Shown in pieces: positions 1 to 64,000 of a stretch of 64,000 nucleotides of DNA; within the stretch, counting starts at the first letter, position 1, and each line of letters begins with the position of its first letter. The position numbers and the translations under genes are program-made. Below the pieces are notes generated by a model, which saw only the letters and a program-made list of their open reading frames with translations, had not been told where the DNA came from and made no database searches. Origin of the DNA: Piromyces finnis finn (taxonomy: Eukaryota > Fungi > Neocallimastigomycota); the NCBI GenBank assembly GCA_002104945.1, contig MCFH01000062.1:62001-126000 (forward strand), read 5' to 3'.

Positions 1-82
1 GTAATTTTATTAAAAAAATATTTTAATAATATAATAAATGTAATAATATTAATAATATTCTATTCATAATATATCATTATAG

Positions 83-1796
83 GAAATTATATAGAGTTTA
101 ATAATAGTAAAATAGAAGTTGGACTAACTATTAATGAGTGCAATGATTCATATTTATATCAAGATATTGAAAATATTGGAATTAAATCATGGTATTAACT
201 TATTTAAAAATAAATAATACTTATAAAATTAATAATATAAAAAATATAGATTATTAATTTCATAATATTATATATTATATATTATACATATACATATACA
301 AAATAAATAAATAAATAAAAAAAAGTTATCTTCCAAAATGTAATCCATCATGTAATACAGGAAAATGTATTAATATTAATATTTGTGATTGTTCAAACTC
401 ACAATACGTAGGATTATATTGTAATGAATATTATAAGACCGAAAAAACAGAAATTTTAGATTTAGTTGTAAAGATTATTTCGTATTCTTTAACGTTCATT
501 ACAATATTATTATTAATTGGAATATGGGTATTCAAAAAAAATGAAAAAGTTAAAGCTGGTAAAAATAAAAAAAAAAATTAAATCTATTTACTAGCAATGT
601 TTTTTTTAATTAGTTCATGATAAATTAAAAGTATTAATTTTTTCTAACAAAATATATTATATAAATAATATATAGCAAGTTTTGATTTCTTAGTATTAAT
701 TTTAATTGGAATTATTATTAACAATATGTACTTGATTGTATTAACAAAAAAACAAGATTCTGTAGAAAATTGTGTTGCTGAATACTTATTTAAAAATGTG
801 GTGTGTATATTTAACTTATTCTAATCTTTATATAAATATATATATTCATTTAATTGTTTTAGAAATGAATAAAACACTTTAATTAATAAAAAAAATTTTT
901 TTTCCTATTATTTCAGGGATTTTCTTTAGTATTTGGTTGTATTCTTGGCAAAACACTTAGAATATTCATCATGTATAACTAATAATTTAATAATTTATAT
1001 AATTTATATACTAAAATTAATATTGAATAATGATTAAAATGAAAATTAACGATTTAAAATTTAAAATTTAATTTATATAGATTTGAAAATAATAGAAAAT
1101 TAAAATTTCTAATCAGAAAAAAACCAATGTATTCAATTGTTTTTTCAATTTTATTATTCCATTTAGCCACAACTTTAATAATGACATTGAAAAATGAGGT
1201 ACATTTGAATATTCAAGAAATAACATATAACGGAAAAAAACAGCAATATAATTCATGCAGTTTTCCACCATTAAAAAAAATTGGGTATATAATACTATTT
1301 TTTTTTAAAATATATATATATAATAATTTACTGATAAAAATCTTTAAAAAAAAGTTTTATGGTAAACATTATTATTATTTTCATAGAATCTGCATGATCA
1401 TATGGAAATAGAAATGTAAAAGAAAACTTCAAGGAGGTATAATATATTTAATTATAGTAATAATAATAATAACAATAATTTTAAAAATATTATATTAACA
1501 TAAATTTTTTTTAAAAAAAAAAAAAATCTTTTTAAATTGATATTTATTAGTCTTTAACTATACCTGCCTATACCTATATATTATTAACTATTTTAATAGA
1601 CGTTGTATCAGTCGAATATGGAATATATCATTATATATTTAATGCTGTAGGAATGGTTATTAATACAATCGTTGTATTGTACTTTATATATATTAATAAA
1701 TATTTTAAATTGTTTTTTAATATTACAAAAGATTCATCAACTAATGTATTAAATACCACAATTAATAATAATTCAAATACATTTATTTTTAAATAA
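83..1796 (+). pseudogene. 3' part of a multi-exon class C-like GPCR (EGF-like domain + 7TM), apparently decayed
   Basis: Manual splicing gives ...ENIGIKSC|YLPKCNPSCNTGKCININICDCSNSQYVGLYCNEYY (EGF-like), then TM segments (KIISYSLTFITILLLIGIWVF; FDFLVLILIGII; GFSLVFGCILGKTLRIF) and a last exon SLTIPAYTYILL...FIFK* ending at 1796. In-frame stops occur near 985 and 1396. The 5' end lies outside the window. Confidence 0.7.
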
Positions 1797-2101
1797 ATGC
1801 TATCCTATTAATATTAATAAAATATTGAAATATAATTAATGATTTAGAAATATTTTCTAAAGAAAAAAACATTATTATTAATAGATTTCAAAAACAAATT
1901 TATTAAAAAAAATAAAGAATAAAGATAACATTTTAAAAGTTGCAGAAAAAAATTTTTTTTTTTCTTTTACATTATATTTAATTATTTTTATTATTATTTT
2001 TTTTGTTTCTTTTTATTAGTAGTTTTTATCTTATATAATTTATTATTATTTTTATTAATATTTTTTATTATATACATTTATATAATATACATTTTTTTAA
2101 A

Positions 2102-4653
2102 TTATTCATTAGAATATAAAGTTTTATTAGAACTATTTGGAGATGAGAATGATATATGCACAGATATATCAGTTTCATTTTCATTTTCATTTTCGATTTC
2201 ATTTTCATCTTCTATATTATAATTAATTGTTTCTGAAGAATTACTCTTCTTCTTGTCTTTTGATATTAAATTAGTAGTAGATTTAGTAAAATTAGAATCA
2301 GCTTTATTACTAAATTCTTGTTCAGGATGTCTAATAGCATAAATTAATCTTGAACCAACAATAATATAAACACATAAAATGTTATAAACCATATAGGCTA
2401 TTAGAAATATTACATAGTAGGTGAAATATCCGTTTGCTGGTAAATATGGTATAATAAAATCTCTTAAAGATTCTGCAATTAAAATTAAAATTAAACCATA
2501 TATAAAATTGAATTCACCATAATGTTTTGAAATTTTTCCTGTTTTAATAATCATATATACTATGCTTATTAACTAAAATTTAGATATTATAAATAATATA
2601 TGATAAAAAATTAATATTAGATATTAATTTTAAAAGTGACTTTTTTTTTATTATTTTTATTAAAAATTTTAAATATTTTTTATAAAAAAGGAAAAAAGTG
2701 TTATATATTTACCAATATGAAAAATATACCATAATCTACATAGGTAAATCCATCGCTTTCATCAAATTCACATGTTTGTTGACGATAGGTTGAAATGTTA
2801 CCATAAGACTCCAAATAGAAATGGAATATGAAAAATGCAGTAATAGCTGCAGTAACGACAGATATAATAAATAATGTTCCTAAAATTATAAATAAACGTT
2901 TATTTTTCAATCTTTTTCCAATAACTACCTTAGATGTATTATTATAGATAGAATAAATACGATAGGTAATTGCTACCATTGGAAACATAATTAAAGATGA
3001 ATCTAAAATAGATTCGATAAATTCATATTTACATTTTAGAATTGAAGGGTTTTGAATCATGAAATAAGGTGTTAATGGAATATCTATAGAGTATCCAATA
3101 ATAATTATAATACATAATCCTGGAGAAAGAAGTTTAACACGTGGATGTTCTTTATATTTAATAACTAAACCGATTATGATAATAGATACTATTGTAAAAA
3201 TTACCATTGGTATATATAACCCTAACGTGGAAACATCTTTATTACTGTTCTTGTCCATAACTAAATAATAAATATTTTCGAGCATATCAACTATAGGTTC
3301 TGAATTTCCATCTATTAAGAATTTTTTTAATGCTTCTGGTAAAAATGCTCTAATTTCCATAAAGGGTGCACTGTATTCACTTGTAAAAAGCTTTTTCATA
3401 TCAATACTTTCTACACTTTCCACTATATTTTTGTAATCTAAATCATCATGAAAAACATCAGGTTTAACTTCATTCATAGTATAAGTTGGTAGTTTACACA
3501 ACTTTTCAAATGTAACTGTTTGAAAATCGGATGAAGTAAGTTGAAGGGCAACTTGAAAGAGTAAATCTTTATTGATTTGACTATTTTTATTAATAACCAA
3601 ATATTTTTTATTAACCACTGTTTTTTTAAATAAAAATGATTTACTAACACTACCTATATCTTTTTGACTTTTAATTGAACAGTAATGAGAAGCTTTTCCA
3701 TAAAAAGAATGATGATCATTTTTAAGGTTATTAAATGTATTGTTTAATGTTAAAGCATCTAAATCAGAAGTAGAAAATTTATTATTATGAAGTAAATAAT
3801 TTCTAAAAGAATCAATATAGTTTCTTTCTTTATTGTTTGAATTTTCATCCTTAATATGGTAACGTAAAAACTCCTCAATATTATTATCTACTGAATATAA
3901 GTATTCTATAAATGTAGCAAATAGTTTATCATCATTTACTAAATTAATACTTTTAAAAATATGATCATTTTCTAAATTAGCTTTTTGTTTGTCAGTGTTG
4001 TAAACTATATTGAAATCAATTTCGTAGGGTAATCCATACAAAATATCATTCATAAAACCTCCTGATACAATATCATGGTTGTAAATATTAGTATCAGAAG
4101 TATTATCTTTTAAAAAGGAATAAATATAAGTATAAGCTTCATGAAAAGCATCATTATCAAACCTTTTATTCATATGCTTGTTTTTTTCAAAATATTCAGA
4201 TAAATTTAGGTAATATTTTTGAATATTACGTTCATTGAAAGTATTTCTGACATAAGAACTTTCTATGGTTGATATATCACCAAATAAAAACTTTTCATCC
4301 AAAATAAAAATGTCATAATCAAACTTTTTTAATTGATTTAAAATATAGTTTACATAATCTTCATATTCTTTCTTATTTTTAATTTCTCCTGAAGCATTTT
4401 CATTATAAGAAAAATTTACCTCTACATTATTTAACTTTTCTTTTAAATATTGATTAACTACATTATTATAATTATTAATATTCCATTCATTATCTATTAT
4501 AATATTTTCTGGTTTATCTATTAAAATATTAATATTCGTTATATCCCTTTTTTTATTGATAAGTACCGATTTTTCAGTAAGTTTGGTTAAAGCTTTTTCT
4601 GTAAAGAGGATCCATATATAGAATATATAATGAAAACAAATTATTATTTTCAT
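2102..4653 (-). CDS. Class C-like GPCR with N-terminal periplasmic solute-binding-protein-like ectodomain; 2 exons (4653-2713, 2572-2102)
   Basis: The 650-aa and 150-aa ORFs join in phase 0 across a GT..AG intron at 2712-2573 (140 bp): ...YGIFFIL|LISIVYMIIKTGKISKHYGEF. Signal peptide, SBP-like segment (LYGLPYEIDFNIVY), 7TM block with KCK..ES and C..D motifs, and a Ser/Asn/Glu-rich tail. Confidence 0.8.
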
Positions 4654-5014
4654 TTTAATTAAATTAAATTAAATTGAACTGAATTATTATTATAAATAAA
4701 TAATTTTTATCTATAAATTATTTAATAATTATAAAAAATAAAGTATAAATTCATAATTAATTTTATATATTTTAATTCATTTTAAATGTCTTTTATATCA
4801 TTAAAAAGATTATTATAAAAATTTAAATAAAAAACTTTTTTCTTCTGATAAAATACTTACTTATTATTATTAATATTAATCAATATTATTGGCTTTTTAT
4901 TCTAATCTTTATTATTATATAATTATATATAATTATATATTTCAAAATGACTTTCTTTCGTTTTTTTTTTTTTGTTTTTTGTTTATTTTTTTTGTTTTTT
5001 TATTATACTAAATG

Positions 5015-5045
<31 letters not shown>

Positions 5046-6267
5046 AAATGAATTTCTTTTTATATATATACAATTATGAAAAATGTATACATAATTACAT
5101 TTTTAATTGTTTTCTTGTACTACTAGAAATTTAAAATTAAATTAAAAAATGATATATTATATAATATATAATATTTAATTATATGAATTTATTATAATAT
5201 ATTAGAATATATTTTATAGATCATTATTTTTTTAAAAAATAAACAAACTTTATTTATAATAATTAATTATTATGAATGTAAAATCTTATTAAACTTTTTT
5301 TTTTACTTATAATATTTAAAATAAAAAAAATAGTTTTTTTATTCTCTATTGAATAAGTATTTAATAATATTAATAATATATTTATTTAGATTTTTCTTTT
5401 TTAAAACTGGCCTACTTTAACCTTAAAAAATTTAAAGATTCTTTATATTTTATATAAATTTAAAATGTTTTTTTTTTTTCCTAATTAAAATTTAATATAA
5501 ATCATAATTGATTGATCCACATAACGCATAAGAATATTCTATCTTATATTAAAGGTTTTATTATTCATTAAATTTTTATTAATTATATTAAGAAATTTAA
5601 TTTAAATTATTAATAAAATGAAAATTAATAAATTTAAAATTGTTACACTAAAAAATAAACTTTAATTATTATTAAATTGCTTTTCTTCCAAACTTTTTTT
5701 AAAATATTAATTTTTAGAAAGATTTATAATATAAGAGATGCAAAAGAATAAATATACTAGGTATACTGTAGTGTAGCATATTAAATAAAAATAAACTAGA
5801 AACAAATGTATAAATAGAAATTGAATTAATGGGTTTTAAAGAAATAAAAGTTTTATTTTTTAAAAAAATTATTATAAAAATAAAAAGAATCTTTTAAAAA
5901 AACAAAATTTTAAAGATAAAATAGAATACATTGTTAACTCTTTTATACTACTGAAATCATAATTGTTTGAATAATAATAATAATAATAGATTATAATGAT
6001 AATAATAAAAATAATAATAATAATAATAGATTATAATGATAATGATAATAATAAAAATAATAATAATAATAGATAATAATTAAAAATCAATTAGTTAAAT
6101 ATATAATTAAAATAATAAAATATTGAATATTGCTTATTTGTATTCTTTGAATATCTTATTGAATAATTTTTAAACCATATATTTAAAGTAATCTTTTCAT
6201 AATAATAATTATTGTTATCCGAATTTAATAATTATGTCTTATTTTTTTCTTAAAAAAAAAAGTGTAA

Positions 6268-7929
6268 CTAAAAAGGATCATTATTTTGTGAATCATCGTT
6301 TTTTTGTTGTGAAAATTGCATATTTAAACTATTTAAATTACTTATTGGGTTATCGTTTTGCTGAATTGATTGTAGTAGATTATAGCCATAATAATATGGA
6401 TTTAATATTGAATTCATAATTATATTTCGATTCAACATTGAATTCATATTTATATTTTGATCTATAACATACTGACTAGTTGTTGGATTAATATCAAGAG
6501 TATAATTATTATTATTATTATTATCATTAAAATTAGAATATAATAAAAGTGGGAAACTAGATAATTCTAGATTTGAATTACTTGTTAGCTGGAATTCAGT
6601 AGTACTTAATGTATTGCTATTATCATCATCGTCATCATTATTACTGATAACATTGTAATTATATTTTTCTTTTCCTTTATTTTTACTTTTATTAGGAGAG
6701 ATAGAGTCATTATAATTTTTTAACTTTTTAGAGTTACTAATACTATCCTTATTAGGTTTTCTCTTTCTTTTATTACCATTTGAATAATGGTCTTCTTTGT
6801 TTTTCTCTTTTCTCTTCTTTTCATCATTAACATTGGAGCATGACGGTCCATCCATATTTTGATTTGATTTTTTTTTGTTTAAACTATTTTTTTTTCTATT
6901 TTCTTGTTCAAGGTTTTTTAAATATTCAAGAACACTTGCTTCAAGTTCTTTTTCAGTGTTGGTACTATAAAGAATTTTATCATTTGAAAAGTCATCGTTG
7001 TTTTTCCTTTTTCCCTTTTTTTTATCATTAACTTTGGAGCATGATGCACCACCCAAATTTCGGTTTGATTTTTTTTTATTTAAACTATTTTTTTTGTCAT
7101 TTTCTTGTTCAAGTTCTTTTTCACTATAAAAATTAAGTTTGAAAGTAAAAAAATCTTTAAATTTTTGGGTTTTTGCTACTTTTGAATATTCCTTAAAAAA
7201 GGAATACATATAATACCATATATCATTTTCTAAGCCTAGCAAATAATCAATAAAAAAAAAATTTGTAACAGAATCTCTCCTCTTATAAAGTTGTTTATTA
7301 CTTACTAAGGAAAAGAAATCAGAGATGATATATTTATCCTTTTCTTTTTCATTTCCTTTAGGGACAATAACAAAACAATAAATTTTATTATTCTTTTCAT
7401 TCATATTAAATTCTATTGTATAACTTTCGAAATCGTTATCATTATTTTTATTTTGAAATTTAACTTTACCAAGTATATTTATATTGAATTTACTATTTTC
7501 ATTATTTTCATCTTGTTTTCCTTTCATATCCATTACTTTTTTAAACGTTCTATATGAACCTGAAATTGATACAATATAAACTATTTTGTCATCAGGTATA
7601 TCTTTAAATAAAAAGTTAGATAATTCAATATAGCTTTTTTCTGATTTGTCATTTCTCTCCAAGTAGAATATTTTTTTTATAAAGTGAGAATTGTTTTTAC
7701 TGTCATTAATTTTTATATAGTCTTTACCCAATACACTTATCAGTTCATTACATCTTATAAATATTTTTTGAAGTTGTTCGGCATAGTTATAATTATTTTT
7801 GATTCTTTTGTTTTTTAAGACTTGTTTTATATAAAACCAGCATTGTATTGGATTAATTATATAATTATTATAACTATTAATATACTCATTTATAAAAGTT
7901 TCAATAATATTTTCTAGTTCACCATCCAT
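6268..7929 (-). CDS. Hypothetical 553-aa protein with an internal ~42-aa Lys-rich duplication and an Asn/Ser-rich tail
   Basis: Long uninterrupted ORF in AT-rich DNA. Repeats LEQENDKKNSLNKKKSNRNLGGASCSKVND and LEQENRKKNSLNKKKSNQNMDGPSCSNVND. No recognisable domain. Confidence 0.65.
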   Translation of the reverse strand: MDGELENIIETFINEYINSYNNYIINPIQCWFYIKQVLKNKRIKNNYNYAEQLQKIFIRCNELISVLGKDYIKINDSKNNSHFIKKIFYLERNDKSEKSYIELSNFLFKDIPDDKIVYIVSISGSYRTFKKVMDMKGKQDENNENSKFNINILGKVKFQNKNNDNDFESYTIEFNMNEKNNKIYCFVIVPKGNEKEKDKYIISDFFSLVSNKQLYKRRDSVTNFFFIDYLLGLENDIWYYMYSFFKEYSKVAKTQKFKDFFTFKLNFYSEKELEQENDKKNSLNKKKSNRNLGGASCSKVNDKKKGKRKNNDDFSNDKILYSTNTEKELEASVLEYLKNLEQENRKKNSLNKKKSNQNMDGPSCSNVNDEKKRKEKNKEDHYSNGNKRKRKPNKDSISNSKKLKNYNDSISPNKSKNKGKEKYNYNVISNNDDDDDNSNTLSTTEFQLTSNSNLELSSFPLLLYSNFNDNNNNNNYTLDINPTTSQYVIDQNINMNSMLNRNIIMNSILNPYYYGYNLLQSIQQNDNPISNLNSLNMQFSQQKNDDSQNNDPF

Positions 7930-9016
7930 TTCATAATAATATTATATATTATAGTAAGTAAGAGGTATATGATATCAAAAAAAGAGAGAGATTTTATTAC
8001 TTATAATGAGTTATTTTTTTTCTATTTTAAACTTTATATATATTAAATTTATTTCATCCTTTGAAATGTGATTGGTTTTCATTTAATTTTATTTTTAAAA
8101 TAAAAATAGAAAAATAGATCTTCTTTTTATGTCTTTTTTTTTTTTTCGCAAGATATACAAAATAAAATATAAAAATGGATATAGAAATATATATGTTTAG
8201 AAACAACTAATCAAAAGAAAGTTTTTTTTTTCTTAATATTCCAATAAAATATTATATATGCATTTTAGACATTTTATTTTAAAACATTTAAAACGAAATA
8301 AATATATATAATAGTTTAATTTAATGTATGTATATGTAGGTATAGAAACTAACAAAATTATCCCATATTTAAAATATAATATTATAAAAAAAAAAAGGGG
8401 GGAAAAAAAATAATTTTTTTATCAATTCCAGCCTAATAATATAGACATAATGAAATCCCTTTCAATATGTCCATGTATTTTGTAAATCATACACTAAAAA
8501 ATTTTTCTTTTATTATGTTATCTATATATTATTACCAAATAATAGGTATTAAAATATTTATAAGTATTGTACACTTTAATCGATAATATAATAATATAAT
8601 GAGTAGAATATATTTTATAATATTTATCTTTATTTTAAATAATGATTTTGTATGATTTTCAATTGATAATATTTATTTTTTTTTATGATTATATTTTCAA
8701 AAATATATTAATATATATAATTTTCAAAATTAAATAATTATTTATAAACATTTTCATCAAATTTAAAGTTCACTCATTCTTATTCATGATTTTTTTTTTT
8801 ATTAAAGGAGAATAAGAAAAAAAAAATAATAATTATTTAAAAAAAAAAATTGAAATCTAATAAATTTATATGTTTTTGTTTTTCTTTATTCCTTAACTAT
8901 ACAATTATTTATATAACATTAATAAATAAATTTGATGTAATAAGGATACTATAAATATATATATTAATATTTAAAACGTTGTAAAAATACTTTTTAATTT
9001 TTTTTCTATATCTGTT

Positions 9017-9051
<35 letters not shown>

Positions 9052-9561
9052 CTCCTTTATATACATCAAAGAATATAAAAGAAAAAAGGTATAAAAAGAT
9101 TACTTTAATACACCAAGTTTAATTTATATTAATTGTATTTTTATTAGTTTTATTACTATTTGCATTTTTTTAAAACTAAATAAGAAAAATAAAAATGTAT
9201 AACATATTTACTATAAAAAAAGTAAAGATTTTTATAAACAATATAACCTTTTATCACATACAAAACACTTGACATATTACATATATTTATGTAAAAATTC
9301 ACAAAATCATAAATTTTAAAGTTAAAATCCAATCATTTAGAAAAGTATTTTAAAATATTAATTAAATATTAATAAAAGAATTTTATAATAAAAATATTAA
9401 AAAAAAAAATGAAAAAGTTGTTAAATTATTTAAAAAACTTTAAATGATATTACTTTTTTTTATTTATTTATTTTAATATTAAATAAATAAAGAAATATAT
9501 ATCATACTTTTATATATATATAATAAGAAAAATATTATATAACTCTTCACAATACAAGATA

Positions 9562-10811
9562 ATGCCTGTAAATATTAATATAAAAGAAGAGCTTTATGAT
9601 AGTGAAGAAAAGGAAACTGTAAAAAATATTAAATATTATGTAAAAAAAGTAATTTGGGTATTATTTATTACTTTATTTACATTTTATCTATCCTATAGCT
9701 CTTTATTCAGTATTATTCATGATAATAGATATATAAATGTTGAATACAAAAAAAGTGAGATTATTCCTAATGTAAAAGAAATTGAACCTCCATCGGATTT
9801 TCACTGTTTACAATCCAATAATACCAAAGGTCCAATTACTTTAGATATAAAAAAAGATGATGGAACAAAAAAAAATTTTTATGAAATACTAAATAACGCT
9901 CAAATATTTAAAGAAGACAATACAAAAATTGCAATTGTTATGTTTTATAATGATATTGAATCAAATTCAATTGATGAAAATGCCATTAGTGAAATATATC
10001 AATATGCAAAAATCCATAAATATAATCTTAAATTAAATAAAAATGTATATAATAAAGATAAAAGTATATATTATATGAAACTTTCGGTGATACTAGAAAC
10101 AATAGTAGAAGGTTTAAAAAAGAAAAATTATGACTGGGTTTTGTTAGTATATATAAAACAAAAATAAATATAAATATATAAATACTTTTTTTTTTAAAAA
10201 AAATATTTTATTTTGTTAAATCTAATAAAAAAAATTATTATTATTTCTTAAAAATTAATTTAATATATTGTTAATATTATAGTTGGGTTAACAGTGATGT
10301 CTCAATAACGAATCCAGGAATTAAATTGGAGACTTTTCTCCCAACTGATGAAAATGTTCATTTTTTAGCTTCATCGGATAATGATGGACTTAATGATGGG
10401 GTATTTTTCATAAGGGTTCATCCATGGTCATATGACATATTACTTAATGCTTTTTCTTATTCCCATTATAATAAAGGAAAATTTTTAAAATTTGCTGAAC
10501 AAACATGTTTGAATAATATATTAAGTGATGAGAGTCATAAAGATCATTATGTTATCGTGCCAAATGAATGGTTTAATGTCAATTTTGATGATAGAAAAAA
10601 AGGTGATTTTATAGTACATTTTAAGGATATTGAATTTAAAAATGAAAAGGCAATGAATCTTCGTAAAGAAATTAATAATGAATGGTATGAAGCTTCTAAT
10701 AATAAAGATTTAAGAAAAGAAGTATTGGATTATTATCAAAAATCAAGAAGTTCCCAAAGTCATGGTGGTGTATTTAAAGAAATAAATTATGATAATAAAA
10801 AGAAACTTTAA
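9562..10811 (+). CDS. GT34 (MNN10/GMA12-like) glycosyltransferase, type II membrane; 2 exons (9562-10142, 10283-10811)
   Basis: N-terminal TM anchor. Intron GTTAGT..ATAG at 10143-10282 joins YDWVF-WVNSDVSITNPGIKLETFLP. Further GT34-like motifs: YYMKL, GLNDGVFFIRVHPWS, EQT, F.VHF. Confidence 0.85.
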
Positions 10812-12976
10812 GTACTTTCATAAAAATAAATCATGAATAGATTTTCCAGTTGATGCTTTATTGTATTATCATTCTTTATAAAGGCATAAAATTTTAAAAA
10901 AATTATATATAATAAAGAATGTCAATTAATTAAAAAAAAATCGAAACTTAATTAATAAAATAAGTTTAATTAAAATTAAAATATAAGGGAAAATGAAAAT
11001 ATTATTATTAAAACAATGAGTAAAATAATTAAAAAAAAAAGTTTAAATTATTAATTAAATTATTATTTAATTGAATAGTTTTTAATAAGAAATAATTTTA
11101 AACGCTTATTATATAAATATAAAAAAAATAAATAAATAAACAAAATAGAAATAAAATAATTAAATAGAATTTGGAATTAAATCAAACAAAAAAAAATGGA
11201 GCTTTAAAAACTTTTTCTCATCCATATTAAGTGTAGTAAAAAAAAAAAAATTATGATTAGTGGTAGGATTTTAGAACCGTTTTACTATACAATTTAATAA
11301 TATTTCATTCATATATAAAAAAAAAATCAATACTTGATTAACATTTTAAAATAGAATTTAATTTTCTAAAAATTATGATTATCTTTTATTACACTTTTTT
11401 ATTTATTTATTTTTAAATGAATATACTTTTAAATATACAGTTATACAGTTATAAAAGTATATTTCTACTTTACAATTTAATAGAACCACTATATAAATTG
11501 CTATAATATTAATAATTTATTAATTGAAACTAATAAAACTAATAAAAAAAAAATTCTATAGATTATAATAATAAAAAAGAATATATCTTGGAATACTAAA
11601 ATATTATGTATATTTTAATGCATATAATTATATTAGTCCTATTTACATTGCATAATTAAAAGTATTATATTTAAGATATTTTTATATCTTTGATTTTTTT
11701 TTAAAAAAAAAAAAAAGTTAATATTATATAAATTTAACTTTTAAATTTTTAATATATGAAAAGAAATTCTTTAATAAAAACTTTATATTAAATGGTTTTG
11801 TTTAATACTAGATTTTATAAAATAAAAAAAACAAAAAAATAAAATATGAAAGATAAAAAAAAACACCATTTGATATATAAAAATATTTAACTTAATTTTT
11901 TTTTATTTTAATGATATTTAAATATATTTTTTTGTTTATAAAAATATATATATAGAAAAAAAAAAGTAAAACATCACAATTAGTTCTATATAAAAATTTA
12001 TTTTTTTGTTACACAAAATAAATAATAAAATTTTAATTATTAATAAAGTCAAAATTCCTTTATATATTTTCTTTTTCATAATCATAAAATATTCAAATAG
12101 TTAATTATTTTAATACTCATTAATATTTACATTAAATGCTTTTTTTTACAAATATTTAAATATTTTAGGATGAAAACGTAAAAAACGAATTATAAGATTT
12201 GTATTAAACTTTTGAGAATAATATAATAGAATAGAAAAAAAACCATTTTTTTCATTATTACTTTATTACACTATCTTATTTTATTTATTTTATTTTACTG
12301 GAGATAAGTTTGGCATTAGATTTATTACAACATTTGATTTATTATCTTTTGTCCATTTTTTACTTGAATTTCTTTTTTTGTAAAAAGTATTGGATAAACA
12401 ATTCAACTAATTTTTTTTTTTTTTTTTTAACGGCATCAAACTAATTTTTGTTAGTTTTGCTGTTGTTTATTATTTATTTCAAGCCAATCAATCCACCACC
12501 ATAAATTTCATTTTTGTGAAAAAATTTATATGTATTTAAATTTTATTTAAAAAAATTTTAAGTATATATATATATTAAATATTTTAAATATTATAAATGA
12601 TAGGAATATCTATATTTTAATTCTTTATATATCAAAAACATTTTTATCCAATTCATATATAATAAAGTTTTTGATATATTCACTTTGGTTTTAGGCTACT
12701 AAATTTTAGATAGTTTGAAAGATATAATTATTTTAAAATATTATATTACATTTTATTTCATATTCTTTTTTGTAATTTCTTCATATATAAATAATATTGT
12801 ATTTAATTAATATTTCATATTTTATATCATTCAATTAAAGTATTATAGTTTAATATAAAATACACAAAATTTTGTAAATATATTTATATTTATATAATTA
12901 TTTTCATTTTTATTTATTTATTTTAGTTATTTTTATTTATTTAAATACATATAAATAATTCTTCAACATCTTTTAG

Positions 12977-13954
12977 ATTGCTAAAAATAAATTACTTATA
13001 AAGGAAAGGGAAAAAAAAACATTTAATTACAGGATGTGAAAAAGTATAAATAATCGTAGTAAGATTGAGGGTTATAAATTAATATAGAAGTAACTATTTC
13101 AATAGCTGTTAATTAAATGCTAAAAAAAATTAATATAATTTTTAATTGATTTTATGGTTACCATAAAACCTACTAAAATCAAAATTAAGAAATATATATT
13201 TATTTTTTTTAAAAATGTTTATAATAATAGTACTATTAAAATTTATAAATATTTAATACAAATAATTAAAAATGGTTCAGTTCACTATAACATTAATACT
13301 TTTTCTTTGATCGTTTCTTCATTTAAGATCTTGACCTGAAAAGGAGACAATCCAAAATTTGATATAGTAGTCTTCATCATTCATACAAAGATAACAAATA
13401 CTTTATAGATATTCTCTTTCAATTTATTCATCAGATATTTTGTAATTGTGTAGTCATTTTACACATTATCAAATTTTTAGATTTTTTATTCTTGTTACTT
13501 GTTATTACTTGAGATAGAAGTAAGCTTTGTTCTTCTTTGTTCTTGAAATTATAATAATGACACAATATTGGTATTTAAAGTCACAGGATGTAAATTAGTA
13601 AAATGGCCTCAAAACACCCGTTATAATATTTTGTATTAGAAGTAACTAATTCTGCAGCTGTTAATTTTAAATCTAAATGGTCATGCTAATTTCTTTTATT
13701 TTTCTTTCTATGAAGGTATGGAGGTGTTGATGAAGTGTTTTTTCTTTATTTGATATCATTTTTACTATTATAATATCAAATATTTAATAAATAAAAACAA
13801 TACTATTATATATTATTTTAGAAACCTTTTTTAATCAATCTTAATACGCTCGATACTTTTTTCTTTTCATTTTTGAGACCGCTGAAGTTTTAAAAAATTT
13901 GAAAAATCCTTTTCCTTTTATACTTTTTTTTTTTCTAAAATTCAAAGTTATTTA

Positions 13955-13985
<31 letters not shown>

Positions 13986-14575
13986 AATAATAAATAATAA
14001 ATAATAAATAATAAATAATAAATAATAATAAATAATAAATAATAAATAATAAATAATAAATAATAAATAATATTATCATTTTATTCAAATTTAACATTTA
14101 AGAATTAATAAATTACTTGACACTTTTTATTTAATTTTCTAGTAATGTATTTTCTATTTTTTTGATTCTTTTTTATAAATTAAAAACTTTATATTTTCTA
14201 TATAAATTAAACTACTATTTTTGATAAATAATTAATAATTATTACTATGCTTTTTTATTTTATTGTTATATTATTTTAATATTTTAATATTCTTTCAATA
14301 TTATTATTTATTTTGTTTTAATTAAAAATTATTTTTTTATTTTTAGTTTTTATCTTTACCACACAAAAAATTTTCTTTACCACATAAAAAATTTTTTAGT
14401 GGTTAATTAAAATAAAATAATAAAAATTAATAAAAGTATTATAAAATAAAGGATAAAAAAATAAAAATAATCAAAGTGGTAAATTTAAAAAATAAAATGT
14501 CAAATAATTTATTAATTCTTAAGACTTGAAGTAGAATAATAAAGTAATAAAATAAATTTTTATTATTATATAACA

Positions 14576-14623
<48 letters not shown>

Positions 14624-15601
14624 TAAATAACTTTGAATTTTAGAAAAAAAAAAAGTATAAAAGGAAAAGGATTTTTCAAATTTTTTAAAACTTCAGCGGT
14701 CTCAAAAATGAAAAGAAAAAAGTATCGAGCGTATTAAGATTGATTAAAAAAGGTTTCTAAAATAATATATAATAGTATTGTTTTTATTTATTAAATATTT
14801 GATATTATAATAGTAAAAATGATATCAAATAAAGAAAAAACACTTCATCAACACCTCCATACCTTCATAGAAAGAAAAATAAAAGAAATTAGCATGACCA
14901 TTTAGATTTAAAATTAACAGCTGCAGAATTAGTTACTTCTAATACAAAATATTATAACGGGTGTTTTGAGGCCATTTTACTAATTTACATCCTGTGACTT
15001 TAAATACCAATATTGTGTCATTATTATAATTTCAAGAACAAAGAAGAACAAAGCTTACTTCTATCTCAAGTAATAACAAGTAACAAGAATAAAAAATCTA
15101 AAAATTTGATAATGTGTAAAATGACTACACAATTACAAAATATCTGATGAATAAATTGAAAGAGAATATCTATAAAGTATTTGTTATCTTTGTATGAATG
15201 ATGAAGACTACTATATCAAATTTTGGATTGTCTCCTTTTCAGGTCAAGATCTTAAATGAAGAAACGATCAAAGAAAAAGTATTAATGTTATAGTGAACTG
15301 AACCATTTTTAATTATTTGTATTAAATATTTATAAATTTTAATAGTACTATTATTATAAACATTTTTAAAAAAAATAAATATATATTTCTTAATTTTGAT
15401 TTTAGTAGGTTTTATGGTAACCATAAAATCAATTAAAAATTATATTAATTTTTTTTAGCATTTAATTAACAGCTATTGAAATAGTTACTTCTATATTAAT
15501 TTATAACCCTCAATCTTACTACGATTATTTATACTTTTTCACATCCTGTAATTAAATGTTTTTTTTTCCCTTTCCTTTATAAGTAATTTATTTTTAGCAA
15601 T
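12977..15601. repeat. Long inverted repeat: 994-bp arms (12977-13970 / 14608-15601), 637-bp spacer
   Basis: Identical 61-aa ORFs on opposite strands. Paired coordinates at both arm ends and both ORF ends sum to 28578, so there is no net indel. Confidence 0.93.
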
Positions 15602-16194
15602 TTAAATGATGTTGAAAAATTATTTATATCCTATTATTACAATAAAAAAATATTAAAATATTAAAATATTAAAATATAATAAATAGTAATGTAATTTAAA
15701 CAATAAAAATATATAAAAGTTAAATAAAATAAAATTTTAAATAGTTATAATAATAAATATATGTGAAATAAATGTTTCTTATTTATAAATAAATTTATTT
15801 CATTTTCAATTGTTGTATTTTTATTTGGTTATTGTTTGTCTTTCTAAATTAATAATATAATACTAGTTAAAAGATACTTTTGCTTTTAGAGATATTTAAT
15901 TTATAATGTATTCGGTATTTCATAAGAATATATTTGAAACATATAATTAACATTAAAATTATTGATATTTTTATAAATATCCTTATTATATTTATAATAT
16001 ACTATTAACTTTTCTTACTAATTTATTATAATATATCACCACAAAATAAGTTTATTTTTTATATTTTATAATAAACGACTGAATTTTCTTCTTTATTATT
16101 TTTTATATTCAGTTATTCAACTTTAATAAATTAATATAATTTTTGTGTATATTCATATATTAATAAGTGTATATGTACAAATTAAAAGTATAAT

Positions 16195-17075
16195 TTATAG
16201 AACCACTGCTTTTAAGATTTATTATTAGTTTTAACATTTCTACTTGAAAACTAATACCTGTGGAACCAAGATCATTATTATTAATAATTGCAGGATTATT
16301 TTGAACAATATCACCGGCAATAGCACTATTATCATTATTATTAATTGGAGGTGATCCACCACTAAGAATAGATAAGACATTACCATTAATAGTAATCCAC
16401 CAGTTGGATCACCAAGACATTCAGCAATAGTAACAAAATTATATTAATTGAATATACCATTATTAATAATGAATAACACAATATCTTTAACAGTGTGTGG
16501 CTTAACATCATGCATTAAAACTAGATATCTTTCTTTCTTTTTATTATATTCATTGATTAGAAAGTCTTTAACTGTTTTAAATCTAGCATTAAATTTTTTG
16601 TATTGAACTCCATTGACTACTTTATTCCAATCATTAGTGTCAGTATCCCATTGAATAACTTTGTAATTAAATTCTTCAAATAACATTACATTAATCTCAC
16701 CCCTTGGAGCGCAAAAATAAGTTGGATATTTACCAGCGGTGTTTTCGTAAATTAGGTTTTCAATTAAAGACAATGATTCAAGCATACTTTGTTTATCAAT
16801 AGTTCCATTATTCTTTGGAATTTCATGTTTCTAAGTATGAGAAGCAACCTGTTGACCTTCAGTAGCTGCTTTCTTTAAGATGGATTGTTTTTCCTCATCA
16901 GCGGATAATTTCGGCCAATAATTATTACCATTAATAAAAAAAGTGTCATGAATACCTGCTTCTTTTAAATAATCAAGTAATTCAATAGTGTATTGGAATG
17001 AGCCATCATCAAATGTAAGAGCAACTGTATTTGGTTCAGTACGAGAACGAATAAGTGCAGCATTTATACAAATAA
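16195..17075 (-). pseudogene. CE4 polysaccharide/chitin deacetylase (NodB domain) pseudogene
   Basis: Motifs ALTFDDG, TFFING, ASHT*KH (TAG at 16833-16831 where Trp is expected), F(C)APRG, WD.DT.DW, LVLMHD, FVTIAECLGD. Second stop at 16446-16444 and a frameshift before a Ser/Asn tail. Confidence 0.85.
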
Positions 17076-17754
17076 CTAATTATACTATATTTTACATTTA
17101 TTTAATTATTAATTAATATAATTTAATACTAATTAATATTTGTAATGTTTTATTATTTTTATAAAAGTTAAATTATTGTAATTTAATATATTTGAATAAA
17201 AATACAATTTTATTTTTAATATTGTATACAATATTAAGTTTATATCTAATTTCGACTTATATTAAATATCCATAATTAAATAAAAGTTTAAAAAAAAATA
17301 CCCAAATAAAATCCTAATGTAGCAAGTTTTATATATTTCATTTTTTTATTTATATTTTATTAAAATTATCCTAGTTCTAATAATAATAATAATGATAATA
17401 ATAATATTTATATTTTATTTTAAAAATTTTTATATATATCATTTTTTTGCTAGTCATTTTTATTTTTATATATTTCTTATATAAATAATATCAACTATTC
17501 ATTTCTTCAGATATACTATAATAAAAATATATTTTAATAAAGTATATATATATATTCATGGTAATTAACATTGTTCTTTAATTAAAAAACCCTATAAACT
17601 AAATAATATATCAATTAATAAATAATATATATATTAATAATTTTCCTTTTTTTTTTTCTTTAAATTAGATTTTTTTGTTTTTTTATATATTTTTTAAATA
17701 AAAGTGTTAATGTATATTTTTAATTGTTATAATCAATTTTTTTTAACAATTATT

Positions 17755-19101
17755 ATCTACATTTTCAAATTAATATTTTATAAAAAAGTAAAAATTAAAA
17801 AGAATTATTAAAATAAAATATATATAATTTTTTTATTTTAACGTAAATGACTAAGGTATCTTGCTCTTTTTTTTTTTTTTATAAACATATATTTAATCCA
17901 ATGAAAATAATAAAATAAGATAAAATAGAAAAAGAATGATAGAATATTCTTTTTTTAAAAAATTTATTTTATATCTAGAAAAAAAAAATTAATTTTTTCC
18001 CCTAATATTTTACCAGTTTTATTATTATCTCACTTATATAGAATATTATAATATTTATATATTTTTAAATAAATATTCTTTGTTATATATATTTAAATAT
18101 ATATAATTGAGTTAAAAAAAGTAATTATTATTATTATTATTATTCTAATTATTATTTTCTTTAATAAAATTTGATTACTAAATATAATTTATATTTTAAA
18201 AATTTCTTTTTTTTTTTTTAAAAAAAATAAATGCCGTTAAAAATATTTTTAAAACACAAATTAATTTATTTTTCTAAAAATGGATACAAAAAAATTTATC
18301 AAAAATGAATATTCCATAATTTTATTTTTTTTTAAGGATAAAATTAAAAAAAAAAAAAAAGATTGGAATTGAAATCAAAATAATTAGAATTTTAATAATA
18401 ATAATTAAAATGATAATAATTGTTATTACTTTGTTTTATTTTAATTATATAACTAAGAAAAGTAATAGTTATTATTATTATTTCAATTCCAATCTTTTTT
18501 TTTTTTTAATTTTATCCTTAAAAAAAAATAAAATTATGGAATATTCATTTTTGATAAATTTTTTTGTATCCATTTTTAGAAAAATAAATTAATTTGTGTT
18601 TTAAAAATATTTTTAACGGCATTTATTTTTTTTTAAAAAAAAAAAGAAATTTTTAAAATATAAATTATATTTAGTAATCAAATTTTATTAAAGAAAATAA
18701 TAATTAGAATAATAATAATAATAATAATTACTTTTTTTAACTCAATTATATATATTTAAATATATATAACAAAGAATATTTATTTAAAAATATATAAATA
18801 TTATAATATTCTATATAAGTGAGATAATAATAAAACTGGTAAAATATTAGGGGAAAAAATTAATTTTTTTTTTCTAGATATAAAATAAATTTTTTAAAAA
18901 AAGAATATTCTATCATTCTTTTTCTATTTTATCTTATTTTATTATTTTCATTGGATTAAATATATGTTTATAAAAAAAAAAAAAAAAAAGAGCAAGATAC
19001 CTTAGTCATTTACGTTAAAATAAAAAAATTATATATATTTTATTTTAATAATTCTTTTTAATTTTTACTTTTTTATAAAAGATTAATTTGAAAATGTAGA
19101 T
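17755..19101. repeat. Long inverted repeat: ~621-bp arms (17755-18375 / 18480-19101), 104-bp spacer
   Basis: For example ttaacgtaaatgactaaggtatcttgctc versus gagcaagataccttagtcatttacgttaa, and gattggaattgaaat versus atttcaattccaatc. Differences seen only in homopolymer lengths and at the outer end. Confidence 0.92.
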
Positions 19102-19617
19102 TAAAATATTTAATTATATATAAAAAAAATAAAAGTAGTTTTAGTGCTTTAGTATAAACATTTTTTAACAAGAATAAAAATTGCTTTTTTTTTTAAAAAA
19201 AATGAACAATACTAAAAATATATATAGCATTTATAACATGTACATTTATTGATTATAATTATATGTATTTAACTTAAAAAAGTCCTTAAAAGAAGTACAA
19301 AATATATGAAAATTTTTTTATCCATAAAAGTTAAAAAAAAAATGAATTAGGGAACACAAGAGAGTAATTAAAAAATTTTATATAATTAAATAGAAAAACT
19401 TTATTTTTTATGATTATTTATTAAAGAATTTATATAATTACTGTACTCAAATCAATATATTTAATAATTGATTTTAATTCAATTGATATCAAAGCATACT
19501 AACATACTACTAATACTACTATTTAAAAAAAAAATTATAAATAGTCAAAATTTTTTTTTTAAAATTTTAAAAAATTAAAAAAAATAAAAATAAAAATAAA
19601 AATAAAATATAAAATAA

Positions 19618-20718
19618 ATGAAATACCTTAATTTAATTTTGACTTTTCTTCTTTTATTTTCATCAATTATTGCTGCTCCTACTAATGGAATAGCAAAAAG
19701 ATGTGGTAAAAATCATGGTAAATGTGATGAAGGTTATTGCTGTAGTGAATATGGATGGTGCGGTGAATCTGATGATCATTGTGGTATTGGGTGTCAATCC
19801 GAATTTGGTGAGTGTGAAATAACAACTACTAGTACTCCTTCTCCAATACCAACTACTAGTACACCTCCTCCTACACCAACATCACCAAAGAAGGAATGTG
19901 GTAAAGACCATGGTAGCTGTGATAAAGGTTATTGTTGTAGTAAATACGGATGGTGCGGAAAAGAAGAAACTCATTGTGGTACAGGATGTCAATCTGAATT
20001 TGGGGAATGTTATAATCAATCACCAACATCACCAAAGAAGGAATGTGGTAAAGACCATGGTAGCTGTGATGAAGGTTATTGTTGTAGTAAATACGGATGA
20101 TGCGGAAAAGAAGAAACTCATTGTGGTACAGGATGTCAATCTGAATTTGGCAAATGTGAAATTAAACAATGTAAAACTGAAAATAAATATGGAAAAATTG
20201 AAAAAGAAGCTCAAACGAATGCACTTTACATTTGGAACTTCCTTGTTGAAAAAATAGGAAATGTGTATGGTGCAGCTGGTATGATTGGAAATATGTATGC
20301 TGAATCTCGTTTAAATTCAATGAATCTTGAAAAAGTCTATGAAGATAAATTAAAAATGACTGACGAACAATATACAAAAGCAGTTGATAGTGGAAAATAT
20401 CGTAACTTTACAACTGATTCAGCTGGTTATGGTTTAGTACAATGGACTTCAAAAAAGCGTAAGGAAGGTCTTCTTGATTACGCTATAAAGCAAAAAAAGA
20501 GTATTGGTGATCTTCAAATGCAACTTGACTACTTCTGAATAGAACTTACTAATAATTATAATGATATTTATAAAGTTTTAAAAAAGGCTAAATCAGTTAA
20601 AGAAGCTTCTAATAAAGTCGTCTTAGAGTATGAAATCCCTAGAGACCGAAGTGAGAGTGTATTAGAGAAGAGAGCCGATTTTGGAGAAATGTTAAAATTA
20701 GCTTGTGGTTCTAATTAA
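19618..20718 (+). pseudogene. Secreted 3x CBM18 (hevein-like chitin-binding) + phage-tail-type lysozyme domain (PF18013-like); two in-frame TGA
   Basis: One continuous frame of 366 codons + TAA. Signal peptide, three CG...C..GYCCS.YGWCG....HCG.GCQSEFG.C repeats and a Thr/Pro linker. C-terminal IWNFL..KIGNVYGAAGMIGNMYAES...GYGLVQWT..RK..L..YA......I.DL..QL.YF. TGA at 20098-20100 and 20536-20538. Confidence 0.82.
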
Positions 20719-20968
20719 ATCGATTATATATATTTAAAAAATATATATACATAAATTAAAAATTATATAAATACAAAACAAATACAAATAAAGTCGTCTT
20801 AGAGTATGAAATCCCTAGAGACCGAAGTGAGAGTGTATTAGAGAAGAGAGCCGATTTTGGAGAAATGTTAAAATTAGCTTGTGGTTCTAATTAAATCGAT
20901 TATATATATTTAAAAAATATATATACATAAATTAAAAATTATATAAATACAAAACAAATACAAATAAA
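20611..20968 (+). repeat. 176-bp tandem duplication of the lysozyme gene 3' end and 3' flank
   Basis: gtcgtcttagagtatgaaatccc... begins at 20617 and at 20793. The junction shares AATAAA. Confidence 0.93.
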
Positions 20969-21078
20969 AATAATATTAATAATTTAAGTAAATAATTATA
21001 GATAATAATATAAAATTATTATTTTTATATTAATAATAATAATTAGTAAATTTAATCAAATAATTTCAAAAAGTAATA

Positions 21079-21121
<43 letters not shown>

Positions 21122-21262
21122 ATATATAAATAAAATATAAATATATATATAAATAAATAATTAAATAAATAAATAAATATATAAATATTTAAATATATAA
21201 ATATATAAATAAATATAATAAAATATAAGATATTAAGAAATAAATTGTATTGAAATATTGAA

Positions 21263-21772
21263 TTTTTTTTTTTTTTTTTTTTTTTAACTTCCGAGTGCAT
21301 TTCTCCCATCGATCAGAGTTAGCTCCAATGGTGGTTCTTAGAGAAACGTTGGCTCATTCCTATTGCTAGGTGGTTGTGACCCTCCTGGTCTGTCATACTG
21401 TTTCTTCAGCTTCGACGCTCACTTAATCCATGTACATTAGATGCATGTCGTTGTACGATATTTCACAACTACAATGCTAAGCCTCTTATAGTCAATTTGA
21501 TCACGTGTCAACCGCCCTAATGTTTACACTTAAATTGATTAAGGAATATTATGTGTTTTTGGCATAGCCTAAGTCACCACTTATTAAGTTCTAATTTGGA
21601 ATGTACCATGTACACTAGACCCTCTCAGGCCGGCTAGACGAGTGTTATTATCATAGTAGTAAATTAGAAAGTTCATTTATACTTACCTGAATATCATAAC
21701 CCAACCCATGGCAAACCCAGTGGGAAAATCCACAGGCACTGACATCTGCGGGGTCGAACCAGTTGAAATATT
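21263..21772 (-). mobile_element. Poly(A)-tailed non-LTR retroposon (SINE or truncated LINE 3' end) with 13-bp TSD
   Basis: GC-richer island beginning with poly(T) on +. TTGAAATATTGAA flanks both sides (21250-21262, 21773-21785). A second copy lies at 34394-34680. Confidence 0.82.
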
Positions 21773-22488
21773 GAAATAGTAGAATTAACTCATAAATTAT
21801 ACATTTATAATAAATTAATCTATATAAATATTGTTTAATAATATTTTAAAATATGTATGTAATAAAATAAACCATATAAAAAATTAAAAATAAAAATTCA
21901 TATTATAATTTTATCATTTAAAAATTATTAATATTTTATTACTGTTTAAATATGGTTTTTATAACAAACTTTTATTCTTTAATAAAATAATATATTAAAA
22001 TTAATATTCATTATTTTTAAATTAAATCTATTATACAAAATAAGGTATAATTTTCGTTAATTCTCTGTAACATTTTTTTATTTACAGTTATTTTAAACAA
22101 AAATTGGATAAATCAGATAATTAAATAGAAGTATTTAAAGCAATAAATAAGAACAATAACTCTATAAAATAAAATATAAAAATAATTCTATTTAAACTTT
22201 TTATTAATTTTATTATATTATATTTACTTTTTTTAAATTTATATAAAAAAGTTCATTTATTTACTTTTTTCATATAATTATTATTAATTATTATTATTAA
22301 TTATATGAAAATAATATTTCTTTGATAATAACAATAAAAAAAGAAATTATATATATCTATTTATATAATTAATTTATATTATTTTTATATATTTATTTCT
22401 TTTATATATTATCATGTCTATATTTCTATTATTTCAATATTATATTTTTAATATTGTATATAAAATGTAATATTATTAAAAATTAAAA

Positions 22489-24242
22489 TTAATTGTGGAG
22501 TTTAACACGACATTTACGAATGGTCTTCTTTGGTTTCTTAGTAGCTGGCTTTTTGGTTACTGGAATGGTTTGTCTCATCACAGTAATAGTTTTAGTAATA
22601 TGTCTAATGGTAGTTGAATTGATTTCTTCCTTAATTTCATCGTTTTCATCTAATACGGTGGATTTTTCATCTTCAATAATATCTTCATTAACATTTTCAT
22701 CAGCTGAGTCAATTTCTTCAACTTCTTCAACTGATGTTATTTCTTCTGCTTCTTCTTCATCTGAACTTAATGAAGGTTCTTCTTTTGTAATTTCTTCGTC
22801 TTTAACTTCAGTTACTTCTTCTTCAATAATAGTAGTTGGTTCAATAATAGTAGTAGTAGTAGCTATTGGTTCAATAACACAAACACCTTCTTCATTAGAA
22901 ATGAATCCTTTACTACAAACACATTTACCATTAATTAATGTACTTCCTTCTTTACATTTAGTACAAGTATTACCATCAATACAACTAGCACAGTTTACTG
23001 GACATGCTGAACATCTGCATTTATCACCAATAAATGTTCCTTCACCACAACTCATGTTAACTGTGAAACGAGCAATACCACTGGATTCAGCTGCTTTGAA
23101 TTCCTTATATGAAACTGATTCAGTTTCGCATTTTGGTAAGCTACCACGATTGTAATTTTCAATGTTGATAGAATATTGACTGAACTTAGCAGTAATATTA
23201 TTAGCATTTACACTCCATTCTGCCTTTTCTTTTTTATCAACAATAACATCTAAACAGTTATTGACAAATTCTTTTTGGAATTCTTCGTAACTCAACTTTT
23301 TGTTAGAAGAAATAGTACAGATGACTTGATCTTTGTTTTGTTCACTGCAACCATCTTGATAAATTTCAATTAAATACTTTTGGTTAACAAGAATACCATC
23401 CATATGTCCATTTTCGGATCCTTCTCTTTTGATAACATATCCCTCATAATATTCACCAAAGAGTTCATCCATTTGTTCATAGAAATTTAGGAACTCTTAG
23501 CAGCTTTGTAGAAGGCTGTGTTATCACATTTTTCACCATTAATATTGTCGGTAGAAAGATACCAGATCCAATGGTTACCACCAGTTTGTTCTCTACGATT
23601 ATAATCAATGTAGATACGACATTGTTCTCTGACACGATCTAAACCAGTATTCATATCCCAATGGATTATATCGTATGGAACATTGTTGGAAGAAGGTCCG
23701 AATTCTGCAATATCGAATGCATGATTGATGTCGAGTGGAGAAACATTAGAATAGTACAAGTAGGTAGCCATGAGAGCTTCTGTTTTGTAGGCTTGTTTAA
23801 TAGAAAGTCCATCACAAGATTTTAAATTCTTGATAAGTAATGAGAATTTTCCATCAACGACAGAAGCAATGGAAAAATCATTGATTTCAACATTATTTTG
23901 TTTAATTTTAACATAATCTTTGATTTCATCATCTGTAAAACGATAGCCAGTTTTGTAATTGTTGAGACCTTCATTACCATTCTTTAATTCACCGATTCTT
24001 AAATTGAAAGAACCATCATTGTTATTTTCTTTTTTTACAGAGATGTTAATGATATCATTTTTAATACCGAAATTGGCAAAATTTATAAAACATTGATCTT
24101 CTTTTCTTAAAACACCATCTTTAGTGTATTCAAGAGAGACATTTTTAGCTGCCTTTTCGTTGATTAATGGTGAATCAGCATTTACAAAACAAACACTGGA
24201 TACAGAAAGTAAAGCGAAAAATTTTAAAATATTCTTGAACAT
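22489..24242 (-). pseudogene. Secreted protein with furin-like/EGF Cys-rich repeats and a Thr/Glu-rich tail, split by a 1-nt frameshift near 23495
   Basis: Adding one base at gctaag(g)agttc fuses the 251-aa and 327-aa ORFs (...FYKAAK-EFLNFYEQMDELF...). Signal peptide; CSACPVNCASC..CTKC..G...C.C repeats. Confidence 0.72.
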
Positions 24243-25231
24243 TTTGATATTTATATTATTTCTTTTAAGAATTTTAAAAAAAAGTTTTTAAAATTTAGTT
24301 TATATACAAATATAAAAGGTACTTGGATTTTGATTAAAAGTTATTATATATTACAATTTGACTTTTAAAGTCAATAACATCTAAAAATTGTTTTATAAAT
24401 TTTTATAAATAATTAGTTAAATTATTATTTAATAAAAATAATTAATATTTTAAATCGTTTATTCTTACCTAAATATAGATGAAATATTAAGTAATTAATT
24501 AATAAAAATATTAATTATAATAATATTTTTAAAAAAGATTAGAATATTTAAATATTATAATGTTTGAAATTAATGATTATTAAAATAATTTTTCTTGAAA
24601 GAAAAATCGAGTTCCTTTTATATTTCAAATTAAATAACTTTAAAATATGAATTTTTATTTCATCTTTAATCAAACCTTTAATAAATGTGATATTAAACCA
24701 ATATTAGATATAATGAAATTGAAACATAAAACTATTTAATAGTAATAATATATAACACTGTTTAATAATTTTCTTTTTATTTTAAAAATTAAAAAATAAA
24801 TTTCTTTACTATTATTATTTATTACTTAATAAAGACTTTTTAATAATTAATAATTATTAGATATTAAATTAAATGTGGGAAATTTCCTTTTTAATAATTT
24901 ATTTCAATTTTTTTTTCATTTTCATAAATTAAATTATTAATATTTAATTAATTTTTATAATGTAAACTTCTTTAAAAACTTTATATACTATTAAAAAGTA
25001 AATAAAAATTATTATTTTATATTAAATATTTATTTCATATTTATTCAAGGAAAATTATTTAAATTAAAATTAATAAAAAAATAATCTTTTAATATGAAAT
25101 TTAATTTAAAATTTATTTTATTTTATATTAAAAATTAATTTTTAATTCTACTTTTAATAAAGTTTTTAGTTTAATACTTTTGATCAATTAAATTAAAATA
25201 TACCAGATATTATTGTAGTAGAAGAGTTCAT

Positions 25232-25342
25232 CATTTAAATATATATTTTTAATAAAACTTTACTTTTTCATTTAAATATATATTTTTAATAAAACTTTAC
25301 TTTTTCATTTAAATATATATTTTTAATAAAACTTTACTTTTG
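25232..25342. repeat. 37-bp tandem repeat x3
   Basis: catttaaatatatatttttaataaaactttacttttt at 25232, 25269 and 25306 (third copy slightly short). Confidence 0.9.
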
Positions 25343-25649
25343 TAACTTTTTTTTAAAAGAACCAAATCAATTAATAATTAATAGAAAATTTCAATAAAAA
25401 TTTATATTTTTTATTATTGAAATTAATTTTATTCGCACCTTTTTCAATAAAATATTTAACTTTATTCACAATTCTTATTTTGAATATTTTTAATCTTTGC
25501 CATCAATTAAATATATAACCATGTTTTTATTTTCATACCTATTATTAAATGGATAAATAATTGTTATAATTTTGTATTGGTAATTATTTTATTTCACATT
25601 ATTTTTCTTGAAAGCTTTACATAAATCATAATTTAAATAAAATTTATTA

Positions 25650-26625
25650 AGCAGAAACTGATATTTAGATGGATTGAAGAATAATTAATTATGATGTTTT
25701 AGAATTAATTATAAAAAGTGTATAAAATTAGAAAGTTATGGAAAGACAAAGTAATGGTGAAATAAGAAAAGAATTATTAATAGAAGATTATATTAAAAAA
25801 TTTATTAAGCTTACTCTATGGTAATATAATTTTATTGTATTCTGGATATTTAACATTATCAGATGAGAAAGAATATGAATAAAATATAAATAATATGGAT
25901 GATTAAATGACAAATCTGTTATTAGATAAAGTTGAAGCGAATAATTTATCATTAGATGAACCATAATCAACTGAAAAAGATGAAGGTTCAAATCAAATAG
26001 AAAAATATAAACGTAAAATATTAAATAATATTAAAGAAGGTAATAAGAAATATGTTAAAATTCCAAATGGTGAAGTTTTAGATAGTTTTGTTATTTTGCT
26101 AAGCCCTATTATAGATAATAAATTAGAAATCGCACAAGATAAAATAATTATGATAAGGAAGTAAAAGAAAATATTTTAATTGAAATTAAAGCTTTTAAGA
26201 AAAATACAAAACCCAATAAAAGAAAAAATAATGAAAAAAATGAAAACGAAGAGGAAAGTAGTATCAAAGACTAAAGGAATGTGAAGATGCTATAAATCAA
26301 ATTGAAAAAAAAGAATATGAAAAAAAATATAGTGCTAAAGGCTATAGTAGTTTCATAAAATATGGTATTGCCTTTTATAAAAAAAACTTGTGAAATCAAA
26401 ATGAAAATAAATAATGGAAAAATACAAAGTTCATTAAAATCTAATAATGATGATAAAAACAATAACAGAAAAAGAAGAAAAAGAGCAATAACAACAACAA
26501 GAACAACAGGAACCAAAAGAGGCACAACAAGAACAAAAAAAGGAAATAAAAGGAACAAAAACAACAAAAGGCACAACAAGAAGTACCAAAACAGGATATG
26601 GAAAAATGTAAAGAATAAGAATTAA
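25650..26625 (+). pseudogene. Decayed AAA-ATPase/PD-(D/E)XK nuclease gene, C-terminal part (copy 1)
   Basis: YVKIPNGEVL, ILIEIK and CEDAINQIEKKEY...FIKYGIAFYKKTCEIKM, followed by a Lys/Gln/Glu-rich tail. Paralogous to 28222-29206. Confidence 0.72.
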
Positions 26626-27239
26626 ATGATAAAATAAAAATAGTATTATTATTTGATTTATAAATGTAACCTTTTTTATAGACCTTTATTAATAATGATA
26701 TTATTATTAAAAAAAATTAAATATTATTTAAAAACTTATTTTAAAAATATAAATAATGTAATTTTTCGTTAATTAAAGAAATCTAAGTTTTAATAATATT
26801 TAGTAATATTTAGTTAATATCCTACTAAAAGTGAATCTATTATGGAAATAATTGACAAAAACAACACAATCTAAAATATATTAATATTAAAATCCCATAC
26901 TACCTATCTTTTTTTATTTAATAAAAATTTCTATTTTTAAAATAAAAGAAAAAGTATTATTTTAAGAGAATTAAATAAAACAAAACTTTTTATCCATTAA
27001 AAATATATAATTATCAAAAAATATTAGTAGACAGTCAATGTAGTAGCATTATTATATTAATTTTTTATTAAAAGCTGATTTTCTAAAGATTAGATAAATG
27101 CAGAAATTGAACTTTATATTATTATAATTATAATATATAATGTAAAGTCATTTTGTATGTAACATATTAACAAGTGTAATTAGAACAATAATTAAAAATG
27201 AAAAAAGCAATATTCGTGAATTATTATTTGTTAATAAGA

Positions 27240-27530
27240 AATATCAAATAATACTAATAAAAAGGAGGATAAAGAATATGATAAAGATGAAGAAGCTTAT
27301 TATGAAAATGATGATGATAAAACTTTACCAAAAATTATTTATTTTATAATGAAAGAAAAAGGAATAAATACTAGTTTTAAAAAAGTTGTTATAAAGTATT
27401 GGATTATAATGAAGAATTGATATTTAATGGTAAATATTTAAATAAAAGGAATGAAAAAATTATTAAATATGGAATAGCTATATGTGAAAAAAAATGTGAT
27501 GTAATTTATGAAATAAATTATGGTAAGAAA
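27240..27530 (+). pseudogene. PD-(D/E)XK nuclease C-terminal fragment (copy 2)
   Basis: KIIKYGIAICEKKCDVIYEIN matches the family's terminal KYGIA motif. Confidence 0.55.
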
Positions 27531-27559
27531 TTCAAAAAAAAAAAAAAAAAAAGAAATGC

Positions 27560-29206
27560 CAAAAGAAATATATCTGATGAAAAATGTAATTTAAATCATT
27601 TTTATTTTGTTGATAAAACTAGAATGATATCGAATTTTATTGGCAAAGATAGAAATGTGTATTTGATATTACGACCAAGACAATTTGGAAAAAGCTTTAA
27701 TTTAAAAATGATTCAAGAAATTTTTTGAAAAACCTGTTAATAGAAAGGATCTAAGAAATGATTTATTTGATGGTTTAGAAGTTTCCAAAAATAGAAAATA
27801 TATGAGAGATTCTCACAAAAATCCTGTTCTTTATTTAAATTTTAAAGATGAAGAATCTAAAGATTATAAATCCGCTATTAAATATCTTTAAAATAAAATA
27901 TTTAATTTATTTAAATATCAAAGAGGAAAAATTGATTTTAAAAAATTAAATATTTAATAAAAAAGAAAATTTAGAATATAAAAATAGCTGGTGCAAAAAT
28001 GGAAATGAAAATATTATAAAAAAACTTATTGAAGATAATGAATTTTCATTTTTAAAAGATTTTCTAAGCTTATTCTATGGTAATATAGTCGTTATAAATG
28101 TAGCTAGAAGACTTATTTTAAAAAGTGAATATTATGAAAGTGAAATATGGTTATTTTTATTGTATTATGGATATTTAATATTCTCAGATAAGGAAGAATA
28201 TGAGAAAAAAATATAAATAATATGGATGATCAAATAACAAAATTATTATTATATAATGGTGAAGCAAATAAACTATTATTAGATAAATCCAAATCAACTG
28301 AAAAAGATGAAAATTTAAATCAAATTAAAAAATATAAATTATATCGATACGTTGGTAATAATATAAAATATGTTAAAATTCCGAATGGTAAAATTTTAGA
28401 AAATCTTATTTCTTTATTAAAAACTATTATAAAAGATAAATTAGAAATAGTAAATGATAAAATAATAGATAATTTTATTAACGGCCTTTTTGAAAAAGAT
28501 GTTAAAAAAGCTTATAAAAATTTAAATGAATATTTATCAAAATTAAGTGCATATCACTTGAATCCCAACATATATGATGAATTCAAAATGTATGGAAATG
28601 TTTATTAAGTGCTATTAATGCAAATATTTTTGTTTTTAAAAATTAAGAGTTTAATCCCAGAAGAAGATAGTGGATATGGTAGGTATAATTTTGGATTTTT
28701 TATTAAAGATTATTTTAATAATAAAGAAAAAGAATATATTTTAATTGAAGTTAAGATTTTTAAAAAAAATGCAGAATTCCATGAAGAAATAAATTATGAA
28801 GAGGAAGAAAAAGAAGATCATGATTATATCAATAGCTGTCTTTTAAAGAAATGTGAAGATGCAATAAACCAAATTGAAAATAAAAATTATGAAGAAAAAT
28901 ATAGAACTAACGGCTATAATAGTTTCATTAAATATGGTATTGCCTTATATAAAAGAACGTGTGAAGCTAAAATGAAAATAAATAATGGAGAAATACAATA
29001 CACGTCAGAAACTAGTAATTATAGTGATAATAAAAAAGGAAGAAAAAGAGCTACAACAACAATGCACGTCAGAAACTAGTAATTATAGTGATAATAAAAA
29101 AGGAAGAAAAAGAGCTACAACAACAAAAGCAGGAACAAGAAAAGAAGCAAGAAAAAGAACAAGAAAAAGAGCAAAAAACGAGAATAACAAAATATACAGT
29201 AAGTAA
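27560..29206 (+). pseudogene. AAA-ATPase-like (PF09820-type) + PD-(D/E)XK (PF08011-type) gene, fragmented (copy 3)
   Basis: YFVDKTRMI...LILRPRQFGKSFNLKMIQEIF (Walker A of this family), YVKIPNG, EEDSGYGRY, ILIEVK, AINQIENKNY, KYGIALY. Multiple stops and frameshifts. Confidence 0.82.
29001..29126 (+). repeat. 64-bp tandem duplication frameshifting the tail of the AAA/nuclease gene
   Basis: cacgtcagaaactagtaattatagtgat... at 29001 and 29065. Confidence 0.9.
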
Positions 29207-30438
29207 TACCAAAAAAGAAACAGGAAAAACAACAAGAACGAAAAGAAGAGGATAAAAAAAATAAAGTCAAATAGTTATAATTTGTTTATTTGCTTTAATA
29301 ACTATTATTTTTAAATTATTTAATAGTAGTATTAATTGTTCTTGATAAATTACTTAACAAATTAAAGTTAAATATATTTATCACGACTACTTAGGAAGCT
29401 TCTTATTTTTATATCTATTACCATGAGATAGTGATTTGAATTAGATGAATAAGAAAGTGATCTTTTAAAAATATCTTTAACTTTATTAATTTGTATTCCA
29501 ATGTTTATTATTTCATCATTTCTTGTTATTACTTTTATATTTATCATATTAATATTAATATTTTCATTTAGTTTTAATAAATCAAACATGAAATTTTTAA
29601 AAAACCTTTTTATTTTATTTTATGTTTTCAGTATTATTATGATTAAAAAATTAGTGTTATTAACAAATGGAAATAAATCCGCTTAATTTGTTCGTTTTAT
29701 ATTTCTTTTTTAAATAACATATATAGAAAAAAAATATTTAATTAATTATACGTATTTTCAATGAAGTTTGGAATTATATAAATTATTATTTAATTAATAA
29801 TTTAATAATTTGTTATTTATTAATCATTCTTTTCTAATATTTATAATTTCATTATTAATAGTTTTCATTTATTTCTATAATTTCTATTAATTTTATTTGG
29901 TTGTATAATTAGTTCAAAAAATTTTATAAAAACTAATATTTTGTATTAAATATAATTGTCTAAATTGTAAAAAAAATAAATAAATATTATAAAATGATAT
30001 AAAAAATAGTATATATTATTTTTTTATTGTAAATCCAAACGTTAAAGAAAAAAAGTAATTAAAGCTTAAAAATAATTAAATATAGTATCTAATAATTATA
30101 CAATACTAAAATATGTGTTTTTTCATAATTATTGATATTAAAAAATTTTTTTTCTAATATTAAACACAAAATATGTAAATTTTTTTTTAAAATTATAAAC
30201 TTTTTTTCTATCTAATTTCTTATATATTTTTGACTACTTTATAATATTTTTAATTTTTATACTATTTTTATCATTTTATAATACTTTTATTATTCATTCA
30301 TTTTTATATATTTATTTATTTAGTTGTTTTTTAGTTTTAACATTTTGATTTTAATACACATCATTTAATCATTTTTTTTTCATTATAATTATAATTAATT
30401 TTTTAAAAATAATATGTCAATTTTATATTGTATTTAGT

Positions 30439-30790
30439 TTAAACATTATACGTACAAGTATTATTATAATATTTATTTGAAAAACAATGATTATCCATTT
30501 TACAATCTGTAGAAACATGAATTGTTTTATTTTTATTTGATTCAATGTAAATATTTATAAGTTCTTTATAATTATCGGCGTAAGGAATTAAAATAAATCT
30601 ATGAATGTTATCTTTTTTATCTGGAATTTCAATAAAAGGTTTAATATTATCATCATTCATACATTCATATCATTTTTACAATAAAAAAAAAGGTACTGAA
30701 AAATTAACTGTAGAATTAGTTTCATCAAAATGATAAATGAATTTATCTGGAATATCAGCAGATTCAATACTTATAGTAGTATATCCATAT
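30439..30790 (-). pseudogene. Fragment of a small secreted Cys-rich protein gene, paralogue of 35116-35862
   Basis: DIPDKFIYHFD, YCK, PFIEIPDKKDNIHRFIL and CKMDNHCFSNK...CTYN parallel the 35.1-kb gene (NVPDNFVLKYD, YCR, FIEFPDE, CNNDSDCLYNKC...CVYN). Confidence 0.6.
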
Positions 30791-31529
30791 TGAAAATATA
30801 ATATATATATATACCACTAAAATAACGTTTTTCATTATATTTTATCTTATAAAAATTATATAAATAAATTCTGATATATATAAATAAAAACCTTTAATAT
30901 AATATATAAAACATAAATAAAAAATTGTTAATTTTTTATAATTAAAAATACTTTAAAGGTTTAAATAAATAATAATAGTATTCCGTGAAAAAGTAGATTT
31001 ATGTAATTATTTTTAACTTTTTAATATAAAATTACGAATCCACAATTATAAAATGATTATTATATTTTATAATTATATTGCTGTAACTACCAAGTTAAAG
31101 TATAATCTACTATTAAATAAACTTGTAATTTATAAATATTTTATTTAACTATTAATATTAATAAAACAGTTTTATATATTATATATTAAAAAGTATTATT
31201 AAAAGATGTTAATATTTTAATATATATATATTTTAAAAGGTACAACAAAGTTTAATAATTAATAATAAAGATGATATATTAATGCTATTTTTAAGTACTT
31301 TAGAAAATGTTACTTTTAAAAGAAATTACGTCTGTAATTGACGATATTATCTTAAATGATTTAATAAAGGTCTTGACTCATTTGTATAGTACAGAAAAAG
31401 GATTAAGTAATTTTAATAAAAAATACTTTATTAATTTGAATTTGAATTATATTTTAGAGAATATTGAAAAACGATAGGTTCAGATTATAGTAAAATGATG
31501 AAATATCAAGGTTATTATCAATATACTAT

Positions 31530-31568
<39 letters not shown>

Positions 31569-31569
31569 T

Positions 31570-31900
31570 TTGTTTGTTGAAAGAATAATTTTATATCCTG
31601 AATTTTCTGGTGATTTATAATAATTATTATTCCACTGTGCATACGGTATATTATTCTTAATACATTTCTCTTTATCAGCAATTACTGGTAATACCTTATC
31701 GTTATTATTAAAATATCTAGTATAATATTTACCAAATAATCGGTTATAATTTATTTTTATTGGATTAATTCATACTTTATTTTTTTGATTAAAAGAATAT
31801 TCTTTAATCTGAAGTATATTAAGTATTTAATTTAATTTATAAATAGTAATAAATAATAAATATATTATTATTTATGTATAATACAACTAAAGATATAATA
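31570..31900 (-). repeat. Inverted, diverged partial copy of the decayed ORF at ~36.8-37.2 kb
   Basis: gataaggtattaccagtaattgctgataaagagaaatgtattaagaataatataccgtatg occurs at ~37070 on + and ~31680 on -. Confidence 0.8.
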
Positions 31901-32841
31901 ATTTATATTAATTTTTATAACTGATATATAATTTAAATTGGTATATTCCACTCTAATAAATTCAATTTTTTTTTTTATTTTTATTATTATTTAAAATAAT
32001 ACTAAATCGCTATATGACAATTTAACTGATCATGCCATGGTGTACAGAACACCATTTATAACTTATTTATATTTATAAAAAAATATTAATAAATAAATAT
32101 TTTTTCGATTATTAATGTCGGGAGTATTAACCATCTTACTTTTAAAAATTCACAAAAAAAATATCTTCTTATAATACAAGGAGGTAAGTATAATTTTAAT
32201 AGAGACACTTTAGAGCAGAAAACATAAATTTATATTATTAAATTTCAATTATAAACCTGTGATCATATCAATTAAAATCATTCTTTATTATTATTTCAAT
32301 AATAAATAATTATTAATATTAAATCAAATAAATATACAAAAGTAAAATCCTTATAGTACAAAATATTTCAAAGCAATAACGATTTAATGGAAAAGAGTAA
32401 TTAATTAATTAATTATTATTTTCTCATATAGCTCTGTTATATTATTACAAAAAAAAATTGTCTATTACTAATAATCTTCTTTACAGCTCTGTAATAAAAT
32501 CTTTATGATTATTAATAACCCTACCACTTTCTTTTATCCTTTTATATAGCTTTTCTTAAATTTCTTTTATATAATTATAAATTTTAATAAAAATTTTTTC
32601 TTTATTTATACGTACTATTTTTTGTATTATCATGTTTAACATAAATTTGTTAAATTTATATCTATCGAGTAGTATATATTAAAACTAGTGTGTATGGTTA
32701 TATAGCTAAAATAATATTTTATTGATACAATACTTTATATTAATGTGTAATATACAATAATTTTATTATTTAGGATATTCTTGATTCTTTTTTTTTTTTA
32801 GAAATATTTTATTTTATAATTATTATTCTTTTTATTTTATT

Positions 32842-33281
32842 TATTCAATTTTTGTAATTTTTTTTTTTGTTTAAATGAATTTGTTTATTTCTTTATTTGT
32901 TCTTTTTCTTTTGGTTTTGTTTCAATTTGATATTCAATTTTTGTAATTTTTTTTTGTTTAAATGAATTTGTTTATTTCTTTATTTGTTCTTTTTCTTTTG
33001 GTTTTGTTTCAATTTGATATTCAATTTTTGTAATTTTTTTTTGTTTAAATGAATTTGTTTATTTCTTTATTTGTTCTTTTTCTTTTGGTTTTGTTTCAAT
33101 TTGATATTCAATTTTTGTAATTTTTTTTTGTTTAAATGAATTTGTTTATTTCTTTATTTGTTCTTTTTCTTTTGGTTTTGTTTCAATTTGATATTCAATT
33201 TTTGTAATTTTTTTTTGTTTAAATGAACTTGTTTATTTCTTTATTTGTTCTTTTTCTTTTGGTTTTGTTTCAATTTGATAT
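32842..33281. repeat. 87-bp tandem repeat x5 starting at the stop codon of a minus-strand gene remnant
   Basis: aaatgaa(t/c)ttgtttatttc at 32873, 32960, 33047, 33134 and 33221. Confidence 0.93.
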
Positions 33282-33490
33282 ATCAACTCTAATTTCAGAA
33301 CTAGGAGGAGAAGGGGTATTATCATTTGGTTTTTTATTATTTTTTTCTTCTTGTTCCTTTCTTTGCTTACTTTTCATATCTTGGCGTCTTAAAAGCTTTA
33401 TAAAATTGTATATTAAATGTAATACACAATATGTAACAATTATCCAAGTAAGTATTTTGTATGTACTAGCCGTTATATTTACGATCTATT
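33270..33490 (-). CDS. Terminal exon or remnant of a membrane protein (TM helix + charged tail)
   Basis: Frame reads ...TASTYKILTWIIVTYCVLHLIYNFIKLLRRQDMKSKQRKEQEEKNNKKPNDNTPSPPSSEIRVDISN*. No upstream exons identified. Confidence 0.4.
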
Positions 33491-33697
33491 ATTTAAAAGT
33501 ATTTATATAATTATAAAATATATATTTATTAGTAAGTACATAAAAATAATAAAATATACACAAAAAATTTTATTATTTATTGTAATGAATTGCTCTTACC
33601 TTTTAATATTTTACTTTTATAATTTTAATAACAAAGAATAGTTTACAAATTATAATGTAAAAAATGAAATATGTTTATATATTTGTAAATAATTTTT

Positions 33698-33729
<32 letters not shown>

Positions 33730-34393
33730 TTTTTTTCATATTTATATTTATTTTTCTTTTATTTTTCTTTTTCTGAATTAAAATAAAAGAGCGACTTATT
33801 TTTATATACTAAAATGTCATCATTCAATAATGATAGTGTTAATATTTATGGTTAATTTTATTTATCAAAGGACTCTTTTTTAATATATATTAATTACATT
33901 TAATATTTATATTAATACATGATTATTTACATTTACATTCATCTATACATTATTTACATTGCGCCATAACCCGTTTACTAATATTTAAATATTAATTATT
34001 TTATTATATAAATAAATATAAATATATTTTGTGCAAACTATAATTAAACTTTATTTCTAACAGATAAGGATTATTATTAAAAGAGAAGAAAAGTTTTTTC
34101 TTTACTACATTTTAATTAATTTAATTTTAATTTTATTTTATGTTTTTAATCTTTCTTGTATGGGAACATCTAGAACATCTAGAACATGAAAACTTTAAAA
34201 TATAATAATATAGAATAACGTAGGTAGGCATATATCAATATATTTCTTATCTATATATTATTTATACTTTATCTTAGATTTTGGAAGGATTTAGCCAGGA
34301 TTTCTAGCCAGGCAAAATTTGACCTCTGGTAAAATTTTAACCAGACAAAATATTAATTTTATTAAATTAATTTTTAATATAATTAATAATTTA

Positions 34394-34680
34394 TTTTTTT
34401 TTTTTTTTTTTTTTTTTTAACTTCCGAGTGCATTTCTCCCATCGATCAGAGTTAGCTCCAATGGTGGTTCTTAGAGAAACGTTGGCTCATTCCTATTGCT
34501 AGGTGGTTGTGACCCTCCTGGTCTGTCATACTGTTTCTTCAGCTTCGACGCTCACTTAATCCATGTACATTAGATGCATGTTGTTATGTTGTTGTACGAT
34601 ATTTCACAACTACAATGCTAAGCCTCTTATAGTCAATTTGATCACGTGTCAACCGCCCCCTAATGTTTACACTTAAATTG
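34394..34680 (-). mobile_element. Second, more 5'-truncated copy of the poly(A) retroposon
   Basis: Near-identical to 21263-21537 with small indels (an 8-bp atgttgtt-type insertion; ccgcccc versus ccgccc). Poly(T) on +. No clear TSD. Confidence 0.85.
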
Positions 34681-35115
34681 TTTATTATCCTTTATATTTA
34701 TTTATTTTAATGTATTATAAAGTATATTGATATATATTATAAATATATATAAATTAATATAAAAATGTTACAATATAATATATATTAATATATTATATGA
34801 ATATTTGTATATATCTATTTAATAAAATTTTTTTTTTAAAAAAAAGATAATTGAATTGTTAATATAAATTTAATTCAAATTATTCATATTTAATATATGT
34901 AAAATACATTTTATAATATATAATACTATATATTACTGAAAACTATATAAATTTATTATTTTCTCTTTAAAAAAATATTAATATTATATCAATAAGTAAA
35001 CTTGTAATAATCTTTAAAATTCTAATAATAATTATAAATAATTAAAATGATTATACTTTTTTAATTATATTATATAAAAATAAATAAAGATTTTATAAAA
35101 ATTATATAATTTACT

Positions 35116-35862
35116 ATGATGCATTCATTTACATTAATACTTTTATTTATTCCTTTAATATACAGCCTAAATGTAACTATTGATAATGTACCTGATAATT
35201 TCGTTCTTAAATATGATAAAACAAGAAAGAGAGAAAGTTTCATTAGTGAATTATATTGTAGAAAAAAAGATTGCATTGGAATAAAATATAATGAGGAATT
35301 GAATACTTTTATTGAATTTCCTGATGAAAATAACAATTTAAAGTATTATATTACTACATTTTTTATATATGATGATAAATCAAAAAAGTTTATTACTTCT
35401 AACGATGGTTATTTTCCTTATAATGATAATAGTACTTATATATCTTTAAAATGTAATAATGATTCTGATTGTTTATATAATAAATGTATTGAAAATCATT
35501 GTGTATATAATATATATAATGATGACTCACCAGTAACTAATTGTGTTACTTTTTATAAATATTTTTCTATATTATAATATTCATATTTACATTGTGGTAG
35601 ACCACATGATGCTCCATGTACTAAAAATTATGAATGTGCTTCTAAAAAATGTTCATATGATACATATAGTAATTTAGGTGTTAATACATGTGAAGATGTT
35701 GATACTTCTAAATTTCCTTCAGAAATTACTGAATTTAAAAGTGCCATACAATCTTATATTTGTATAATAATAATGATACCTATATGTATATTAATATGTA
35801 TCATTATATGTTGTTATAAAAGGTATAAAAAACATGAAAATGTTAAATTTAACAAAATATAA
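35116..35862 (+). pseudogene. Small type I membrane Cys-rich protein with one in-frame TAA (35575-35577)
   Basis: Signal peptide; CNNDSDCLYNKC..NHC. After the stop the same frame continues YSYLHCGRPHDAPCTKNYECASKKC...TM...KI*. Confidence 0.75.
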
Positions 35863-35999
35863 GTAAATATTTTATATTGTTATATATATATATATTTTAA
35901 AAGTTTATTTTTAACTATATAATAATTATATAAAATGATTATTATATAGTTAAAAATAGTTATAAACATATATTTTAGTTATTGAAAATATATTATTAT

Positions 36000-38210
36000 T
36001 ATATTATTTAATGAATATTATTGAATTAATCCATAATTTACTACAAAATAAAAATGTTTATCAAATGAACATAAAATAATAATTAATAATAAATGCTTTT
36101 CATTCTTTGAGAGAATAAGTATTATTAATTGCAATAATCTTACTAAAGATAAATACACTATTGAATATAGCAATAATAATATAAATGATTATTTGAGCAA
36201 TTTTTTACTTATTAATACTTTGAAAAAAATATGTAATGAAAAAATATTTAAATATAATTTTGATTTAAAAGATACAACTAAAACAAAATTTTATATATCT
36301 ATAAATATACCTTCATATACTCTTAAAGATATTTATAATAAAATAATAAAGTTAGAATTACCAAATACTTGTCAGTATGTAACTGCTTTTATTAAAAGAA
36401 TAAATTATTTCCATTACTTTAATAAAAGGTATACTGAAACGTATCACTATAATCAAGTGTTAATTGCAGAGGATAAAAATAAGAATATTAAAGATTCAGA
36501 TAATTTCATAATTATTAAATGTTGTCATGATAGTATAAGAATTACTGGAAATAAAATAACATTTTATGAAAGAGATACTTTTAATAATATTATTTGTAAA
36601 TTATTACCATGTTTAAATTATTCGAGTAATCAAATACTAATTAAATTCAAACCAAGTATTGTTTCTTTTACATACCCAATAAATATAAATTACCAATTGC
36701 TTGATTTGATGTTATATGAAAATGCTTTATATCCCTATATATATACCGATGAGAATGAAGATATAATAAAAAGTAAAGAAAAATTAGTATATACAATAAA
36801 TATCTTTAATCAGTCATTAAATATGAAACTTTATAACAAGTATAAACAATTTACAGAAATTATCCGATTTCAAGAATTAGAATGGTATATGTATATGACT
36901 GTTAAAAAAAATATTAAACTATCTTTATTTATTATATATTGATTTTCATGTAAATTATTATAAAAAAAATAAAGAAATAAATATTCCATTAAAAATAAAT
37001 TATAATCGATTATTTGGTAAATATTATACTAGATATTTTAGTAATAAGGATAAGGTATTACCAGTAATTGCTGATAAAGAGAAATGTATTAAGAATAATA
37101 TACCGTATGTACAGTGAAATAATAATTATTATAGATCACCAGAAAATTTAGGATATAAAATTATTCTTTCAACAAATAAAAATTCTACTGATAATAACTT
37201 TGTGTTTCATAATAAAAAGTTATTATTTGATTCAGAATCAGAATTAAATCTTGTTCCTAAATGTGTTAAAGTGATAAGAAAGTACAAAGAAAAAGAAACA
37301 TCTGTTTATTTTAATATTACTTATAAACTAGACAAACATTGTAAAGGAAGATTTCCTTCCAATTTATTTATTTCTTATGGTTATGAATTACAAGGTTTAT
37401 ATAGACAATATTTTGATATTCCAGAAATAAATAATAAATTTATGATATGTTCTAATTGTAATAAATACATTAATATTCCTAGTCAATAGGAATTAATAAA
37501 TTGTGTAAAAGAAAAGTTTAAGAATAAACAATTAAAATTAATAAATGAAAATTATAATTACAATGATATTAATATACTTTCTTTTTCAGTAGATAATAAT
37601 ATGAATATATATCCATATTGTGTTTTTGATTATGTCTACAATTGTAATTCTTCTTTTCCCTTTTTAATAATAATGTTAAATACATGTAAATTATTTACAC
37701 TTTCTAATTATAGTTATGAATATGTACTAAGTTCAGATAAGAGTTTGTTTAATTTTAATGATGATTTTGTACAAGCTATATTTTCTATGTATAAAAAAAA
37801 TTAAATTTCAATCATAGATAATGCTACATTAACTAAATACATTAAACAATATGTTTCAGATAATAAAACAGTTTTAATAACAGAAAAGGAATTTCCAGAT
37901 GAAAAGATATATTTATGGAGATCGATTTATTCAGAAATAATACCAACAATACCAATAATAAAAGATAATGATAAATTATACAATACACTACCATCATTTT
38001 CTTTTTTATGTAAGAATATTAAAAATATATAACTGCATATTATTATAGTATTATAGATGAATGCAATAAAAAAGTAATTATCTATGGTGTATGGGATAAT
38101 GAAGATTATTATCCATGTAAAGCATCCATAGAAATATTAAAATCAACTATCCTTAATAAACCTTTAAGTAAATATATTTTTAGAGTAAAATTAGAGAGAG
38201 GATAGATTTT
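36000..38210 (+). pseudogene. Long intron-less decayed ORF of unknown family
   Basis: The 249-, 95- and 67-aa ORFs and the intervening frames are collinear and separated by single stops or frameshifts. No confident domain call. Confidence 0.5.
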
Positions 38211-40899
38211 ATAAAAATTGATATATAAACCTCCTTTTTTTTTAATTTTTTGTTTTTTTTATATTTAATTTATACGTGATGTATCTAGATTTCTTTCCAC
38301 AATATTAAAAAAAAAATAAGAATCTATATAAAATAACATAACTATAAAAAAATATTTCAAGTATATATGTTTAATCTTTATAATAAAAATTAAAATGCTT
38401 TTTTTTTTCTAATTCATACTTCATAAAACTAATGGTGGAAATAAACCCGCTTAAATTTCATTTTTATTTTTTAAAAAAAATAAATATAAAAATAAAATAA
38501 TAGATTAAACATAGGTTAAATATTTTTTTATATAAAAATAATAAATTATTATTTAGTTAATTACTTCGCAAGTTATTACTTGTTTCTTAATATAAACTAA
38601 TTATTCTTTTTAAATATTTATATTTATAATTTTATTATTAAATTTTAATAATGTCTTTATTTTGTTATATAATTTTGCTTATTCAACTACCTTTTTTTAA
38701 ATTTTAAATATTATTTCTATATAATAAGTATAAGTTGTATATTTGTATATTATTTTATGGTACTTGTATATATTTTGATTATTGAAAGAAAATATTAAAC
38801 TAGGCATAGAATAGGATTCTATTGAAGGATTACTATATAGAATTTGTCGAGAATGAAAAGGACTTTATTTTTAATAAATTTAAACATATATGTAAATATA
38901 GATTAATACCAATTGCATATTAAAAGAAATTATATATATTAAATAAATATTAAATACACAAAATTGTTGAATGATAATGACTATATATAATTATCCTATA
39001 AATATATTAAAATTAATACCTGAAAAAAATGAGAAAAGATATTATTATGGATAAAGAATTAAAGTGGAAGATAAATCAATGTCCATTATAAAAATAATAA
39101 TAAATATTATATTAACGATAAATATTAAATACCATTTGCAATAATAAACAAAAATTTTAAAAACAATTTAGATCAATACATTATTAAAATATAATATTGA
39201 ATAAATATGCATTTATATAAAAAATGATACTGAAATTGAAAACAAAAAATGTGGAAATAGGATAGAAATAAACTATTATATTGAATTAATTAAAATCAGA
39301 AAACAACACCCTAAATATAAAAATAGCACTAAAAATATTATTTTTTTCCCTAATAAAATAAATAATAAACCAATGGATGATATTATTGATAAATATTAAG
39401 TGGAAGTAAATTTAAAAAATAATGCTTAAAAAAAAAAAAAGAATATTAATTGTATAAATGTATAATATTTTGAGAAAGAATAAAAAGAATGTTTAAATGT
39501 TAATATTAATAAAGATATTAAAAAAAATAACTAAAACTAAAATTATTTCACTAATTTTATTATTGATATTTAATAATTTTATCTACATACAATAATATGA
39601 AAGAACATAAAGTTCAAAAAAGTTAATTCAATATAATTCAAAACCATTATTATTATCTATACTTTAAAATTTTATTAAGGTCCATTCTATTACATACTTA
39701 AAATATAAAAAATTTAAAATAAACTATATGGTTATATTTATATTTATAACAACACAAAAAAAAAGTAACCAAAAAAGTAACCTTTTTTCATTTAATTTTA
39801 TAAAATAAATGAAATTACATAGATGAAAATTATTTTAGAATATATCATTATATTAAAATATAAGCATTATATTATTATTTGTTTAGTAATCAATTGTATA
39901 TATATATATATAGTTTTGCTTTCAATATTTCTAATATGGTATTCAATAAATATGATTCTATATATATTTAATTTTTTTTTTCGTTTTGTTGTTGTTATTG
40001 TTGTTTTTGGAAAGTTCCTCCTCTTGAATTAATATTTTTTGTTTTCATTAAATAGGTAAATTACTACCAAAAAAAAATTTTAATGTAGTTATTTCTACAA
40101 TTGAACAAGCTGTTCTAATTATCTATTTATTATTACATAAAGTAACATCATCAAATATCCTAGATTTAATTAAATATAAATATAATAAATTGTATAAATG
40201 AAATATATAATTTATTTCTAATAAAAAAAAAACTCTTTATAACAATTAATTAATATTTTTTTTATTTAATTATACTATAATAGATACTATAATATGCTTT
40301 TTAAATATTAAAAATATATAATATAATTAATATCATTCATTATATTTACTGAAAAGTTGATTTTTTTATTTCAATATTAATAATGGTTGATACATTTAAA
40401 TAATAAAAAAAAATTCAAAAGTTTTAATAACTGATATATAATTAATTAAATTATTTTATATATAAAATAAAATTAAAGTTTAAATTTAAAAGAATAAAAA
40501 AATACAACTTTATTTAATTAATTTATTATAATTAATTATTCATCGTCCATTTAAAAAAATTTGATCTGAAAAAAAATGCATTTGAACTTTGACACGAAAA
40601 AACTTAAACTTTTTTTTTTAAAATTTTTACACTTTAAGATATACTTTATTTTTTATAATTATATTTTATTTATATTTTATTTATTTTTTATTATGCTTTA
40701 AGAAATATTTTATTTTTTTATTATATTTTTATTATTATTTATATTATTTTATTTATATTTTATTTTAAAAATGAATTATTACATGTTTTCTTTTATATAA
40801 AAAAAAAAAAAAAAAAATTTAAATGTAAAATTGTTTTAATTATTTTTATTAGTTATCCATTCATTGTAATCATTATATTTATTGAAATATTTAATAAAC

Positions 40900-41646
40900 T
40901 CTTGATTTTAATTGTCATAGATAATATATAGGCATCTTTGTCATTACTTTCAATTCTTTTTAATTCTTCTAAAATAAATTTTACCTTTTGATCCGGTGTG
41001 CTTTCATCAAGCACATACATATCATTTATTACTTCATAATTATTACAATTTTGTCAAAGTTTTCTTTTGATATACCATCTTTTTTCTGATACATTGAAAG
41101 TAACTGATTAACTAGGTCTTTATCACATAAATATTTGATATATGTGGATGCCAAATCGTATCTAAAATTAAAATCGTAAACATAATGTTTAATCATCATT
41201 ATGCCCTAATCTCTGTTTAAAAGATACATAAAGACCTTGGTAGTGAATAAATTATTTTCCATCAATAATTTTGCAATGTTAAAATTATTTTGAACATAAT
41301 TGACATCGCCCCCTTTACTGATAATGAAGTCTGCAATTTTAAAATGTTTTTTTGAAATTGCAGCATATAGTGGCGATTTAATTTCACCATTTTTGAAAAT
41401 GGTGAATTTATTGATATTATATTTCAATCTACTTAATAATATGTCTAAAAACTCAATTGAAACATTGCATTCAATTGCTGTGATAACTATATCAAATTCT
41501 TTTTCTTTAATTAAATTAGTGAGTTGAACCATTTCATCTTGAAATTCAACCTCTTCAAAGAGGTCTTGTTCTGACTCATAAGAAATTGGCATAGTGCTCT
41601 TATCACTGTCACAGTCATTATAATCAATATTGTAATTGCTATTCAT
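40900..41646 (-). pseudogene. Ankyrin-repeat protein pseudogene
   Basis: SPLYAAISKKHFKIADFIISKGGDVN is an ankyrin consensus. Coding-like sequence continues beyond the stop at 41206. Confidence 0.7.
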
Positions 41647-42358
41647 TTTGAAAAATAAAATAAAAATAGTTGAATTTGAATTTGTTTAACAAACTAAAAA
41701 TAAATAATATTTTACTGGTGTTTTTTTTTAAATAAAAAACAATAAATATTAAAAGATAAAAAAAAAAGTATTTTATTTTTTAATAAATAAAATTTAATTA
41801 TCAATTTTACTTAAAAAATTTAAATAAAATGTTTTAAATAAAAAAGAAATTATAAAATTTTAAAAGATATTACCATGTTATAGCCCACAAATATATTATT
41901 ACACATTTACTTTACTTAGTGAATTAATGCTAAAATGCCATTTATTAAAAAAATTTTATCATGAAAAAAATATTTTAATATAAAAGAAATAAATGAAAAA
42001 GATTTACGCAATTCACAATTAAAAAAATAAAAACATATATAAGAAATGAAAATGAAATGTATTGTAAATATTTTAATATTATAAATTTATGCAAGAAATG
42101 TTTATTATATTTTAACATATTATTAAATATCAAGTCAATATAAGATATTGTAAATTAATAATTATAATAATAATCTTATTATGATTAATTTTTATTTATA
42201 TTGTAAAGAATATAGAGAAAATAAATAATTTTATATATTTTTATTTATTATTACAAACTTTTCTTAATTTTTACTTATTTTTTAATTTTTATTGTTACTT
42301 TTAAATTGATTAAAAACTAATACTATTTATATATTATAATTTTATTATATAATTACTT

Positions 42359-42572
<214 letters not shown>

Positions 42573-43340
42573 TTAAGCATCATCATGTTGTTTTAATTTA
42601 AAAATATTTTAAATTTAAAAAAAACGATACGACTTTTTATTGTTATTCACATTATAATATATTCTTCATCACCTTTTTTAAAATATAAAATTATTTAACC
42701 TATACTTTTTATTATAATTTCTAAATATAATATAAAAATAAAAATTTTAATTATTTTTAACTATTATTAATTTATCAATTTAAAAAGATATTCATATTTT
42801 AGTAAAGTTTAGAATTTTTAAGATAATAGGATTTTACATTTGATATTTAGAGAATAAAAATATTGAAATTTAATAAAGTTATAAATAAAAAATTATATTT
42901 TTTAAAACATATTTTTATTTTACATAAAAATATTACATTCTAATTTTTATTGATTTACTGAAAATGAAAATAATGAGATTAAAATGAAGCCTAATAATAA
43001 GATAAAATTTTATAAATTTAAATAACCATTTTATAAGAAACAAATACAAGTTAACTAAAGATGTTAAATTAGTTATTATTATTTTCCATAATCAATGTCT
43101 TTGTGAAAATAAAATACATTCCAAAATAATATTTTATGTATTTTTTATGTATTTGTATTTTATAAAATTATAAATTAATATTGTACTACATTTTTATTCT
43201 TTGGTTATTTTTTTTTTAATAAAAAGATTTTAAGAAAGTTACAATATTTATATTATAAAATAAATATAAATAAATAAAAGATTATAAAAACCCAAATAGT
43301 TTTATAAACAAATTTAAGTGTAAACTAAATTTATCTGACA

Positions 43341-43354
43341 GATTAAGAGTCTCA
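43341..43354 (+). promoter_or_regulatory. Copia PBS complementary to the anticodon arm of tRNA-Lys(CUU)
   Basis: GATTAAGAGTCTCA follows the LTR-terminal CA directly. Its reverse complement TGAGA-CT-CTT-AA-TC is a eukaryotic tRNA-Lys(CTT) anticodon stem-loop. Confidence 0.7.
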
Positions 43355-44525
43355 ATTGCTCTTATATTTAAGTAAGTTTTTTTTTAATATGTCAAAAAGA
43401 AAATCTAACGGAGATACTGGATCAATTCCTATATTCGATCCTACCGTTATGCTAGGAAAGGTCACTTATGAATTGAACAATAAAAATTTCATAACGTGGC
43501 AAATGTTTATGAGGAATATTTTAAATTATTATGGTCTTGAAGATTGGGTTGATGAAAACAAAACCCCAAAGATCAAAAGTGACGAAGGAATGGATATCGA
43601 CGGAGAAGAATATCTAAAGGCACCTTTTGAAATCAATACCTACTATGATAAGAACGTAACCGAAGATGACTTAAAAACAGATAGGAATATCCAATTTTTA
43701 ATTAGGTATACTTTAGGCCCAAACTGCCAACAAGATATCCAAGATAGGTCTTTAACAAGCTACGAAATGTGGAAACTATTAGAAGACATTTATTTAGGGG
43801 ATAAAATAGAAAGAAAGAATAGGCTTATTAAGGAAACAAACTCCTTAAAATACGACCCGAAAGAAAGTTTCTCAAGATTTGTAAATAAGTTAAATTCCAA
43901 CTTTAATAAGTTAGAACAACTAAATGTGAAAATAGATGATGAAGAAAAAATTGGTTTACTGTATCAAGCCTTACCAGAAAAATATAGGAAAGTCACAGTC
44001 CTTAAGCATGAAGACTGGGAAGAATGCAAAAAGGACACAGCAAGAATGATAGATAAGATGAACAAATTTGATCCGAAAGAGAAATCTGAAACCTTCGGAA
44101 TTAGACATATCTTTAGTGTTGAAGGTAGTTACAAAGGTGATAAAAGAAAGGAAAGTACTAAATACTACCGCAAAAAACAAAGTAATAATCATAATAAAAA
44201 TACAAATAAAGGAAAAGAAAAGTCCAATGAAGAAAGAAATTGGAATAACAAAAATAAACAAAACATTACATGTTATTTTTGTCATCAAAAAGGACATACT
44301 GTAAAACAATGTCGTATTCAAAAAGAACTTTCAGAAGAAGTTACAAGAAGGCTAAGAAAAGAGAAAAATAAAGGCAAGGAAGCATTTTTAGCAACAGGTG
44401 AAACAGTAAATAAACAAACCACTGAAGACTTTGAACCAGAAGTTGGATATCAAGATTTGTTTACAGTTGATTACAATACATTATTTGACAATAACAATGA
44501 TGAATGTAATAATAAATCATGCAAT

Positions 44526-45129
44526 TGTAAAGTCGACACAGAAAGAATAGATTAGGATATCTATTCTATTACAATAACACTAAATTTAAAATAAAAATAA
44601 AAAATTGTTTTATTAAAAATATCTTTTATTATAATAGAATTTTAATAATAACAATTACATCGATAAAATGATGAAAAATATCTTCTATTTATATTTTTCC
44701 TAAATACATTTATATTATATTATAACTATTTATTTCTTATATATTATTATTTAAAATCTACACTAAAATCTTAATTATTAATAAATATTTAAACTATAAC
44801 TATTTTTAGTAAAATACAATTGGCAATTCAAATTAAGTACTATTCAATTTGAATATGTGCCCATGTATTATTGATATATTAATCATTTATTATTTATCTA
44901 TTTCTATAAAAAAACAATACTAAAACTAGGGATTTAAATTGAGAATATTAATTTACTTGTTAAACATTAAAAATAAATTAATAATTTATTTTGTTTTAAA
45001 CTTTAATTATTAATAAATAAATTATGTCTCATTTTCTTTTTCTGAATATAATTTGTGTAACTTAAACAATAATACTTGTGGCTTAAGTTACATTAAAGAT
45101 ATCAAACAGAGGCGTTTGATATCTTTACA
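44526..45129 (-). mobile_element. Solo LTR X1 (604 bp, family of gypsy V), TSD GCAAT
   Basis: TGTAAAG...CTTTACA flanked by GCAAT at 44521-44525 and 45130-45134. Near-identical reverse complement of 45856-46457. Its removal restores the copia frame. Confidence 0.92.
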
Positions 45130-45729
45130 GCAATTACGTATCTTGTGAAAATGTACCTACAAGTTTTACTACATGGACTTTAGATTCTGGTGCTTCTAAT
45201 CATATTACCAAAGATATAGGAATTCTCAAAAATGTTTTTGAACATGTAGAACCAATCAATTATGCAAATGGAGCGACTACAAAGTCAACACATATGGGTG
45301 AAGTAAATGGATCTATTAATGAAGAACCAATAAAATTAGAAGATGTAATGTACATCCCAGATGTAAAACGAAATTTAATTTCTGTTGCCAAGTTAGTTAA
45401 AAGTGGCTACCAAATAATCTTTGATGAGAAGAACAATAATGTATTTGCATATATAAAAGATAAGAAAACAGATAATGTATACGAAGTTAAAGCAAATGAA
45501 TATGATGTATTCAATTTGTACATCAAAGAAGGTAATGTAGTTAATAATTACTCAATGTGCGATAATGTACGAAACAATGGTGAATACTGGCATAGAAGAA
45601 TAGGGCATCTGAATTTCAACAATAATGATGAAAAGAACAATATTCACAATTGTACAATATGCATGAGAAGCAAAATGAAAGAAATCCCTCATAAAAGGTC
45701 AGATAGTAGAGCATCAAGTGTTTTGGAAC

Positions 45730-45855
45730 TGTAACGAAATATTATAATAATAAACACACACACTCTAATGTATCAAATATATATGTATTTTTTTAATAAT
45801 GTTTATTTATTAAATTTATTATTATAATACGACTAACTCGCTAGGTCAGTGTATT
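45730..45855. mobile_element. Stub of a further LTR (Q) inserted in the copia integrase and itself interrupted by V
   Basis: Copia coding ends abruptly at ...SVLE-L. The following sequence starts TGTAAC and is non-coding. The other end is outside the window. Confidence 0.55.
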
Positions 45856-46507
45856 TGTAAAGATATCAAACGCCTCTGTTTGATATCTTTAATGTAACTT
45901 AAGCCACAAGTATTATTGTTTAAGTTACACAAATTATATTCAGAAAAAGAAAATGAGACATAATTTATTTATTAATAATTAAAGTTTAAAACAAAATAAA
46001 TTATTAATTTATTTTTAATGTTTAACAAGTAAATTAATATTCTCAATTTAAATCCCTAGTTTTAGTATTGTTTTTTATAGAAATAGATAAATAATAAATG
46101 ATTAATATATCAATAATACATGGGCACATATTCAAATTGAATAGTACTTAATTTGAATTGCCAATTGTATTTTACTAAAAATAGTTATAGTTTAAATATT
46201 TATTAATAATTAAGATTTTAGTGTAGATTTTAAATAATAATATATAAGAAATAAATAGTTATAATATAATATAAATGTATTTAGGAAAAATATAAATAGA
46301 AGATATTTTTCATCATTTTATCGATGTAATTGTTATTATTAAAATTCTATTATAATAAAAGATATTTTTAATAAAACAATTTTTATTTTTATTTTAAATT
46401 TAGTGTTATTGTAATAGAATAGATATCCTAATCTATTCTTTCTGTGTCGACTTTACAATAACAATTACCTAACTACTTCAAGAGTACGTTAGGATATCTA
46501 CTACTGT

Positions 46508-46580
46508 CAGAAGAAGAATTTATAGAAGAACTTGGTTGCTACCATAGAAGAAGAATATACCGAAGTACTTGGTTGCTACC
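46508..46580 (+). repeat. 37-bp tandem repeats in the V leader (continue at 52934-52983 beyond Y)
   Basis: cagaagaagaatttatagaagaacttggttgctacca-type units, about 3.4 copies once Y is removed. Confidence 0.85.
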
Positions 46581-49500
46581 TGTAAAAGTATAAAATTTAA
46601 AACAGATTTTATACTTAAAACAAAACAATTTTTATTAACACAAAAATAAAAAAATAAAACATTAAATTTTTATTTTAAAAAAAAAACATTTTTATTTAAA
46701 CTCTTAAAAATATTATTAACTATATAATAGTTAATAATTAAAAAATTGAAAATAACAATTACATCGATTTAACAAATAAAAATTACATGTATTTATATTT
46801 TTTCATAATTATATTCTAATATATTATTCTATTTAAATAAACATATATTTAATATAAAATAAACAAAACTAATTTAATTAAATAATAAAATAACAGAACT
46901 AAACTAAACTAATTCATTATACTTTTAATTCAATTTGAGTAAACTCAAAATTGAATAAAGCCCATGTATTTTCTATAAATTAATTTAATATTATCAATAC
47001 TATTCTTAATATATTTCCTATTGAAATATAAATAAATCTATTTTTAAAACTAAGTTAAAATTATTAAACTATTCTAAATTTAAATAAAAAAGTATAATCT
47101 ATTCTAAAATTAAATAAAAAGTATTTGAAAAATATTTTAATTATTTAAAATATTTGAAATATTTAAATTTAATTAAAATTCTTTTATTCCTTAAACTTAA
47201 ATATTTATCTTAATTTAAATTTAACGGAATTATTATAAAATAATTTATTATTAAATTATTCCATAAAATTTACTAAAAAATTTTATAATCAGTTTTACTA
47301 AATATTAATTTATTATTTAATAATTAATAATTAATTATTAAATAATCTAAAGATATATATTATATCTTTACAATCTCGCCCTTTAAGTCGAGCTCCTGCG
47401 AGATTATTTTCTTGAAGAAATTTAAATAACAAATGGTTACTACTTTTTCTAAATCATAACATTGTTAAAAAAATATATAAGTATTTAATTTATTTATACT
47501 CTTATTATCATTCTTGTTACTTATACATAATTCTAATAATTTATCTAAAACTTAATCATCAAGAATCCATTTGTTTTTATATTCAGATTATGGTTATTTA
47601 TAAATTGTTTTCTATTAACATTTTTATTTAAGTATTCAAAACAAAACATTTACTTAAGTTTCAAATTTTTATTTATTCAATTCTTCTTGATCATCATGAC
47701 TTTTATAATCTTCTTATGCATGATTAAAATTCTATTTTACAATTTTAATACTTTTTATTAATACTTATAATAATCTGTTCAACTTTCTTTGATTTATTAG
47801 CTGAAGAAATTTCAATATTAAATTTTAAATTAAATCCATAGTTTGTATAAAATTGAAATTGATTGATTGATTACAATAAAATATTATAAGTAGATTCCAA
47901 TATAACAATCAATTCGATTTTATTAACCAACGGAGATATTGGAACAATATCTCGTTCACCCTCTCATTTAAATGAAAAGTCTGTGATAAAATTTATATAA
48001 AATATATCAAACAGACAATTCTAAAATTATAAAGAAAATAGCATTTAAAGAGTATTAAATGTTTTTTATTATTGTACAAACTTTAAACCAAGTGGAACTT
48101 ATTTTTTTTTAAAGGTTATTATTAAGCAAATAAATATAACAAAATTCTTAGTAATAAAATATTTGTAAAAAAAATTAACATTCATTAATAATAATGGAAA
48201 AACATCATTCAATAATTATATTAACTATACCACTATTTTTTTTTCATCTTATTATTAAATAAACAAAAGTGGTATCAAGTCATCAAGTAAATACTATAAT
48301 TTAATTAACAAATTTATCATTTTTAGACGTTTTTAAAATACTTTTAGCATATTTATAATTCTCTTTTATTTTATAATTTATCAATATATGGTATTATAAA
48401 ATTATTTCTTTTTTAAAAATTTAACAATGAATTCATAAATTTAAATATCATCAATAAAACATCACAGAATTGATATAAACATATACATAATGTTGTACTA
48501 AATATTATTAATTATAAAGTAATTAAAATACTTCATCAAAAGCATCACTTAAAATATTAAAATAGAGCTGATACATTTTTGAATAAAAGGTATGATAATA
48601 AATTAAAAATGCCATATAAAGATTAAAGCAATTTTAAATTCATCACTTTATTTAATTCTTACTAAGCTATTGATATATTTAAATTTAGTTTAAAAACATA
48701 TTTTACTCCATTTATCTTATTTATTGATTAAAGGAATATATGAATTTCAATAATTATATCATTTAATTTCCTACAATCAATATATAGTAATTATAGTTAT
48801 CAATCTCATTATACTTCCATTAAAAAGAATTGTATAAAGATTAAAATCTTTTTTTTTTTCCTTTATAAAGTTCGTTTTATTAAGTACATAAAAACTATTC
48901 ATTTATTAAAAACTCTTATAATTATTATACATATTACATTAATTTATATTTGTTTTATTCATTATATTTATTACATTTATCATATTTATTAACTTATTAT
49001 ATTTATTAATTTATTCTATTTATTACATTTATCATATTTATTAACTTATTCTATTTATTACTTTATTCTATTTATTACATTTTATTATATTTTTTTTTCA
49101 TTTGTTGTATTTATTAATTCTATTTTTTTTTTTTAATTATTATTAATACTAACTATTATACTATCAAGTTGTTACTATTACTAAAACTATTCCTCATTAA
49201 TTTCTATTATAGCTATTTCTAATTCTACAATACTAATACATTACAATCATATTTATTTTTTAAATTACATTTATTATAATCAGAATTATTTAGATAACAT
49301 TATTTTCCATAGGACGAATGTACTTAACATTTTGTTATAATCCTCCACAATTCAGTAATTCATTAAGTTTCTTTTTAAAACATTGGAATTTTCAAATTTA
49401 TTATTTCATTACTGAATTGTTCTTCTTTCTTGTTTCTTTTTATTTTCATTTTATTCTTTATAAAATCCAGATAAATGAAATTAAGAACAGATCCAGAATA

Positions 49501-50070
49501 GATTAATTTTCTAGCTCTGATTTCACTACCATCATATTATTAAGAATAAAAAATATTACACTCATTTCTTATTATATATTTATTTAACTTTATAATTATT
49601 CAATCAAAACTACTATATTAATTTATTCAAGTTATTTGAATCTTTTAAATATAAAACTTACTTCTTAATAAAAATATAAACTTATTAACTAGATATACAA
49701 TAACTTCTTTATAAAAAATTCTTTATTTAATTAATTTATTTTAATTTATTAAATATAAAAAACATAATTTATTTAACAACTAAATTTGTAAAACCTCCTC
49801 ATATTGAATTCAAATTATTTTAATTATTTATTCTTAATCATTTGTTTAATAAATTATTTAATAAACTATTACAATCAAATTATCTTAATTTACTAAATAT
49901 AAAAATAATTTTTTTTTTTTAATAAATGTATAACTTTTTAAATAACTAAATTTGTATTGACTTTTGTTGATAAATTCAAATCAAATTAAAAATGCTTTAA
50001 ATTTATATTCTAATTATTAAGAATTTTCTATTTAGTCAAATATTCAGTTATATAAAATACACCTTTATAT

Positions 50071-51574
50071 AAAAGAAGTCAACTCCATCCTATCAACTGG
50101 TGTCAGCGAATTCTTTATAAAGTATAAAACATGTTATTACAATGAAATTAAATTATTTTTTTTTTTAAGCTCGTTTTCGTATTACTTCATAATATTTTAA
50201 TATATTATTTAATAAACTTCTTAATTGTATTTATCTAATTTAATTAATAATATATAATCCTTGAATATATTTTATTTATTTAGTTAGTTAATCGAATTTA
50301 TATTGTATCTTCATATTAAAGAAGTCGACCTGACTCTATCCTTTAAAGAAAAGGTGTCATCGAATTATTTATTTAGTATAAAATTAAATTATTTTAAAAG
50401 TAATTTTAAATATCAAATCATTTTCTAACTTCATTAAATTAAATTATATATTTCAAATTTTCAAGTTAAATTAATTTATAGTATTTTCAATTTAATTTAT
50501 TATATACTATTTCCCAAAAAGATGTCGATCTGACTCTGTCCTCTAAAAAGGTGTCATCGAAATCTTATTATAATAAAGAATAATTTATTTATTTAACTAA
50601 CTTTACACATTTATTACTTTTACTTTTATTGTAAAATTTTAATTCATTTCTTAATTTTAATTTATTATATACTATATCTAAAAGATGTCGCTCAGACTCT
50701 ATCCTATCAAAAGGTGTCGAGCGAGGTCTTTTATGTATATAATAAATTCATTTCAAATTTACTTATTATATAATCAAATTTTAATTTGTTTTAATTATAT
50801 ATTCAATTTAATTTATTATATACAATATCTAAAGATGTCGCTCAGACTCTATCCTATCAAAAGGTGTCGAGCGAGGTCTTTTATAGTATATAATAAATTT
50901 ATTTCAATAAGATAACTTATTCCTCAACTACTTTTAATTAATAAATATCAAAATTTTAATTTTCATATTTCTCAATGTATTTTAAATAAATCTAAAATTA
51001 TTATATACTACGTCTAAAAGATGTCGCTCAGACTCTATCCTATCAAAAGGTGTCGAGCGAGGTCTTTTATAATATATAATAAATATATTTCAATAAAATA
51101 ACTTTTTCCAATAGGTGATATTTACATTTTAATTCACTTATTTCTCAATTTCATTTTAATTAATAAATATCAAAATTTTAATTTTCATACAATATATTTT
51201 AAATAATTCTATAATTATTATATACCATGTTTAAAAGATGTCGCTCAGACTCTATCCTATCAAACGGTGTCGAGCGAGGTCTTTTAAGTATATAATAAGT
51301 TCATTTCAAAATAACAATTAATAATTCATTCAAATAAGTGAAATCAACATACTAATTCACTTATTTCTCAATATATTTAAATAATTTTAAAATTTTATTA
51401 ACTTTTTCTTAATTTTCTTTCTTTTTAAATAAGTTTTAATTTTCTTACTTTGCAATTAATTTTTTGATTTAATTTACTCTTTTAATTGTATATATCCAAT
51501 TTAATTTATAATATACTATGTATAAAAGATGTCGCTCAGACTCTATCCTATCAAACGGTGTCGAGCGAGTTCTT
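50071..51574. repeat. Array of 8 copies of a ~50-bp hairpin-forming motif with AT-rich spacers
   Basis: aaagatgtcgctcagactctatcctatcaaa(a/c)ggtgtcgagcgag(g/t)tcttt at 50681, 50831, 51017, 51234 and 51525. Diverged copies at ~50071, 50318 and 50517. Confidence 0.9.
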
Positions 51575-51704
51575 TTTATAGTATATTATAATTAAATTTA
51601 ATTTTAAAAGAGTTTCATCAATTTAAAAACAAGAGTATTTCATAAATATATTTCTATTAGTATTACAGATAGATTTTATATATAAAGATTTCATTGTTCC
51701 ATAC

Positions 51705-52050
51705 AGTAGAGTTACACTTATTCCAATTCCAATATAAAAAGGAAAGTTTCACAGAGTAGAAGTTCCACAAGCAAAGTTCCACGAGATTCGTTCAAAAGAA
51801 TTCCACGAAGGAAGGATTTCACAAGGTAGTGTTCCACAAGTAGGTAAAAATTCCACAATTATAGTTCCACAAAGTAGTGTTTCACAAAATTTATTTAGAA
51901 TTTCACAAAGTAGGGTAACACAAAATTAATGTTACACTGACAGAAGTTACACCATAAATAGTTCCACAAGGTAGGCTTCTCAAGTAGACAAAAAAAAAAT
52001 TTCCGAAGAGAAAAAATTTCCGAAAAGTTCCAAATTTTCTACGGTAGCAA
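51705..52050. repeat. Cluster of short degenerate (G/A)TT(C/T)CAC(A/G) repeats in the Y leader
   Basis: More than a dozen gttccac/tttcac/attccac words spaced roughly 13-25 bp apart, just inside the Y PBS. Confidence 0.75.
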
Positions 52051-53128
52051 TTCCCAATGTTGTAACTTCAGAAAATAAAAATTGTTTTATTATTAAATAT
52101 AAAACGTGTTTTTTAATAAGAAAAGGTAATTGTTATTGTAAAAGTATAAAATTTAAAACAGATTTTATACTTAAAACAAAACAATTTTTATTAACACAAA
52201 AATAAAAAAATAAAACATTAAATTTTTATTTTAAAAAAAAAACATTTTTATTTAAACTCTTAAAAATATTATTAACTATATAATAGTTAATAATTAAAAA
52301 ATTGAAAATAACAATTACATCGATTTAACAAATAAAAATTACATGTATTTATATTTTTTCATAATTATATTCTAATATATTATTCTATTTAAATAAACAT
52401 ATATTTAATATAAAATAAACAAAACTAATTTAATTAAATAATAAAATAACAGAACTAAACTAAACTAATTCATTATACTTTTAATTCAATTTGAGTAAAC
52501 TCAAAATTGAATAAAGCCCATGTATTTTCTATAAATTAATTTAATATTATCAATACTATTCTTAATATATTTCCTATTGAAATATAAATAAATCTATTTT
52601 TAAAACTAAGTTAAAATTATTAAACTATTCTAAATTTAAATAAAAAAGTATAATCTATTCTAAAATTAAATAAAAAGTATTTGAAAAATATTTTAATTAT
52701 TTAAAATATTTGAAATATTTAAATTTAATTAAAATTCTTTTATTCCTTAAACTTAAATATTTATCTTAATTTAAATTTAACGGAATTATTATAAAATAAT
52801 TTATTATTAAATTATTCCATAAAATTTACTAAAAAATTTTATAATCAGTTTTACTAAATATTAATTTATTATTTAATAATTAATAATTAATTATTAAATA
52901 ATCTAAAGATATATATTATATCTTTACACTACCACAGAAGAAGAATTTATAGAAGAACTTGGTTGCTACCATAGAAGAAGAATTACTGAAACAATTATAG
53001 GTTAAACTCTGTTGCTGCCCTTGTTAAAGGAATTCTACCGAAGGAATCAATATATAGATACAAAACTTGTTCGACATTGCTTTGCAGAACGCGTTTGAAT
53101 AACTTTTGTATTTAAATAGATTGTATTA

Positions 53129-53163
<35 letters not shown>

Positions 53164-53265
53164 AAGATTACTTACTTGAAACAGTAGTAAGAAAACATTT
53201 TTTATTTTATTTAATAGTTTACGTTGGAGGCCTTAATTAGTGAGTTTGAAAGTTTAAATTTAGAG

Positions 53266-55461
53266 ATGGGTGATAGGACTGTGGATGTTTCTGGGAATTC
53301 GGGGAACATTATTAATGCTCCACCGATATTTTCTGGTAAACAAAGAGAATTGGATGGATTTTTAACCAGAGTTGAGTTGGTATTTCGTACTCGACCGACA
53401 CTGTATAATACAGATCGAGTCAAGGTCGACTTCGTTATATCATACTTCTCTGGTAAACCTTTGGAATGGGCTTCAGTGTTGATGAAGAATAATAGTGGGG
53501 TTTTAAATCATTATGATGAATTTGTAGATAGGTTGAAGGCTAATTTTGGCAGTTATAGATACGATACCGTTGTAGCTAACGGAAAATTAGATAATCTTCG
53601 CCAAAGGAAACTTGGTCAGGTATTAGATTACATTACCGAGTTTCAACGTATTAGCCAAAATTCAAGCTTTAATGATAGCGCAAAAATCTACATGTTTCTG
53701 AAAGGTTTATTACCACCACTTAGGGAGAAGTTGGCTTTCATTGAATCAAACCCAACTTCAATTGAACAATTGATTTCTTCAACTATTTTAGTTGAAGATA
53801 TGATGAAAAGAAATTCTCTAAGTGAATTTTATTTTAATGGTAGAAGGGCTAACGATCCTATGGATGTGGATGTATTTAGAATTAGTAGAGAAAATAAACG
53901 CAAAAGGTATGTGAATATCCAAGGATCAAGTAAAAATTACAATGAAAACATAGACAATTTTGAAGAAGAAAAGAAAAAGGGGTTATGTTTTCTTTGTAAA
54001 CAACCGGGACATTTAAAGTTTAATTGTCCTAATAGAGTAAAGCCCAGAAAAGTGTTAAGAATTGTTAAAGAAAGGACTCCAAAAATTGTTAATCCAAAAA
54101 TTTACAAAGTTGGAGTCAAGGGAGTGAAAAGTGATTTAAACCTTGTGGACTTTTACTTGAGTACCAATGAAGTTTCGGAAGTTAAAATTAAGGTTTTAAT
54201 TGATTCCGGTTCTGAATTAAATTTCATTAATCCAAGTCTTGCTGAAGAACTTGGTATTAATTTGGAAAAAGTGGAACCATTCCGTGTTTCAGGTGTTAGT
54301 GATGGAGTTGTTAGTGTTTGGGAAAGGACTGAGAAGTGCATGCTCCGCTGCAAAAATCACTTCGAAGTAATTCAACTTTATGGATTACAAGTCCCCGGTG
54401 TTGATGTTATTCTTGGTTTGCCGTGGATAAAGAAGCATAATCCAAATGCTTTCTACGACTCTAAGAAAATCGCTTTTAGTTCTGGTTATTGTGCCAGACA
54501 TTGTAATAAAGGCAAAAGAAAGAGAAAACCAAGAAAGAAGTCAAAGAATGATCAGTTAGATCATGATGTTCTCGACCGAAGCTTGACCAAAAAGCCGAAA
54601 GTAGATCCCTCTGTCCCAAACAATGAAGAAAAAGAATATGTTAAAGGCCGCCTTGTTAGAACCATCAATGATGAAGATGATAGCAATGATGAATATATTA
54701 GTTTTAATAAAAAAGTTAAATGTATTGTAACAAAAATTAATGAAACATGTAATAATGATAACGAATCATGTAGTAATAATAATAATAATGGAAAAGATAT
54801 TAATAAAGATAAATTGGTCGCCGTACCAACCCAATATTTAGAATTTAGTGAAGTGTTTAATGAAAAAAATTGTGAAGTGTTACCTCCTCATAGACCTTAT
54901 GATTGTGAAATCAAACTTAAAGATGATTCGACTTTATTTTATGGACCTTTGTATCCATTAACTGAAGTTGAAAGAGAGGAACTTAAAAAATATATTGATG
55001 ATAATTTAAATAAAGGTTTTATTAGGAAATCATCGTCTCCTGCTGGTGCCCCAATTTTATTTGTTAAAAAGAAGGATGGCTCCCTAAGACTTTGTATCGA
55101 TTATAGAAAGTTGAATGATATTACCATTCGTAATTCATATCCTTTACCTTTAATTAGTGACCTTTTGGATAGGGTGAAAAATGCTAAGATTTTTACTAAA
55201 TTAGACCTTAAATCCGCTTATAATCTTGTTCGTATTAAAGAAGGTGATGAATACAAAACGGCTTTTCGTACTAGATATGGACATTTTGAATATCTGGTTA
55301 TGCCTTTTGGATTAAAGAATGCACCTGCAACTTTTCAACACTTCATTAACGATGTCCTTAGTGACTATTTAGACGATTTTGTTATCTCATATATTGATGA
55401 TATTCTTATTTATTCTAATAATATCGAAGAACATCATGAGCATGTTAAAAAGGTACTTAAG
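53266..55461 (+). CDS. Gypsy V gag-protease-RT (N-terminal part), interrupted by solo LTR W
   Basis: Retrotransposon gag (PPIFSG...YFSGKPLEW), [20 protein letters not shown], protease [36 protein letters not shown]. The first ATG is taken as the start; the ORF track starts at TTG 53224. Confidence 0.92.
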
Positions 55462-55807
55462 TGTAAAGAAATGTGTCTTTAACAATAAAACAAATTATAA
55501 TATTTACTAAATAACTTAGTAATATTAACACTTTAAAATATTCTGTAAATTATTAATTTATAAAAATATCCTTAAAAACACATAGAATTTAACTTAATAA
55601 GTTAGTGTTTAATAATATAATTATTTATTAATAAAATCTCGATTCTTTAAAATATTTGGGAAAATTCACTCGTATTTATACTAAAAATTTTTTAAATTAA
55701 TTTATAAAATTTTTTCAACTTAAAATTCTTAACCAATCAATAATCTTCATATAAAATAAAATTTAAAAATAAAATAAAATAAAATAAAATTATAATTTTT
55801 TTAAAAT

Positions 55808-55880
55808 AGTATCTATGAGGTCTCGAACTAGTGTCATTCAGACTCAAAGTCTTAGCTACTAACCACTAAGACAATTTAGT
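55808..55880 (-). promoter_or_regulatory. Degenerate tRNA-Gln(TTG)-like module with Pol III box A and box B (copies at 62830-62902 and 63541-63613)
   Basis: Minus strand reads actaaat-TGTCTTAGTGG-ttagtagc-taaga-ctTTGag-tctga-atgacacta-GTTCGAGAC-c. Box A is 10/11 to TRGCNNAGYGG, box B fits GTTCRANNC, spacing is tRNA-like and the anticodon stem pairs 4/5. Acceptor, D and T stems do not pair. Confidence 0.62.
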
Positions 55881-55893
55881 TATTTCTAGTATT

Positions 55894-58800
55894 TGTAAGA
55901 AATATTTGTGGCCATAAGTTTGCCCACAAATATTTCAATTGAAACCATATATTCTGGTCACCATTTATTGGCCAAATATATGCATAACCATATATTAATG
56001 GTTATTAATTAAATAGGAAGTCTATTTGCTTTACCCAATCAAGTGGTAAAGAAAATAAACTCATATAGTTAAATAGTATAGTCAAAACTAACGTTAAATA
56101 CTTTAGCGTTAGTATTAAAGTAAATTAATAGCTATAATAATAATTAATGTATATAATTATAACTAATAAATAAAAGATAATAATTATAATAATTATTTAA
56201 GTAAATAATATTTCATATTAATATTTATCGTATTATATTTATTTTTGTGTTATAATATTTATTTTACTTCTTTTATTATTTTTTATAAAACTTTATTTAG
56301 TTATTAACTCGTATAGAGAGGTAATAACTAACTTAATTAACTTGTTATATTTAACTTATTAACTAACATATATAAAAACCTTTTACAATACTAACGCTTT
56401 ATAGTTAGTTCTTACGTTAGCTTAGTTTTAATTAGGTTAGTGTTATTAAAAATTCTTAAAAAACATATTTTATTTTATTTAAATTATTGTTTAATAATAA
56501 TTATTTACAATATTTTATATAATATTCAAATATTATATTTAAAAGAAGTAAATTTATTATTAAAAATAATTATTTTTTAATAGTTTAGCATTAAAAATTC
56601 ATTATTTGTAAATTTTAAAATTCATTATAACCATATTTTATATAATAAATTCTTTAATTTATTAAAAGAATTTATTTTCGAATTAGAAATGAAAAACGCA
56701 GGTAAGTCGCCTAACCCTCGGGGTGTCCATAAATTGGACACAAAAACATCATTCGTAAGGGACGGGACCCGTCCTGACGCGGCGAGCGCGGATGGCATGG
56801 ATGGTGTAGAGGGAATGTCACGGGTTCGAACCCCGGTGCTTCTCGAAAGCACTGAGGTCGAATCTAATCAGAATTTACAGGTTCAACAGGGGGATTCTAT
56901 GCCCACCCCTGTTGATCCTTCTTTCTTTTTTACTAATAATAGTGAGGTAAACCCAATGCAACACATTGAAGTTCTTCTTAATAGATGGGTTTCGGAAATA
57001 TCTAGCCAGTTTGCTAGTATGGGAAACCGTCTGGGTGCTATGGAAGAACAACTTCGGGGTATTGAGGTTTACAAGAGCGAGATAAACGATGCTCTTCAGC
57101 AAAAATTTGTTGAAGTGGATCAAAGGTTGGAAGCAAATGAGTCAGCTATCCAAGTTAGCTTGGAAGAGCTGCATGCTGTGGAAAATGCCTTTACCGCAGA
57201 ACATGAGGAAAGGTTACAAGACCACCAGCAAGTGCTAAACAACCAAGAAACGTTGTACCGTCAATCTAGTGCCTTTGTCTCTTATAAAAAAGAGCTTGAA
57301 GAAGAGATGGCCAGATTGAGGGAGCAACGAAACGCTCTAGAAGAAAGAGAAAAATTGTTCGAGGCTAAAGTCGAAGCCATGAACAGAAGAGCTGAAGCCA
57401 GAGCTCATGAAAGAACATCCTATCAAACCGGTGGTATGGGTAATCCTCATGGTGCTGGAACTAGTAGCAGCACCAACCCTACGGAATATTCCGAGGATGG
57501 GGACGTGAAGATGTTCGATTGGCGAGTACATAGGTATGAAGAAAAAGTGCCTATGTTTGATAATAATGGGATAGACTTAGAGGGTTTTCAAGAGAAGTGC
57601 TTACGTCATTTCAAACGTTACCCATATGACTATGGTAACGACGAAAAGGCAAAGGTTAGCTTCATTGAAGATCATCTAGGTGGGAAAGTATTGAGATGGT
57701 ATAGACTTAGAGAGAGGATGTTGCAGCGTAGGAATCCCGATGCTGAAAGACTATTCCTCCACCTTCAAGATAAGTTTCCACCAGAGTCTCCCCATGAACT
57801 CTGCAAGTCAAAGTTGCTTAAGCTCACACATGAGTGGGGAAAAGCATACGACTATTTGGAAGAGTTCAATGAATTGACGGAAACACTTGGGCTTCCTGAA
57901 AATGTTAGGAGACAGGTGTTAATACAACAGGTCAGGCCTTCTGTCAGGGAAGCGTTCTATGATATCCCTGAACCGGAACGTACGCTGGAAACATTAAGTG
58001 AAGTCTTGCTAAAGTGCGATGACCACCAAGCAGTCTTCCGTAATGAAACCATAGAAAAGTACGACAAAAGAGACCGCCAGACCACTATTATGGCCTTGTT
58101 GGATATCACAGACCCATGTAGACCATCTAGATGGGCTGAGTTAAAGCAGAAGAACAACAAGCCAAATAATAAGCCTAAAGTTGAGCAGACCAACACTCAG
58201 GCTTACGTAAAAAACAATAACGGTGCCAAAGAACGTCGTGAATCCTTAAATAAGTCAAGCTTTAGAAGAAGTTCTAGCTTCCAACCAAAGCAAGGACCTT
58301 CTAGTATGGGAAATAACCCATTACCTAAGGCTATGGCAAGTCAAACGACGGTCAATAACAGCTACTACAGTCAGAACCAACTAGTAGCTGAAATAAATGC
58401 AAGAAGCAACCCTCGAGATATAAAAAGGGTAGAAGTCTTGTATGATACTGGTTCCACCACAAACCTCATTCACCCAAATTTAGCAAAGAAGCTCGGGTTA
58501 AAGGTAGTGGACAAACCAGCCATATTCAGAACTGTGAATGGTGATATCGAGTTAAAGCAGTTCTCAGATGACTTGCAGTTGAAGTTATGGTTAACTCCAT
58601 CTGGCGAACAAGAAGCTAAGCCATACTGCTTCAACACAAGTTGTCACCTATCCGACAATATGCCGGAGATGATCATTGTGGGACTGGGCTTCATGGATGA
58701 GCACTTTATCTACAGAGGTTATGATAAAGATGCACAAGTGAGGTACTTCGTAGTAGATAATGATAAGGATAAAGGACACACCAACAGTTATGGTGTAAAT

Positions 58801-61800
58801 GACGGCAATATCTACTACTGTACTCAATTAAGTCCCATAACTACAGTTACTAATGCAAAAGCAAGAAGGCCTCTGGTAACTGTAACCGCAGAAAACATCG
58901 AAGCCGAAATCGTGGGTAATGGTAGCCACAAGGCTACAAAAGGAACCAGGAACGGAAGTTCCGGAGGGTTGGCATCGAGTTCCAACTCAGAGAAAACTTG
59001 TGTTTCAGTAGGGTTGGTACAGAGTGCTAACTTAGAGAAAAAATGTGTTTCCGGAGGGTTGACACGAAGTCCTGACTTAGAGAAAAACCCCGTTTCAGTA
59101 GGGTTGGTACAGAGTGTTGACTTAGAGAAAAATCACATTTACGTAGGGTTGGTACAGGAAGAAAACTTAAACGAAAATCAACCTACACCTGAAGAAATCG
59201 TGGAGAAGTACTACCACAATTTCAAAGAAGCATTTAATGAAGAAATAGCTAACCAGCTACCAGAACACCGTCCTTACGACTGTAAGATCGACCTGGAGCC
59301 GGATGCTAGTCTTCATAAAGGGCCTATATATCCCTTCAATCCAGAAGAGGAAAAAGCACTGAAGGAATATATAGAGGAAAACCTGGCAAAGGGCTTCATC
59401 AGGAAGTCAGAGAGTCCTGCAGGTTATCCTGTGTTATTCGTGCCCAAAAAGAGTGGTGAAAGACGATTATGTACTGATTATAGGCGTCTTAATAAGGTAA
59501 CAGTGCGTAACTCCTTTCCCTTACCACTCATCAGTCAAGTGTTTGAGGCTATGAAAGGCGCGACTATCTTCTCCAAGTTGGATTTGAAGTCTGCCTACAA
59601 CCTCGTGCGTATTCGTGAAGGTGACGAATACAAGACGGCATTCTCAACCAAGTTTGGGCATTATGAATATCTAGTGATGCCATTTGGGTTGACTAATGCT
59701 CCTGCCACGTTCCAAGGGTTCATTAATACGGTGCTGGCAGAAGAAATCAACGACTGCTGTCAAGTGTACTTGGATGATATCATCATCTACTCCAAGTCAC
59801 TTGAAGAGCATGTAGGGCATGTAAAAAGAGTCCTACAAAAGCTAATAGATAATCGTCTAGTAGCTAAGTTAGCGAAGTGTGAGTTCCACAAGGAAGAACT
59901 TGCATTCCTGGGTCATGTAGTTGGAAAATATGGTATTAAAACCGACCCAGAAAAGTTAAAAGCTGTAGCAAGTTGGCCACAACCAACCAACATTAAAGAA
60001 CTACAGTCATTCCTCGGATTCTGCAACTATTATAGGAAGTTTATAAAGGACTTCTCTAAGATAGCAAGGCCGTTATATGCGATGACGTCCAAAAAGGTAC
60101 AATTCCTGTGGAATGAAGAACGCATCCAGGCGTTCGAGAAGTTAAAAGAAATGCTGTTGTCTCCACCAGTATTAGCATATCCTGACCATGACCGTCAGTT
60201 TATAGTGGAGTGCGACGCTAGTAACTACGCAGTGGGTGGTGTATTATCACAACTAGGCGATGACAATGAACTACACCCTGTGTATTACTATTCCAAGAAA
60301 CTTACGAAAGCAGAAATCAACTACTCCATCACGGAAAAGGAGTTGTTGGCTATTAGGAATGCTTTCATCGAGTGGCGACACCTGTTAATGGGTGCGAAAC
60401 ATAAGGTCCTAGTATATAGTGACCATAGGAATCTCCTGTTCGCCACAAAACCACAGTTGTTGACAGCAAGACAGGCAAGATGGCAAGAGCTGTTTGCTGC
60501 ATACGACTTCGAAATAATATATCGGCCAGGAAAAATGAATGGTAGAGCCGATATCCTATCAAGAATGGTATCTCCAGAACAGGTACAACTGGAGATGGAA
60601 AAAGCTAGCCTCCTTCGACCTGAACAGGTAAAAGAATTTCCACCCGTGGAAGAAGAGTGCTATGCGGTGTTAGAAGTAAGCTTTGTGGGAGAACTGAAAC
60701 AAGCCTACAACACGGATGAGCTTGCTAGGGAAATTAGAGATGGTCTTGACGCAAAAAGAGGCCACAAGCTCATCAAAAAGAAGTGGTTGATGGTTAATGG
60801 GTTGATTGTTAGAAAGGATGCACCAGAACGTACATATGTACCAAAGGTGTTAAGGGAAACAATCATAAAACTTAACCACGATAGTGAAACAGCAGGTCAT
60901 TTGGGAAAAGATAAAACTTATGACCTGATAGCCAGAAACTACTACTGGCCAAAAATGAAGGATGACATTGCGGGATATATTAAAGCTTGTACCATATGTT
61001 GTACCCAAAAGGACAACAGACACAAGCCGTACGGTAGCGCTGCTAGGGTAAAAGTTGCAGACTTACCTTGGCAAGAAGTAGAAATCGACTTCCTGACGGA
61101 CCTACCTATTAAGGAACGTAGAAAACCAGGTAGTAGTCCCTCAGAACCCCCAGAAGTCACTAGAAGAGGTTGTATCATGGTTTGTAGCGATAAGTTAACC
61201 AAAATGATACACTTAGTGGGATTTAGGAATATGCCTACTGCTAAAGAAACAGCCTTAGCATACTTACAACATGTATTCAAGTTACATGGTTGTCCCAAAT
61301 CGGTTACTACGGATCGTGGTGTCCAGTTCACTAGTAAGTTGTGGAAGGACATTATGGGGTTCTTTGGCGTAGAAGTAAACCTTGCTACTACTGGCCATCA
61401 TGAAACAGTTGGTCAGGTAGAACGCAATAACTCCTACGTAAGTATGTACCTTTGATGCTTTGTGAAGACCTTTGATGACGACGAATGGTTGAAGTACTTG
61501 TACTTAGCTGAGTTCTGCTATAATAATGCAGTACACAGTTCTACTAAGCAGTCCCCATTCCTAGCCTTGTATAACTACCAGGTACATATGAACCCTCAAG
61601 ACTCAGAACTTGTCCACTCACTTGGTGAAGCTCCTATATTAGATAGCTTCGCTCACAACTTAGGTAACTTAAAGCACATGCTGGACATATCAAGAACACG
61701 GTTCTTAGACCACTTGGACCATAGAAGAGAACTTAACTACCCTAAAATTAGGCTCATGGATTTGGTGTGGTTAAGAAAACCAGAAAATTACAACCCTCTT

Positions 61801-62699
61801 CCCTTCTACAAGCTACAAGCAAGAAAGTACGGTCCCTTCAAGGTTATTGGAATTGATGAAAGCAAGCTTAACTACCGGTTGGATATCAGCAAGTCACCTT
61901 TCCCCAATGTCTACCCTGTGTTTCATATCAGTGAACTTGAACCCTACCATAACAAACCTGAAGAACTAACACCTGCACCAGTGGGCTACCAGAAAATTAT
62001 CAAAATCATGAATGCCAGAAGAAAGAAGGATAACTACCAATACTTAGCTACCTTTAGTGACTTTAGACAAGAGTGGGTTGATGCTGATATCATTGACAAG
62101 AACTCCCACTATGATAAGCTACTCAAGGAATTTCAAGATAAATGCTACCAGGAATTCATGGTTAGTGTCCAAAACCCTGCCTAGGTTTTCTCCTCAGGGG
62201 GGCATTGTAAGAAATATTTGTGGCCATAAGTTTGCCCACAAATATTTCAATTGAAACCATATATTCTGGTCACCATTTATTGGCCAAATATATGCATAAC
62301 CATATATTAATGGTTATTAATTAAATAGGAAGTCTATTTGCTTTACCCAATCAAGTGGTAAAGAAAATAAACTCATATAGTTAAATAGTATAGTCAAAAC
62401 TAACGTTAAATACTTTAGCGTTAGTATTAAAGTAAATTAATAGCTATAATAATAATTAATGTATATAATTATAACTAATAAATAAAAGATAATAATTATA
62501 ATAATTATTTAAGTAAATAATATTTCATATTAATATTTATCGTATTATATTTATTTTTGTGTTATAATATTTATTTTACTTCTTTTATTATTTTTTATAA
62601 AACTTTATTTAGTTATTAACTCGTATAGAGAGGTAATAACTAACTTAATTAACTTGTTATATTTAACTTATTAACTAACATATATAAAAACCTTTTACA
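55894..62699 (+). mobile_element. Complete Ty3/gypsy chromovirus-like element Z (6806 bp): 494-bp LTRs 55894-56387 and 62206-62699, TSD GTATT
   Basis: LTRs identical as read. GTATT at 55889-55893 and 62700-62704. PBS ATACTAACGCT at 56388-56398; PPT AGGGGGGCAT at 62196-62205. Confidence 0.96.
56689..62184 (+). CDS. Z single-frame gag-PR-RT-RH-IN-chromodomain polyprotein with one in-frame TGA (61453-61455)
   Basis: LYDTGSTTNLI (protease), YLDDII (RT), ECDASNYAVGG (RNase H), H..H..CTIC and D..D..E (integrase; IDF, TDRG, VERNN). YL*CFV where YLRCFV is typical. C-terminal chromodomain-like KIIKIMNARRKKDNYQYLATF...EWV. Confidence 0.93.
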
Positions 62700-62917
62700 G
62701 TATTCATTACATTAAGAAACTACTTGAAAATAATCTTTATGTTAAAATTCTTAACCAATCAATAATCTTCATATAAAATAAAATTTAAAAATAAAATAAA
62801 ATAAAATAAAATTATAATTTTTTTAAAATAGTATCTATGAGGTCTCGAACTAGTGTCATTCAGACTCAAAGTCTTAGCTACTAACCACTAAGACAATTTA
62901 GTTATTTCTAGTATTCA

Positions 62918-63412
62918 TGTAAGAAATATTTGTGGCCATAAGTTTGCCCACAAATATTTCAATTGAAACCATATATTCTGGTCACCATTTATTGGCCAAA
63001 TATATGCATAACCATATATTAATGGTTATTAATTAAATAGGAAGTTTATTTGCTTTACCCAATCAAGTGGTAAAGAAAATAAACTCATATAGTTAAATAG
63101 TATAGTCAAAACCAACGTTAAATACTTTAGCGTTAGTATTAAAGTAAATTAATAACTATAATAATAATTAATGTAGATAATTATAATTAATAAATAAAAG
63201 ATATAATTAAAATATAATTATTTAAGTAAAAGTTATTTCATAAAATATTTATACATTTGTTTATATTTATTTTAGTGTTATAATATTTATTTTCTTTCTT
63301 TTATTATTTTTTATAAAACTTTATTTAGTTATTAACTCGTATAGAGAGGTAATAACTAACTTAATTAACTAATTAATAACCTATTAACTAATATTATAAG
63401 AAACCTTTTACA
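62918..63412 (+). mobile_element. Solo LTR Z' (495 bp, diverged relative of the Z LTR), TSD ATTCA
   Basis: TGTAAG...TTTACA flanked by ATTCA at 62913-62917 and 63413-63417. Several substitutions versus the Z LTRs (gaagtttatt/gaagtctatt, aaccaacg/aactaacg, different 3' end). Confidence 0.92.
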
Positions 63413-63638
63413 ATTCATTACATTAAGAAACTACTTGAAAATAATCTTTATGTTAAAATTCTTAACCAATCAATAATCTTCATATAAAATAAAATTTAAA
63501 AATAAAATAAAATAAAATAAAATTATAATTTTTTTAAAATAGTATCTATGAGGTCTCGAACTAGTGTCATTCAGACTCAAAGTCTTAGCTACTAACCACT
63601 AAGACAATTTAGTTATTTCTAGTATTCATTACATTAAG

Positions 63639-64000
63639 AAACTACTTGAAAATAATCTTTATGTTAAATTAGAAAAATGTGAGTTTGATGTTGAGAAAAC
63701 CACTTTTCTTGGTTATGTCATTTCAAAGGATGGATTGCAAATGGATGAGAATAAAGTTAAAGCAATTCTCGATTGGCCGGTTCCCAAGAATGTTAAAGAG
63801 GTTCAGTCTTTTATTGGTTTATGCAACTATTACAGAATTTTTATTAAAGACTTTGCTAAAATTGCAAACCCTCTTCACAAACTCACTAGAAAGAATGTTG
63901 CTTTTAACTGGGTGAAAGAAGATCAGGACGCTTTTATTTTATTAAAATCTCTGTTCACGTCAGCTCCTATTCTGAAACATGCGGATAGTAATAAACAATT
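63639..64000 (+). CDS. Continuation of gypsy V reverse transcriptase (open to window end)
   Basis: KLLENNLYVKLEKCEFDVEKTTFLGYVIS...DWPVPKNVKEVQSFIGLCNYYR, in frame with 53266-55461. Confidence 0.92.

Follow-up and report, generated by a model that had tools for sequence, protein, structure and literature searches.

In a 64,000-nucleotide stretch of DNA from the fungus Piromyces finnis (MCFH01000062.1:62001-126000, hereafter the window), an earlier note had pointed to an open reading frame at positions 19618-20718 that appeared to join three chitin-binding modules of fungal type to a lysozyme of phage type. The locus raises the question of where such an enzyme came from, what a fungus would do with it, and whether this copy can still make it. 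The reading that we favor, with a probability of roughly 0.75, is that the locus is a dead paralogue of a secreted fungal family, that the enzyme domain of this family came from Clostridia or their prophages, and that the intact copies cut bacterial peptidoglycan. Anaerobic gut fungi live crowded among bacteria, and the competition between them is poorly known. A wall-cutting enzyme derived from a phage and re-equipped with fungal binding modules would be a plausible antibacterial tool in such a setting.

Positions 19618-20718 of the plus strand form a single frame in which a leader, three hevein/CBM18 modules (PF00187) and a C-terminal lysozyme domain of the gp13 type (PF18013) follow one another, precisely where the fusion had been placed, and translation in one frame confirms that it is free of introns. 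The frame opens with a predicted signal peptide (19618-19674), read from the sequence as approximately 19-20 hydrophobic residues that start MKYLNL like those of the paralogues described below. Hevein module 1 (19699-19815, best PF00187 stretch at residues 28-65) contains eight cysteines and an undamaged Ser-Tyr-Trp sugar-stacking motif, and matches lectins in the PDB with a phmmer E-value of 2e-23. A Thr/Pro/Ser-rich linker with a 27-nt repeat (19816-19893) leads to module 2 (19894-20010), which makes up a tandem unit with module 3 (20041-20157). All three modules are built on the eight-cysteine scaffold and the CCSxYGWCG sugar-binding motif, but the stacking Trp codon of module 3 has become the first premature stop, a TGA at 20098-20100 in place of the GWCG Trp, whose codon is TGG in both other modules as well as in every paralogue, and the PF00187 match of this module is consequently split across the first and second pieces of the frame. 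The three Pfam matches to PF00187 (Chitin_bind_1) reach an E-value of 8e-21 and 74.4 bits against a cut-off of 27.8, and among known structures the modules match pokeweed lectin, wheat germ agglutinin and hevein (PDB, E-values from 2e-23 to 6e-4).

The lysozyme domain (20188-20715) is recognized by both Pfam and PHROGs and measures approximately 176 residues, somewhat more than the 150 or so first suggested. It is interrupted by the second premature stop, a TGA at 20536-20538 that takes the place of the Trp in DYFWIEL, as is evident from alignment with the paralogues and from a read contig. Despite this interruption, the middle piece of the frame matches PF18013 (Phage_lysozyme2) with an E-value of 2e-18 and 67.2 bits, well above the gathering cut-off of 28.2, and the last piece matches with an E-value of 0.004 and 17.8 bits; the two matches are colinear, covering profile positions 2-81 and then 85-132. 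Both of the profiles proposed for checking the fusion, PF18013 and PF00187, are thus matched above their cut-offs. The same two pieces match PHROG 20388, annotated as 'endolysin', with E-values of 2e-35 and 3e-10, and the motifs GNMYAES, GYGLVQWT and QLDYF reported previously are all present. The GC content of the coding sequence is 34%, compared with 12-19% in the flanks and approximately 17% for the whole window. No phage family was found by Pfam in three neighboring ORFs (16444-16785, 22489-23472 and 23487-24242). A weak furin-like repeat is the sole Pfam match in these three frames.

The fusion cannot be encoded as written, because the frame contains two internal TGA stops, each of which replaces a Trp (TGG) that is conserved in all relatives. 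The proposed fusion gene therefore stands as an architecture but not as a working gene, and the window copy would give at most a secreted fragment of 160 residues, comprising two and a half hevein modules but lacking the enzyme. A six-frame search of the P. finnis assembly itself (56.46 Mb in 232 contigs) returned three further loci, four in total, all three free of stops and with Trp at both of the positions that are interrupted in the window. One (L004, contig C188, 736-2112) encodes 459 residues with four hevein modules, a second (L003, contig C199, 373-2115) encodes 580 residues with six modules, and the third (L002, contig C146) is uninterrupted over 580-645 residues and is the same as L003 across the aligned lysozyme domain and approximately 390 nt of 3' flank, bar a few bases. 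The lysozyme domains of these paralogues are 72-76% identical to that of the window copy, and intact paralogues score 95.1 and 90.6 bits against PF18013. With three intact paralogues in the same genome, a protein repaired at its Trp codons, which had been proposed as test material, is not needed.

The six-module paralogue L003 shares both its leader and its C-terminal end with the window copy. The two differ in that the three hevein modules of the window copy are all of a single type whereas the six of L003 are arranged in alternating pairs, and in that the window copy carries as extras the two stops, an internal duplication of 147 nt and a 3' duplication of 176 nt. Gene models for this family are incomplete in public data for P. 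finnis, as the window locus shows; the NCBI models for L002 and L003 (ORX42226.1 and ORX49573.1) are labeled 'partial' and consist of the 176 residues of the enzyme domain only. In Piromyces sp. E2, two models of 270 and 327 residues that bear hevein modules go by the NCBI name 'CBM18 protein', and an additional partial model of 153 residues is a 'hypothetical protein'. Six further members lie on metagenome contigs, each with the leader and either no hevein module or one, and their flanks have a GC content of 7-33%, in all cases 20% or less except for one flank of 15 nt, as is typical of gut fungi. Members of the family have 0, 1, 2, 3, 4 or 6 hevein modules. A hydrophobic N-terminal leader is found in all fungal members, whereas the bacterial and phage relatives begin directly with the enzyme domain.

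Outside the fungi, the best relatives of the lysozyme domain are 50-61% identical and belong overwhelmingly to Lachnospiraceae, Oscillospiraceae and other Clostridia of rumen, caecum and faeces, and no other eukaryote is present among the top matches listed. Phages carry it as well: the domain forms the N-terminal part of an endolysin encoded next to a holin in Faecalibacterium phage FP_Lagaffe, Acutalibacter phage Fontainebleau and Dulem virus 37, and in the rumen isolate Butyrivibrio sp. INlla14 it is found in an endolysin of 447 residues that directly follows a holin-like gene. Its partners in bacteria are Amidase_2, CHAP, LysM, SH3_3, PG_binding_1 and SLH, and a 2026 preprint includes Phage_lysozyme2 among the enzymatic domains of gut-phage endolysins. 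In an unrooted tree of 96 rows (13 fungal, 80 bacterial and 3 phage domains; IQ-TREE, LG+C20+F+G4), all 13 fungal rows form one clade with an ultrafast bootstrap of 100 and an SH-aLRT of 99, within which a sub-clade (100/90) unites the four P. finnis copies and places the window copy as sister to the three that are intact; these support values are rough, as the ultrafast bootstrap had not fully settled at the end of the search. Because the tree is unrooted and its bacterial backbone lacks resolution, the donor is not narrowed below Clostridia or their phages. The coding GC content of 34% is fungal, compared with 43-57% in the bacterial genes. Nearest relatives in bacteria and phages, a single fungal clade, embedding in low-GC DNA at single-copy read depth, and a fungal leader and modules are together the marks of a horizontally transferred gene, and the bacterial or phage origin proposed from the sequence is well supported by them. 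The data fit one old transfer from gut Clostridia or their phages, probably followed by diversification within the fungi.

How far the fungal proteins have departed from this source can be judged against the phage endolysins. Those of FP_Lagaffe (AUV56383.1) and Fontainebleau (WAK78968.1) have an N-terminal catalytic domain that is 50-56% identical to the fungal one over approximately 155 residues, and share with it the conserved motifs, the equivalent of gp13 Glu45 and PHROG 20388. However, the phage enzymes lack a signal peptide, are encoded beside a holin, and place Amidase_2 and modules that bind the bacterial wall after the domain, whereas the fungal proteins carry a signal peptide and hevein modules in front of it and no second enzyme, and the window copy is in addition broken. 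The fungal members do not have the makings of a phage endolysin gene, given their hydrophobic leader and, at the window locus, the lack of a lysis cassette among the three ORFs scanned. The more distant phi29 gp13 (tail 'morphogenesis protein 1'; 3csr, 3csq and 3ct5) belongs to the same Pfam family, has the same fold and aligns at Glu45, but is only approximately 23% identical and is a tail-tip protein of the virion fused to an M23 endopeptidase; compared with it, the fungal domain has a middle section longer by approximately 22 residues and Glu in place of Gln54. The earlier description of the enzyme as 'phage-tail-type' is therefore accurate as to the gp13 family and fold, but its nearest relatives are endolysins encoded beside holins and not tail lysozymes.

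The fold was assessed on the domain of an intact paralogue (L003:1573-2112) and not on the broken window copy. AlphaFold models this domain with a pLDDT of 96.4 and a pTM of 0.91, and the top three Foldseek matches are all phi29 gp13 (3csr and 3csq; probability 1.0, TM 0.60-0.67), which are the sole significant neighbors in the PDB. GH184 (8b2e; E-value 1.0, TM 0.47-0.57) and the GH19 and GH23 chitinases (E-values 1.5-4, TM 0.36-0.45) are non-significant, and lambda lysozyme is likewise a weak structural echo. As no Pfam match to GH184, GH19 or GH23 was obtained in the window ORF or its paralogues either, membership in these families can be ruled out, and the domain neither groups with chitinases nor lacks a lysozyme fold, two of the outcomes named beforehand as evidence against the assignment. 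At 20302-20304 of the window, the putative catalytic Glu of GNMYAES (GN(L/M)YAES in the family) aligns with gp13 Glu45 in 3csr and in both sequence and profile alignments (profile E-value 8e-6), and it does not vary across 13 fungal rows, the window copy included, and 300 rows from bacteria or phages. Glu45 is taken as catalytic in gp13, and its equivalent has been confirmed by mutation in GH184 (PMC10394673).

Three positions near this residue set the fungal proteins apart. In fungi, Gly/Ala47 to Arg, Gln54 to Glu and, within GYGLxQWT, Ala90 to Val have reached fixation or come close to it, and bacteria seldom show them. At position 54 (20329-20331 in the window), Glu is a change of the fungal clade that is present in 12 of 13 fungal rows, including the window copy, compared with 95% Gln and 5% Glu in the bacterial relatives. 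Gln54 has been proposed to stabilize the substrate in gp13, and GH184 enzymes have Asp at this place (PMC10394673). In view of this Asp, the change to Glu is a variant and not necessarily a loss, and the fungal changes at 47, 54 and 90 beside the catalytic Glu could reflect an altered substrate.

The main functional rival to peptidoglycan cutting is that the lysozyme-fold domain has been re-used as a chitinase-like enzyme that remodels the fungus's own wall during growth or zoospore release, with the CBM18 modules acting as they do on fungal chitinases. CBM18 is indeed a chitin-binding module, GlcNAc oligomers are bound in crystals of gp13 (PDB titles, PMC10394673), the fold carries weak echoes of GH19 and GH23 chitinases, and the three changes fixed in fungi sit beside the catalytic Glu and the GYGLxQWT motif. 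Nevertheless, we consider this reading unlikely. The domain shows its 50-61% identity to endolysins, enzymes that act on peptidoglycan, and of 49 columns with at least 95% conservation in bacteria the fungi retain 40, a conservation of the bacterial core that, as far as the alignment can tell, argues against re-use on chitin. Furthermore, Glu54 is also found in approximately 5% of bacterial relatives, and the structural matches to chitinases are non-significant (E-value above 1, TM 0.36-0.45).

Returning to peptidoglycan as the substrate, we propose that the family consists of secreted proteins in which a signal peptide is followed by zero to six hevein/CBM18 modules, then by a linker rich in Ser and Thr, and at the C-terminus by a lysozyme-like domain of the phi29 gp13 type. 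The enzyme domain would have reached the fungi in a single transfer, with gut Clostridia or their prophages as donors, in which it serves as the glycan-cutting module of holin-dependent endolysins. Within the fungus it lost the modules for binding the bacterial wall and the amidase, and acquired a eukaryotic secretion signal, hevein modules and fungal base composition. The intact proteins are predicted to work outside the cell, cutting the peptidoglycan glycan strands of neighboring, mainly Gram-positive, bacteria with Glu45 as the likely catalytic acid; a fungal descendant of an endolysin would, by this account, act from outside. The hevein array presumably holds the enzyme on a polymer that contains GlcNAc, be it the wall of the bacterium or the chitin of the fungus itself. 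The window copy would represent the death end of a birth-and-death family, marked by its two TGG to TGA changes and its two young internal duplications.

The hevein array may serve, as was first suggested, to anchor the enzyme to the fungus's own chitin wall. Modules of this kind bind GlcNAc in peptidoglycan as well, and an array that targets this substrate would be an equally good reading. We lean slightly toward substrate targeting, because the bacterial relatives have peptidoglycan-binding modules where the fungal proteins have hevein. A more ambitious version of the peptidoglycan reading is that a phage endolysin has been rebuilt as a secreted enzyme that lyses bacteria, with arrays of one to six hevein modules bound to Gram-positive GlcNAc in the manner of wheat germ agglutinin, which binds the GlcNAc of Gram-positive peptidoglycan, with Glu54 as a second carboxylate, and with rapid turnover of copies. 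As a whole this remains tentative, and we regard it as doubtful. It would present the gain of the enzyme, the multiplication of modules and the loss of copies as what is expected of an antibacterial weapon in a rumen arms race, the window locus being a fresh casualty, and if true it would open the gp13 glycosidases, a family without a CAZy number, to functional study for the first time.

Enzymes of comparable design are known from other eukaryotes. The secreted CWBD-GH24 and GH184 muramidases of Dikarya consist of a signal peptide, an SH3-like module, a flexible linker and a C-terminal enzyme with a lysozyme fold, and GH184 is a structural neighbor of gp13 with the same place for the catalytic Glu and an acid at the Gln54 position (PMC10394673). 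The P. finnis family follows the same design, that of an enzyme of bacterial or phage type in a fungus, but differs in its catalytic family (gp13 type), in having hevein and not SH3-like modules, and in belonging to Neocallimastigomycota and not Dikarya; moreover, activity has been shown for GH184, whereas lysozyme activity in the P. finnis family is putative. A second parallel is amphioxus BbtPGRP3, whose N-terminal hevein-like module increased the activity of the amidase on Lys-type peptidoglycan by a factor of five (PMC4610682). Here too a eukaryotic hevein-type module lies ahead of a domain that degrades peptidoglycan, but BbtPGRP3 is an amidase (PGRP) and not a glycosidase, contains just one hevein module and serves in animal immunity.

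The earlier note knew of no characterization of this architecture. The case has nevertheless drawn some notice: PF18013 in P. finnis is already listed in a preprint as a transferred gene, with its function described as unclear, and the E2 homologues already bear the name 'CBM18 protein'. Lysozyme, phage and hevein go unmentioned in the main text of a preprint by Murphy et al. on horizontal transfer among gut fungi. The transfer being already in print, what is new relative to the known fungal muramidases is the gp13-type catalytic family, the hevein binding module and the Neocallimastigomycota as hosts. The fungal family also represents a tractable route to the biochemistry of gp13-type lysozymes, which are still unclassified in CAZy because functional data are lacking (PMC10394673). 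On its own, the window locus is an ordinary pseudogene that adds only the evolutionary side, and it is the intact sister copies, and not the window copy, that are worth testing.

Evidence that the window locus is a pseudogene comes from read contigs derived from a DNA run, probably of the assembled strain, which is the sole public run that contains the locus; among RNA runs on record, none does. The first stop is spanned by a contig of 130 nt, and the second by a contig of 124 nt (20508-20631) at a depth of 164 that shows zero differences from the window. Upstream of the second stop, a contig of three-fold depth (468) terminates exactly at the variable base, which fits a sequence that is common to the paralogues up to the G/A difference at this stop. 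Both TGAs are carried by read contigs at a depth of approximately 160-210, that of a single-copy sequence, and it follows that the locus is a pseudogene and not a product of misassembly. Assembly error can be ruled out as the origin of the stops, as the TGAs are present in read contigs and the shared contig ends at the second of them. As the sole read set is probably from the assembled strain, the stops could be specific to that strain. The contig at the first stop sits within the 147-nt repeat, and its lone difference from the assembly is at 20071.

The remaining four Trp codons of the window ORF are TGG, as are all Trp codons in the aligned domains of the paralogues, and its terminal stop is TAA. 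Matches to tubulin in the genome contain internal stops that are mostly TAA, which we took without inspection to be introns, and no run of in-frame TGA. As far as these tests go, genome-wide use of TGA for Trp is ruled out. Under uniform mutation, the chance that both stops would be TGG to TGA changes is 0.0007, and it rises to 0.06 when mutation is limited to GC to AT transitions; the latter is the relevant figure given a genome of 17% GC, and such a pair of stops is therefore somewhat unlikely to arise by chance.

Two duplications also mark the locus. Modules 2 and 3 constitute a 147-nt tandem duplication with 95-97% identity, and over the first 130 nt only two bases distinguish module 3 from module 2, the TGG to TGA nonsense change being one of them. 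At the 3' end, a perfect tandem duplication of 176 nt in 2.0 copies (20611-20962) takes in the last 108 nt of the ORF and 68 nt of 3' flank; its junction is crossed by a read contig (20612-20816) at a depth of 282, compared with approximately 158 in the flanks, and sequence comparison shows that the duplication is absent from the three intact paralogues. LTR-type direct repeats were looked for across 13000-28000 of the window, and none were found around the locus, only low-complexity repeats and the two internal duplications. Carriage as cargo of an LTR retroelement can be ruled out on this basis.

Using three fungal outgroups to polarize changes, we counted 8 synonymous and 20 non-synonymous changes on the branch of the window copy, compared with 4 and 14 on that of the intact copies, and the pairwise dN/dS is approximately 0.45. 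Long-term relaxation of constraint on the window branch is undetectable by these counts and ratios, which have low power, and in the absence of signs of long decay the inactivation looks recent. We conclude that the window locus is a recently inactivated paralogue, and as such it shows the turnover of the family in module duplication, 3' tandem duplication and nonsense mutation.

Fungi do possess small secreted proteins with hevein or LysM modules, and the first stop might accordingly have trimmed the gene to a secreted protein of 160 residues with two complete hevein modules, serving as a small chitin-binding lectin or to shield the wall. The start codon, the signal peptide and modules 1 and 2 are undamaged, as this would require, but the downstream lysozyme part shows no extra decay, so the stop appears young rather than long selected, and a second, independent stop together with two fresh duplications suggests drift; we rate such a trimmed gene as improbable. 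More improbable still, to the point of being hard to credit, is that the protein is full length in practice, whether by reading through UGA or decoding it as Trp, or because the stops are errors or strain polymorphisms: both TGAs do fall exactly on conserved Trp codons, which uniform mutation would seldom produce, and tRNA-Trp misreads UGA more often than any other stop codon, but the TGG usage, the tubulin matches and the read contigs described above all speak against it, and a double read-through in one mRNA would leave very little product. The inactivated paralogue has one further peculiarity at its 3' end, where DNA identity to the paralogues is 90-95% over roughly the final 120 nt of the ORF, compared with approximately 75% in the middle of the domain, a pattern that may reflect gene conversion.

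Fungal substitutions in the lysozyme domain were scored in 13 fungal sequences against 300 bacterial and phage relatives. Three replacements are fixed or nearly fixed across all 13 of the fungal sequences and are rare among the 300 relatives. The first, Gly/Ala47 to Arg (window codon 20308-20310), adjoins the catalytic Glu-Ser; the second, Gln54 to Glu (20329-20331), falls at the Gln54 position of phi29 gp13; and the third, Ala90 to Val (20437-20439), lies within the GYGLxQWT motif.

Among related domains from genome bins, Clostridia-type endolysin domains were also encountered in bins labelled as Gram-negative, namely those of Succinivibrionaceae (loci L010, L011 and L066), Alistipes (L043), Thermoguttaceae (L040 and L068) and Tannerella (L080). 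Some of these domains are identical to copies in Clostridia bins, and the Gram-negative-bin copies look like either mis-binned phage contigs or phages common to several bins.

At the 3' coding end of the window gene, comparison of 20580-20715 with the corresponding ends of two uninterrupted paralogues, the six-hevein L003 and the four-hevein L004 (1990-2112 in each), gave a DNA identity of 90-95%, against approximately 72-78% in the middle of the domain, with identity falling to background immediately after the stop codon. Judged from the alignments, this could be due to gene conversion or to unusually strong constraint. The same end of the window gene is also the site of a perfect tandem duplication of a 176-nt unit (20611-20962), composed of the final 108 nt of the ORF and 68 nt of 3' flank, that is detected both in the sequence and in read contigs, the latter spanning the junction at a depth approximately twice that of the flanks. 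The duplication is absent from all three paralogues compared (L002, L003 and L004), and on sequence grounds it must be very young because its copies are 100% identical. Within hevein module 3, the assembly has G at 20071, whereas the sole read contig covering this base has A, a change that would convert Glu to Lys and make module 3 equal to module 2. The mismatch is due either to an error in the assembly or to variation within the 147-nt repeat.

The six-hevein genes L002 (G000:C146:29182-32619) and L003 (G000:C199:182586-186023), located on separate contigs, are identical across the aligned lysozyme domain and approximately 390 nt of 3' flank, save for a few bases. The pair represents a segmental duplication of very recent date or else one region that was assembled twice. 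The NCBI P. finnis gene models of these two intact genes (ORX42226.1 for L002 and ORX49573.1 for L003) are annotated as partial proteins of 176 aa that contain the lysozyme domain only, without the signal peptide and six CBM18 modules that are located upstream in the same open frame.

Downstream of the window gene, two adjoining ORFs occupy the minus strand at 22489-24242. One, of 251 aa, has a hydrophobic N-terminal leader and no match in Pfam, and the other, of 327 aa, is cysteine-rich with an acidic tail, its sole match being a weak furin-like repeat (E 0.001). The two ORFs may be exons of a single gene for a secreted protein.

Follow-up and report, generated by a model that had tools for sequence, protein, structure and literature searches.

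Organization of the locus

The window, i.e. the whole 64-kb stretch of DNA that was analysed, contains a non-coding, non-autonomous LTR retrotransposon (element Y) inserted in the leader of a Ty3/gypsy element (element V, gag-pol start at 53266), to which it lies antisense. Element Y is bounded by a 5-bp target-site duplication (CTACC, at 46576-46580 and 52929-52933) and by two direct LTRs of 792 bp each, which are 100% identical and have TG..CA termini. The LTR of Y starts with the 11 nt TGTAAAGATAT, the same as in the LTR of V. Furthermore, the self-primer GTAATTGTTAT is found inside the LTRs of both elements (V: 46326; Y: 52318 and 46762), and ATAACAATTAC directly follows the LTR at 46458 in V and at 52136 in Y. 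An ORF scan of Y detected no intact gag or pol (longest ORF 76 aa), and look-up of the spurious 76-aa ORF of the array gave no recorded match. The features of Y are as follows.

46581..52928, minus strand: element Y, non-coding, non-autonomous LTR retrotransposon, 6348 bp (LTRs, target-site duplication, ORF scan)
52137..52928, minus strand: 5' LTR in Y's own orientation, containing the self-primer GTAATTGTTAT at 52318-52308
52125..52136, minus strand: primer-binding site (PBS) ATAACAATTACC, identical to the PBS of V at 46460 and complement of the LTR-internal GTAATTGTTAT
51690..51985, minus strand: short YTTGTGRAA leader repeats, between the PBS and the first hairpin
49456..49533, minus strand: protease pseudogene remnant (tblastn with P0019 residues 329-352, E 4e-4)
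48624..48787, minus strand: weak reverse-transcriptase remnant (E 0.06-0.07 with several queries; collinear with the other remnants)
47754..47986, minus strand: integrase pseudogene remnant (tblastn with the integrase of relative L007, E 3.6e-11, and with L004 pol, E 2e-8)
47373..47384, minus strand: polypurine tract (PPT) AAAGGGCGAGAT, touching the 3' LTR and read as the reverse complement of atctcgcccttt
46581..47372, minus strand: 3' LTR (LTR comparison)

Element Y is read on the minus strand because of the position of the PBS, the self-primer within the LTRs, the PPT and the collinear minus-strand pseudogene remnants. The RNA motif is therefore the reverse complement of the motif visible on the plus strand. 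An earlier note on this DNA had described the motif on the wrong strand, and what it called a TCCT loop reads GGAUAGAG in the RNA. In its own orientation Y is arranged as LTR, PBS, YUUGUGRAA repeats, hairpins c8 to c1, pseudo-PR/RT/IN, PPT and LTR, with the hairpin array occupying the expected place of gag. Taken together, Y is a recently mobile, gene-less LTR retrotransposon.

Element Y was examined directly at this one locus and further copies were examined via contig pieces. Pieces of the array were present in contigs of four sequencing runs (three of them designated RNA by guess only), and the element is highly repeated. In run X3, which is DNA-like, the summed word depth of the Y LTR (52137-52600) was 10-50x that of the internal part (47526-52100), suggesting many solo LTRs or LTRs common to other elements.

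The remainder of the window is likewise rich in retroelement sequence. Two V LTR copies (44524-45129 and 45856-46459) are 99.7% identical, inverted and 726 bp apart, and the left copy truncates the end of a copia-type gag ORF (43356-44555). A chromovirus, Z (ORF 56689-61455, 42% GC in a genome of 16-22%), interrupts the reverse transcriptase of V, and extra tandem LTR copies occur after Z; the segments concerned in this arrangement are 55720-56389, 62205-62699, 62742-63414 and 63453-63626. Within the Z polyprotein ORF, four 45-nt tandem repeats at 58959-59183 form an in-frame 15-aa repeat.

Eight hairpin modules in element Y

Eight modules lie within 50038-51616, with plus-strand core starts at 50072, 50318, 50518, 50681, 50831, 51017, 51234 and 51525 and spacings of 246, 200, 163, 150, 186, 217 and 291 nt. 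A scan with the 39-nt core yielded 5 occurrences at one mismatch or fewer, compared with 0.00 expected (100 shuffles). A covariance model built from the eight modules of Y alone (R1) was run on the 64-kb window and recovered exactly these eight (72-130 bits, E 1e-13 to 1e-27), with no further R1 matches above noise. These results confirm the recurring GC-richer modules reported in the earlier note, which had also proposed building a covariance model from all genomic copies. The hairpins, from first to last in the RNA, are listed below.

51490..51616, minus strand: hairpin c8, first in the RNA and, of Y's copies, nearest to the single hairpin of L007
51199..51323, minus strand: hairpin c7 (model matches)
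50982..51107, minus strand: hairpin c6 (model matches)
50797..50921, minus strand: hairpin c5 (model matches, fold)
50646..50770, minus strand: hairpin c4 (model matches)
50481..50605, minus strand: hairpin c3, diverged, with stem UCGAU/AUCGA; distal stem decayed
50284..50408, minus strand: hairpin c2, diverged; distal stem gone
50038..50157, minus strand: hairpin c1, most diverged, with a 5-nt stem deletion at this locus

Minimum-free-energy folds contained the AAAGA/TCTTT, TCGCTC/GAGCGA and GAC/GTC stems that had been named from the sequence, and the TCGAT/ATCGA stem of the copy at 50518 proved to be a true double-sided change (C-G to A-U). In c4-c8 the stem runs on into an AT-rich distal stem of 14-20 bp, giving hairpins of ~95-125 nt with energies of -28 to -35 kcal/mol and, for the two modules of this group that were tested, folding z scores of -5.9 and -6.4. 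The conserved core spans ~65 nt within each ~95-125 nt hairpin. The distal stem is absent from the diverged c1-c3; these three copies are decaying, so maintenance does not extend to all eight. In runs X3 and X4 the contigs contain a G and CCTG at 50080/50081 that c1 lacks at this locus, so the c1 stem (GUCGACCUGAC, plus strand) is more complete elsewhere in the genome.

Within c4-c8 the cores differ at 0-1 of 39 nt, whereas the spacers, which are related to one another, share 79-93% identity at aligned positions and contain large indels. The earlier note had named absent covariation, together with a core no more conserved than recent unequal crossing-over would predict, as the outcome that would refute it; the core is better conserved than the spacers, and covariation (see below) is strong. 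The same comparison speaks against a neutral satellite-like tandem repeat, in which units are homogenised whole. Such a repeat is also disfavoured by the comparison with L007, whose hairpin core is 91% identical to that of c8 (48 of 53 positions) while the flanks, over 150 nt upstream and 110 nt downstream, show no more identity than shuffled sequence. Furthermore, Y has its own compensated stem, UCGCUC/GAGCGA, versus UCGUC/GACGA in L007. The GC of the genome is 15-22%, and the core is GC-richer. Its retention in a background of 16-22% GC, where a neutral core should decay, argues for selection acting in the gene-less Y itself.

A single homologous hairpin in gag-encoding relatives

Relatives were found by a word search with the Gag-Pol of V in JGI, ENA and NCBI metagenome and genome data, from which 26 loci were fetched; the best named relative of V Gag-Pol was from Orpinomyces sp., which, taken with the GC of 15-22%, suggests an anaerobic gut fungus. 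Fifteen gag-encoding loci, representing 11 different core sequences, contained exactly one homologous hairpin each, always on the sense strand and 75-320 nt ahead of gag. This distribution, together with the many compensatory changes described below, bears out the proposal that the motif is an undescribed structured RNA with covariation. A single hairpin upstream of gag was matched in L005, L007-L010, L011, L012, L014-L020 and L022-L025 (R1 31-71 bits) and was confirmed with two sense-strand covariance models, R2 and R3; given the variable linker, the second model and anchor-defined positions were used. R1 scores were highest for L007-L010 (70.7 bits) and ranged from 56 down to 31 bits across L019, L020, L024, L005, L014, L011, L025, L015, L012, L018, L022/L017, L023 and L016. 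Loci lacking a hairpin match had less than 200 nt of sequence upstream of gag. In 11 of 14 relatives the hairpin folded with z scores of -2.7 to -5.5, and the distal stems were unrelated in sequence.

The only other copy in the window, recovered with R2 and R3, is diverged and lies inside the gag of V, whose product matches the PEG10/RTL/Ty3-capsid Pfam families.

53378..53443, plus strand: single diverged motif copy in V gag, codons ~38-60 (R2 36.6 bits, E 3e-7; R3 33.4 bits)

The same gag codons carry the motif in L001 (113-178), L002 (1-61) and L026 (275-340). In this V-type version the stems are UCGACC/GGUCGA and GAC/GUC and the internal loop is A / AUCGA. A compensatory change from GAC/GUC to AAC/GUU is found in L001, at synonymous sites of gag. 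A hairpin-like match in the V leader was not counted, being weak with R1 (26.5 bits) and absent with R2.

Element Y resembles L007 in its leader as well as in its hairpin. The L007 leader (1-150) contains CTTGTGGAA repeats as does Y, CUUGUGGAA repeats are common to both, and 8 of the 19 exact TTGTGRAA matches of the window fall within 51763-51969, all on the minus strand. Dense YUUGUGRAA repeats were found only in Y and L007 and not in the remaining relatives; the V leader instead has ~43-nt repeats at 46490-46580 and 52934-52990. Such leader repeats, which differ between lineages, may offer a further binding site for Gag or a host factor. The repeats and the hairpin that Y has in common with L007 indicate that Y derives from an L007-like element, c8 being the original copy; Y is thus a decayed, gene-less derivative of an L007-like member.

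Coding relatives share different features with Y, namely the PBS and LTR ends in the case of V and the leader repeats and hairpin in the case of L007. No complete helper was recovered from the same genome, and the nearest relatives, L007-L010, are without RT. In L007 (430-2971) a gag-protease of 481 aa is followed by 176 nt and then an integrase of 306 aa, with RT and RNase H missing. The same arrangement was observed in L008, L009 and L010, the contigs deriving from four different samples, and the L007-type element may itself be helper-dependent.

In summary, gag-encoding members have one hairpin, located after the PBS and before the gag start codon, and Y carries it eightfold in the place of gag. 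Besides the hairpin, Y has retained on its minus strand just the LTRs, the self-priming PBS, the PPT and the short leader repeats. The hairpin is best described as a putative cis-acting leader element of a Tf1/sushi-like Ty3/gypsy lineage found in fungi that are very AT-rich and probably of the anaerobic gut type. The Gag CX2CX4HX4C knuckle was invariant in all 15 aligned Gag sequences.

Consensus structure and covariation

On the sense strand the consensus reads UUUAC-UCGAC(C)-GNC-A-CC-[variable loop]-GG-AUAGA-GNC-(1-3 nt)-(G)GUCGA-C-UUUAC, embedded in a long distal stem that varies in sequence from lineage to lineage. Invariant or nearly invariant positions comprise UCG/CGA, C-A-CC, GG, A-N-A-G-N-G and the closing C. 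Between invariant C-G pairs lies a nearly invariant, asymmetric 1x5-nt internal loop, in which a single A is opposite AUAGA.

Covariation was examined on alignments made in different ways. In a structure-blind MAFFT alignment of 13 distinct sequences, 94.2% of cells were paired, compared with 76.1% after shuffling (0 of 500 shuffles as high) and 24-39% with slid pairing partners; 9 of 15 pairs changed on both sides, and the covariation score was 0.474 versus 0.156. Alignment of 24 sequences to R3, which leans towards the structure, gave 94.6% paired cells and a score of 0.443 versus 0.142 (0 of 500). At positions defined solely by their distance from invariant anchors, 72 of 76 cells were Watson-Crick compared with 43.7 in shuffled data, a value not reached in any of 100,000 shuffles. 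Among 19 sequences, none of which was unpaired at these positions, pair S3.2 occurred as U-A (6), A-U (10) and G-C (3), pair S3.3 as G-C (14), A-U (4) and C-G (1), and pair S2.4 as A-U (16), U-A (2) and C-G (1). When mapped on the Gag tree, at least 11 independent compensatory switches were required, the four variable pairs changing state at least 4, 4, 2 and 3 times. L016 and L005 have near-identical Gag, yet their hairpins differ at two pairs.

Neither folding energy nor G.U counts discriminated between the strands (mean fold energy -26.2 for sense versus -28.7 for antisense, p 0.07). Two more specific structural readings were considered. A kink-turn was rejected from the alignment: it has a three-nt bulge followed by tandem sheared G.A/A.G pairs, with GA needed on both strands, and the strand facing AUAGA here offers a single A, flanked by an invariant C-G pair and the CC/GG helix. 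A DIS-like dimerisation site formed by palindromic apical loops was weakly indicated, as self-complementary apical loops of at least 6 nt were present in 5 of 14 relatives versus 2.1 expected (P ~0.05 ignoring kinship) and absent from Y c4-c8 and from L007.

The motif matched no Rfam family: at gathering thresholds there was no match in the whole window or in six relatives, and at E<=10 the single match on Y was an unrelated bacterial sRNA (E 1.5), with no ribozyme family among the results. Exact-motif scans of viral and metagenome collections returned 0 matches, and a looser half-motif scan of viral contigs returned 7 loci, of which 0 fit the covariance model, consistent with chance. No literature was found on the motif or on cis RNA signals of anaerobic gut fungal mobile elements.

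Proposed function of the hairpin

The hairpin is most likely a Gag-recognition site, because a non-autonomous element keeps only what is needed in cis and the functions of the PBS, PPT and LTRs are already accounted for. LTRs, PBS and PPT would provide for transcription, priming and integration, which would leave recognition of the RNA by Gag as the main remaining cis function. A Gag-recognition signal acting in packaging, possibly with dimerisation, and multiplied by the parasitic element Y is accordingly put forward here as a proposal with about an even chance of being correct. Consistent with a packaging role, the hairpin occupies the interval from PBS to gag, or a site early within gag, in elements whose Gag has an invariant CCHC knuckle. 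Furthermore, it is a covarying RNA structure of the leader or 5' gag that has been kept eightfold in Y while the genes decayed. The region from PBS to gag or early in gag is the classical place of packaging signals (PMC4974528, PMC5454406), and unpaired purines in a stem are bound by some retroviral Gag proteins (PMC8096270). In the hairpin the unpaired purines of the A / AUAGA loop, clamped by invariant C-G pairs, would be the likely Gag contact, and where Gag is limiting, eight copies would give Y RNA the advantage over helper RNA. An alternative candidate Gag-binding site is formed by the short UUGUGGAA repeats that precede the hairpins.

A more specific version of this proposal is offered tentatively, its probability being judged somewhat short of even. 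Here the hairpin would be a discrete, sequence-specific Gag-recognition signal of the Ty3/gypsy lineage, Y would be a natural 'super-parasite' that gains encapsidation because a multimer of the signal stands in the place of gag, and V-type elements would have moved the signal into the gag frame.

Another reading is that the hairpin recruits a host factor, in the manner of a constitutive transport element (CTE), and so promotes export, stability or localisation of the RNA, with more copies leading to more cytoplasmic Y RNA. A long stem with one sequence-specific internal loop, retained in the gene-less Y, is compatible with such an element, and a benefit from copy number would likewise explain the array; multimerised CTEs perform better in vectors. 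However, the hairpin has a single asymmetric loop, whereas the loops of a CTE show two-fold symmetry, fungal retrotransposon RNAs without introns are not known to require an export element, and the position by gag, downstream of the PBS, is the one typical of packaging signals. An export or stability role is therefore considered unlikely, at perhaps a chance in the order of one among several.

Somewhat less probable again is that the hairpin works only in gag-encoding elements, in control of gag translation or as a switch between translation and packaging. The array of Y would then have no function: it would have arisen when reverse transcriptase jumped templates at a strong hairpin, and its units would still be alike because they are young and undergo unequal crossing-over. 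Tandem repeats are common in the untranslated parts of LTR retrotransposons (PMC7004042), c1-c3 are decaying and the spacers are mutually related, all of which speak for a by-product. Against it, the cores of c4-c8 show 0-1 differences in 39 nt, compared with 7-21% and large indels in their spacers, the stem of Y carries its own compensation relative to L007, and the GC-rich core persists in its AT-rich background.

A role in reverse transcription, where the structure would act as a pause site or an aid to strand transfer, is doubtful, as is a hairpin that forms in minus-strand cDNA or in an antisense transcript. The antisense fold is slightly more stable on average and the lineage already uses an unusual self-priming that depends on RNA structure. 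However, in Y the hairpin is ~550 nt from the PBS, the position of the hairpin is tied to gag and falls inside gag in V-type elements, and none of the known steps of reverse transcription calls for an element of this kind. As folding energy does not favour the sense strand, an antisense RNA or minus-strand cDNA structure as the acting form keeps some, albeit low, probability.

A self-cleaving ribozyme array or a protein-binding array in double-stranded DNA, both raised in the earlier note, is very improbable. Its sole support is the even spacing and a palindromic stem resembling GTCGAC. A new ribozyme class has no support, as no ribozyme family matched in the Rfam search at E<=10 and the conserved part is a simple stem with a small internal loop (1+5 nt unpaired). 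A DNA site is contradicted by stem pairs that keep complementarity although the bases themselves vary (one pair occurs as U-A, A-U and G-C, and three stem positions each show three different Watson-Crick pairs), a pattern that marks a single-stranded fold.

Comparison with known systems

With Gag recognition as the preferred reading, the hairpin can be set beside several known signals and elements. An MPMV-type CTE is a long imperfect hairpin with sequence-specific internal loops whose activity in vectors depends on copy number; the hairpin of Y has one asymmetric loop versus two symmetric ones and shares no sequence likeness with it. With the self-priming Tf1/sushi elements, V and Y share a PBS that is complementary to an LTR-internal 11-mer and not tRNA-based, and Gag matches the PEG10/RTL/Ty3-capsid Pfam families. 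The known self-priming structure uses the first ~90 nt of the RNA, whereas the Y hairpin is separate and lies hundreds of nt downstream. Tandem repeats within LTR retrotransposons are also known to seed satellites (PMC7004042). The Y array is similar to these in lying in the non-coding part of an LTR element and in its variable unit length, but its unit is a structurally selected hairpin that is single-copy in coding relatives.

Some retroviruses have well-characterised, discrete signals for packaging or recognition. For Ty3-type elements discrete packaging signals are poorly defined, none being known for Ty3 itself, and for Ty1 they are broadly delimited (PMC4974528). In Ty1 the packaging region, which includes the 5' TIPIRT domain, was defined with mini-Ty1 donors (PMC4974528, PMC5454406), and in MMTV a single-stranded purine loop is bound by Gag (PMC8096270). 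The hairpin is comparable to retroviral Psi and Ty leader structures in lying downstream of the PBS and upstream of gag, or shortly after the start of gag, in being a conserved stem-loop with unpaired purines and in its retention in trans-mobilised elements. It differs from them in having no sequence or Rfam likeness and in that its role here is a proposed one. It is also smaller, a discrete core of ~65 nt with a 1x5 internal loop compared with the 300-580-nt multi-domain region of Ty1. Three things single out this ~65-nt motif, namely its strong covariation, its constant position ahead of gag and its retention and multiplication in a gene-less parasite, and it represents a small, testable candidate signal. 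The motif could be used in RNA family libraries and for annotation of the element lineage.

The LARD/TRIM-type elements of plants are non-autonomous LTR retroelements that depend on a helper for mobilisation. Mouse VL30, which is likewise non-coding and non-autonomous, is packaged by MLV particles (PMC9450689, PMC4997597). Element Y is similar to both in its intact LTRs, PBS and PPT, its lack of genes, its recent mobility and its cis signals common to coding relatives, and it documents active helper-parasite dynamics among the retrotransposons of anaerobic gut fungi. Trans-mobilised non-coding LTR elements and leader RNA signals are already known, whereas an eightfold hairpin array in the place of gag is, to our knowledge, undescribed, and we know of no described case of an eightfold tandem array of a presumed recognition hairpin. 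Unlike VL30 and LARD/TRIM elements, Y combines this eight-unit hairpin array with collinear PR, RT and IN pseudogene remnants.
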